A stretch of 42,530 bases of DNA, from the IMG/VR virus record IMGVR_UViG_3300048865_000013, positions 1 to 42,530 of that record. The stretch is one strand, 5' to 3'. The position numbers and the translations under genes are program-made. Position 1 is the first letter of the stretch. Every line of letters starts with the position of its first letter. This document shows, piece by piece, positions 1-42,530 of this stretch. The notes under the pieces were generated by a model, which saw only the letters and a program-made list of their open reading frames with translations, was not told the origin of the DNA and did not search any database. The DNA is from a virus. Its lineage: Duplodnaviria > Caudoviricetes.

Positions 1-12
1 CGAGAGGATTGC

Positions 13-114
13 ATGTCCGAAGACCTGCCAACCACCGCGGCCGCCAGCGCATCGGCTGGTGCCACGGAAAAACATACGCCGATGATGCAGCAGTACCTGT
101 TACCGCTCTCGTAA
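13..114 (+). pseudogene. mutS: Displaced native 5' end of mutS, truncated by prophage insertion ([33 protein letters not shown])
   Basis: HTPMMQQYL is the conserved MutS N-terminal motif. The frame stops 4 codons after the att core; GAGGA RBS upstream. Confidence 0.88.
76..99 (+). repeat. Left att core ACGCCGATGATGCAGCAGTACCTG
   Basis: Identical to 42432-42455; encodes TPMMQQYL of MutS. Confidence 0.95.
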
Positions 115-127
115 GGCTCAGCTGAAT

Positions 128-149
128 AAGCTACGCTAAAAGGTACGCC
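128..149. promoter_or_regulatory. Putative integrase arm-type sites (AAGCTACGCT, AAAAGGTACGCC)
   Basis: The same AA(G/C)(C/G)TACGC motif occurs three times next to the right att (42215-42285). Confidence 0.6.
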
Positions 150-268
150 CGAGCGCTGAAAAAGAAGGCGGTTTTTGCGTGTACGGGCGATGCGGAACAA
201 CACCGAGCGCTGTAAAGTGGCGCTTGCAGGGCGGATCTAGTACTAAAGAACCATAGCGCCAAGTCGCG

Positions 269-712
269 ATGAAAAAAATAATCACATATGTTTTGCTGGA
301 GGTCGCGGTGCCACTGGCCTTGGTCGCGTGCCTCTACTGGCCAGCAGGGGAAACGGCTTTGTATGGAGAGGCCCACCTGTACTACAAGGTTTTTAGCTCG
401 GGTGATCTGATCGCCATATGCATAGCAATAGCCCTCAGTACCTTAGTCCATCTTGATGAATCCCACGAATCTATAATACGGGCCTCTGGCAATCCCCCTG
501 CGTGGTATTCAACAGGGAAGCAAGTTATCGCCATTATTGCAATAGGAATGGGAATTCTATACGTATTCGTGAAGATTACAGCTATGAAATATAGCTTCCC
601 TGAAGCAAATGCGCCTGTTGCAGAGAACATACAAGCAATGGCAACGTGGAACTTCTGCTCTGTCGTTGCAGCCGCCGGAATCGGTACACTGATTAGAATT
701 TTCGCAAAATAG
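269..712 (+). CDS. Hypothetical multi-pass (about 4 TM) membrane protein, cargo operon gene 1
   Basis: 147-aa ORF with four hydrophobic segments; AT-rich relative to the phage core. Confidence 0.75.
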   Translation: MKKIITYVLLEVAVPLALVACLYWPAGETALYGEAHLYYKVFSSGDLIAICIAIALSTLVHLDESHESIIRASGNPPAWYSTGKQVIAIIAIGMGILYVFVKITAMKYSFPEANAPVAENIQAMATWNFCSVVAAAGIGTLIRIFAK

Positions 713-720
713 AGGGCGAC

Positions 721-1173
721 ATGGCAACGACAACGGTAATCATGTCGGTGATAGCGTACTCACTCGTTATTGCGACCGCCTACTTGGCGTACATTATATC
801 GCGCGATAGGTCGCATAAAGCAAAGCCAGTTGCGCGCAACCAATTCACGAAATTTGACTACTCACACCTGTTCGAGAACGACCCAGCACTCGCTCGGTAC
901 CTAATAAAAATGCACGCCGCTACGCTAACACGGGAAACATCGAATAGCGACAGACTGCCTCAGAACACCCGGGTAGTTTCCGAAGGCACACAATTCGGCG
1001 AACACTCTGCCATGGACGTTCATGACGCGGTTCATGGCATGTTCCTTGACCAAGAGGTATCCCGCCATCTTGCAGCCTTGGCGGTACGCGGGCCCAAGGC
1101 AGAGGCAAGCTATACCAAGCGACAGCTTGCAGAAAAGAATACGCACAAAGGCGTGTTCGCGGGGGCCTTTTAA
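721..1173 (+). CDS. Hypothetical protein with N-terminal membrane anchor, cargo operon gene 2
   Basis: 150 aa, GAGG RBS, hydrophobic N-terminus; its stop overlaps the next start (TAATG). Confidence 0.72.
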   Translation: MATTTVIMSVIAYSLVIATAYLAYIISRDRSHKAKPVARNQFTKFDYSHLFENDPALARYLIKMHAATLTRETSNSDRLPQNTRVVSEGTQFGEHSAMDVHDAVHGMFLDQEVSRHLAALAVRGPKAEASYTKRQLAEKNTHKGVFAGAF

Positions 1174-1688
1174 TGATCAACAAAGCACTACTCGCGGAAG
1201 TCCTTAACAGATTGTCATTGAAGTATGAGGAAATGCCTCTCGAAGAAGGTGAGACTTTTACCACTCTTCGAGCCGAATTCGCTTCCTTTAGTCTTTGGTT
1301 TTTCTTAGACAACAATCAGTCAGATCTAACTGTCCATAGCCTTTTCAGATGGAATAAGGAATTCGGCGAAAAATCGGAAAAATTTGTTTCTATCCTAAAC
1401 GCGCTCAACTTTGAATCGCTTTCAGGCGGCCATCTCGAAACCAGTATCGACCGCACGATATGGCGGTACGTTACCGTTCGACATGACACAGGCCAATTGG
1501 ACGTTGACTCGACACAAAGACAGATTGCCTTCCAAATAATGTCCTCGGGTCTGGTTGCACAGGTTTTGGGCCGATTTTCGGAATTTCCAGATAGCCCTAC
1601 TGCGGCCGCTGCCGCCGCTGCGGAAGCGTTCCGTGCGGATTTCAAAGCATTTGTGGAATCCTCATCACACGAAAGCCGACAGGGGTAG
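1173..1688 (+). CDS. Hypothetical protein, possibly YbjN/type III chaperone-like fold, cargo operon gene 3
   Basis: 171 aa, translationally coupled; helix-strands-'ILNALN' helix-strands pattern is reminiscent of YbjN. Confidence 0.6.
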   Translation: MINKALLAEVLNRLSLKYEEMPLEEGETFTTLRAEFASFSLWFFLDNNQSDLTVHSLFRWNKEFGEKSEKFVSILNALNFESLSGGHLETSIDRTIWRYVTVRHDTGQLDVDSTQRQIAFQIMSSGLVAQVLGRFSEFPDSPTAAAAAAAEAFRADFKAFVESSSHESRQG

Positions 1689-1772
1689 GGAAATTTCGAT
1701 ACGGCGGCGCGCTCAGAAAGCGCCGCCATGCCGGAAGCCGGCGGCGCCCAGAAGCTCGCTAGCCGAATGCTA

Positions 1773-1792
1773 TACTGTATATTCATACAGTA
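1773..1792. promoter_or_regulatory. LexA (SOS) box TACTGTATATTCATACAGTA
   Basis: Near-perfect CTGT-N8-ACAG palindrome 14 nt upstream of the ATG at 1807. Confidence 0.88.
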
Positions 1793-1806
1793 TACGCAGG
1801 CGCATC

Positions 1807-2121
1807 ATGGGCAACAGCAAACTCGCCAACGGCTGCCAACACCCGTCCGCCACTCCTACCGCGCGTAGCTGCCCTGAGAAGGGCATCCTGGCCTATGTGC
1901 CGGGCGACATCATCTCGGAGGCTGGGAAGCAGCTACCTGCGCCGGACCCGTTCGGGCCCGAGCACAGCGAAGTCGAGATCGATGCCCGGCACGCCGGTCG
2001 GGTGCGCATCTTCTTCGAGCTTGGCAAGGTTCGGCACCACAAGCACTCGCACTGGTACTGGAAAGCCTACCGGGCGGAGCCAGTGCATGGAGACTGGGAT
2101 TCGGACGCCAGTCAGACGTAG
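1807..2121 (+). CDS. SOS-regulated small hypothetical protein (104 aa)
   Basis: ATG directly downstream of the LexA box; C-terminal part of ORF 1555..2121. Confidence 0.7.
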   Translation: MGNSKLANGCQHPSATPTARSCPEKGILAYVPGDIISEAGKQLPAPDPFGPEHSEVEIDARHAGRVRIFFELGKVRHHKHSHWYWKAYRAEPVHGDWDSDASQT

Positions 2122-2181
2122 CCCTATACCGCCTCGGGTGACCTCCGCGTACAACGGAAGTGACATTCATAGGAGGCGACC

Positions 2182-2406
2182 ATGGCAGGAAATATCCACG
2201 TCGTGCCGTCGGACGGCAACGGTTGGGCGATTGAGGTAGAGGGAGCCGGCCGCTCCAACGTCCACTACCCATCCCAGGAAGAAGCGATCAAGGCCGCCAC
2301 CGAGAAGGCAAAGCAGGCCAAGGTTGAGCTATTCATCCATGGCCGCGATGGCCAGATCCGCGAGCGGAACAGCTTCGGCCACGATCCCCGCGACATCAAG
2401 GGGTAG
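2182..2406 (+). CDS. DUF2188 family protein
   Basis: IHVVP..GWAI...SQEEAI..A...A....ELFIHGRDGQIRERNSFGHDP signature; AGGAGG RBS. Confidence 0.88.
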   Translation: MAGNIHVVPSDGNGWAIEVEGAGRSNVHYPSQEEAIKAATEKAKQAKVELFIHGRDGQIRERNSFGHDPRDIKG

Positions 2407-2409
2407 ATC

Positions 2410-3036
2410 ATGGCCACGGCTCGGCCGCCCGCCCCGACGCTGGCCGAGCTCTCCCCCATGTTGCTCGAGGAGCGGCGCGCCGTCCCTCAGGGCGACTGGC
2501 ACTTCGAGATCAAGTACGACGGGTACCGGTTGCTGGCCGGCAGCAGCCCCGCTCGCCTGAAGTCGCGCAACGGGCATGACGCGACAGCGTGGTATCCGGA
2601 GGTCGCCGCGGCGGTCGGCAACTTGAAAGCCCGCTGCATCTTCGACGGGGAGGTCTGCGTCCTGGACGAGCACGGCCGGAGCGACTTCGAGCTGCTGCAT
2701 CGCCGGTCGGCGCGCCGCGGCAAACCGCCCGGCTCCCACCATGTCGCCTACTGCGTCTTTGACCTGCTGGTCAACGGCGGCCGGGACATGCGCGAGCAGC
2801 CGATCGAGAAGCGCAAGGCAGCGCTCCGGAAGATCCTGGGCTGCTGCCCCGATACCCTGCTTTTCGTCGACTGGGTGGAGGATGGCGACTGGCTATACCA
2901 GCAGGCGCTGGCACTCAGGCTGGAAGGCATTGTCGCCAAACGCGCCGGCAGCGCGTATGCGGCCGGAAAGCGGTCCAGCGACTGGATCAAGGTGAAGCGT
3001 CCGGGCGCCGTGCCGGCGGAGCGGTTCAAGCGGTAG
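2410..3036 (+). CDS. Minimal ATP-dependent DNA ligase (LigD/LigC-type nucleotidyltransferase domain only)
   Basis: Motifs I EIKYDGYR, III IFDGEV, IIIa VFDLL, IV LEGIVAK and V WIKVK present; the protein ends before any OB domain. Confidence 0.88.
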   Translation: MATARPPAPTLAELSPMLLEERRAVPQGDWHFEIKYDGYRLLAGSSPARLKSRNGHDATAWYPEVAAAVGNLKARCIFDGEVCVLDEHGRSDFELLHRRSARRGKPPGSHHVAYCVFDLLVNGGRDMREQPIEKRKAALRKILGCCPDTLLFVDWVEDGDWLYQQALALRLEGIVAKRAGSAYAAGKRSSDWIKVKRPGAVPAERFKR

Positions 3037-3400
3037 AGCGCGAAGATCCCACAAGAGGAAACCGAGGGAACGCTTCAGGACAATTGGCTCTGAGCCTGAC
3101 ACCGGGAGAGCCATATGCGGGACCGTCTGCGCGTTCTCATTGACCTATTGGACTTTATTACCCTCGCTTGGACTTCGTAGAGCGAGTGGTTCAAATCTGG
3201 CCTTGGTAGCCTGGCGGCTCACCGGAGGCGGCAATGCACCCCCATTCCGCACCGCGGCCGACACGTTCAGGCCGCCCCTCGGAAAAGCACGTAGCTACTG
3301 CCAATCAAAACACGACGATTGCGCGAGAAGCGGAAATTCCACAAGAGGAAATTCGCCCAATGCCCCGAGAGAATCGCTCTACCTCAATACGGAGAGCCAA

Positions 3401-3496
3401 ATGCGAGAACCATTCGCGGCCTTTAAGGACTACATCGAACTCGCGCTGCTGGTCTGGGACCTGCTGGAATTGCTGGTGCAGGTACTTCAGCCTTAG
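3401..3496 (+). CDS. Candidate 31-aa peptide MREPFAAFKDYIELALLVWDLLELLVQVLQP
   Basis: GGAGAG RBS before the ATG; amphipathic/hydrophobic helix. Confidence 0.4.
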   Translation: MREPFAAFKDYIELALLVWDLLELLVQVLQP

Positions 3497-3709
3497 AACC
3501 CGTTGTTGCAAAAATACAACGGATTTGCGTTTTGATTGCTAATAAATGAGTATGAGAAACGCAGTGTCGGATAAATGCCACGTCAATGCGACGTCGCGGA
3601 GTGGCGCTTCAGTACAATGGCGCCAACTCGACACACGTTGAGGAGGGCCCGGGGCTCGATGTATGCGCATCGCGCCGCCGGGAGTTACAACTAATCTGTG
3701 GAGGGCTCG

Positions 3710-3778
3710 ATGCCAATCCAAGACTTCATCATCGTGATGTTGACCATGTTCGTGGTCATGTCGATCCTTCATCGCTAA
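3710..3778 (+). CDS. Candidate 22-aa hydrophobic peptide MPIQDFIIVMLTMFVVMSILHR (type I toxin-like)
   Basis: GGAGG RBS, a single TM-length hydrophobic stretch, followed by a GC-rich hairpin; not in the ORF track. Confidence 0.5.
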   Translation: MPIQDFIIVMLTMFVVMSILHR

Positions 3779-4074
3779 ATGAAGGCGACCGGCCGCCCAA
3801 TGGATTTGCAGCCCGGGCGGTCGGTACGGAGAATATTACATCGCAATGAGGTGAGGCAACTCAAAAATGAGGATGTGTCGACACTGACCAACAGTGTCTG
3901 CCAGCACCCCGGCATACTTCGACCACACATCCACCGTCTTCCGGTGCGAACCAGCAGCCGCCCTAGCGCCGCCAGCACCGTTTCAACACGCACCACCAAA
4001 GTTGGGGTCAAGTTAGCGACAGCCTTGCCGATATGCGCATACGTTAGTGCGATATATCGAAACGGAGCTGTTAC

Positions 4075-4506
4075 ATGATCACACCGATGATGCTGCGAGC
4101 AATCGCCTTGTCAACTGTTCTCGCAGTAGGCTCAGCGCTGAGCGGATGCGCGACCCCGCCAGCCACCGTGACACAGAACGCCGATTACGGGCAGTTTCCC
4201 ACCGACTATAAGCTCTCGGTCCGGAGCTTCTTGCAGACCTACTTGAAAGACCCAGAGTCAGCACGGGTCCGTTACCTGACGGAACCCATCAAGGCATATA
4301 ACCGGGCTGCACCAATCGCTGGCGGCAACCCATTGCAATTCGGGTACCTCGTCGTCGTCGGAGTGAACGCAAAGAACAGCTATGGCGGCTATACCGGAGA
4401 GCAGCCAATGCGCTTGCTCATCAAGGATGACATCGTAAGAGCGGTCATTGAGCCGAATCCGTATTTCTCCGAGCCGTGGTATCAGCCTCAATACCCGTCG
4501 CCCTGA
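4075..4506 (+). CDS. Prophage lipoprotein moron (LKDPESA...NAKNSYGGYTG family)
   Basis: Signal peptide with lipobox LSG-C; GGAG RBS; convergent with the lysis cassette. Confidence 0.8.
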   Translation: MITPMMLRAIALSTVLAVGSALSGCATPPATVTQNADYGQFPTDYKLSVRSFLQTYLKDPESARVRYLTEPIKAYNRAAPIAGGNPLQFGYLVVVGVNAKNSYGGYTGEQPMRLLIKDDIVRAVIEPNPYFSEPWYQPQYPSP

Positions 4507-5039
4507 ACGGTCAAGGCTTCGTAGGTCCGCTCACAGGCTTGGCCTGCGATGCGGGCAGCGTCAGCGTATTGAGCCAGGATTCCCGCTCGGCGGTCACACC
4601 GGCCGAGCACGTCGGCAAGCATTCCGATGGGATCGCCGGCTGCCGAGCCTCCGCTGGTAGCGGTGGAATCGCCGCCGGCTCGGCTGGCGGCGACCAAGTC
4701 GGCAACTCGCTGGCGCAACCTGCCAGCAATAGCATCAGCAGCGCGAGCATCGGCGCGCGCCTGGTCTGCTTCCTTCTTCGCAGCATTCGCAATCTCCGCT
4801 TGTTCGAATAGGCGGCGCTGTTCTTCCCGGCGCGCATCGCCTACTGCCCCGACCTTCGCCGCCTCCTGGGCGAGCCGTTCCTCGGCATAGCTGCGGCGCA
4901 GGCTATCGATCTCGCCGTCTTTGCGCCAGCCCTGAACGGACCAGCCGGTGGCGAACGCCGCGCCGGCCAGCACCACGACAGCGACCGCGCGCCACGGCAC
5001 GGCCGCAGCGGCTGCTCGAATGGCAGTCGTCTGAATCAT
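4488..5039 (-). CDS. Rz-like inner-membrane spanin (DUF2514-like)
   Basis: N-terminal TM, Ala-rich coiled coil, C-terminal AGQACE; contains an embedded lipoprotein gene. Confidence 0.85.
   Translation of the reverse strand: MIQTTAIRAAAAAVPWRAVAVVVLAGAAFATGWSVQGWRKDGEIDSLRRSYAEERLAQEAAKVGAVGDARREEQRRLFEQAEIANAAKKEADQARADARAADAIAGRLRQRVADLVAASRAGGDSTATSGGSAAGDPIGMLADVLGRCDRRAGILAQYADAARIAGQACERTYEALTVQGDGY
4511..4786 (-). CDS. Rz1-like outer-membrane spanin embedded in Rz
   Basis: Lipobox LLAG-C, Pro-rich with Cys pair, alternate frame inside Rz; start could instead be 4750. Confidence 0.82.
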   Translation of the reverse strand: MLRRRKQTRRAPMLALLMLLLAGCASELPTWSPPAEPAAIPPLPAEARQPAIPSECLPTCSAGVTAERESWLNTLTLPASQAKPVSGPTKP

Positions 5040-5230
5040 CGTTCCCTCGTCGCGCATTCGGCGTACATACGCGCCGCCGTGTCGATGTGGGCCAGCAGCG
5101 CCTGGCGCCCTGCTCCTCGCTCGAGCTTGGGCAACGGCGGGCATCCCTCGCGCGCCGCCGGCGCCGGTGCATCTGGCCCGGCTGGAGCCGCGCAGCCCAC
5201 CAGCAGCAGACAGAACACAAACGCCTTCAT
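5036..5230 (-). CDS. Small Pro-rich lipoprotein (second o-spanin-like)
   Basis: MKAFVFCLLLVG-C lipobox, CPPLP, C-terminal YAEC; ATGA-coupled on both sides. Confidence 0.72.
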   Translation of the reverse strand: MKAFVFCLLLVGCAAPAGPDAPAPAAREGCPPLPKLERGAGRQALLAHIDTAARMYAECATRER

Positions 5231-5658
5231 CGGCCGCCCTCCTTCAGCTTCCTGTTCGCAGCCTCGATCGCGCCATTGACCCGCGATCGCTCCGCCTCCG
5301 ACAACGGCGCTGGCGCGCTTCGAGCGGCCTGCTTGACCGTCCTCGCGGCCTCGGCCGACGTCTCCGCCGCCTGGGCCGCGGCGCCAGCCGCCGCCGAAGC
5401 GGTCTGTGCGATGTCTCCGAGCTGGGGCGCCAGCGCCTGGAGCGTCCACGAGAACGTGCCCTGCAGCCGCTCGATCTCCGCAGCGTGGTCTGCGCGCATC
5501 TGCACGAAGACATCCCGCGCTTGCCACTGCGCAAGCGCGTAGCCGCCGACCGCGCCGCCCATGGCGATCACCAGCACCAGCGTGATCGCTTCCAGTACGT
5601 GGGCCACGCGCCGGAACGTGTCCCGGTGCCTGGCCAGCCAATCACGAACCCTTTTCAT
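5227..5658 (-). CDS. Single-TM coiled-coil lysis-region protein (second i-spanin-like)
   Basis: Basic N-terminus, one TM, Ala-rich helical domain. Confidence 0.7.
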   Translation of the reverse strand: MKRVRDWLARHRDTFRRVAHVLEAITLVLVIAMGGAVGGYALAQWQARDVFVQMRADHAAEIERLQGTFSWTLQALAPQLGDIAQTASAAAGAAAQAAETSAEAARTVKQAARSAPAPLSEAERSRVNGAIEAANRKLKEGGR

Positions 5659-5983
5659 CCAGCTTCTCCTTGAGGTGTCGCACCTCGGCCGTCAGCTCGG
5701 CAATCGTTCGCTTCAGGTCGCCGATCTCGCGCAGCAGGTCGTTGCGCTCCTTGTAGGCGGTATCCGCTCGCTGCTCGGCCAGATCGGCCCGGGCGTTCGC
5801 CTTGTCGAGCAGGTCCTGCAGCCGCTCGATGATGTCGGTCTCTGCCTGGCTCCGCGCCCCCTCGACGCGATCGGTTCGCCATACCTTTCGGACCAGCCAG
5901 ATTGCCCCGCCAATCGCGGCCAGAATCGCCCCGAATGCCCCGCTCGCGCCCCCCGGCACGTCCACCATCGCGTTCAGATCCAT
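5642..5983 (-). CDS. Putative holin/antiholin-like protein (N-terminal TM plus coiled coil)
   Basis: C-terminal 113 aa of ORF 5642..6523; AAGGA RBS; lies directly after the endolysin. Confidence 0.65.
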   Translation of the reverse strand: MDLNAMVDVPGGASGAFGAILAAIGGAIWLVRKVWRTDRVEGARSQAETDIIERLQDLLDKANARADLAEQRADTAYKERNDLLREIGDLKRTIAELTAEVRHLKEKLDEKGS

Positions 5984-6000
5984 CGTCCTTTCCAGTGGGC

Positions 6001-6507
6001 TTACGCCTCGATGTCGGTGCCGCCGTGCGCCAGGTAGACGTCGCGCAGCGCTTCCAGTCGGTGCTCGCGCTGGCCGTAGCCGGCGCCCGGCAGGCTGGCC
6101 CATTCCTGCCGGCACTTGCGCACCGCCTCGGCGAATCGGCCGGCCATCAGATCCGGCAGCGCGCCGCGGCGCTTCACCAGGTAGGCGGCGACGATGTCCT
6201 GCGATCGCGGGCTGAAGTCCGTCACGCCGCAGGCGCGGCTCGCCCAATCCCACGTGTCCGTTCTGATCTTCCCTGGCACGGCCGCCATGATCTGGTACCG
6301 CCCAGCGGCATCGCTCAGACCCCAGCGGGTGAGCACAACGATGCGCGGGTGCTCGTCGTATCCGGCGAACAGCTTGCCGCCGACGTTCACGTTGTAGCCA
6401 TCGTCGCTGTTTGCGACTGTCGTGGTCCCTTCGCTGAATCCCAGCATGTCGAGGAAGGCGGCCATGTTCCGGCCGCCGGGCAGTTTGTCGGGATGGGTAA
6501 ATGGCAT
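6001..6507 (-). CDS. Endolysin, lambda R-type lytic transglycosylase (GH104)
   Basis: AFLDML..SEGT, AAGRYQ, DFSP.SQD and EWASLPGAGYGQ motifs. Confidence 0.93.
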   Translation of the reverse strand: MPFTHPDKLPGGRNMAAFLDMLGFSEGTTTVANSDDGYNVNVGGKLFAGYDEHPRIVVLTRWGLSDAAGRYQIMAAVPGKIRTDTWDWASRACGVTDFSPRSQDIVAAYLVKRRGALPDLMAGRFAEAVRKCRQEWASLPGAGYGQREHRLEALRDVYLAHGGTDIEA

Positions 6508-6523
6508 TGCTGGCTCCGGACAA

Positions 6524-6551
6524 TAAAAAATGCCCGCGCTATGGCGGGCAT
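6524..6551 (-). terminator. Intrinsic terminator upstream of the endolysin
   Basis: ATGCCCGC/GCGGGCAT stem followed by a T-tract on the minus strand. Confidence 0.65.
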
Positions 6552-6591
6552 ATGCTTCGCGGCGCGCTCTGCGCCGTGCGACTCGTGTCGC

Positions 6592-6620
6592 TTGTAAACC
6601 GTTGCACCCTTCCCTACGAT
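6592..6620 (+). promoter_or_regulatory. sigma70-like promoter of the TonB-CTD moron (TTGTAA-17-TACGAT)
   Basis: Good -35/-10 match with 17-bp spacer. Confidence 0.6.
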
Positions 6621-6786
6621 CCATCAGACGCCTCTGATGTCGATCAGCAGAAGCGTCTGCACCCCACGGCTGGGGGGTGCTCATCGACTGTTACAGTTCG
6701 GCCTTCCTCAGTAACATGCAGGCCCAATGAGGCCAACCCATGCCCTAGGCTTGGCTGATTTTCCCAACGGAATGAGGGGACACACG

Positions 6787-7134
6787 ATGACAACGAAGTG
6801 CCTGACGACTGCCGTGGCTGTCGGCATCCTCTTCTCTACAACGGCTGTGCATGCATTCCCCTCAACGCGATGCGTCATGACGCCGCCTGCTTACCCAGAC
6901 TCTGCCGTACGGGCCCGGGCAGAAGGACATGCGCAAGTCACGATGAAGGTCACTGCGGCCGGTGAGGTCGCCTGGATTCGCGTATCGGAGCCCAGTGGCA
7001 ACGCGGTACTAGATGAGGCTGCGGCTGCGGCAGCGTGGAAAGCCAACTGTTCCAGCGGTATCGAAGAACTGGTGGTATGGCCCGTGGAGTTTAAGATCAT
7101 CAAAAGGGCAAAGGGACCCGAGCTATTCCCGTGA
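6787..7134 (+). CDS. Secreted stand-alone TonB C-terminal domain protein
   Basis: Cleavable signal peptide (..TAVHA|F), then PAYP..A.....EG...V...V...G.V..I.V..PSGN.VLDEAA..A...W, ending PVEF; opposite strand to flanking late genes. Confidence 0.85.
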   Translation: MTTKCLTTAVAVGILFSTTAVHAFPSTRCVMTPPAYPDSAVRARAEGHAQVTMKVTAAGEVAWIRVSEPSGNAVLDEAAAAAAWKANCSSGIEELVVWPVEFKIIKRAKGPELFP

Positions 7135-7148
7135 TCGCGCCAACCGCG

Positions 7149-7820
7149 TTATAAACCGGAGAAATCGAGCACCAGATATGCACCGTAGTCTGATCCACCG
7201 TCTACACCGTTGTATTGCATGCCGGTGTATGGCCCGATCACGTCGATGTTTCCGTATGTCGTTCTAACGATTCCACCAGATGCGCTCGCGAACATGGAGT
7301 CGTACACGTAAGTCCATTGATCCGTCGTCCCCTGGCCGAGCGGAGCTTCTCTCGCGACCCATATGCGCCGTCCCTGCGCAACAGCCACACGCCTACCATA
7401 GTTGTTGTTGAGGCCACTGATGTTAGGTCCCTGAATGAAATCGAGGATCCGCATATACGGCATCAGCGCGTCAAACACCAGCGCTCCGCTGGCGTCAAAA
7501 ACCTGCAACCCGAATTGACTGATAGCTGGGGGAGAGACCCTGAACACAACGATGGTGATGGCGCCCGCCGATCCGAGTTTGAAGAACCGGTAGCGCACAG
7601 TATTCCCACTGACCGATACCACGGAATGACATGCGTAGTCCGAGTCGACGTAAGCAATGAATGCATCGACCCCATATGCGAGGTCCACGTCGGTGTAGTA
7701 CGCATTCCGCGTCGGCGTGGTGCAATTGATTGTTCGCGTCTCGTAGAGAAGGTAATTTTTGTAGTCCTGATCAATCTGAACAAAGTTGTTCTGATTGATC
7801 GCCTGGAAGCCGGCCGTCAT
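7149..7820 (-). CDS. Tail-tip accessory / receptor-binding-associated protein downstream of J
   Basis: MTAGFQAIN...QIDQDY, FGLQVFDASGALVFD repeat motif typical of post-J genes. Confidence 0.7.
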   Translation of the reverse strand: MTAGFQAINQNNFVQIDQDYKNYLLYETRTINCTTPTRNAYYTDVDLAYGVDAFIAYVDSDYACHSVVSVSGNTVRYRFFKLGSAGAITIVVFRVSPPAISQFGLQVFDASGALVFDALMPYMRILDFIQGPNISGLNNNYGRRVAVAQGRRIWVAREAPLGQGTTDQWTYVYDSMFASASGGIVRTTYGNIDVIGPYTGMQYNGVDGGSDYGAYLVLDFSGL

Positions 7821-8113
7821 CAGTAGACCCCATAGCTTATGTAGATCGGCATCCTCATGTTCACTGGAAGCCCGCCAAAGCTCCACGACAGCGTGGTCCC
7901 CGTGATTGAGACAGACGGCTCTACCCGACCAGTGTTCGAGCCGCTGCCATTCGGCGTGACTAGGAACCACGGCGTTCCAAGGGACAATGCGGGAGCCACG
8001 ATGGCGCCGTCATTGGAGCCGGTGAATTGAGTCCCGATATAGCGCGTGATGCGATCCGTGATGCTGAGTCGCAGTGCCCCGGACTCGTTGAATACTTCAA
8101 CCCCGGCCCGCAT
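7820..8113 (-). CDS. Small tail-tip accessory protein
   Basis: GVEVFNESG motif, YGVY C-terminus; coupled to J. Confidence 0.7.
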   Translation of the reverse strand: MRAGVEVFNESGALRLSITDRITRYIGTQFTGSNDGAIVAPALSLGTPWFLVTPNGSGSNTGRVEPSVSITGTTLSWSFGGLPVNMRMPIYISYGVY

Positions 8114-11100
8114 CACCAAATCCCCATTCGCACTCGAAGGGTCCCGTTACCGTCAAACACTCGGATCTGTGAATCCGTAATGGTCAAATATCCCGATCCC
8201 GCGCTCGGTCCAGTCATGGTGAGCGTTCCGCTCTTGTCGAGCCTCCACCTCGGCTGACCGTTCGCCCCAAGCGCATTCGATTGGATCACCTCGCCGATCA
8301 TCGCGTTGGTTATCCGGCCATCGCCAATGAAGGCCTGATTGATGAACGTCTGCCCGTTCTGGATGACGAACGGCGTGGAAATCTGACCGTTGATGAGGTT
8401 GAGCAGCGCGAACCGGTCGGCCTGGAACAGCACCTGCGACTGCACGACCCCGCTCTCGTTATCGATCCCGATCGCCATGCCGGCGCCGTAGTACTTCCCG
8501 TCCTGCGTGACGCCGACCTTGATGCTGTACGACGCGGAGATCTTCCCGTCCAGCGCCACCATGGCCTGCGCCGTGGTCTGCACCAATGCCGTATTGCCGT
8601 CGAGCGAGGCTTGAAGCGTGGTCTGCTGTGCGGCCAGCGCCATGTCGGCCTCCTGCATCAGCGACTGCACCGACACGATGCCGGCGAAGACGCCAGAATC
8701 GCCCGCGTAGTCGTCGATGCTCCCGGCGAACGGCGGATCGATGCGGCCGATCTTCGATACGAGGTCCTGCGCGAGCTGCGACTCGCCGATCTGTCCGGCA
8801 AGGTAGTCAAGGATCTCCGTGGCGTCGGAGCTTGCCTGCCCTACCACCCCGGTCTGTGTCCCCGGATACCAGGCTCCGATGTTCCCGGACTTGTCGACAA
8901 GGCGCGCCCAGAAATAGAGCGTCGCGCCGGCCGCCAGCCCCATGATGGTGTGGCTGTTCTGCGGGAAGGCGAAGTCCGCCATCTTGATCGCGTCGTCGCG
9001 GCTGTTCGTCTGGCTGTACCAGATCTCCGTCCGCTCCACGTCAAGAGGCCCCTCTGGGAATCCCCAATCCAGCCGAATCGCGAAGATCAGACCAGTGGCC
9101 ACCAGCGACGTCACCACCGGCGGCGGGCTGGTCTTGCCTTGCAGCACGGTCTCCGGCGAGTAGGCCGGGATCGACGGCACGTCGAGCGCGTTGATCGCCC
9201 GCACGCGCGCCACATAGGTGCCGGCGTAGACGCCACGCACCTCGAGGCTCTGCGAGCCCGTGCGGCCTGCCCTTACCCACTCGCTGTTGTCGCGGCGCCA
9301 TTCCACCTCGTACGCCACCGCCTTGTCTGCCGGCGTCCAGCTGATCACCATCGTCGTGACGGCAATACCCTGGTCGATGGTCGAATAGGTCGACAGCGCG
9401 ACGTTGGTGGCCGGCGGCTGTACCGACGGCGGGATGACCGTGATCGGCCGCGCCTCGATGCGGGTGCCGCTGTCAATCGCCGCGAACTTCTGCGGCTCGT
9501 ACTGCAGCGCCGTTATCTCGGCGTTGATGCCGCCGCTCTCCCGGATGGTCAGCACGCGGACGAGCTGCGTCTTGAGCTCGGCGCTCTCGACCGCCCACAC
9601 CGATTGCGGGCGCACCGGCTCACTCCACGGACCGGTCACGGTAACCGTGTTGCCGTTGACCGCGCCGATAGTGCGCGACTGGGCGGTGCCAGATGGCAGC
9701 GTGACGATCAGCGTGTCGCCCACGGCTACTTGGTCCGCCTTGTCCAGCGTCACGGTATTGCCGCTGGCCGAGCTGACCCGGCCACCGATGCGTCGGCCAG
9801 CGCGCGACGGATCGGCGATCCTGACGATGCTGCCCGGTTGCACCAGCGCCTGATCCATGCCGACCGTAAAGGTGACCGTCTCGGTCTCATAGCGGGACGT
9901 CAACAGGATCCACCTGCCCGCGCGCTGCGCCTGGCCCTGACTCGTGCAGCCGAAGGCCGTGATCTCGACCTCGCGGACGCCGTAGCGGGCGATACCCTCC
10001 TCGTCCGGTACGTATTCGACCTTGGCGCGACCGAAGTCCTTCGGGTCGTTCCAGCTGACCAGCGCAACGGTCTTGCGGGCCTTGCGGGCCGTGCCGGCGT
10101 ATCGAAACTTGCCGTCGGCAGTGTTGGCCGCGACGAAGGTGTGCACCGGGTCCTTGGGCATGTCGGCCACGGCAACGACGTTGCCGGCCGCCCAGTAGGC
10201 CATGCCGCGGAAGATCGACGCGATGTCCTGCAGTACCTTGTACGCTTCGGCGCGGGTCTGCAGATACAGGTTGCACGTGAACCTCGGCTCCTTGCCGCCC
10301 TTGCCGTCGTCCACCAGCTCGTCGCAGTACTGGCCGATCTGGTAGAGGCCCCACTTGTCGATCATCGCCGCATTGATGCGGTCGCCGAGGCCATACCGAG
10401 GGTGCAGCACTAGGTCGTAGAAGACCCACGCCGGATTGTCCGTCCATGCCACCTTGAACGTGCCGTCCCAGGTGCCGACGTAGGTGCGACTCTCTGGGTC
10501 GTAGTTGCTCGGTACCCGGATGACGCGGCCGTACGTGTCGTAGGCCCGGGTCGGTACCGAGTTGAACTGACGGGCATCGATCTGGATGCCCACGATGGCG
10601 CTGTTCGGATACCGCAGCTTGCCGTCGATGATCTCGGTGATCGATTCGACTATCGTGGTGTCCGCGATCGTGCCGCTGTTCGCGTTCGGCGTGATCCGGC
10701 GCACGCGCACTGTCCACCCCGACGTGGCGGGCGGCAGGTCAATCCGGTGGCTACGCTCGTACTTGTTGGTCGTCTTGCCGTCAAAGGCCGACGACAGGAC
10801 CTGCTGATAGCTGCCCCCGTTGATCGACAGATCGATGGCGTACTCGATCCGGTAGCCGGTGATGTCGCCGTTAGACGTGTTCGTCTTCGACAATGCCGGC
10901 ACGGACAGGCGGATGCGCACCGCCGACAACTGCGTGTTCGAGATCGCGCGCGTCCACGGCGTGCTGGAGGTCAGCGTGACACCTACGCCCGTCTCGCTCT
11001 CGGCGGCCGGAAATCCCGGGATGTAGTCCTGATCCTGCGTCCCGAGCCGGTAGTCCACCGACACATTCTGGAAGTTGAACGACCCATCCGGGTTCATGAG

Positions 11101-11283
11101 CGGCGTCTCGTTCAGATAGACGCTCTGCAGGCCGTTTACCAATCCCCGAATCTCGCCTTCGGAAATGAGGTCGAGCACCCGCGCGTAGGCGATCGAGTTC
11201 AGGCTGTCCGGGCTTTCGACGGGCGCACGACCACCCCCGCCGCCCTTCCCACCGCCGCCGTAGCCGATGATGTCTGCGCGCAT
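8113..11283 (-). CDS. Tail tip / host specificity protein J (central fibre)
   Basis: GGGKGGG N-terminus, ISEGEI.GL, WTDNPAW, EPRFTCN, FN3-like region, DUF1983-like C-terminus ending RVRMGIW. Confidence 0.95.
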   Translation of the reverse strand: MRADIIGYGGGGKGGGGGRAPVESPDSLNSIAYARVLDLISEGEIRGLVNGLQSVYLNETPLMNPDGSFNFQNVSVDYRLGTQDQDYIPGFPAAESETGVGVTLTSSTPWTRAISNTQLSAVRIRLSVPALSKTNTSNGDITGYRIEYAIDLSINGGSYQQVLSSAFDGKTTNKYERSHRIDLPPATSGWTVRVRRITPNANSGTIADTTIVESITEIIDGKLRYPNSAIVGIQIDARQFNSVPTRAYDTYGRVIRVPSNYDPESRTYVGTWDGTFKVAWTDNPAWVFYDLVLHPRYGLGDRINAAMIDKWGLYQIGQYCDELVDDGKGGKEPRFTCNLYLQTRAEAYKVLQDIASIFRGMAYWAAGNVVAVADMPKDPVHTFVAANTADGKFRYAGTARKARKTVALVSWNDPKDFGRAKVEYVPDEEGIARYGVREVEITAFGCTSQGQAQRAGRWILLTSRYETETVTFTVGMDQALVQPGSIVRIADPSRAGRRIGGRVSSASGNTVTLDKADQVAVGDTLIVTLPSGTAQSRTIGAVNGNTVTVTGPWSEPVRPQSVWAVESAELKTQLVRVLTIRESGGINAEITALQYEPQKFAAIDSGTRIEARPITVIPPSVQPPATNVALSTYSTIDQGIAVTTMVISWTPADKAVAYEVEWRRDNSEWVRAGRTGSQSLEVRGVYAGTYVARVRAINALDVPSIPAYSPETVLQGKTSPPPVVTSLVATGLIFAIRLDWGFPEGPLDVERTEIWYSQTNSRDDAIKMADFAFPQNSHTIMGLAAGATLYFWARLVDKSGNIGAWYPGTQTGVVGQASSDATEILDYLAGQIGESQLAQDLVSKIGRIDPPFAGSIDDYAGDSGVFAGIVSVQSLMQEADMALAAQQTTLQASLDGNTALVQTTAQAMVALDGKISASYSIKVGVTQDGKYYGAGMAIGIDNESGVVQSQVLFQADRFALLNLINGQISTPFVIQNGQTFINQAFIGDGRITNAMIGEVIQSNALGANGQPRWRLDKSGTLTMTGPSAGSGYLTITDSQIRVFDGNGTLRVRMGIW

Positions 11284-11296
11284 TGCTGTACCAATG

Positions 11297-11321
11297 AAAA
11301 AGCCCCGCACGCGGCGGGGCT
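11297..11321 (-). terminator. Intrinsic terminator between tail genes I and J
   Basis: AGCCCCGC/GCGGGGCT stem plus TTTT on the minus strand. Confidence 0.6.
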
Positions 11322-11346
11322 GGATGGGTGAAGCGGATGTATTAGG

Positions 11347-11952
11347 TCAGGCCTGATCCTCGGCGTAGATGCCGGCCGAGATGACGGAGCTGCCAACGGT
11401 CAAGCGCCCATAGAGCAGCGGCACGGGATTGCCCTGCGCCGAGGTATTAACCGGGCCATTGAAGCCGTAGCTCGCCTTGTTCTCCGGTCGATCACTGGCG
11501 GACAACCCACTAGGCTGCGGAGACATCATCTGGACGATCCCGCCCAGGGCCATCGAGGCCCCCATCATGGCAGTCGCACCGATAAGACCGTTGGACGTGA
11601 ATGCCGCGCCAAGACCGCCGGAATAGACGGTCGCTACCGCGATCAGCGCCACGCCCAAGATCGTCTGGAACAGCCCGCCACGCTTGGCACCCTGCAGGAC
11701 CGGTGCGATGCGGATGTCGTCGCGACCTGGGGGCAGCACAAGGTCATCCTTTCCGATGTTCTGCCTCCCTAAGAACACCGCGTAGCGCACGCCACGGCTC
11801 TTACTGGCGATCAGCTCCGCTTCGAAGCCGGGCACCATCACGCTCAGCGCACGGATCGCCTCCGCGGCGCTGGCCACCGCCAGGCGGTGGATGCGGCCGA
11901 AGCGAGTGCCAAGGTACCCGTATAGCCGTATCGTCCTGACCTTCTCTCTCAT
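11347..11952 (-). CDS. Tail assembly protein I (lambda-like)
   Basis: IRLYG.LG..FG, GLFQTILG, QGNPVPLLYG...VGS..ISAG. Confidence 0.92.
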   Translation of the reverse strand: MREKVRTIRLYGYLGTRFGRIHRLAVASAAEAIRALSVMVPGFEAELIASKSRGVRYAVFLGRQNIGKDDLVLPPGRDDIRIAPVLQGAKRGGLFQTILGVALIAVATVYSGGLGAAFTSNGLIGATAMMGASMALGGIVQMMSPQPSGLSASDRPENKASYGFNGPVNTSAQGNPVPLLYGRLTVGSSVISAGIYAEDQA

Positions 11953-12656
11953 CCTCGATACCTCAAGACACATCGGGTGATCTCTTGCCAGTAGCCGCCG
12001 TAGACGTCGCGGGATGACAACCGACCATGCAGGTGGTGGAGCATGGTGCCGTCACCCAGGTAGACGCCGGCGTGGTTTGGCACCGGCGAGCGCAGTTGCA
12101 TCAGGATGACGTCGCCGGCCTGCTCCGGCTGGTCCTGTATCTCCAGCGGAACGAATCCAGCCTCGGCGTAGTGCTGCATGTACAGGTCCTCGCCGTGCTG
12201 CCACCAGTCGTCCCGGCGCGGGAAGTCGGGCAGCGTGATGCCACGCTCGCGCTGATACCAGTCGCGCACGAGCGTGTAGCAGTCCAGCACCCCGTGCGCA
12301 AACTCACGGCCCACCAGCGGCGCCTGATAGCCGCTCGGCGTGATCGTGCGCAGGTCATCCGCCGGCCAGGATACGATATGCCATGGAAGGCCAGACGCCT
12401 CGCACGCGACGCGGTCAGCTTCGCTGGGCGTCGCTGGAGCGTCCGGATGGCTGTGCACGACCGCGATGACGTCGCCCATGTCCTCCGCGGCGGCGTAGTC
12501 CTCAGCCGGCAGCACGAAGTGCTCCGAGCCTTCGGCGACGTTCCGGCACGGCACATACCGCTCCCGCCCCTTCACCACCACGATCAAGCCGCAGGCTTCG
12601 CGCGGGTAGTCCGCTTGCGCGTGAGCACGCAAGGCGGCCAGCGTTGATGCTTCCAT
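11949..12656 (-). CDS. Tail assembly protein K (JAB + NlpC/P60)
   Basis: YPREACG, HSHP...PSEAD, DCYTLVRD, NHAGVY. Confidence 0.93.
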   Translation of the reverse strand: MEASTLAALRAHAQADYPREACGLIVVVKGRERYVPCRNVAEGSEHFVLPAEDYAAAEDMGDVIAVVHSHPDAPATPSEADRVACEASGLPWHIVSWPADDLRTITPSGYQAPLVGREFAHGVLDCYTLVRDWYQRERGITLPDFPRRDDWWQHGEDLYMQHYAEAGFVPLEIQDQPEQAGDVILMQLRSPVPNHAGVYLGDGTMLHHLHGRLSSRDVYGGYWQEITRCVLRYRG

Positions 12657-12657
12657 C

Positions 12658-13359
12658 TCAGCTCCGGATCAGATCGGCGGCAGGGAACGAACCGATGGGC
12701 AACGGATTGTTGTCGCCGAAGCGCTTCTTGCACGAGGTCAGGCGACCACCGCACCGATCGAGCGCCGGATCAGCGACCGGGTTGTCGTTCTGGTCGAAAT
12801 ACGCCGTGCCGGTGTAGCCACAATACGGTCCTCGGTAGCCGCCAATGGACAGCCAGCCGCAGACGTTCGCGACGATCTGACGCCGCGGCACCTGCACACC
12901 GTCGAAGTCGAGCGCGCTGGCCAGCTCCCACGTTACCGACACGTTGTCCTCGTCGGTCTTCTGCTCGAGGTACCAGACTTCCGGAGGAAGTTCTTCGGTC
13001 GGATCGGCAGTGGGATTGCCTCCCGGAAAGTTCGCCGCGTCCAGGTATTTGCCCAAGGTCACGTGCCGCGTCAGTTTGGCGCCCACCATGTCCTGCAGGT
13101 ACAGGCACATCGCCGTGATGGCGCCCGTCACGTTGCCGACGGAGAGGGTTGGCGTTGGCTGCTGCCCCTCGCCCGTCCGCGCGAAGCCGTCGCCCTGAAT
13201 CGGCCAGGGCGAGTACTCGTTGCCCTGCCACCAGATCGGGCCGACCTGCGTATGGCCATGAAAGCGCAGTAGGTCGCCGCCGATTCCCGTAGCGTCGAGC
13301 TCGAACAACTCCACCCGTTCGCCAAGCTCCAGCGTCTGGATGTCGTAGTTGATCTTCAC
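12658..13359 (-). CDS. Minor tail protein L
   Basis: GTG start; VELFELD, C.W...YRG..CGY, DRC...L..CKKRF Fe-S cysteines. Confidence 0.92.
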   Translation of the reverse strand: MKINYDIQTLELGERVELFELDATGIGGDLLRFHGHTQVGPIWWQGNEYSPWPIQGDGFARTGEGQQPTPTLSVGNVTGAITAMCLYLQDMVGAKLTRHVTLGKYLDAANFPGGNPTADPTEELPPEVWYLEQKTDEDNVSVTWELASALDFDGVQVPRRQIVANVCGWLSIGGYRGPYCGYTGTAYFDQNDNPVADPALDRCGGRLTSCKKRFGDNNPLPIGSFPAADLIRS

Positions 13360-13814
13360 GAGGGCAACTCCAAAGGCGGCAGGAGCGCGATGGCTTCCTC
13401 TACTGTCGGCATCGGCTTGGCCCCGGTCTGGATCTCCGCGAGGTAGGCATAGCCGGCCTGCCACACGAGGGATCGCCACTCGCGAAACGCGATTCCCTCG
13501 GCTTGAAACTTGGCCACCGCAGGCTCGTCGGCGTATGTGACGGCGCTGTTGATGCCGTCGTACCCAAGTTCTTGGGCCTTCCGGTCCATGTGCGACTGAA
13601 TTGCGGCACGAATCTCGGCCACCGTCGCAGGAACCGGTGCCGGTGCCGCTGGCGCAGTGAACGCACCATTCGCGTAGGAATAGCCGATGGCGACTGCTTG
13701 GTCGTCCGGGATGGGGATCAGTGTGCTGGCGATGTCCAGCGGCGCACCGCCATCCCACAGGACGACGTTTACCACTCGCCCATCCGCGACTTCAGCATAA
13801 CGATTGGTCATCAC
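13356..13814 (-). CDS. Putative tail fibre assembly/chaperone protein
   Basis: Follows the fibre gene; YA.V.DG.VVNV N-terminus and AQELGYD...EG.AF.EWRS.VW C-terminal domain. Confidence 0.65.
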   Translation of the reverse strand: MMTNRYAEVADGRVVNVVLWDGGAPLDIASTLIPIPDDQAVAIGYSYANGAFTAPAAPAPVPATVAEIRAAIQSHMDRKAQELGYDGINSAVTYADEPAVAKFQAEGIAFREWRSLVWQAGYAYLAEIQTGAKPMPTVEEAIALLPPLELPS

Positions 13815-14851
13815 GCGTACTCATAGACAATTGCAATGCCAGGACCACCCGGCTTCCCGGCCGCGCCGCCCCCCGCATTCGGACCTGCTACGCCGCCACC
13901 TCCGCCACCCCCTACGGTGGCCGGGTTACCGTCGTAGATTGAGCTTCCGTTGCCCAGCACCGAGGCACCGCCCTGTCCCGACACAGCCAAGTTTTGCGAG
14001 GCGATCGCGAAGCTGACGCCACCGGTATTTCCACATGCCGCGGCCAGCGCTACCCCGTTGTAGGTCGAGGCCAGGTCCGGATAGTTGTAGCCACCGCCTT
14101 GGCCGCCGCCGACCAGTGCGGCGCCGGTCGTCACGGGACCGGTAGCGCCGCCGCTTCCACCGGCCGCAATCAGCGTGCCGCCAAAGGTGGTAGACCCACC
14201 GGCAAAGCCGTTGCCGTTCGTTTGTCCACCCCCGGCGGCGCCAACGACAACAGCCTTACCTGCGAAGTTCTTCCGCAATAGGAGGCGAACATAACCTCCC
14301 GCTCCGCCACCACCTGCCGCGCCGAATTGCGACCCGTTCGTCGGAGGCGAGCCTGCACCGCCCCCGCCGCCCCCGACCATCTCCAGGACCACGAATCCCG
14401 TTCCTGGCGTTGGTGTGTAAGTCGCGCTTGAGGTGAAAACCCTCACATCGAGAAGCTGACCGACCGCGCTGACGACATTCACGCCATCCGAGGCCAGTAG
14501 TTGAGTGATCCCTTGCGGGATAACCACACCTGCACCGGCAGCGGTCTTGAAGGTAACCGAGAAGTTTCCGGACGTAGCGTTTCGCACAGTCCACGTCATC
14601 GCAGGCGCTGCCGGCACGGTGACGATCTTGTTGCCCGTGATGGCCCCCGTCAGATCGATGAAGCCATTGAGCGCTTCTGCGGCGGACAGCGCGACCGTAC
14701 CCGCACCGCCTGCGATGCTTTTGGTCAGCTTCCCCTGCTCGCGAAGATATAGCTCATCGAAGTTCGCATTGACCTTCGTGAAGCCGGCACGAACGGTATC
14801 CCCATCGGTGCCGGCGGGCGGCGTGCCCATGTTAATGGTCTGCTTTGCCAT
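13811..14851 (-). CDS. Side tail fibre, glycine-rich C-terminal domain
   Basis: MAKQTIN.G...G.DGD..R..F.K.N.NF.ELY attachment motif; VFTSS.TYTP...GGGGGG Gly-rich domain. Confidence 0.8.
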   Translation of the reverse strand: MAKQTINMGTPPAGTDGDTVRAGFTKVNANFDELYLREQGKLTKSIAGGAGTVALSAAEALNGFIDLTGAITGNKIVTVPAAPAMTWTVRNATSGNFSVTFKTAAGAGVVIPQGITQLLASDGVNVVSAVGQLLDVRVFTSSATYTPTPGTGFVVLEMVGGGGGGAGSPPTNGSQFGAAGGGGAGGYVRLLLRKNFAGKAVVVGAAGGGQTNGNGFAGGSTTFGGTLIAAGGSGGATGPVTTGAALVGGGQGGGYNYPDLASTYNGVALAAACGNTGGVSFAIASQNLAVSGQGGASVLGNGSSIYDGNPATVGGGGGGGVAGPNAGGGAAGKPGGPGIAIVYEYA

Positions 14852-14855
14852 GGTG

Positions 14856-15194
14856 TCAGGGATGGAATGCCTGTTCGAACGTTACTGTCAGCGTGAAGAT
14901 GTCCGCGCCGATCGGCGTAAGGCTGTAAGAAGCCGCCTTGTACAAACCCTGCACGCCCATGGGCGGCGTCCAGTAGAAGGATCGGTATCCTGCGTGGGCG
15001 TCGAGGAAGGCTTTAATCGGAGCGATGTAGCCGCTCTTCCCAACGAACGAGAGCGGCCACGACTGCGACGCGTTATTCAGGCCGTCTCCAGCATCCTGAC
15101 GATACCCGTCGCCGAACTGAGCAGAAAGCACCCGGAACTCAGTGGTTCCCTGGGCGCCAATTCGGGGAACCCAAGCGAAGGTTTCCGTCGCCAT
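14856..15194 (-). CDS. Minor tail protein M (distal tail)
   Basis: ETF.W, AQFGDGY.Q...GLN, FLD.H.G..SF.WTPP. Confidence 0.92.
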   Translation of the reverse strand: MATETFAWVPRIGAQGTTEFRVLSAQFGDGYRQDAGDGLNNASQSWPLSFVGKSGYIAPIKAFLDAHAGYRSFYWTPPMGVQGLYKAASYSLTPIGADIFTLTVTFEQAFHP

Positions 15195-17233
15195 TACCGC
15201 TTTCCGTTGATCGCGTCGCGGATGACTCCGCCTTGACGCAACTGCTGATTGATCCGCGCGTCAACGGCGCGGTACAGGACGTCTATCGTCACCGTGCCGT
15301 CGTCAGACTGAGACTGCTGAACCTCAGTGCCTTGCGGCGCGTTGTGGAGGTTCACCACCACCTTGCCTCCGCCGCCACCGCCAAGCATGTGGTTCGGGAT
15401 CACAGTCGACGCCGACCGCGGCACGACCAGTTCCGGCCCCCGCTCGCCGGTCAGGTAGACCTTCCCCGGGTCCATTGGGCCGCCGCTCGCGCGCGCGCCG
15501 CCAAACAGGCCGCCAAGCCAGCTCAAGCCCTCACCGATCAGCCCGCTGCCAGAACCACCCTTGATGAGGCCGCCAAACAGCGAGCGGGCGATCTCTGATG
15601 CCGCGGCTTCGGCGGCCATCCGCTGCAGTGTCGTGGCGAACCCCTTCAGCATTCCATCGAGCCCTTCCTCGAATGGGTCGAAGAGGAAGTCGGCGAGCGC
15701 CGATTGAATCCCGCGCGCGGCGTTCTCGCTGAAGATGTCGAGCGCCGACGCCGTCTCGTCAGCCTTCAAGACGAGCTTGTCGAACTGATCCTGCGCTGCG
15801 AAAGTGCCGCGAGCGTAGGTATCCCAGTCGATAGCACCGGCGGCAAGCAGGTCATTGAGCCGCGAGTACTCCGCGTTCAGACGCTCGGCGGGACTCCGGG
15901 TCTCCTCGTATAGCTTGCGGCCTTCCTTCAGCAGATCCTGTCGCTCCTTCTCCGCGGCAATCTGGTCGCGCGTCATGTCGACCAGGGTCGCCGCAGCCAG
16001 AAGCTGCTGCTGCATGTCCTCAGTGACCACACCGAGCTGACCGGCCTTGATCTTGGCCAGCGTCTCCTCGGCGACGGTCAGGTCCTTCGTCGTGATCAGC
16101 TGAGCCTCGAGGGTCTTGAGGTAGCGCTCAGCTTCGCTCTGACGCTCAGCCGCGGCCTTCGCGCCTCGGCCCCCACCGCCTGTTGCGCCTGCTTGGTAGT
16201 TGAGCCGCGCCGGGGCCGGATTGGCGCGCCTATCGTTCTGGTCTGCACCACCCCCGAGCGCGAGCGCCTGGGTCTGTTGCACGGTCTTGAGGTAGGCCTC
16301 TTGCTTGCGCAGGAGCGCCTCTTGAGTATCGAGAATCGCCGTATTGTCGCTCTCGAACAATTGCTTCCACGCAGGCATAGCAGCATACTCAGCACGCTGC
16401 TTCGCAATTCCGTCCAACTGCTCACGGATCTCCTTTAGCCGCTTCCCGGGGTCCTCAGTTTCCTTCCCGCTCGATAGCAGCCACCCGGTAAAGGACGTCT
16501 TCTGGATGTTCTGCAGCGTCGTTGCCAGCGAATTCAGGCTCGGCAACAGGTCACCGAGGATCGACTGCCCAAGGTCCCGGACAGAGGTCTTCAGGCGACC
16601 CAGGTTGTCCTGGAAATTCGCTGCCTCCGCGGCTGCCTCCGCGGTGACCTTTGTGGCGTTGTCGACGTTATCGGCGAGGTCGTTGAGGAACGGTAGGAGC
16701 GCAGCTCCGGACTTACCGAACAAGTCCGTCACCAGCGCCGCCTTGGCCGCCCCATCTTCATAGTCCTGCAGCTTCTTCGCGATTTCCGTGAAGAGCTCGG
16801 ACGGGTCACGCAGGTTGCCGGCAACGTCCCGCGACGAAAGGCCGAGCGCGGCCAGCGCCTTCGCGGTCCGATTCGAATCGCTTTCGACCTCGGCCATCCC
16901 GCGCGCCAGACGCGTAATGGCGTCGTCGACCTGCCCCATGTCCTGGCTGAAGGTGAGCGCGACGCTTTGGATGCGGGACAGGCTTTCGACCGACGAGCCG
17001 GTCTTCTGCGCCATGTCATCGAGCTGCGCCAGCTGATCGACAGCGCTCATGGCCAGCGCACCTAGGGCGCCCGCCGCAAGCGTCAGGCCACCGACGACGG
17101 CCGCCCCGACTTTCGAAAAAGCGGCGTCAATCTCCTTGGCGCGCTTTTCCGCCAGTTTCGCGGAGCGATTGATGTCGGTGTCGAAGCTACCCGTCCGAGC
17201 GAGCAGGTCCACCACGATCGTGCCGATGCTCAT
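15194..17233 (-). CDS. Tape measure protein
   Basis: 679 aa, Ala/Leu-rich helical; C-terminal RASGGP.....YLTGERGPEL. Confidence 0.9.
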   Translation of the reverse strand: MSIGTIVVDLLARTGSFDTDINRSAKLAEKRAKEIDAAFSKVGAAVVGGLTLAAGALGALAMSAVDQLAQLDDMAQKTGSSVESLSRIQSVALTFSQDMGQVDDAITRLARGMAEVESDSNRTAKALAALGLSSRDVAGNLRDPSELFTEIAKKLQDYEDGAAKAALVTDLFGKSGAALLPFLNDLADNVDNATKVTAEAAAEAANFQDNLGRLKTSVRDLGQSILGDLLPSLNSLATTLQNIQKTSFTGWLLSSGKETEDPGKRLKEIREQLDGIAKQRAEYAAMPAWKQLFESDNTAILDTQEALLRKQEAYLKTVQQTQALALGGGADQNDRRANPAPARLNYQAGATGGGGRGAKAAAERQSEAERYLKTLEAQLITTKDLTVAEETLAKIKAGQLGVVTEDMQQQLLAAATLVDMTRDQIAAEKERQDLLKEGRKLYEETRSPAERLNAEYSRLNDLLAAGAIDWDTYARGTFAAQDQFDKLVLKADETASALDIFSENAARGIQSALADFLFDPFEEGLDGMLKGFATTLQRMAAEAAASEIARSLFGGLIKGGSGSGLIGEGLSWLGGLFGGARASGGPMDPGKVYLTGERGPELVVPRSASTVIPNHMLGGGGGGKVVVNLHNAPQGTEVQQSQSDDGTVTIDVLYRAVDARINQQLRQGGVIRDAINGKR

Positions 17234-17550
17234 ACCCTTACCCCTGCTGCCCGCAGCAGATCACGATCCGCATTGGTGTGCTTGTCCTCGCGCTCGTCCA
17301 TTGGCTGGAGCCACTGAAGACGTGCCTTCATGCCCTCATCGCCACCACCGCCCAGCGAACCGGCGACCAGCGCAGCGGGCCGGTGGAACCGATTGAAGTC
17401 ATCGAATGGCCATCGGCGGTAAAACTCGGCCCACGCCAGGAATTCGGCCTGGCTCATGGTCTTCTTCCACTCCGCAACGGTCCGGCCGCCGAGCGCCAAG
17501 GCGATGGTGTGCCAGAGCCAGTCCTCGCTGTGGGCCTCTATGCGTTTCCC
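17230..17550 (-). CDS. Tail assembly chaperone frameshift extension (gpT part of gpGT)
   Basis: The -1 frame from the GGGAAAC slippery site (17544-17550) reads GKRIEAHSEDWLWHTIALALGGRTVAEW... to 17230. Confidence 0.8.
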   Translation of the reverse strand, partial: GKRIEAHSEDWLWHTIALALGGRTVAEWKKTMSQAEFLAWAEFYRRWPFDDFNRFHRPAALVAGSLGGGGDEGMKARLQWLQPMDEREDKHTNADRDLLRAAGVRV

Positions 17551-17864
17551 GGCTGATCCCCCGGCCGCATCCCGGCGACCTCGAGAACCGCAGAAAACAG
17601 CGCTCCAGCCGCGGCCGGCTTGAGCGTGGCCGCCCGCTCAACCGTGATCGCTGGCCGCCCGTCGGGCTCGCAGAGGCTCACTGCGATCAGCCGATGCACG
17701 CTCTCGGCACGCTCCTGTTGGTCATTGGACCGCTCTGCCAGAAGGTAGCGGCGGAAGTCGGCGGCCGGCACCTCCTTGAAATGAAGAACGTGCTTTGATC
17801 CGTCGGGCAGCGTGACTTCCTTCTGATGGATGGTTTGGCTGACGAAGAATGCTTCGCTGAGCAT
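17538..17864 (-). CDS. Tail assembly chaperone (gpG)
   Basis: Between tail tube and tape measure genes; ends ...PGNA at the slippery site. Confidence 0.85.
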   Translation of the reverse strand: MLSEAFFVSQTIHQKEVTLPDGSKHVLHFKEVPAADFRRYLLAERSNDQQERAESVHRLIAVSLCEPDGRPAITVERAATLKPAAAGALFSAVLEVAGMRPGDQPGNA

Positions 17865-17873
17865 CGGTTCCCC

Positions 17874-18344
17874 TTACGCCGTCAGCAGGTCGAACGACAC
17901 CGGCCCAGAGCGCTGGAGCGTGATCGTGCCCTTCCAGATGTCGTTGGTTGCGATGTCGATGTTGATGTCCGCCACGTAGCCGGAGAAGATCGCGGACACG
18001 CGGTCCACGACGGGCTGCATGACGCCACCCACGGCCGTCGGAGCCGTTGCGGCGTCGGAACTGTAGATGCCCCACGACACGGTCTCGCCAGACGCTTTCA
18101 GTGCCAGCAACTGTTCGTGCGCAAGTTCGCCCTTGTGGATGTTGAAGCCGACAGTCACCTGGCCGGGATTGCCGAGGCCCTTCACGTAGGTTCGGTCCTC
18201 GGTGTCGTCCAGGCAGGTCGTGTCCACTTGATCAGCAGCACCACCCAAGCCGGAGATCGAGGTTGCGCACACCACTCGCGTGACAGCGGTGGGACCGCTC
18301 GCCCAGTACAGTTCAGTTCCCTGCGACTTAATCACATCGGCCAT
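17874..18344 (-). CDS. Major tail tube protein
   Basis: SQGTELY, ISGLGG..DQVDTTCL......YVKGL.NPG. Confidence 0.88.
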   Translation of the reverse strand: MADVIKSQGTELYWASGPTAVTRVVCATSISGLGGAADQVDTTCLDDTEDRTYVKGLGNPGQVTVGFNIHKGELAHEQLLALKASGETVSWGIYSSDAATAPTAVGGVMQPVVDRVSAIFSGYVADINIDIATNDIWKGTITLQRSGPVSFDLLTA

Positions 18345-18359
18345 TTCCGTTCACCCATA

Positions 18360-18383
18360 AAAAAAGCCGCCCGAAGGCGGCTG
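18360..18383 (-). terminator. Intrinsic terminator upstream of the tail tube gene
   Basis: AGCCGCC/GGCGGCT stem plus T-tract on the minus strand. Confidence 0.6.
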
Positions 18384-18402
18384 TTGATGGTTTGTCTACT
18401 GC

Positions 18403-18765
18403 CTATCGATTGGCCCACCAATCGAATGCCATGCTCAGTCGATAGCGCTGCGTTGCCGCGTCACGCTCGTTTGCCACGTAGGCGACAAGATGTGCGGCCG
18501 GCTCGATGGCGGCCCTTACCGCATTCGCCAAGCTCTCTACGCCAAGGTCCGTATCTGCCCAGCAGTCCACCTGGACGCGGAACAGATCTGCGCATGCCCC
18601 ATCGAATGCGTTCTCCGCAGCGCCGCCGGCAATCGACCAGGTCACGTAAGGAACGACCACACCCTGCGGCGCGCTCCCATGTCGATAAGCTCTGGTCGGG
18701 TTGGTGCCAATGAGCGCTCTCACGGACGGCGAGCCGGCCAGCAGCGGAAAGACCTTAGGCAGCAT
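18403..18765 (-). CDS. Tail terminator/completion protein (DUF3168-like)
   Basis: APQGV..PYVTW, RVQVDCWA; position in the neck module. Confidence 0.82.
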   Translation of the reverse strand: MLPKVFPLLAGSPSVRALIGTNPTRAYRHGSAPQGVVVPYVTWSIAGGAAENAFDGACADLFRVQVDCWADTDLGVESLANAVRAAIEPAAHLVAYVANERDAATQRYRLSMAFDWWANR

Positions 18766-19262
18766 CACCGTCCCTTGTCCATCTTTCGAATCACGCGTTG
18801 TATGGCGACGTTGATCTCGGTGACCACGGTGTTGAGCGCCCTGTCCCTGCTTGCCATGTACCCCGGCACCGCCCAAGGCATAGGCGCCCGGCGCTCCGTT
18901 CCGATTTCGAGCATCCGCCCCACCCCGTAGGCAGTGACGTTCTTGCCGAACGTGGCTGGATAGGTAGCGCTCTTGATCCGGACTCGATATGCCTCGTTGG
19001 CCCCAAGTTGCTGCGGTCGCGGATTTCTGGTTGCGATGATCGACTTCTGCAGCAAGCCCGTCGACTCTGTCGGGACCTCGTCCTTGTTTGGAGTGTCGAT
19101 GATGCGTTGGACCTGCGCCTTCCACTCGTCCCGAACGATGTTCGCGCCTTTTCGCAAGCCCGATTTCACGGGTCCGCCTCGCTTGGATACGATCTCAGGC
19201 GGCAAGCTCTGCAGCTTCCTCAGAACATCGTCAAGTCCGCGCAGCGTAGCGGTATCAGCCAT
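18765..19262 (-). CDS. HK97 gp10-like tail component
   Basis: GLD..L.KL..L, TGLL.KSI, LEIGT......PW. Confidence 0.82.
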   Translation of the reverse strand: MADTATLRGLDDVLRKLQSLPPEIVSKRGGPVKSGLRKGANIVRDEWKAQVQRIIDTPNKDEVPTESTGLLQKSIIATRNPRPQQLGANEAYRVRIKSATYPATFGKNVTAYGVGRMLEIGTERRAPMPWAVPGYMASRDRALNTVVTEINVAIQRVIRKMDKGR

Positions 19263-19618
19263 CAGGCACCCTCGCTCGGTCCGTCGACACAGCGCAGCCG
19301 CCATTCTCGGCGCCCGGTCACGTCAGTCTCGATCGACTGGATGTCGTACGCCCGCCCATCCCACAGGACCCGCCAGTCCTGGTCGAGCCCAGGGAACCAG
19401 CGGAGATTGATGCGGGCAGTCGTGTCTGCATTCTTGGTGGCAGCCGAGACGAACTCCTTGCCGGGGCCGGTCAGAACCTCAGCAGGCACGTCGACCAGAG
19501 GAACGCCCGACGGAAGCGCCGCGTCCTGCCACGACACAATGTCGGCGCCAGTCTCCGGATCCTGCGCATGGACCTGCCTCTGGAACGTAACGCGGTGCCG
19601 AAGCCGATATACCAACAC
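19262..19618 (-). CDS. Head closure / head-tail adaptor (SPP1 gp16-like)
   Basis: LRHRVTFQ, G.E, RI..R......WRV..DGR.YDI. Confidence 0.87.
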   Translation of the reverse strand: MLVYRLRHRVTFQRQVHAQDPETGADIVSWQDAALPSGVPLVDVPAEVLTGPGKEFVSAATKNADTTARINLRWFPGLDQDWRVLWDGRAYDIQSIETDVTGRREWRLRCVDGPSEGA

Positions 19619-19619
19619 G

Positions 19620-19946
19620 TCAGACCCCCATGCTGCATCGATACGGAAACAGCTTCACCTCCGCAGCGCGGCGCAAGCGCTCCGCCGCGTCAGGGTCTGC
19701 CTGGTAGGCGGCCTGCAATAGAAACAGCACCCCCACGCGGACGCTGGCCGGCATCACGTCCGGATCCGCCGGCGGCCCTTCCTCACCGCCGACAGTGAGC
19801 GGACATGCGCCGCTGAATGTCTTGCGGTTCATGAAGTCGAGCGCTTCCTGCTCGGCGCCGTCCAGCAGCATCTGCAACTTGGCGTCGTCAGCGTCGTGGA
19901 TGACGTCCAGGAAGGTTTTGGCCTCCGACAATGGAATCAGGCTCAC
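19620..19946 (-). CDS. Head-tail connector (HK97 gp6-like)
   Basis: L.EAK.FL.V..D.DD..L, PASV..GVL, L.PYR. Confidence 0.88.
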   Translation of the reverse strand: MSLIPLSEAKTFLDVIHDADDAKLQMLLDGAEQEALDFMNRKTFSGACPLTVGGEEGPPADPDVMPASVRVGVLFLLQAAYQADPDAAERLRRAAEVKLFPYRCSMGV

Positions 19947-20161
19947 TCGTCGCCACCCGAAGCGCGACGGCCGCGGCTCGACTTGTTCGCCGGCTCGCTC
20001 GCCATCTTGTTCTGATGGGTGTCGGCGACCTTCTCCTCCTCAGCCGCGCCAATAGCCGTCGCCAGTCCCTTGGCAATAACGCCTTCGGCATAGGTCTTGG
20101 GAAGGTCGGCTTCCTGTCCCTTCTGCAAGCTGTCAAAATGTGTCAGTGCTCGCACCTTCAT
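19943..20161 (-). CDS. Small head-associated hypothetical protein
   Basis: 72 aa after the capsid gene, GGAG RBS, NKM..EP.NK motif. Confidence 0.7.
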   Translation of the reverse strand: MKVRALTHFDSLQKGQEADLPKTYAEGVIAKGLATAIGAAEEEKVADTHQNKMASEPANKSSRGRRASGGDE

Positions 20162-20224
20162 CTGAATCTCCCAGTATGAGCAGGGGCCGCCGACATGGCG
20201 GCCCCATCCTCGTTCGCAGCCGAA

Positions 20225-21448
20225 TTACGGCGTCACCGCGCCGAGCGGCCCCTTGACCAAAGCCTCGGGCCGGTAGATCGCCAGTGCCAGGCGCTCTTCG
20301 ACCCGGATCGTCGCCATGTTCCGGACGAAGTTGTCCTTGTTCTCGAAAGAGATCGCCACGTTTGCGTCGTCACGGTCGAGGATCTGGGCATGAGCAGCGA
20401 AGTCACCGACCAGAGCATTGCCCTGGACGATCGCTTGCGTCGACACCACATCCCGTCCCCAAACCCGCCCCGTGGTGGTTGCTTGGGGGTTCGTGAACAG
20501 GTAACCCTGTTGGCCGTCCTTCAGCAGTTCGATATTTGCCCAGTCCGTCGGATGGAGGACGATGCCGGTAGCGAACGCATTGGCCAGCTCGACCTGCAGC
20601 ATCATCAGGCGCAGACGATCGATGGCCTGCTCGTTCGTCACGGTCGCTCCGGCCGGCTGGGCGTATGCAGTCGCCGCGGTATAGAGACCTTCGAGGTTTC
20701 CACTGACGCCAGAGCCGTTCAGCAGCTGATTTTCTTCCACCAGCTTCAGCTGATACAGCATCCGGCCTTCGATGTAGCTGCGAATGTACGGAACGTCATC
20801 CAGCATCTGCAGCGAGATGTCCGTCCAGTGCGCGATGGTCGAGACGGTCTGCGTGATGGTCTCGATCGTGATGTTGAACTCAGGCTTCAGCGCGCCTTCC
20901 GCCACGATCTCCGGGCCGCCGGTAAATCCGGTCTCGCGCGGGTAGAAGATCACAGGCTTGTCGGTGCGGCCAGGCATCAGCAGATCGCGGACGGTGAGTC
21001 GACGAACCAGCGGCCCGACCATCGGCATCTCGCGGCCGGGGAAGTTCAGCGCTTGACCGCTCGCCGACGAGCCCAGCAGAGCCTTGCGGCTCATCTCGAT
21101 ATTGATCGCCTTGCCCTGAACCGGGCGCTGAACGAGAGCCTTGGCTTCCTGGTTCTCAGCGAAGAACTTCTCCAGCACCTCGCCCAGAGTCTCGCCGGAG
21201 CCCGCGCCGACCCCCTTCAGTCCCTTGGCGACGGCCTGCTCCAGCTCATGCATGCGCTGGCCAATGTCGCCCTGCTTCGTAAGGGCTTCATCAACCTTGG
21301 CCTTCAGCTCCGTGGCGACGGTTTCGCCATTCTTGGATTGGCGCAGAACTTCCTGGCCCAGTTCCTTCACCTCTTTGGTGGCCGTGGCGAACTCTTTCGC
21401 CAACGTTGCCAGATCGTCTTGATGTTGTTCGCTCATGGATTTCCTCAC
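20225..21448 (-). CDS. Major capsid protein, HK97 family
   Basis: Coiled-coil delta domain, LTVRDL, AEG.LKP, TIAHW, QLLNG.G, F.RNM.TIR.EERLAL. Confidence 0.95.
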   Translation of the reverse strand: MRKSMSEQHQDDLATLAKEFATATKEVKELGQEVLRQSKNGETVATELKAKVDEALTKQGDIGQRMHELEQAVAKGLKGVGAGSGETLGEVLEKFFAENQEAKALVQRPVQGKAINIEMSRKALLGSSASGQALNFPGREMPMVGPLVRRLTVRDLLMPGRTDKPVIFYPRETGFTGGPEIVAEGALKPEFNITIETITQTVSTIAHWTDISLQMLDDVPYIRSYIEGRMLYQLKLVEENQLLNGSGVSGNLEGLYTAATAYAQPAGATVTNEQAIDRLRLMMLQVELANAFATGIVLHPTDWANIELLKDGQQGYLFTNPQATTTGRVWGRDVVSTQAIVQGNALVGDFAAHAQILDRDDANVAISFENKDNFVRNMATIRVEERLALAIYRPEALVKGPLGAVTP

Positions 21449-22122
21449 AGATTGAGCCGTAGAGTTGCAAGCGCTACGCTTGCCGCCTTCTTCGCCTTAG
21501 CGTCGCCGGACTCACTCCGGAGCAACTTCGTCAGACCGTGGTTGGCGATCGCCACGGCCTGCGTTTTCGAAAAGCCGGCCTCACGCAGGAACTTTTCGAA
21601 CTGCTGAATGGTGGGCATGTCCCCGGCTTCCAGGGCCGACTTGACCGCATCTACTCTCGCCAGATCGTTCATCGGAAACGTCACGAGGCTGATCTCCTTG
21701 AGGTCGAGCTCGTGAAGGATGGTGATCCCGCTCTTGTGGTCATACGTCTCGTTCTTGACGACGTATCCGATGGACAATCCTGTCACCGCCCGTGTCTTCA
21801 TACCGCGGTGGGCGACCTTGGCAGTTGGAGCTACATCGACCCAGAGTTGTCCATCGCCTTTCAGGCCGTGGTCGTCTTCTATCAAGCTCGCCCAGTCGCC
21901 GATCGGCTCATCCGTCTTGTGTTGCCACAGCACAGGTAGAACCCGGTCTTCGCTCTTGAGACGCTCCAGGCTGGCGGAGAAGGCGCCCTTTTCGACGATG
22001 TCTCCGCCACCATCAACGTTGCCGAAGACCGACCCGTATCCGGAGAAGGTCCCATCGTCCGTTACAGAGTCAGTCTTGAAGACGAACTGCTTTCGCTGGA
22101 GCGCTGCGGTTCCGTGTTTCAT
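21445..22122 (-). CDS. HK97-family prohead protease
   Basis: FSGYGSVFGN.D, LWQH, GLSIGY, EISLVTFPMN. Confidence 0.95.
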   Translation of the reverse strand: MKHGTAALQRKQFVFKTDSVTDDGTFSGYGSVFGNVDGGGDIVEKGAFSASLERLKSEDRVLPVLWQHKTDEPIGDWASLIEDDHGLKGDGQLWVDVAPTAKVAHRGMKTRAVTGLSIGYVVKNETYDHKSGITILHELDLKEISLVTFPMNDLARVDAVKSALEAGDMPTIQQFEKFLREAGFSKTQAVAIANHGLTKLLRSESGDAKAKKAASVALATLRLNL

Positions 22123-23648
22123 TGCTGTCCTTCCTGTGGCGCCGGATTGAAGTCGCGCAGCGGCGCGATGATGGCGGTGATCTCGCTCTGTCCCAGCAGC
22201 GGGAATGCTGCCGCTATGGTGGCCTCTACCGTTTCAAGCGGGATCTGCTGCATTGCCGCCGCTTGCAGCAACTGCTGAAGGGCGGCAACTTGCGCGCCGT
22301 TGAGCGCCGTGTCCTGAACCCCAACATCGGGCACGGACACCAAGTCCTCTTCATTGCCTTGGCCTGCACCGCCCTGTCCCGTCGTCCCGATCCCGTCGAG
22401 GGGCGACAGCGCAGTTTGCACGGTCAAGACCTCTGCGTTTCCGCCCATCGCTGGCAGGTTCTCCAAGCGGCGGACCTCGTCTCGAGTCATCAGGCCGTTG
22501 TTCACCATGGTCGAGTAATAGGAAGCTCGAGCGGATGTGTCGCCGCGCAGCAAGCCCGACACGTTGAACTCACCGAAGTAGCGACGCTTCTCCTCCGGAC
22601 CAAGGAGGTTCTTCCGTACCGATTGCTCAATCTTGCGCAACCAAGGCGTCAGCGAGTACGTCAGGAATCCGATGTTTTGCTGCTCAAGACCGGTGCCCCA
22701 GTTCGACGTCTTGTCACCGTGCCCGATGAGGGTCGGAGGAACACCGAACCAACGGCAAATCTCCTCAACGTTGAATGACCGGGTCTCCAGCATCTGTGCG
22801 TCTTCGGGATTCATGGAGAGCGGCTTGTAATCCATGCCGCCCTCCAGAATGAAGCTTTTTCTGGAGTTGGCCGCCGAGTATGCAAACTCATCCAGATGCG
22901 CCCGCATCTTGTCGCGTTGCTCTGGAGTCAGCCACATCTTGTCTGGCGTGGTGACAAACCCAGATGCGGACATGCCATTGCTGAACAATGCCTGGCTCGC
23001 CTCGTCTGCCGCGATCGCGCCTCCGAAGACCCGCGCCCCATAGCACACCGGCGAGATCCCGTCCTTGCCATCCAGCGTGAAGGCAGGCAGCTTCCAAATC
23101 CGATCCTCAGGGATCTCGCGCTGCTGGCTTGTGTCGGGATCTACGTACCGGTAGGTCGTCCGACCGTTCTTCGTGACCTTCGTCACGTTCGGCACGTACA
23201 GCGGGTCAAGGGCTACAAGCCTCCCACCGATGACGTCCTTCTCCGCGTAACCGACGCCGCGCAGCAGCATCCAAGCGACCATCACCTGCCAAAAGTCAAC
23301 TGCCGTCATATCGGCGTTTGGCTGGTTGTGCAGCAGCTCATACAGGATGTGGTCTGGCGTCGCCTCGCGTCCGCCGTCCGGTAGGCGCCGATACATGCCG
23401 AATGGAAGCGTCGCAATGGTGTTCGACAGAAGGCGGACGCAGGCCATGACGGCTGACAACTGCAGGATCGCTTGCGCGCTTAATGGCTTACCGGTTGCGG
23501 ACACCAGCACCCATGGCGCGTTCCAAGCGAAGCCGTCTCCTGCGTCATCGGGGACGCCCCCCACGCGACCGTACATGAGCTTTGTGCTCACTTCGCCTGC
23601 AGGCTTCCTGCGCCCACGCAGCACGGATACGATGGTCTTTAGATTCAC
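22119..23648 (-). CDS. Portal protein, HK97 family, with C-terminal extension
   Basis: AV.ACV..L...IA.LP, EDAQMLE.R.F.VEEICR.FGVPP, LLRGD, EVR.LENLP. Confidence 0.95.
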   Translation of the reverse strand: MNLKTIVSVLRGRRKPAGEVSTKLMYGRVGGVPDDAGDGFAWNAPWVLVSATGKPLSAQAILQLSAVMACVRLLSNTIATLPFGMYRRLPDGGREATPDHILYELLHNQPNADMTAVDFWQVMVAWMLLRGVGYAEKDVIGGRLVALDPLYVPNVTKVTKNGRTTYRYVDPDTSQQREIPEDRIWKLPAFTLDGKDGISPVCYGARVFGGAIAADEASQALFSNGMSASGFVTTPDKMWLTPEQRDKMRAHLDEFAYSAANSRKSFILEGGMDYKPLSMNPEDAQMLETRSFNVEEICRWFGVPPTLIGHGDKTSNWGTGLEQQNIGFLTYSLTPWLRKIEQSVRKNLLGPEEKRRYFGEFNVSGLLRGDTSARASYYSTMVNNGLMTRDEVRRLENLPAMGGNAEVLTVQTALSPLDGIGTTGQGGAGQGNEEDLVSVPDVGVQDTALNGAQVAALQQLLQAAAMQQIPLETVEATIAAAFPLLGQSEITAIIAPLRDFNPAPQEGQQ

Positions 23649-23680
23649 GGGTTGCCTTCTCGGGTTGGCGACGGAGGCGG

Positions 23681-25402
23681 TTACGCGACGACAGGGTTAT
23701 CAAAGAACCCGTTCATGTCGCCGACCTGCTCCATTTCACCTGCACTAACGCCAACGGCCATCAGCAACGCCGCCATGTCGTCGATCTTGTCGGCTGACCG
23801 CTTCTTGTCGGGCGCCATGTTCAGGTTTTGATCACGCCGCGCGACGATGTTCGACGCGCACCAACCAAGCAGTGGGTCGCCACCGTGCGCCAGCTTCCCA
23901 GCGATGTAGGCTCGCTCGAGCGCCTGCATCGCTGGGTGGTAGGACTTCGGCCCCTGGATGAACTCGATCATCGGGACGTTTTCGGCGACCAGCTGGTTGA
24001 CCAGCTGGGAGGCGTTCCACGGGTCGTACGCGATCTGCTGCACGTTGAATCGCCCGACGGCTTCCAGCACGTCCTCGCGTATCACGTCGTAGTCGGTGAC
24101 GTCACCGGGCGTTTGCTTCAGCAGCCCGGATTCCACCCATGCGGCATACGGCACCGTCCCGCGCTCGGTTCTGGACGCCACCGCGCTCTCCGGGGTCCAT
24201 CGCCACCCGTGGGTGTAGATGACGCCGTCCACGTTCCACACCAGTCGGAATGAGGCGATGTCGGTGGTGCTGGCCAGGTCGAGGCCACCCCAGCAGGGGA
24301 AGTTCGCCAGCCAGTCCAGATCAACCGGGGCGCCGCACGCCTGCCACTTCGTCAGGTCGACCCAGCCCTCTGCGGTCGACGCCGGCCGGTTCAATCGCTT
24401 GATGCGGAACTCGGCCAACTTCGACGGCATCTGCTTCGCCTCGACCGCCTCCTTGCGGATCGCCCGCATGAGGTGCGGGTTGACATCGAGCAGCGGATTC
24501 GCCTTGATCCAGACCGACTCGTCGAACTCGTCGTCGGCGCGAATCCCGGCCGTCTTGTCCTCGTCATCCACTGCGTAGAAGACGACCAGGAAGTGGTCGG
24601 CGGTATGGCCGAACACACCTGACAGCAGCCGCTTCGCGAACTGCCTGATCTCAGCCCAAGGCCCTGGGTTCGTATAGCCCTCGGTGGTCGTGTACAGCCA
24701 GAGCGGGTTGCTTCGCGCGCCGGCGGCGGACGTCAGCACGTTGAGAAGGTCCGCCGTCTTGTGTGCGTGGATTTCGTCCAGGCCGACATGCGACGGGTTA
24801 AGGCCGTCCTGCGTGCTCGCCTTGGCGTGGATGGGCTTGAACGATCCGCCGGTTTCGAGCCGGCTGATCGCCTTCGCCCACACCTGCAGGCCGAACGCAC
24901 CGCGCAGGTCGGACGTCCTCTCCGTCATGGCCTTGGCCACGTTGAAGATGATCGACGCCTGCGGGAAGGTCGTCGCCGCACTGATGACCTGGGCGCCAGG
25001 CTCGTTCTCGCAGCACAGGCAGTACAGCAGAATGCCAGCCGACAGCGTTGACTTCGCGTTCTTGCGGGCCACCGCGAACAGCGCCGAGGTGAACCGACGC
25101 CCGCCACCTTCACGGCTCCGGAATCCAAACAGCTGGACGACGAAGAAGATATGCGAGGGGTGGAGGACGATCTCAGGCGTTTCCCACTTGCCCTCGACGT
25201 GCGGCAGCTTCTCGATGAAGTCACAGGCGTCGCACGCGTGCCACTCGTCAAACACGAACGGGCAGCCGCGCTTCTTTGCCCTCTTCAAATCATCCAGGAA
25301 CCGCTGCGCGGCCTGGCGAATCAGCTTGCCGAACTTCTTCCGCTTCTTGTCTGCGACGGCTTCCTTGGCGTACGCGATCGCGATGCCAACGTAGTCACGC
25401 AT
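23681..25402 (-). CDS. Terminase large subunit
   Basis: Walker A ARKNAKST, DGLNP, Walker B GLDEIH, GLDLA, YDPWNA, KIDD. Confidence 0.95.
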   Translation of the reverse strand: MRDYVGIAIAYAKEAVADKKRKKFGKLIRQAAQRFLDDLKRAKKRGCPFVFDEWHACDACDFIEKLPHVEGKWETPEIVLHPSHIFFVVQLFGFRSREGGGRRFTSALFAVARKNAKSTLSAGILLYCLCCENEPGAQVISAATTFPQASIIFNVAKAMTERTSDLRGAFGLQVWAKAISRLETGGSFKPIHAKASTQDGLNPSHVGLDEIHAHKTADLLNVLTSAAGARSNPLWLYTTTEGYTNPGPWAEIRQFAKRLLSGVFGHTADHFLVVFYAVDDEDKTAGIRADDEFDESVWIKANPLLDVNPHLMRAIRKEAVEAKQMPSKLAEFRIKRLNRPASTAEGWVDLTKWQACGAPVDLDWLANFPCWGGLDLASTTDIASFRLVWNVDGVIYTHGWRWTPESAVASRTERGTVPYAAWVESGLLKQTPGDVTDYDVIREDVLEAVGRFNVQQIAYDPWNASQLVNQLVAENVPMIEFIQGPKSYHPAMQALERAYIAGKLAHGGDPLLGWCASNIVARRDQNLNMAPDKKRSADKIDDMAALLMAVGVSAGEMEQVGDMNGFFDNPVVA

Positions 25403-25420
25403 TGATGCTCCCGGCGCGCG

Positions 25421-25837
25421 TCAACCGGTAGCGCGCTTCCCGTTCGTGGCAAATTTGTTTCCGGCCGGCACATCGCCGGTCGCCTTCACCTTGCCTTGCG
25501 CCACCGGCGTCAGGCCAAAGTCGTTCTGCAGGTTCCGCAGCGTGCCGCTCATGCTTGCTGTCGGCGCCTCGCCGGCGGCGTAGAGCTGGACGATCTTTCC
25601 GTGTAGCGCGCACAGGTGAGCGAGCGGGCCGAGCGCGGCCTCCGTCAGAAGCTTGTTGGCCATGAGGATCGGCACCAGCCGATTCCATTCCTTGACGGCG
25701 TGCGAGTTGGGCAGCCAGTCAGGAGGGTCCGGCGGCGCGTCGACGAGTGGAAGCTCCACCCCGCCTTCGGGCTCGCGGTCCGGACGAGCCGTGCCCGCGA
25801 TCGCCTTGAGCGTCGTCGGTTTGCGTGGGTTCGCCAT
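25421..25837 (-). CDS. Terminase small subunit (P27-like)
   Basis: RKPT.LK..., PPDWL...A..EW, FGLTP. Confidence 0.88.
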   Translation of the reverse strand: MANPRKPTTLKAIAGTARPDREPEGGVELPLVDAPPDPPDWLPNSHAVKEWNRLVPILMANKLLTEAALGPLAHLCALHGKIVQLYAAGEAPTASMSGTLRNLQNDFGLTPVAQGKVKATGDVPAGNKFATNGKRATG

Positions 25838-25879
25838 GTTCGGATGCGTGCCAAAAAACGGTTTTTCTCAACTGACGGC

Positions 25880-25970
25880 GTGAAAAAAAGGCTGGCGCCC
25901 GTGCCGACGGGCCCTGGGGCGCGGACTTTCGACCCACCCCCTCCCGCGATGTTGCGTTTTCGCAACATCG
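25880..25970. other. Probable cos/packaging region with a perfect 10-bp inverted repeat (25947-25970)
   Basis: Intergenic between HNH and terS, the usual cos position in HK97-like phages; CGATGTTGCG-TTTT-CGCAACATCG. Confidence 0.45.
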
Positions 25971-26047
25971 ACCAGAAATCCGTCCGGCCGCCCCATTTCA
26001 GTGCATCCCGCTGGACGAGATGTGTCTGATGCGCCACGCCGGCGCCA

Positions 26048-26380
26048 TCATCGACCGCGATTGCCAAAGCCCCCGTCCTGCCGGTTCGTCTTGCTGCTGT
26101 GGCACGACACGCAGAGCGTTTGCCAGTTGCTGCCATCCTGGGGGTTATTAGTGCTGTCCCCGTCGATGTGGTCGACGTGGGCCTCACGCTTCCCTGCCAC
26201 GAGCCTTCCGCATGCCTGGCAACGGAACAGGTCCCTTGCAAGAACCCACTCACGGATCTCGCGCCAGGCCTTGCTGCCTGTGTGCAGCGCCCGTGATCCC
26301 TGCCTTTGGTACTGCGTCTGGGCGTGTGTAGGGGTCGAAGGCTTCGACGGCTTGTAGGTCGCTGGCCGAGTCGGCATCAC
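26048..26380 (-). CDS. Terminase-associated HNH endonuclease (HK97 gp74-like)
   Basis: RD..RCQ.C, VDHI, N.Q.LC..CHS.KT. Confidence 0.9.
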   Translation of the reverse strand: MMPTRPATYKPSKPSTPTHAQTQYQRQGSRALHTGSKAWREIREWVLARDLFRCQACGRLVAGKREAHVDHIDGDSTNNPQDGSNWQTLCVSCHSSKTNRQDGGFGNRGR

Positions 26381-26538
26381 CCATCAAGGCCGCGGTAGCT
26401 CGGCATCGCCTCGCCGCTACCGTCCGCCATCGATGTCGCGAGTAGCGCGATCGCCTGAGCCAGCTCGCCGAGCGTCGCCACCAGTCGCGACTGTCCCTCG
26501 ATCAGTTTGACCAAGAGGGCCTGCTGCTCATCACTCAT
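26377..26538 (-). CDS. Small hypothetical late protein (MSDEQQALLVKLIEGQ...)
   Basis: C-terminal 53 aa of ORF 26377..26688; coupled to the HNH gene. Confidence 0.55.
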   Translation of the reverse strand: MSDEQQALLVKLIEGQSRLVATLGELAQAIALLATSMADGSGEAMPSYRGLDG

Positions 26539-26612
26539 CGCCTGCTCGCATAAAGGAAAAGCCCGACCACATGGCCGGGCAAACCCGGGCGAAGCCGGGC
26601 GGGAGGAGACAC

Positions 26613-26687
26613 TGGTTGCGGCAGATGGAATCGAACCAACGACCTCCGGGGTATGAACCCGGCGCGCTTCCACTGCGCTATGCCGCA
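26613..26687 (-). tRNA. tRNA-Met(CAT), initiator-like, with encoded CCA
   Basis: Folds into a 75-nt cloverleaf: acceptor TGCGGCA/TGCCGCA, D stem GCGC/GCGC, anticodon stem CCGGG/CCCGG with loop TTCATAC, T loop TTCGATT. Confidence 0.88.
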
Positions 26688-26693
26688 AAGGTG

Positions 26694-26799
26694 TGAGGGG
26701 CCGGTGCTGCGTTCTTTCCGGCTTCCGATTTGGTGTCAGCTTGGTTTTTGGCCCATCACGGACGGCCAGCCCGCGCGCATCAGCCTGCGTATTCCCTCA
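26694..26799 (-). ncRNA. Candidate structured RNA immediately 5' of the tRNA
   Basis: Closing stem TGAGGG/CCCTCA, hairpins CGCA-GGCTGA-TGCG and GCCGG-...GCAGCA-CCGGC with complementary loops. Confidence 0.45.
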
Positions 26800-26890
26800 G
26801 CCAGACCGCCTACCTGCTTTTCGTCATGGCACGGGGAAGAGCCTGACGGCAAGCGGTCTGGATGAGGGCCATCGCCGAATGCCAGAAACG

Positions 26891-26928
26891 AAAAAGCCCG
26901 CGAGGCGCTAACCTGGCGGGCTTCTTTT
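26891..26928. terminator. tR'-like (bidirectional) intrinsic terminator after the late promoter
   Basis: AAGCCCGC...GCGGGCTT stem flanked by A- and T-tracts. Confidence 0.7.
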
Positions 26929-26949
26929 CTCGGCGCGAGCGCCGCCCTT

Positions 26950-27378
26950 CTAGGCGGCGGTCTCGGCAATGGCCGGAATCAAATTGTTCCGGCGAGTATA
27001 GGCGAGTCGTTCGCGCAATGCAATAGCCTCTTCATCGAGGCGTTCCAGCTGCCGGCGAAGCGCTCGTTTGGCGCTCGCCATCTCCAGGTCGAAGACGCTG
27101 TGCGGGCGCTGCCGGATGCCGAGCTTCCGGCAAACGATCCACGGCGGCATGTTGGTGATGTAGGAGAGCTTGAGCAGTTGCTGATGGTGGATGATCAGCC
27201 GGCGCCAAGCCATCGTCACCAGCTCGGCGTCTCGCTCATCGACCACCACCACATCCGACGCGTGCGCGCCATTGGCGCAGATGTCCGCCAGCCGCGCCCA
27301 TGGGGCACAGTACCCCGGGCGGCCGCCGCCTACCCGATTCGCCTTCCCCCAGTTCTCCAGCCGCTCTTCCAGATTCAT
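26950..27378 (-). CDS. Probable late antiterminator Q-like protein
   Basis: LEERLENWG N-terminus, DAELV..AW..L, C-terminal HTH-like; last early gene before the late promoter. Confidence 0.7.
   Translation of the reverse strand: MNLEERLENWGKANRVGGGRPGYCAPWARLADICANGAHASDVVVVDERDAELVTMAWRRLIIHHQQLLKLSYITNMPPWIVCRKLGIRQRPHSVFDLEMASAKRALRRQLERLDEEAIALRERLAYTRRNNLIPAIAETAA
26995..27023 (-). promoter_or_regulatory. Late promoter pR'-like (TTGCAT-17-TATACT)
   Basis: Strong sigma70 match inside the 3' end of Q, followed by an AACAAT pause-like element and a terminator. Confidence 0.75.
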
Positions 27379-27419
27379 TGCTTTCCCCGTCCAGTCAAAC
27401 CCACACCTGCCTGCCACCT

Positions 27420-27548
27420 CTACAGCAGTCGCGAACAAACCCATCCAATCGCGAACGCGCCGGCGGCCACGAATACCTGCTGCACTCCAATTGCGTGGCA
27501 CACACCTGCCCATGCCACGCACACCGACACAACGATCACCAATCGCAT
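27420..27548 (-). CDS. Small hydrophobic hypothetical protein (42 aa)
   Basis: GGAG RBS; fills the gap in the coupled operon. Confidence 0.45.
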   Translation of the reverse strand: MRLVIVVSVCVAWAGVCHAIGVQQVFVAAGAFAIGWVCSRLL

Positions 27549-27796
27549 CGCTTCACTCCCTGCATCCACCGCATGTACGGCAGCCGGACGCGGACGTGGA
27601 AGTGCGCCTCCGCCTTCGGCACGCTGTCCAGCTCCGCCCGGCTGGTCACGTCGCACAACTTGCGTACCACCGCGGCCGCCGTCGACTCGCTGTAGACCGG
27701 CTCGCCCGTCCGGTGCATCAGGAAGTCCCAGAAGCCGGGCTCCCGACACCAGATGCCGGCCAGCTTCGCCAGCGCGCCGCCCTTGGCCGTCGTCAT
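27536..27796 (-). CDS. Hypothetical phage protein (LAGIWC..P.F...CDV.SRAELD family)
   Basis: ATGA-coupled; motif common in lambdoid nin regions. Confidence 0.7.
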   Translation of the reverse strand: MTTAKGGALAKLAGIWCREPGFWDFLMHRTGEPVYSESTAAAVVRKLCDVTSRAELDSVPKAEAHFHVRVRLPYMRWMQGVKRCDW

Positions 27797-28356
27797 GCCT
27801 GCGCACCCATGCCGAACAGCGCCTGGACAAGCGGATGCTGCTGCGCGAGCACGCCATGCTTCTTCAGCTTCCGTCGAATCGCGCACCGATCGATGATCGC
27901 CTTGTAGCGAAGCGGATCCTCCTCCCTCATCCGGCGCATCCGCTCCGCCTGGCGCTCCGACGGCGTGACCACCTTGGGCCTCTTGGCGTCCTTGCCTGGC
28001 ACCGGCAGCCACAGAGGGGTCGCTTGCCCGTGCGGGTTCGGGCGCCAACGCACCACATGGGCCAAGCCGTCTCCGTGGCGGTCCTTCAATAGCTTGTCGA
28101 TCGATACCCGGGAGGCGCCTGTGAGCTCGACCAATTCGTGCACGGTCCGGGCGCGCCCATCCTTGCAGATCTCCTCGATCAGTGGCCAGATGGTGGAGCG
28201 GTATCCCTTGTACGGCTTGGGGCCGAGGCCCATCTCTGCCGCCTTCATCTGCACCGCGTCCTTCGATCGCCCGAGCTGGTCGCCGATTTCCTTAAACGTC
28301 CTGGTGGGGCTATACAGCTCACGCAGCTTCGCCTCGTCTTCTGGCGTCCATCGCAT
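27793..28356 (-). CDS. DNA-binding protein (Myb/GcrA-like N-terminus plus wHTH)
   Basis: WTPEDE..L..LY...EIG..LGRS..AV..KA..MGL. Confidence 0.7.
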   Translation of the reverse strand: MRWTPEDEAKLRELYSPTRTFKEIGDQLGRSKDAVQMKAAEMGLGPKPYKGYRSTIWPLIEEICKDGRARTVHELVELTGASRVSIDKLLKDRHGDGLAHVVRWRPNPHGQATPLWLPVPGKDAKRPKVVTPSERQAERMRRMREEDPLRYKAIIDRCAIRRKLKKHGVLAQQHPLVQALFGMGAQA

Positions 28357-28358
28357 GG

Positions 28359-28604
28359 TCAGGCTTCCCCCACGTTGCGCCAGGATCCGGACATGAAGAC
28401 GATCCGGCCTGCCTTCCGCTCCTGCTGCAGCAGGCGGTCGGCCGCGCGGTAGGCGACGTCCACCTGCCCCGACATACCGGCCTCGTGAAGCGCCTCGACG
28501 ATGACGCCCATGACGTTGGTCGCCGTGAAGCGACTGCGGCGCGCCATGTAACGCCTGGCCTTGTCCAAGGCCTCCACCGGAACCACCACGCCGTCGACCT
28601 TCAC
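28359..28604 (-). CDS. Hypothetical protein
   Basis: Coupled ORF with YRAADRLLQ.ERKAG.I motif. Confidence 0.65.
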   Translation of the reverse strand: MKVDGVVVPVEALDKARRYMARRSRFTATNVMGVIVEALHEAGMSGQVDVAYRAADRLLQQERKAGRIVFMSGSWRNVGEA

Positions 28605-28855
28605 GATGCCACCTTCGGGACGTCGCCCACCCGACGATCGACGACGATCTCACAGGTCGCTTCGCGGTACATGCCGGTGCTGGTGTCCTGAATGGAGATG
28701 TGAACGTTCTTGACCTGCACGCGCTTGTCGTCGAGGCGAAGCCCAGCCGCCTTGGCAACGGCCTCCGCGATGACCTTGTGCAGCTGGTTCTGGTCAAGTC
28801 GGGCGCGGTAGCGCTCCTCGTTCACCTCCGACCGCCCCACTTCGATGTCCTTCAC
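28601..28855 (-). CDS. Hypothetical protein
   Basis: GTGA-coupled ORF with GGAGG RBS. Confidence 0.65.
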   Translation of the reverse strand: MKDIEVGRSEVNEERYRARLDQNQLHKVIAEAVAKAAGLRLDDKRVQVKNVHISIQDTSTGMYREATCEIVVDRRVGDVPKVAS

Positions 28856-29385
28856 TTGACCTCCTTGATCTCGATCCCCATCACCGCCATGAGATGCCGC
28901 TTGATCCGGTATCCCTCGGTGATCTTCCCTTTCACGTCTTCGGTGATCTCCCGCCCTTCGCCGTCCCGATAGACGAAATCCGCGACGTACCGCAGCGCCG
29001 GGCGCTTCCGCCCCTGGATCACCACCCCTGGCGCCAACTCGAACACCACCTGCCGCCGCAATCCGCTGATCAGCCCCGCCCGCTCCATCTGGGCCAGATG
29101 GAGGTACCGCTCCATCTCCCGGCGGCTGTCGAACTTCATGCCATTCAGCGATACACGGGTGTTTCGATATTTGCTCTGCCCTTTCGCCGAAGCTCCCGAA
29201 TGGTTTTGGCCAGCCGCTGCGCCTCCACCAAACCCCGGGCCTTCTCCACTGCCTTCAGCTGCTCGGTCACCTTCCAGTCCGGCAGCACCGCCAGCCGCCT
29301 TGCTTCGCACTCGTGCCGATACTCTTCGTCCGTTCGCATTTCCGTACTTGCCCCACAAACCCATCAGATGGTCTCCATCACGCAT
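28852..29385 (-). CDS. DUF1064 family putative endonuclease (start uncertain)
   Basis: SKY.N......G.KFDS..E..RY, Q..FEL, YVADF.Y, EDVKG, Y.IK. Confidence 0.85.
29145..29339 (-). CDS. Small hypothetical protein overlapping the DUF1064 N-terminus
   Basis: [10 protein letters not shown]...VEKARG..EA.RL pattern; better coding appearance than the overlapping frame. Confidence 0.55.
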   Translation of the reverse strand: MRTDEEYRHECEARRLAVLPDWKVTEQLKAVEKARGLVEAQRLAKTIRELRRKGRANIETPVYR

Positions 29386-30545
29386 TGCACCCAGGCAGTC
29401 GCCGCTTCCGCGTTGATCGCGTTGCCGTAGGCGCGCAGTCGTCCGACCCGGCTGCCTTGGTCTTTGCGCGGGCGAAGCGCGGCGAGGCGTTCTTGATCGG
29501 CGCGCACTCGTCCCAGGCCACCGGGAGCCCCATCAACCAGCGGGAATGTGCCGGGTTCAACTGGCCGCCACTTTCCATCCCGGCAGAGGAGCCAGTCAGC
29601 AGCTCTCCAGAAGCCGTTAGTCGGGCCGGTTGATCGGTCCGGCACACGTCCACCGTCTTGCGACTGCTGTCGTTGTTCCCCGCGGCGTTGTTGCCGTTCT
29701 GCGCTGGCGTGCCCGCCATTGGTGTCGGCCAGCCAGCCAAGTGCACCGCCACGTCCGCCAACCCGATCTGCGGATCGGTCGGCTTGCGGCCATTCGTGAT
29801 CGGCGGCCGGGGCTTCGCGTCCACGATTGACGCGCTCGGCGTCGGCCAGCCCGACAGCCAGTGATGCGTCGCGGCGTCCAACCTCATTCCCTTCTTGCCG
29901 CCGCCCCGCTCCGAATACGGTTTCGACGGCGCACCCTTGAAGTCGGTCGATGTGGGCGTCGGCCACGCCGCGAGCGGCGCGGTGCGGGGCAGATCCCGCG
30001 GATTCTTTCCGTCGCCCGCGCTGTTGCGCCAGTCCCGGGCCAGCGGCGTGGGCCACCCAGTAGAGTCGGTCTCGGATGTGCGGCGCACCGACGCCCGCAG
30101 ACGGAAACGGGACCGCCCCGACGGCGTAATCCAAGGCTTCCAGGTCATCGCATACAAGGTCGATCCAAGGATCTGCGTCCTTGCTCGCAACCTGCTCTCC
30201 AAGGACCGTTGCAGGGCGGCACTCGCGGATGAGGTGGTGCCAGTGCGGCCAGAGGTGCCGCTCGTCAGCAAACCCAAGTCCTGCGCCTGCCGCGGAGAAA
30301 GGTTGGCAAGGACAGGAACCGGTCCAAACAGGTCGATCGTCGCTCCAACCGGCACGCCGGAGCGCATAGGACCAGACTCCCACGCCGGCGAAGAAGTGGC
30401 ACTGTGTGTATCCGCGAAGGTCGCTTGGTCGAACATCCCGAATGTCTCTCGTGTCAACGTCCCCCGGCGCGATGTGGCCGGCGGCGATCAGGTTGCGCAG
30501 CCACTGGGCCGCGTATGGGTCGATCTCGTTGTAGTAGGCCGTCAT
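29364..30545 (-). CDS. C5-cytosine DNA methyltransferase, catalytic (alpha) chain
   Basis: FFAGVG (I), GSCPCQPFS (IV), GEQV (VI), PHIRDRLY (VIII), LRAYGNAI (X). Confidence 0.9.
29378..30457 (-). CDS. Alternate-frame methyltransferase beta chain with four WPTP repeats
   Basis: 359-aa open frame nested in the MTase; four WPTP units and a motif IX-like [14 protein letters not shown]; true start uncertain. Confidence 0.7.
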
Positions 30546-31510
30546 GCCGCTTGGTCGACCGGCGGCGCGCCGTAGAAGTATTCGTGGACGCCCGCATGGA
30601 GCGTGTTCTTCGTCCGCAGCAGGTCGGCCAGCAGGTCACGGCGCCATACGCCCTCGCCCGCCCGCTTCAGGACCCGCACCTTGAACCGGAAGAAGTCCTC
30701 GCCGGCCTTGTGCTGGACGCCGAGCTCCGCCGCCTTCGCCTCGATGCCTGAGGCCGACTTCCACCACTCCGCCGCGGCGGCGATCGACACGGCCCCGGCC
30801 TCGCTGGCAGCCTTCACCGGCGGCTGGTCGGTCCAGCGCTTGCCGTTCAGCCAGGTCGCCGGCAGCGGGATGAACTTGCCGCCTTCCTCGCGCCACAAGT
30901 CCCACTGCGACTGCGCCGCGATGGCCGCCAGCAGCTCGTCGAGCATCGCCTCGTCGGCGTTCAGCTTCCGGAATGCCCGCTCGGCGTCCACCTTCGCTGC
31001 CTTCCGGGGATAGGCCTGCCAGAACCGATCGAACAGGACTTGGGATTTCTTCGCCTCGGCGCGCGCGCCCTGACGGTTCCCTTTCGGTTCTACTGGTGGT
31101 TCTTTACGGTTAGGGTGCATCTCCTGCGGGGGTCCCCCGCATATGCTGCGGGGGTGGGGTGCATCTCCTGCGGGGGTGGGGTGCACATCCTGCGGGGGTG
31201 CACTTCCTTCGGGGGTGCACGCCGTGCGGGGGTGCATTTCCTGCGGGGGTGAATATGCTGCGGGGGTGATGGTGTAGCTGGTGCTACGGCCCGTTGGCCG
31301 CGTCGTCTTGAGCGCGCCGGCAGCCTCCAGCCACTTGATGGCGTTCTGCACCGCCCGCTCCGACGCGCAAACCCGCTTCGCGATGGTGGCGATCGAGGGC
31401 CAGCAAACCCCTTGGTCGTTGGCGTTGTCCGCCAGGGAGATCAGCACCGCCTTCTGGGCAATGCTCATCCCTTCCAGCGGCCAGCACTGGGACATGATGA
31501 TGGTGCTCAT
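30542..31510 (-). CDS. Replication initiator (HTH_36-type N-terminus)
   Basis: K.VL..LAD.AND.G.CWPS..TIA, FD.FW.AYPRK, FIP.PATWLNG.RW.D; internal iterons. Confidence 0.9.
   Translation of the reverse strand: MSTIIMSQCWPLEGMSIAQKAVLISLADNANDQGVCWPSIATIAKRVCASERAVQNAIKWLEAAGALKTTRPTGRSTSYTITPAAYSPPQEMHPRTACTPEGSAPPQDVHPTPAGDAPHPRSICGGPPQEMHPNRKEPPVEPKGNRQGARAEAKKSQVLFDRFWQAYPRKAAKVDAERAFRKLNADEAMLDELLAAIAAQSQWDLWREEGGKFIPLPATWLNGKRWTDQPPVKAASEAGAVSIAAAAEWWKSASGIEAKAAELGVQHKAGEDFFRFKVRVLKRAGEGVWRRDLLADLLRTKNTLHAGVHEYFYGAPPVDQAA
31113..31270. repeat. Iteron array / replication origin (about 8 copies of GGGTGCAnnnnCTGCGG-like ~17-mers)
   Basis: Tandem degenerate direct repeats in the middle of the initiator gene, as for lambda ori in O. 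Confidence 0.85.
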
Positions 31511-31582
31511 GCCGTGACTCCGGTCCAGGCAACGACGGCTGCCATGCTACGATTTCGAGCTTCTTGGTTCGGAGACATCGAC

Positions 31583-31804
31583 GTGAAGCAGAACCCCATG
31601 ACCAGCCACTCCTGGACGGAAATCGAGGATGCGATAAACAAGGCCCTGAGCGAGCTTAGTGGGCTCGAGGTGACGGTGAAAATCACGTCCTGCTCTTTGC
31701 AAGAAGAACCGATGCGCGCCCTTACCGGACGCCTAGACAAGGCGAACGTAGCTCTGACGCTGTCGGCATGCGATCCATTGCATTCGCCTGATCTGGGGTT
31801 CTGA
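31583..31804 (+). CDS. Counter-oriented small hypothetical protein (73 aa)
   Basis: GGAG RBS and GTG start; helix-strand pattern WTEIEDAINKALSELSG.EVTVKI. Confidence 0.55.
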   Translation: MKQNPMTSHSWTEIEDAINKALSELSGLEVTVKITSCSLQEEPMRALTGRLDKANVALTLSACDPLHSPDLGF

Positions 31805-31838
31805 TAAGGGGTAGCGGGCGGAGGAGGTTCGATCGGCT

Positions 31839-32135
31839 TCATGCGGCCACCCTCAGCAGACCCTTCTCGAACAGAAGGCCCACCGTCCGGCGGTGCGCCT
31901 CCTCCCATGCCGCTTCACGCTCCGCCCGGGTCATCTTCGATCCTTGGTCGATCTCGGCGTGGCACCGGAAGCAGAGCGCCGCGATGCGGTAGTCGTGCGC
32001 CTTGATGCCACGGCCCTTGCCGTCCCGCAGCTGGTTGGAGTGGGCCGCCACCACGGTTCCATCCTCGCGGCCGCACATCTGGCAAGGGAACGCGCGCACC
32101 GCCTCGAGCAGGCGCTGGTTTCGGTAGACCGCCAT
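31839..32135 (-). CDS. DUF1364/Ref-like Zn-binding nuclease-domain protein
   Basis: PCQ.CG, VVAAHSN...GKG.G.KA.D...A.LC..CH..ID. Confidence 0.82.
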   Translation of the reverse strand: MAVYRNQRLLEAVRAFPCQMCGREDGTVVAAHSNQLRDGKGRGIKAHDYRIAALCFRCHAEIDQGSKMTRAEREAAWEEAHRRTVGLLFEKGLLRVAA

Positions 32136-32428
32136 CAGAACAGGCTCCTCTGCGGGCTCGGCCGGCACACCGGGCGGATCGTCCGGCCGGTCACCTTGCA
32201 TGGGCGGCTCGGCCCCTGCTCCAGCTCACCCTTCTTGCGCAGCTCGTTGACGCGGCCGCTGACCGTGTTGATCGCCAGGCCGCTCGCCTGGGCAATCTCC
32301 TGCAGCGAGTAGTCCCGCGGCCAAGCGCCGATCACGCCCATGATTTCCTGCTGGACGCGGCCCAGTTCCCCGGTGGTCTTCATCCGCTGGTAGTTGCGGA
32401 TGCTGGTGTGCGTAACGGCGGTTTGCAT
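32135..32428 (-). CDS. Winged-HTH protein
   Basis: EIAQASGL.INTVSGRVNEL, R.C.VTG. Confidence 0.75.
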   Translation of the reverse strand: MQTAVTHTSIRNYQRMKTTGELGRVQQEIMGVIGAWPRDYSLQEIAQASGLAINTVSGRVNELRKKGELEQGPSRPCKVTGRTIRPVCRPSPQRSLF

Positions 32429-32437
32429 GCGTTCCCC

Positions 32438-32608
32438 CTACGCGGCCTTTGCGGCCTTGTATTGCTCGGTCTTGAAGCCGGACAGCCATTCGAGATAGGC
32501 GTCGGTGCCCGGCGGCCAATGCGGGTTGTCGTGCTCGCTCTTGCCACGGCGGAAGGCCTCGGCGCCCTGCTCCCGCACCTGCTCCCGGGTCATCAGCTCG
32601 TGGATCAT
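32438..32608 (-). CDS. Rmf/CrpP-like small protein (56 aa)
   Basis: MIHELMTREQVREQGAEAFRRGKSEHDNPHWPPGTDAYLEWLSGF...; coupled to its upstream gene; not in the ORF track. Confidence 0.6.
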   Translation of the reverse strand: MIHELMTREQVREQGAEAFRRGKSEHDNPHWPPGTDAYLEWLSGFKTEQYKAAKAA

Positions 32609-32799
32609 CGGCCCAGCTCCGGCACCGCCAGCGCCGCGATGCGCTCGGTCAGCGGGACCATGCGGTCCTGGATGTCGCTGCCGTCGTCCAGGTAGACGAA
32701 CAGGTAAGCGCTCGTCTTGGCGACGTAGCGGGCGAACTTGGCGCGCTTGCCGCTCGGCAGGCGGTAGACGAGCCCTTCGGTCAGGTGGCGCAGGTTCAT
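32605..32799 (-). CDS. Hypothetical protein
   Basis: ATGA-coupled 64-aa ORF. Confidence 0.65.
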   Translation of the reverse strand: MNLRHLTEGLVYRLPSGKRAKFARYVAKTSAYLFVYLDDGSDIQDRMVPLTERIAALAVPELGR

Positions 32800-33374
32800 G
32801 CCACCACCCGCAGGCTGCTGTTCAGTTGCGCGGAGACGTCCTCGCGCGCCTTCTGGAGCGTGCGCTCCGCCTCGGCCAGCTCGCGCTCGGCGCGCTGCAG
32901 CTCGGGCAGCGTCGCGCCGTCGATCAGGTTCGCCACCGCCGCCTGCGCCTCTGCCACTTCCATGGCGATGGACACCAGGTGTTTCGTTGCACTCTGCGTC
33001 TGGTGGGTATCCCCGTCCAGGCGGCGCACCGTCAAACCCAGCGGCGCGAGGATGTTGTTGACCAGGGTGATGCGGTCCTCCACCGGCAGGCCGGCCAGGA
33101 TGGACGGGAGGAAGTTCGCCGGCAGAAGGTTCGTGTCCTTCGTGTCGTCGTCCAGCCAGCGGAAGATCCGGTCCGCGTTGACCTTCGCGCGCTCGAAGGT
33201 GTCCGTGGTCTTGGGCTCGAAGCGGATCCCGGTGGTGCCGATCCCGCCGATGCGCTCGTGCGCTTCAACGATGACGTCGGCCACCGCCTCTCGGCTCCAT
33301 CCCAATGCCTTGCGGCACGCGTTCACGTGCTCGCGCACCAGGCCAATCAGTGTTTTCTGCGATCCGTTTCGCAT
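32796..33374 (-). CDS. YdaT-like / CII-equivalent regulator
   Basis: cII position; N.DRIFRWLDD, LP..IL..LP, C-terminal coiled coil; GAGG RBS. Confidence 0.7.
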   Translation of the reverse strand: MRNGSQKTLIGLVREHVNACRKALGWSREAVADVIVEAHERIGGIGTTGIRFEPKTTDTFERAKVNADRIFRWLDDDTKDTNLLPANFLPSILAGLPVEDRITLVNNILAPLGLTVRRLDGDTHQTQSATKHLVSIAMEVAEAQAAVANLIDGATLPELQRAERELAEAERTLQKAREDVSAQLNSSLRVVA

Positions 33375-33514
33375 GCCTCTTTCCCCGTTGCCTTCTAGAC
33401 TCGCCTCACAACAACAAACGAGCCGCCCCATGAATTCCCGCGCCCAGACCTGCAGACGCCTCTGCAGCAAAACAGCAGGCACATCTGCATGCGACCGATG
33501 ACACACTCGGGCGC

Positions 33515-33850
33515 ATGCAGACCTACAGTGATCGACTGCGCTGGGCTATGGCCCAAGCAAACCCGCCGATGTCTCAAGCCGCCCTTGCCTCCCGCATCGG
33601 CGTGCGCCACCAGTCCATCAACTACCTCTGCAACCCGAAGCGGAATCCAAAGTCCAGCCGCCACACCTATGCGATCGCTACGGTTCTCGGCGTGTCGCCG
33701 GAGTGGTTGGCCACCGGCATCGGATCGCCACGCCGCACCGCTAGGACAAGCGCAGATCCATTCCTCTTGCTGCTCGACTGCTTGCTTTGTCTGCAGACGA
33801 TCAAGGACCGACTCGAGCAAGCGGCCGAGCTCATGCGCCGGGATCGCTAA
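33515..33850 (+). CDS. Extra XRE-family HTH regulator between cro and cII
   Basis: DRL..AM......SQA.LA..IGV....I, IA..LGVSPEWLATG.G. Confidence 0.85.
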   Translation: MQTYSDRLRWAMAQANPPMSQAALASRIGVRHQSINYLCNPKRNPKSSRHTYAIATVLGVSPEWLATGIGSPRRTARTSADPFLLLLDCLLCLQTIKDRLEQAAELMRRDR

Positions 33851-34080
33851 ACTCGGTCCGCGTCCAACTCAGGCCAAACGGTCCGCCAATCTCTCGGGCG
33901 CAGATCCTTTCGCGTTACCGCCCCGCCCGTCGCGCGCTCAACTGCCGCGCACCGTTCAGCCGGCACCGGGCGCAGTCCCATCCGCCACTGGTAGACCATC
34001 GCCGGACTCACGCCGACGACGCGCGCGATCTGGGCCGCTTTCTTGGCGCCATCGCTGGCGAGGTATTCGTTGAGGTTCAT
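33847..34080 (-). CDS. cro: Cro/YdaS-like repressor
   Basis: IA..VGVSP.MV.QW..G.RPVP.ERC..VE.ATGG.VTR.DLRP. Confidence 0.9.
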   Translation of the reverse strand: MNLNEYLASDGAKKAAQIARVVGVSPAMVYQWRMGLRPVPAERCAAVERATGGAVTRKDLRPRDWRTVWPELDADRV

Positions 34081-34086
34081 AGCGCA

Positions 34087-34150
34087 ACTATAGCGTTGCT
34101 ACAGATAAAACACAAGCCATGCTACAGCGCATGGCCGATAGCATTGCTAC
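34087..34150. promoter_or_regulatory. OR region: three TAGC-N3-GCTA operators with divergent PR (TTGTGT-17-TATAGT) and PRM
   Basis: Operators at 34091-34101, 34114-34124 and 34139-34149; the same motif recurs at OL. Confidence 0.8.
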
Positions 34151-34636
34151 ATGAGAATCTGGTCACAAGAAGAAGAGGCGCGGCATTTGCGGGATCGGTT
34201 TGCGAACGTCAACCGAGCGGAGTTCGCGCGCCAGCACGGAATCAAAGGGGGTCAGGCCAGCATCTACCAGCACATCAATGGCATCCGCCCGATCAGCCTA
34301 GACGCCGCGAAGGCGTACGCGCGAGGGTTCGGGGTGCCGCTGGAAGAAATTAGTCCCCGCCTCGCCAAGGAGGTATCGGAGGCGTCCGCCTACGCCGGGC
34401 CAGCTGCAACAGCAAACCCAGCACCAGAACGAGAGACGTGGCCGTTCTCCGCACCCTTCACCGACTACCAAGCCCTTTCGCCGAAGGACAAGTCCGTGCT
34501 CGACCAGACTGTTTCGAGGTTCGTGGCCGGCTGCTTGTCTCAGCGCGAGCGCCCTCAGGCAGAACAGACTTTCGAGATGTCGCACCACAAAAGCGACACC
34601 GAACAGCAGACCGTCCGTCGACGGCGATCGAAGTAG
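34151..34636 (+). CDS. cI: CI-like repressor lacking an S24 autoprotease domain
   Basis: HTH (AEFA...GI.GGQ.SI.Q..NG.RPIS, EISPRLA); divergent from cro; no GDSM/KR peptidase motifs. Confidence 0.8.
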   Translation: MRIWSQEEEARHLRDRFANVNRAEFARQHGIKGGQASIYQHINGIRPISLDAAKAYARGFGVPLEEISPRLAKEVSEASAYAGPAATANPAPERETWPFSAPFTDYQALSPKDKSVLDQTVSRFVAGCLSQRERPQAEQTFEMSHHKSDTEQQTVRRRRSK

Positions 34637-34655
34637 AACCTTTCGGGAGAAGGAA

Positions 34656-35315
34656 ATGGGTTGGTTGACAGATCATTTTCGCAAACCGGGGCAAGACGAC
34701 CACGGACAGCCGTTGGCCCCATATCGGAAGCAGGCAGTTGCCGCCCGGCAGATCGATGAGCTCATCGGGATCGTGAAGGGCGTAACGGCCGACGGCATGG
34801 TTCATCAGGGCGAAGTGGAATACATACTGCAGTGGCTTGAAGCCAACCGCGGTGCGATGCAAGAGTGGCCGGCAAAGGCAATCTATCCCCGCCTGTCCGC
34901 CGCATTGGCGGATGGGAGGATCGACGAGGAGGAAGAGCGGGAAATTCTCGACCTTCTTTTGTCCACGGTGGGCGGCAACACCGCACCCCAAGCCGGCCAG
35001 CCCAGTGACAGCACCGCCCTCCCGCTTTGCAATCCCGCGCCATCGATCGTCTTTGAGGGCCGGACGTTCTGTTTCACTGGCAAGTTCTCGAGCGGGAGCC
35101 GGTCCTGGTGTCAGGAAGCCGTCGTAGCGCGCGGCGGCGCGCCGGCGGACACCATCACGAAGAAGCTGCACTTCCTCGTGATCGGAGAGATCGGTAGTCG
35201 CGATTGGCTCCATTCCACTCATGGGACGAAGATCCTCAAAGCCGTGGAATACCGAGATAACGGGGTTCCGATCTCAATCGTGAGCGAACGACACTGGTTC
35301 GACCACCTTCGATAA
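34656..35315 (+). CDS. TerB-like N-terminus + BRCT domain protein (immunity-region moron)
   Basis: ADG.V...E...I..WL, then F.GRTFCFTG.F...R......V..RGG, LVIG, G.K..KA, I.IVSE..W. Confidence 0.85.
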   Translation: MGWLTDHFRKPGQDDHGQPLAPYRKQAVAARQIDELIGIVKGVTADGMVHQGEVEYILQWLEANRGAMQEWPAKAIYPRLSAALADGRIDEEEEREILDLLLSTVGGNTAPQAGQPSDSTALPLCNPAPSIVFEGRTFCFTGKFSSGSRSWCQEAVVARGGAPADTITKKLHFLVIGEIGSRDWLHSTHGTKILKAVEYRDNGVPISIVSERHWFDHLR

Positions 35316-35333
35316 GCGCTTCTCATACCGAAT

Positions 35334-35364
35334 AGGCCCGCCGCGCGCGGGCCTGTTTCTTTTT
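35334..35364 (+). terminator. Intrinsic terminator after the cI-BRCT operon
   Basis: AGGCCCGC/GCGGGCCT stem followed by a T-rich tract. Confidence 0.75.
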
Positions 35365-35434
35365 ATCAGACGCCTGTGCGGAAACAGCAGGCGCTTCTGC
35401 AGAAAGAATCACATTACTCTGCCGTTCTCTCCTG

Positions 35435-35716
35435 ATGACACGAAGCCGCCATCAGACGCGGCAGAGGAGCGGTATGGGAAGGGTCATTCAACTCGCGGCC
35501 TACGCTCACAGGCGGCGAGCAGCCTCTGTCTGTGACACAGCTTCCGACGAGACGGACGAGGAATCCGGGTCGATTCACGTTCTGCGCCGGCCGGACGGAT
35601 CCCGCTCGGTCACCCTCCGGGGCATCTACGCCCAGGATCATCCGTACGCGATCGAAGCACTGGCCGACGCCATCTCACAAATTGCCTCCCACATGCGACG
35701 CGCCAAGATCCCATGA
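35435..35716 (+). CDS. Hypothetical protein (start may be 35474, MGRVIQLAAY)
   Basis: GAGGAG RBS before the internal ATG; own upstream motif pair. Confidence 0.65.
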   Translation: MTRSRHQTRQRSGMGRVIQLAAYAHRRRAASVCDTASDETDEESGSIHVLRRPDGSRSVTLRGIYAQDHPYAIEALADAISQIASHMRRAKIP

Positions 35717-35724
35717 AGAATCTA

Positions 35725-35753
35725 TAGCGTTGCTTCAGTAGCAGTGCTATAGT
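35725..35753 (+). promoter_or_regulatory. OL/PL: two TAGC-N3-GCT(A/T) operators with extended -10 TGcTATAGT
   Basis: Operators at 35725-35735 and 35739-35749 match OR. Confidence 0.75.
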
Positions 35754-35785
35754 TACCCCGTCAACGACTACTTCGGAGATGCGGG

Positions 35786-35875
35786 ATGGGTCAGTTCATG
35801 CTTTTCATTGGCGGGGTGTGGCTGGCGATCGTGCTGATCGCTATTGGCGTCGTTCGTGGTGGCGCGGAGGTCTGA
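35786..35875 (+). CDS. 29-aa hydrophobic peptide, first PL gene
   Basis: GGAG RBS; MGQFMLFIGGVWLAIVLIAIGVVRGGAEV; not in the ORF track. Confidence 0.5.
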   Translation: MGQFMLFIGGVWLAIVLIAIGVVRGGAEV

Positions 35876-35876
35876 C

Positions 35877-36554
35877 ATGGACTGCACCCAGCAAGACTTC
35901 GAGCGCGTCACCGCCGATCACCAGATGACCGTCTATCGGGACGACGGCGTCGAGCGGCACCTGTCGTTCCGTGACAAGGACGGAAGCAGCAGCTACTGGT
36001 TCGAGATCCTGACTTGGCCTGGTGCCCTCTGCATCCGCGGCGACTGTGGCACGTACGTGTTCAGCCGCACGCGCGACATGTTCGAGTTCTTTCGTCAGGG
36101 CATGGGAAACGACCCGAGCAGGCTTCGGATCAATCCCTCGTACTGGATGGAGAAGCTCCAGGCCGTCAATAGCTGTGGCTATGGGGAAGGCGCTGCCAAG
36201 CGCTTTAGCGAACAGAAGTTCCGACGCAACGTGGTGCACTGGTTCCGTCGCCACACTGATCCAATTTGGCACCCGGAAGCGTACGAACATCGCTGGGCCA
36301 TCTGGAAGACCATCCGTGAAGAGGTGTTGGAAAGGGTCGACTCGCACGACCCGAGCTACAACTTCACGTTGCTGAACGACTTCGAGGTGTGGATCGATGT
36401 CGAGATGAAGTTCCGCCACAAGAACTTCTTCGACGAATTCTGGGAGCTCGACTGCAAGGACTACGACCACAGTTTCCTGTGGAACTGTTACGCGATCGCC
36501 TGGGCCATTCGTCAGTACGACTCGCACCACGCGGCCTTGGAGGTCCAGTCGTGA
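35877..36554 (+). CDS. Conserved phage hypothetical protein (DDG..RHL...TWPG.L.I.GD.G family)
   Basis: GGAGG RBS; 225-aa aromatic-rich ORF. Confidence 0.78.
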   Translation: MDCTQQDFERVTADHQMTVYRDDGVERHLSFRDKDGSSSYWFEILTWPGALCIRGDCGTYVFSRTRDMFEFFRQGMGNDPSRLRINPSYWMEKLQAVNSCGYGEGAAKRFSEQKFRRNVVHWFRRHTDPIWHPEAYEHRWAIWKTIREEVLERVDSHDPSYNFTLLNDFEVWIDVEMKFRHKNFFDEFWELDCKDYDHSFLWNCYAIAWAIRQYDSHHAALEVQS

Positions 36555-36787
36555 CCGCCTATCAAGCCGCCGCTCGCCAGGCCGAAACCGAGAACCTGCA
36601 CGCTGAACTGCTGCACGAGCTCGAGCGCGCCCACAAGATCATCCGCAACGCCCTGCTGCTCATGTCGGTCAGCCAGGTCATGGTCTGGACCGAGCGCAAC
36701 GCGCGCGACGGCCTGGCAGGTAAATGCGTGACCCGGGCGGACGAGCGTGCCGCCGCGATCCAGCGCGCGGGAGGGACCATCCAGTGA
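36551..36787 (+). CDS. Hypothetical protein
   Basis: GTGA-coupled; EL..AH.II.NAL..M motif. Confidence 0.65.
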   Translation: MTAYQAAARQAETENLHAELLHELERAHKIIRNALLLMSVSQVMVWTERNARDGLAGKCVTRADERAAAIQRAGGTIQ

Positions 36788-36902
36788 CCTTCTTCCGCGC
36801 CCTCGCCTTATGGTTCGCTGTCGCCATCGGCGCCATCGCGCTCCTTGGGCTGCACGCCTACCTGGACGCCGATTCGACCACCACCCCTGTCTGGAGGTCC
36901 GC

Positions 36903-37025
36903 ATGAAGTTCCACGTCTACATCGACGGGCGCTATGCCTATCCGGGGATCTACGCCTGCAGCATCGATGCAGTGATCGACGCGATCTGCCTGGGCGCCCG
37001 TAAGGTCAAGGTGGTGCCCGCATGA
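36903..37025 (+). CDS. Small hypothetical protein (40 aa)
   Basis: GGAGG RBS; ATGA-coupled. Confidence 0.55.
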   Translation: MKFHVYIDGRYAYPGIYACSIDAVIDAICLGARKVKVVPA

Positions 37026-37145
37026 GCCACGCCGCCGCGGCCGGCGTCACCGGCGCCCTCTTCCTCTTGTTCATGGCGCTCGGCGCCTACCTCTCCTACC
37101 GCACCATGAAGCGCGCGGTGGATGACGCTCTGAAGGATCGTTCCC

Positions 37146-38399
37146 ATGGTTGATCAAACCCCAAGCGCAACCGAGAAACACGCCTTCGAATCGTGGTGGG
37201 GCACCGGCCAGTGGCCCACCGATGTCGCGCCGAGTGCATGGGCTCACAGGGAATCTGCCTGGAGCGCTTGGAGCGCGCGAGCCACCCTCGCGCAACAGCA
37301 AAGCGCGTGGCTGACGAAGGAAGACCTGGACGCCCTCTCCGATTACATCTACGAAGCGCTCGGGCGGCCATCCGATTGGGGCGGGTTCGACTACGACGGC
37401 GCGCGTGCGGCGCTATCTCGCGCCGCCCCGAGCGTTCCGGTGGTGGCATGGGTGCGCTTCTGCAGCGATGGCGGCGTGGAGGCGCCGATTATGGATTGGG
37501 ACCGCCGCATGGATGATGCCCGCAGGAAGTCCGGCGCATGGACGCCGCTGGGCGTTATTGCAGCCCCGCAGCCGAACGCGCAGCAGGCCGACTGCAAGTG
37601 CCGTCGCCTTGGTGACTGGGATGGCGCGCACCATCCGCTGTGTGATTCGGCCGCCGAGCAGCCCGCCTCTTTGCAGGCAGAGAGCGTCAAAGAGAATGCA
37701 GAGAGCTTGCAGAAAGGCGGGGAAGCGCGGGGGGTGGTTGCGTCCATTCTAGGCCCCGATGAGGATGGCATTCCCATCGCCCGCTACTCGCATCGCAGCA
37801 CCGGAATGCTGCCGCATCCGAACGGTACTTGGGTGCGGTACGGCGAGGTCGAGCAACGCGCCGCCCTACTCGCCGCGTCCGCCGCAGCCCTGGCGATGAC
37901 GTGCCCGAACCAAGATCGCAGCGACTGCGCGATGTTCGGGGCCGCGCCCGCCGCAGCAGAGGCGCAGGCACCAGTGGCGTGGAAGTGGCGTCGGCACAAA
38001 GTCGACCAGTGGCAATCGGAAGGCCATTGGGATGCCAGCGCGGCCGGATACGCCGCCGATCTGGAGCGTAAAGGCTTTGAAGTGGTTCGACTCTATGACG
38101 CACCGCAACCTGCCCAATCCCGGCAGGCGCAAGGCGGGGCGCTGTCGGATGAGGACATTGAACGCGAATGGGATCGCGCGTGGAAAGAGGTCAAGCCGCC
38201 AATCGGGATTCGCAAGGTCGTCTGCGCCACTGTCCGTGCATGCCTCAATCGCGCCGCATCGGAGCCGCGCACGGAGGGGCTGGAAGGCTACAGCTATCAG
38301 CAGTTGTTCGATGCAATCGCGTTTGCGACGTGCTCGCCGATTGCCGGACAAGTCGCTATTTCAGTTGCGGATTTCCGCGCTTTCCTCGCCGCGCAGTAG
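37146..38399 (+). CDS. Mosaic early-region hypothetical protein
   Basis: 417-aa ORF with recurrent PVAW / LSDE modules typical of Ead/Ea22-like patchworks. Confidence 0.7.
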   Translation: MVDQTPSATEKHAFESWWGTGQWPTDVAPSAWAHRESAWSAWSARATLAQQQSAWLTKEDLDALSDYIYEALGRPSDWGGFDYDGARAALSRAAPSVPVVAWVRFCSDGGVEAPIMDWDRRMDDARRKSGAWTPLGVIAAPQPNAQQADCKCRRLGDWDGAHHPLCDSAAEQPASLQAESVKENAESLQKGGEARGVVASILGPDEDGIPIARYSHRSTGMLPHPNGTWVRYGEVEQRAALLAASAAALAMTCPNQDRSDCAMFGAAPAAAEAQAPVAWKWRRHKVDQWQSEGHWDASAAGYAADLERKGFEVVRLYDAPQPAQSRQAQGGALSDEDIEREWDRAWKEVKPPIGIRKVVCATVRACLNRAASEPRTEGLEGYSYQQLFDAIAFATCSPIAGQVAISVADFRAFLAAQ

Positions 38400-38410
38400 A
38401 AGGGGGCGTG

Positions 38411-38599
38411 ATGGTCAAGAACTGCGTGAACTGCAAGCACCTCAAGCTGCGCAAGCGGTGGGGCATCGTCATTGAGCCGGCCTGTCGCGCTCAGGCGGGG
38501 AAGAAGTGGCCGATCAGCGTCGCTCTGAAACAAGAGCGATGCGGACCGCGCCGAGCGTGGTGGACCGCGCAACCGACCGGAGGCGGCAATGCAAATTGA
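38411..38599 (+). CDS. Small Cys-rich hypothetical protein
   Basis: C..CKH...C...CGP...W; RBS present. Confidence 0.55.
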   Translation: MVKNCVNCKHLKLRKRWGIVIEPACRAQAGKKWPISVALKQERCGPRRAWWTAQPTGGGNAN

Positions 38600-39314
38600 T
38601 CTCGATGCGCTGGAACGTCTGGTGAAGCGCGCGCTCGCGGTACGACACACGAACGTCGGCATCGAAGCGGCAGAGCTGTCGGCCCTGATCGCCAAAGTTC
38701 GTGAACTGGAGCGCCTCAGCGCATCCGCATACCAGAACGGCATGGCGGACGAACGCAAGGCAAGCAACCTGTACGCGAAGGGCTGGAACGACGCGCGCAG
38801 AGCGATGGACGTGCAGCGGTCGAGTGTCCGGGGCTATCAACCAGCGGGCGGGAAGCTGCCGCCTCCACCAAGGCCGGCGCAGCGCGATACGGCGCGAGGC
38901 GTGCCGGAGGGGTGGAAGCTGGTGCCGGTGGAACCGACTCCGGAAATCATGGCTGGCGCCGCCCTCGCTGTTCTGCGACCCGCATCGAAAGCCGACCTAG
39001 AGCTTGCGCAGGCGACTGCACGCATCGTGCTGGAGCGCGCGACCGCTGTGCCGCCTGGCCTGACGGCGGACATGCTCGCCGCCAGCATCGCCACAATGGC
39101 ACCAGCCTACCGCGCCATGCTCGCCTCGGCATCCACGCCGCCGGCTGGCGATGCGGAGCTGGATCGAGATGCGCAGCGGTACGCCTACGTGCTGGACTGC
39201 GAAGTGATCGCTGCGCGGAAGTACCTGCCTAACCTCGACGCTGAAGAGTTCAAGACCAAGCGTCGCGCCGCCCACGACGTCGCTATAGCCGCCAGCAAGG
39301 GAGAGAAGGCATGA
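38589..39314 (+). CDS. Ead/Ea22-like mosaic protein
   Basis: IDLDALE.L, VPEGWKLVP.EPTPE, YRAML, RDA.RY modules. Confidence 0.7.
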   Translation: MQIDLDALERLVKRALAVRHTNVGIEAAELSALIAKVRELERLSASAYQNGMADERKASNLYAKGWNDARRAMDVQRSSVRGYQPAGGKLPPPPRPAQRDTARGVPEGWKLVPVEPTPEIMAGAALAVLRPASKADLELAQATARIVLERATAVPPGLTADMLAASIATMAPAYRAMLASASTPPAGDAELDRDAQRYAYVLDCEVIAARKYLPNLDAEEFKTKRRAAHDVAIAASKGEKA

Positions 39315-39718
39315 AAGCCAGACGAATCCGAACGCTCGCCCAGCAGCGCGGCAAGGTCATTACCGACAAGCTGCGCATCGGCCCCGACTGGGTGCCGACG
39401 CCGCGAAACATCAACGCGCTGCCCCGGCCGCTGCGCGACTACATCATCCGGCTGGAGGCGCGCGACCCGCAGCACAGCATCAAGAAGATCGCCATGCTGC
39501 AGGACCACATCCGCATGGTCGAGACCGACAACAAGCGGCTGCGGCGCCTGGTCGAGTCCGAGCACAAGGAGGCGGAGCGCTATCGCACCTTCTGCGCTGC
39601 TGGCTGGCCCATCTGCTTCCTTGGCACCGAATACCACGACAAGGAAGTCCTGGACGCGGCGATCGACGCCATCCGCCAACCCAACAATGCTCCTCTCGGC
39701 AAGGAGGTCCGTCGATGA
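39311..39718 (+). CDS. Hypothetical protein
   Basis: ATGA-coupled; NINALP.PLR.YI..LE, LDAAID. Confidence 0.7.
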   Translation: MKARRIRTLAQQRGKVITDKLRIGPDWVPTPRNINALPRPLRDYIIRLEARDPQHSIKKIAMLQDHIRMVETDNKRLRRLVESEHKEAERYRTFCAAGWPICFLGTEYHDKEVLDAAIDAIRQPNNAPLGKEVRR

Positions 39719-40395
39719 GCCGGAATTGGTCCGAGGCGGAGCTTGACGTGCTGCGCCAGTTCTACCCCTCCAGTCGAACCGAGGACATCGCCAAAGCGTT
39801 GGGCCGGCCCGTGCCCGCGGTCTACAACAAGGCCGGGCAGCTCGGCCTGAAGAAGAGCGCCGAGTACCTGGCCAGCCCCGCCGCGAACCGCCTCGATGGC
39901 AAGCGGGGCGCGCAAACCCGTTTCGGCAAAGGCCATGCTCCGTGGAACAAGGGACTGAAAGGAGCGACCGGCAAACACCCGAACTCCGTACGGAGCCATT
40001 TCCGCAAGGGAGAGCGGCGCGGTGTGGCGAACACAAACTACAAACCGATCGGCAGCGAGCGGATCAGCGCCGACGGCTACCTGGAACGAAAGGTCACCGA
40101 CGATCCGTCGATCGTGCCGGCGAGGCGTTGGGTTGGCGTCCACCGCCTGGTCTGGGAAGCGGCGCACGGACCCATCCCGCGTGGGCACGCCGTAACGTTC
40201 CGGCCTGGCCGTCGGACTACCGATGCCGCCCTGATTACCCCTGACGCGCTAGAGCTGGTGAGCCGCGCAGAGCTGGCCCGACGCAACCACCCAAGATCGC
40301 GATCGCCCGAGCTGGCGAAGCTCGTCCAGCTCAAGGGAGCGATCACCCGACAAGTCAATCGAATCGCCCGGAAAGCGAAGGAGAAGGCAGTATGA
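39715..40395 (+). CDS. HNH-like protein with N-terminal Myb-like and NUMOD-type repeats
   Basis: F.KGH.PWNKG, PIGSER...DGY, HRLVWE..HGPIP. Confidence 0.8.
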   Translation: MSRNWSEAELDVLRQFYPSSRTEDIAKALGRPVPAVYNKAGQLGLKKSAEYLASPAANRLDGKRGAQTRFGKGHAPWNKGLKGATGKHPNSVRSHFRKGERRGVANTNYKPIGSERISADGYLERKVTDDPSIVPARRWVGVHRLVWEAAHGPIPRGHAVTFRPGRRTTDAALITPDALELVSRAELARRNHPRSRSPELAKLVQLKGAITRQVNRIARKAKEKAV

Positions 40396-40661
40396 GCAAC
40401 AACATCGCAACCGTCCGTCAGCATCTCCTCGACACGCTGGCTGATCTCCGAAACCGCGAGAAGCCCATGGACGTCGATCGCGCTCGCGCGGTGGCGGACG
40501 TCGCGCGCGTTCTCGTGGACAGCGCGAAGGTTGAGGTCGACTTCCTCAAGGCGACCAACGCCACCGGATCCGAATTCCTGCAGCCCGACGGCTCGGAGGG
40601 TGACAAGAACCCGAGCCTTCCGTCCGGCATCACAGGGATCCGCCGACACGTCCTGCGCTGA
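40392..40661 (+). CDS. Hypothetical protein coupled to the HNH-like gene
   Basis: RA.AV..VA..LVDSAKVEVDF.K motif. Confidence 0.75.
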   Translation: MSNNIATVRQHLLDTLADLRNREKPMDVDRARAVADVARVLVDSAKVEVDFLKATNATGSEFLQPDGSEGDKNPSLPSGITGIRRHVLR

Positions 40662-40669
40662 GGATCAAA

Positions 40670-40978
40670 ATGGGAGCATCGCTTAAACCCATCTATCTCG
40701 ACCTGCCGACCGTGGCGGCGGTGGTCTCGCTCTCAGAGGCGCAGATCCAAAAGCTGGTGCGTGAGGAGCAATTCCCTCGCCCTCGCATGCTGTCCGGCCG
40801 GCGCGTTGGCTGGCTGCTTCGTGAGATCGAAGACTGGGCCGAGGCACGGCCGGTATCCAACCTATTGCCTCCGCCGAATACCGGCCACCCCAATCGCGGC
40901 GCGGCCATGCGTCAAGCGCGCGGCGGCAACGACGCGGCCAGCTCCTCCAGCTTCGCGTCGACCACCGACAACCACTGA
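40670..40978 (+). CDS. AlpA-family excisionase/regulator
   Basis: V.LS...I..LV....FP.P..L..RRVGW...EI..W. Confidence 0.85.
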   Translation: MGASLKPIYLDLPTVAAVVSLSEAQIQKLVREEQFPRPRMLSGRRVGWLLREIEDWAEARPVSNLLPPPNTGHPNRGAAMRQARGGNDAASSSSFASTTDNH

Positions 40979-42204
40979 CGGCGCTCGGCATCGTACGTGT
41001 GCCGGTTGTAGACGCCGCGCGAGCCGGGAATCATATGGCCGATGATCACTTCTGCGACCTCCTCGCTGCAGCCCAGTGCAGCGAGCATCGTGCGAGTCGT
41101 CCGGCGCAGGTCATGCGGCGCCCAGTGCGTCACGGTCAATCGCGGGCGCTTCGATTCAGGCCTGGTCTTTGAGTAGGGCTGATGGAAATGGACCGCGGTC
41201 TGGATGACCTTTTGTTCTATCGATCCGTTGTGCCGGTTCGGGAATAGATAGCCGCGGCCATATTGCTGCATGCGCCGGCGGACGATCTGTTCGGCCCTGC
41301 CGATAATGGGCACGCGGAAGTCGGTCGCATTTTCGTGGCGGGCATTCTTCGTCTTAGCCTTCGGCAATGTCCACCACAGTCCGTCCGGCTCCTCCGTGAT
41401 CTCCTTCCCCTCCATGGATACGATCTCGGCGCCGCGCGCGCCCGTCCAGAGGTACAACGTCAGGACGTCCGCGACGGTTCGGCTGAAGTTCGGCATCCAC
41501 CTGATCAGCTCCCCGACCTCCGGGTTGCTAAGGACGCGCTTCCCGGCTCCCACCTTCTTGCCTTCGATATTCTTGCCCTGACTCCGGAGGCGGCCCCGCA
41601 TGATTTGCCGCCACCAGTTTGGCGTCGTGTCTGGCAAACGGCCCGAGTCCAGGCCATAGTCCCAAGCCGCCCCGAGTTCCCCTCGAAGCTTTGATGCCTG
41701 AACCGGGGTGCCGGCATGCGACTCGAGCAGATCGAATGCCTGCGTTCGCGTCACGGCCGCCGCTGGCAGTGTCCCGAACTTACCGAGCATCGTGTCGAAA
41801 GTGCGTCGCACCTCCTTCGCGCCCTTGAGCTTGCGATGCCGCTCCACGTGGCCAAGAAGGTAGTCCTCGCACAACCTGAGCACGGTGTAGGGGCCGCCCT
41901 GCGTTACCATACTGCCGTTTGCGGCACCGACCTGGCTGCGAGCGGCTCGCCGCTCGGCCGCGGGGTCCCGGCCGGCATCGCGCTGCTCGCGCAACTTCTC
42001 CCATTCGACCGCCGCGGCGGCCGGCGACATAGCTGGCCACTGCCCTATTTTCACCTGGCGCATGCGCCCGTCGACCGGAGACTTGTAGCGATAGACCCAT
42101 GACCGGCGCGACGTCGTTGCCTCCAGGCGCAGGCCTGGGCAGCCGTCGATGGTCAGGTGCTCGCCCGCGGCAAGCAGCTTTGCAGCGCGCGCATCGAAGC
42201 GCAT
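40912..42204 (-). CDS. int: Tyrosine integrase with arm-binding domain (P4-like)
   Basis: GL.L......SW.YRY, TGAR.AEI, HDLRRT, IIGH, VYNRH.Y. Confidence 0.95.
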   Translation of the reverse strand: MRFDARAAKLLAAGEHLTIDGCPGLRLEATTSRRSWVYRYKSPVDGRMRQVKIGQWPAMSPAAAAVEWEKLREQRDAGRDPAAERRAARSQVGAANGSMVTQGGPYTVLRLCEDYLLGHVERHRKLKGAKEVRRTFDTMLGKFGTLPAAAVTRTQAFDLLESHAGTPVQASKLRGELGAAWDYGLDSGRLPDTTPNWWRQIMRGRLRSQGKNIEGKKVGAGKRVLSNPEVGELIRWMPNFSRTVADVLTLYLWTGARGAEIVSMEGKEITEEPDGLWWTLPKAKTKNARHENATDFRVPIIGRAEQIVRRRMQQYGRGYLFPNRHNGSIEQKVIQTAVHFHQPYSKTRPESKRPRLTVTHWAPHDLRRTTRTMLAALGCSEEVAEVIIGHMIPGSRGVYNRHTYDAERRQWLSVVDAKLEELAASLPPRA

Positions 42205-42214
42205 GGTTCTCCTC

Positions 42215-42285
42215 GGCGTAGGTTTTTCGTGCCGAGGTTTGCGCCCGGCGTAGGTTTTCGATTTAAGCGACCGAAAAGCTACGCT
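42215..42285. promoter_or_regulatory. Putative integrase arm-type sites (GGCGTAGGTTTT twice; AAAAGCTACGCT)
   Basis: Repeats at 42215-42226, 42247-42258 and 42274-42285 match those at 128-149. Confidence 0.62.
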
Positions 42286-42298
42286 GAGGGCGTGAGTT

Positions 42299-42328
42299 TT
42301 GCAAGATGTAGATGGGTGTCGTTATAGT
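42299..42328 (+). promoter_or_regulatory. Phage-borne sigma70-like promoter for rebuilt mutS (TTGCAA-18-TATAGT)
   Basis: Good consensus; the -10 ends 34 nt upstream of the replacement ATG. Confidence 0.65.
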
Positions 42329-42362
42329 GCGTGCACTCGGTGCACAAACCCGGAAACCGAGA

Positions 42363-42530
42363 ATGGACAAGGCTGTGCAGGAAATTACCGAGTCAAAACA
42401 AGAAGTTGCGGGACGCTCCGCAAGCCGTGAAACGCCGATGATGCAGCAGTACCTGCGCATCAAGGCCGACCATCCGGACACCCTGCTGTTCTACCGGATG
42501 GGCGATTTCTACGAGCTGTTCCACGACGAC
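42363..42530 (+). CDS. mutS: DNA mismatch repair protein MutS (5' part; first 23 codons phage-derived)
   Basis: [56 protein letters not shown]; runs off the window. Confidence 0.93.
42432..42455 (+). repeat. Right att core ACGCCGATGATGCAGCAGTACCTG
   Basis: Identical to 76-99. Confidence 0.95.

Follow-up and report, generated by a model that had tools for sequence, protein, structure and literature searches.

The window, by which we mean the whole stretch of DNA analyzed here (42,530 nucleotides), comprises an entire 42.5-kb virus record and encodes an integrase, a repressor region, an HK97-type head, the tail proteins L, K, I and J, and a lysis cassette; it is a lambda-like temperate siphophage. 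Cupriavidus is the likely host of this soil prophage, and the one sequencing run that contains the entire stretch is a soil metagenome, which may be its source. The C-terminus of J was 79% identical to that of a prophage of Cupriavidus sp. HPC(L), the best of 25 genome loci, and positions 4907-6686 of the window shared 83% DNA identity with a Cupriavidus sp. HPC(L) prophage. A small gene encoding a TonB C-terminal domain lies between the tail-tip genes and the lysis cassette, in the following setting:

6001-6507, minus strand: endolysin, the first gene of the lysis cassette (phrog_90, E = 2.2e-39)
6530-6551, minus strand: hairpin resembling a terminator, located between the promoter of the moron and the beginning of the endolysin gene (one found by scan, shuffle mean 0.6)
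6592-6620, plus strand: likely sigma-70-type promoter, TTGTAA-17 nt-TACGAT (conserved in prophage loci L004 and L030)
6625-6680, plus strand: leader with two predicted hairpins (fold prediction)
6774-6779, plus strand: ribosome-binding site GAGGGG, 7 nt 5' of the ATG (sequence)
6787-7134, plus strand: gene for a stand-alone, exported TonB C-terminal-domain protein of 115 aa (profile matches, structural model, dN/dS)
6787-6855, plus strand: predicted Sec/SPI signal peptide, residues 1-23, with probable cleavage after V-H-A (inspection, hydropathy, similar N-terminus in homologs)
6871-7095, plus strand: TonB C-terminal domain, residues 29-103, with a predicted disulfide between Cys29 and Cys88 (cysteine invariance, model strands)
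7149-7820, minus strand: second gene after J, 223 aa, a putative receptor-binding protein (RBP), convergent on the TonB-domain gene (phrog_4062, phrog_425)
7820-8119, minus strand: first gene after J, 99 aa (phrog_2427, E = 1e-24)
8113-11310, minus strand: tail tip protein J (Pfam and PHROG profiles)

The TonB-domain gene therefore runs counter to both neighbors, the putative RBP gene (7149-7820) and the endolysin gene (6001-6507), as an initial annotation of this DNA had described. In three other DNA sequencing runs the flanks were covered, positions 6814-7215 were uncovered, and no contig bridged the gap.

The 115-aa protein is confirmed to consist of a signal peptide, itself predicted, and a TonB C-terminal domain, without linker or anchor. 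The Pfam search that had been proposed as a check matched TonB_C (PF03544) at residues 33-91 with 44.2 bits against a cut-off of 24.6 (E = 2.8e-11), and TIGR01352 matched with 47.2 bits against a cut-off of 27.1 (E = 2.1e-12). An AlphaFold2 model built from an 8-row alignment had a pLDDT of 86-94 per 10-residue block over residues 31-100 and displayed the TonB_C architecture, a three-stranded sheet (47-55, 61-68 and 94-102) with two helices (38-42 and 73-84) and the last strand free. Its best Foldseek match was a Neisseria TonB (9dc4_T; E = 8.7e-7, rmsd 1.0 Å), and the top matches were all TonB C-terminal domains, from Neisseria, Pseudomonas, E. coli and Salmonella, with TolA far lower (E of 0.18 or more). 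Cys29 and Cys88 were invariant in all 14 alignment rows, three host TonB domains among them, and the model had strands at 29-30 and 87-88; a disulfide between these residues is predicted from the TonB fold.

The absence of a membrane anchor and of a Pro-rich linker, both asserted in the initial annotation, held up. By eye and by hydropathy, the N-terminus has the features of a signal peptide (K4, an h-region at about 6-16, and V-H-A at 21-23); its best 19-residue hydropathy was 1.59, compared with 2.08-2.10 for two host TonB anchors, and the corresponding values ranged from 1.33 to 1.76 in ten of ten family members, so that the inner-membrane anchor of TonB energy transducers is missing. The domain cysteine is residue 29, compared with residues 135-136 in host TonB, leaving no room for a linker. 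Since the domain starts about five residues past the predicted cleavage site, even an uncleaved form would probably be unable to span the periplasm. There are no exbB/exbD or transporter genes around the gene; the adjoining genes are those of the tail and of lysis. Public gene calls start at Met53 and yield a 63-aa product without signal or YP motif, which has hidden the nature of the gene. An upstream start at 6727, giving 135 aa, was rejected because homologs begin at the 6787 ATG, which has the ribosome-binding site.

Proteins of this kind are few. A search of 1.84 billion representatives returned two near relatives, at 58% and 49%, along with a small number of more distant proteins of equal build, and a profile search added three further members, for a family of about 11 proteins, all of which keep C29 and C88; two of them, P0004 and P0088, are on contigs of 41 and 40 kb. 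Pattern scans for more members found none in viral contigs or metagenome contigs, a tblastn search of 50,697 phage records gave no homolog of the 115-aa protein, and a structure search of BFVD gave no match at E ≤ 0.001. A host TonB domain searched against phage records matched only those of Acinetobacter phage MD-2021a and one weak unannotated record. Three plasmid matches, when examined, were full-length TonBs.

The cysteine pair was present in all 27 Cupriavidus TonB sequences examined among the top matches and in two Burkholderia TonBs, and was absent from E. coli TonB. This agreement with full-length Cupriavidus TonB shows descent from a Burkholderiaceae-type TonB, of which the 115-aa protein is thus a cut-down version. 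It has in common with the full-length Cupriavidus and Burkholderia proteins the C-terminal domain and the C-x6-YP...C cysteine pair, whereas it lacks their ExbB-binding anchor, their Pro-rich linker of ~110 residues and their exbBD operon, has a loop before the last strand that is ~6 residues shorter, and has gained a C-terminal tail. Identity with host TonB domains is only 25-27%. The TonB core residues (YP, G47, G59, LD and F102) are retained, and the three closest family members share W63, W84, W98 and a C-terminal KGPxLF that are absent from host TonB. The gene is under purifying selection, with a dN/dS of 0.338/1.258 = 0.27 over 113 codons against its closest phage homolog (locus L001) and an intact reading frame in all homologs examined. 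In the full-length Cupriavidus and Burkholderia TonBs themselves (L113 1111-1767 and further host tonB loci), the conserved cysteine pair would act as a staple on the C-terminal domain.

A counterpart is already annotated in E. coli prophages. PERCE_65 of phage Perceval, equivalent to LF82_160, is a 108-aa lipoprotein with a lipobox (PF03544, E = 7e-13), and proteins of this type occurred in 15 phage records, including that of phage 21, where an identical protein is labeled 'TonB C-terminal domain protein'. Table 1 of PMC9928086 lists it as a 'TonB fragment' moron, transcribed 8-fold above background in the lysogen; the available passages of that paper state no function. Like the window protein, the Perceval/phage 21 protein combines an export signal with a bare TonB_C domain and is a prophage moron near lysis genes, but it sits at the bor-cos end rather than in the slot after J, and it is a lipoprotein, whereas the window protein has no lipobox. 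In bit scores, the E. coli prophage protein reached 55 against E. coli TonB but no more than 13 against the TonBs of Burkholderiaceae; for the window protein, Burkholderiaceae TonBs gave 21-29 and E. coli TonB gave 12. A tree of 93 columns, which had only two non-Burkholderiaceae rows and in which the E. coli protein sat on a long branch, separated the two groups at 100/99, each beside the TonB of its own host lineage. An AU test, run after the tree had been seen, rejected a single clade of the window group and the E. coli protein (p = 0.0013), and a second, convergent capture thus looks likely; independent capture from each host lineage is the simplest reading of these sequences.

The gene had also been credited with its own promoter. 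A promoter scan gave no hits above threshold at TTGTAA-17-TACGAT, which has 8 of 12 matches by eye, yet both hexamers and the 17-nt spacing are unchanged in L004 and L030, two close Cupriavidus prophages, while the spacer sequence differs. Window positions 6561-6686 are 81-83% identical to the DNA upstream of a lipoprotein gene in these two loci, where promoter and leader are the same but the gene behind them encodes an unrelated lipoprotein of 92 aa. Conserved hexamers and spacing around a changed spacer suggest that the promoter is likely real and that the slot swaps its cargo. With a promoter of its own (judged from this conservation), an insertion between conserved phage genes and a patchy occurrence in relatives, the gene deserves the name of moron given to it.

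The fold of the leader downstream of this promoter had a z score of -1.39 in the window, which is not significant (16 of 200 shuffles folded equally well), and of -3.40 in L004, and Rfam gave no credible leader match. A strict leader pattern matched in none of 78 Cupriavidus genomes, a search that also missed the known L004 copy, and a promoter-leader DNA search of the 78 returned nothing beyond the L004 genome and a single weak match. A hairpin-like motif starting CAGACGCCT(C/G)TG occurs on the plus strand of the window at 6625-6659, 33453-33490 and 35367-35399, in each case 5' of a stand-alone plus-strand gene (the TonB-domain gene, a helix-turn-helix (HTH) gene and a 79-aa ORF, respectively); at one mismatch there were 4 matches against 0.66 expected, and the three copies may represent a shared leader or regulatory site.

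The position of the gene corresponds to that of cor, as had been proposed. In phage N15 the order is J-gp22-gp23-cor, in the window it is J, the 99-aa gene, the 223-aa gene and the TonB-domain gene, and in HK022 cor likewise lies shortly after J. The 223-aa gene matched phrog_425 (E = 1.3e-6), whose label, 'membrane associated protein', is also that of N15 gp23; its direct match to N15 gp23 was weak, and a single-sequence model had a pLDDT of 39. Passages in PMC8594841 assign receptor specificity to loci after J, suggest cognate exclusion genes alongside, downstream of gpJ, and report LptD, TolC or LamB among the targets of related RBP loci; by analogy, we regard the 223-aa protein as a putative RBP.

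We surveyed synteny at this locus, as had been suggested, across 105 J-related loci, 47 of which had a detectable homolog of the 223-aa gene; two of these were incomplete, leaving 45 readable loci that are partly redundant, several being the same prophage twice. A convergent gene for an 89-93-aa lipoprotein-like protein occupied the slot in 18 of the 45, four had doubtful ORFs and 23 had none. Together with the promoter and leader common to the window, L004 and L030, these loci bear out the predicted exchange of cargo, here between the TonB-domain gene and small lipoprotein genes. The slot lipoproteins, found in Cupriavidus and Ralstonia prophages, carry two further cysteines, and their genes abut the stop codon of the putative RBP gene (for example, L004 9969-10247 and L008 9964-10233, both on the minus strand, plus 16 more loci). 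They matched no PHROG or Pfam family and are unannotated candidates for Cor-like exclusion proteins.

The window protein resembles Cor (phi80, N15, HK022 and T1) and Llp (T5) in being a small exported protein encoded beside receptor-binding genes, and its likely target is alike, since Cor and Llp are presumed to work from the periplasm on a TonB-dependent transporter. It differs from them in several respects. Neither their sequence nor their fold was found in it (no cor PHROG and no PDB match); they are lipoproteins, and Llp requires acylation according to passages of bioRxiv 10.64898/2026.03.26.714494, whereas the window protein has no lipobox-like cysteine in its signal region and is predicted to be soluble; N15 cor is co-oriented with its neighbors, whereas the TonB-domain gene is counter-oriented; and, unlike Cor and Llp, the TonB-domain protein is a mimic of a host protein. 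It is thus Cor-like by position and likely target, and outside the Cor family by sequence and fold.

The gene may be linked to one allele of the putative RBP. The same 223-aa allele was found in one other locus only (L001, identical to L055), at 70% identity, with all others at 34% or less, and the L001 phage also carries a TonB-domain gene, behind an unrelated lysis cassette. GC3 was 0.64 and 0.66 for the TonB-domain and 223-aa genes, compared with 0.86 for J and endolysin. The association, seen in two phages, may reflect functional pairing or shared descent. A more distant member of the family is found where a prophage of C. pampae (LMG 32289; L007) ends, with another RBP allele. In that prophage a block of three genes, which includes one for an HTH protein and is possibly a module of the toxin-antitoxin type, stands between the lysis genes and the TonB-domain gene (12193-13545).

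Among related virus records the domain is rare: PF03544 was found in one of the 50 records searched (of 81 loci), and in none of 21 at ≥90% completeness. We also examined seven short-frame matches from 78 Cupriavidus genomes, in which 58 candidates were scored per genome, and four more from 248 family genomes. Eight of these 11 matches were stand-alone exported domains, six lipoprotein-like and two signal-peptide-like; the other three (L144, L150 and L152) were set aside because they appear to be cut or broken full-length TonBs. One of the eight belongs to a prophage that has genes for a baseplate and an integrase, one is in an Rhs/plasmid-like context, one is behind a TPS gene, and five have no Pfam mobile marker. 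Counting the window, L001 and L007, four of the 11 stand-alone copies with a seen context are in phages, and the architecture is therefore not confined to phages, which weakens a pure exclusion reading. Two of these lipoproteins have neighborhoods hinting at a role in toxin competition: L139 9811-10185 is beside Rhs genes, and L142 9586-10089 is behind a TPS-domain gene with small downstream ORFs.

We propose that the protein is an unpowered decoy that occupies TonB boxes and thereby excludes TonB-dependent phages, a reading to which we assign about even chances. The signal peptide would export the mature TonB tip to the periplasm, where the domain would pair with the TonB boxes of outer-membrane transporters. 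A TonB without linker and anchor cannot transmit force from ExbBD. The anchor-less domain could accordingly bind yet not pull, the receptors would stay unenergised, and the occupied TonB-dependent gates would be closed to rival phages. Passages of PMC11658791 describe pairing between the last TonB strand and the TonB box of transporters and group B colicins, and passages of PMC9841981, citing Howard 2001, report that overexpressed periplasmic TonB inhibits import by TonB-dependent transporters in E. coli; binding without pulling, taken with this inhibition, favors an exclusion decoy. The engineered fragments of Howard et al. (2001) were likewise anchor-less domains in the periplasm, but they were overexpressed artificial constructs with the sequence of the host's own TonB. 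A TonB tip with an export signal, encoded where related phages carry receptor-blocking genes, likely jams TonB-dependent gates.

Potential targets are at hand, as 18 genes for plug-domain proteins are present in Cupriavidus HPC(L), several of them with typical TonB boxes. Complex predictions that combined the mature domain with the plug and TonB box of a Cupriavidus transporter scored 0.23 and 0.20, against a mark of 0.32, which speaks neither for nor against binding. The residues specific to the clade (W63, W84, W98 and KGPxLF), being absent from host TonB, suggest that the decoy may be tuned to a single receptor, as Cor is to FhuA, sparing iron uptake. The same interpretation in the initial annotation stands in part: the anatomy, the promoter and the cor-equivalent slot favor it, but the architecture is not exclusive to phages and its E. 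coli counterpart was already annotated. A functional study of a phage-encoded TonB domain was not found in the literature searched, a scope that left out most subscription papers, and no such domain is described in the available passages of PMC11436027, bioRxiv 10.64898/2026.10.24.761521, PMC13673623 and bioRxiv 10.1101/2022.09.22.509047. Several points count against a decoy. The phage's receptor may not need TonB; the protein has diverged far from the host TonB domains; the known blockers are co-located lipoproteins, dependent on acylation in the case of Llp, whereas this protein is predicted to be soluble; a broad block of TonB would cost the host its iron and B12 uptake; and the gene is rare among related virus records.

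The distribution of stand-alone copies lends weight to a TonB-box binder whose benefit is something other than phage exclusion. As one of many Burkholderiaceae stand-alone tips in variable regions, it would damp the entry of bacteriocins, of polymorphic toxins or of antibiotics that mimic siderophores, or tune iron uptake. Of the 11 copies whose context was seen, seven are not in phages, and two of these seven adjoin toxin-like genes (Rhs or TPS); TonB-dependent colicins themselves carry TonB boxes (passages of PMC11658791). However, the window copy occupies a position taken in relatives by small lipoproteins of Cor-like type and accompanies a single allele of the putative RBP, and we consider this account unlikely, though worth keeping in mind. 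It is improbable that the TonB fold now serves a different partner in the periplasm, for instance the phage's own proteins of the tail tip or of DNA entry, or a ligand of the TolA type (TolB box, filamentous-phage g3p or group A bacteriocins), giving exclusion without TonB boxes: the low identity with host TonB, the clade-specific Trp residues and C-terminal motif, and the fold shared with TolA domain III would fit, but TolA was a far poorer Foldseek match than TonB and the TonB core is retained. We give still less credence to a helper that stabilises or recruits transporters, or to a late-lytic role in stopping progeny from adsorbing to debris. A terminator scan found no terminator-like site 3' of the gene on the plus strand, which would suit such a role, whereas counter-orientation and an own promoter suit expression in the lysogen, and the established TonB mechanism allows no force from ExbBD without linker and anchor. 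A membrane-anchored mini-TonB or a decaying, functionless remnant is very improbable, for although H22 recalls the His of TonB anchors and the family has very few members, the hydrophobic segment is short, weak and close to the domain, and the frame is intact and under constraint.

The gene is genuine, is under selection and occupies a favorable position for exclusion; by descent it stands outside the E. coli TonB-fragment family. Cor and Llp are dedicated lipoproteins with their own fold. For the decoy reading we advance a broader proposition, tentatively and at somewhat less than even confidence: temperate phages have at least twice captured the TonB tip of their own host lineage as a superinfection-exclusion factor, constituting an undescribed class of exclusion by energy-transducer mimicry, which is here soluble, disulfide-locked, receptor-tuned, interchangeable with Cor-like lipoproteins and paired with an RBP allele. 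If the protein is a natural TonB-tip decoy, exclusion would operate by host mimicry at a step common to phage entry, bacteriocin import and iron and B12 uptake, and the protein would be a natural inhibitor of the contact between TonB and the TonB box, which is pursued as an antibacterial target (passages of PMC9841981). An origin independent of the E. coli prophage protein, together with the cor slot, provides comparative support that the E. coli cases lacked, and the slot itself draws attention to a family of Cor-like lipoproteins, as yet unannotated, in prophages of Cupriavidus and Ralstonia.

Other genes of the window merit mention. A second repressor-like HTH gene (33515-33850, plus strand; phrog_4, E = 2e-11) is convergent on a cro-like gene (33847-34080, minus strand) and is additional to a cI-like gene at 34151-34636. 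Right behind the repressor gene, and followed by a terminator-like hairpin, is a gene for a 219-aa BRCT-like protein (34656-35315, plus strand; phrog_3989) that is possibly expressed in the lysogen. At the end of the record, three plus-strand genes of low GC content (269-1688; 48-54%) had no Pfam, NCBIfam or PHROG matches and form a possible defence or host island. A DUF2188 gene and a gene for a stand-alone ATP-dependent DNA ligase domain (2182-3036, plus strand) are also at the prophage end, and a 143-aa lipoprotein-like gene (4075-4506, plus strand; phrog_2320), convergent on the spanin genes, constitutes a second envelope moron.
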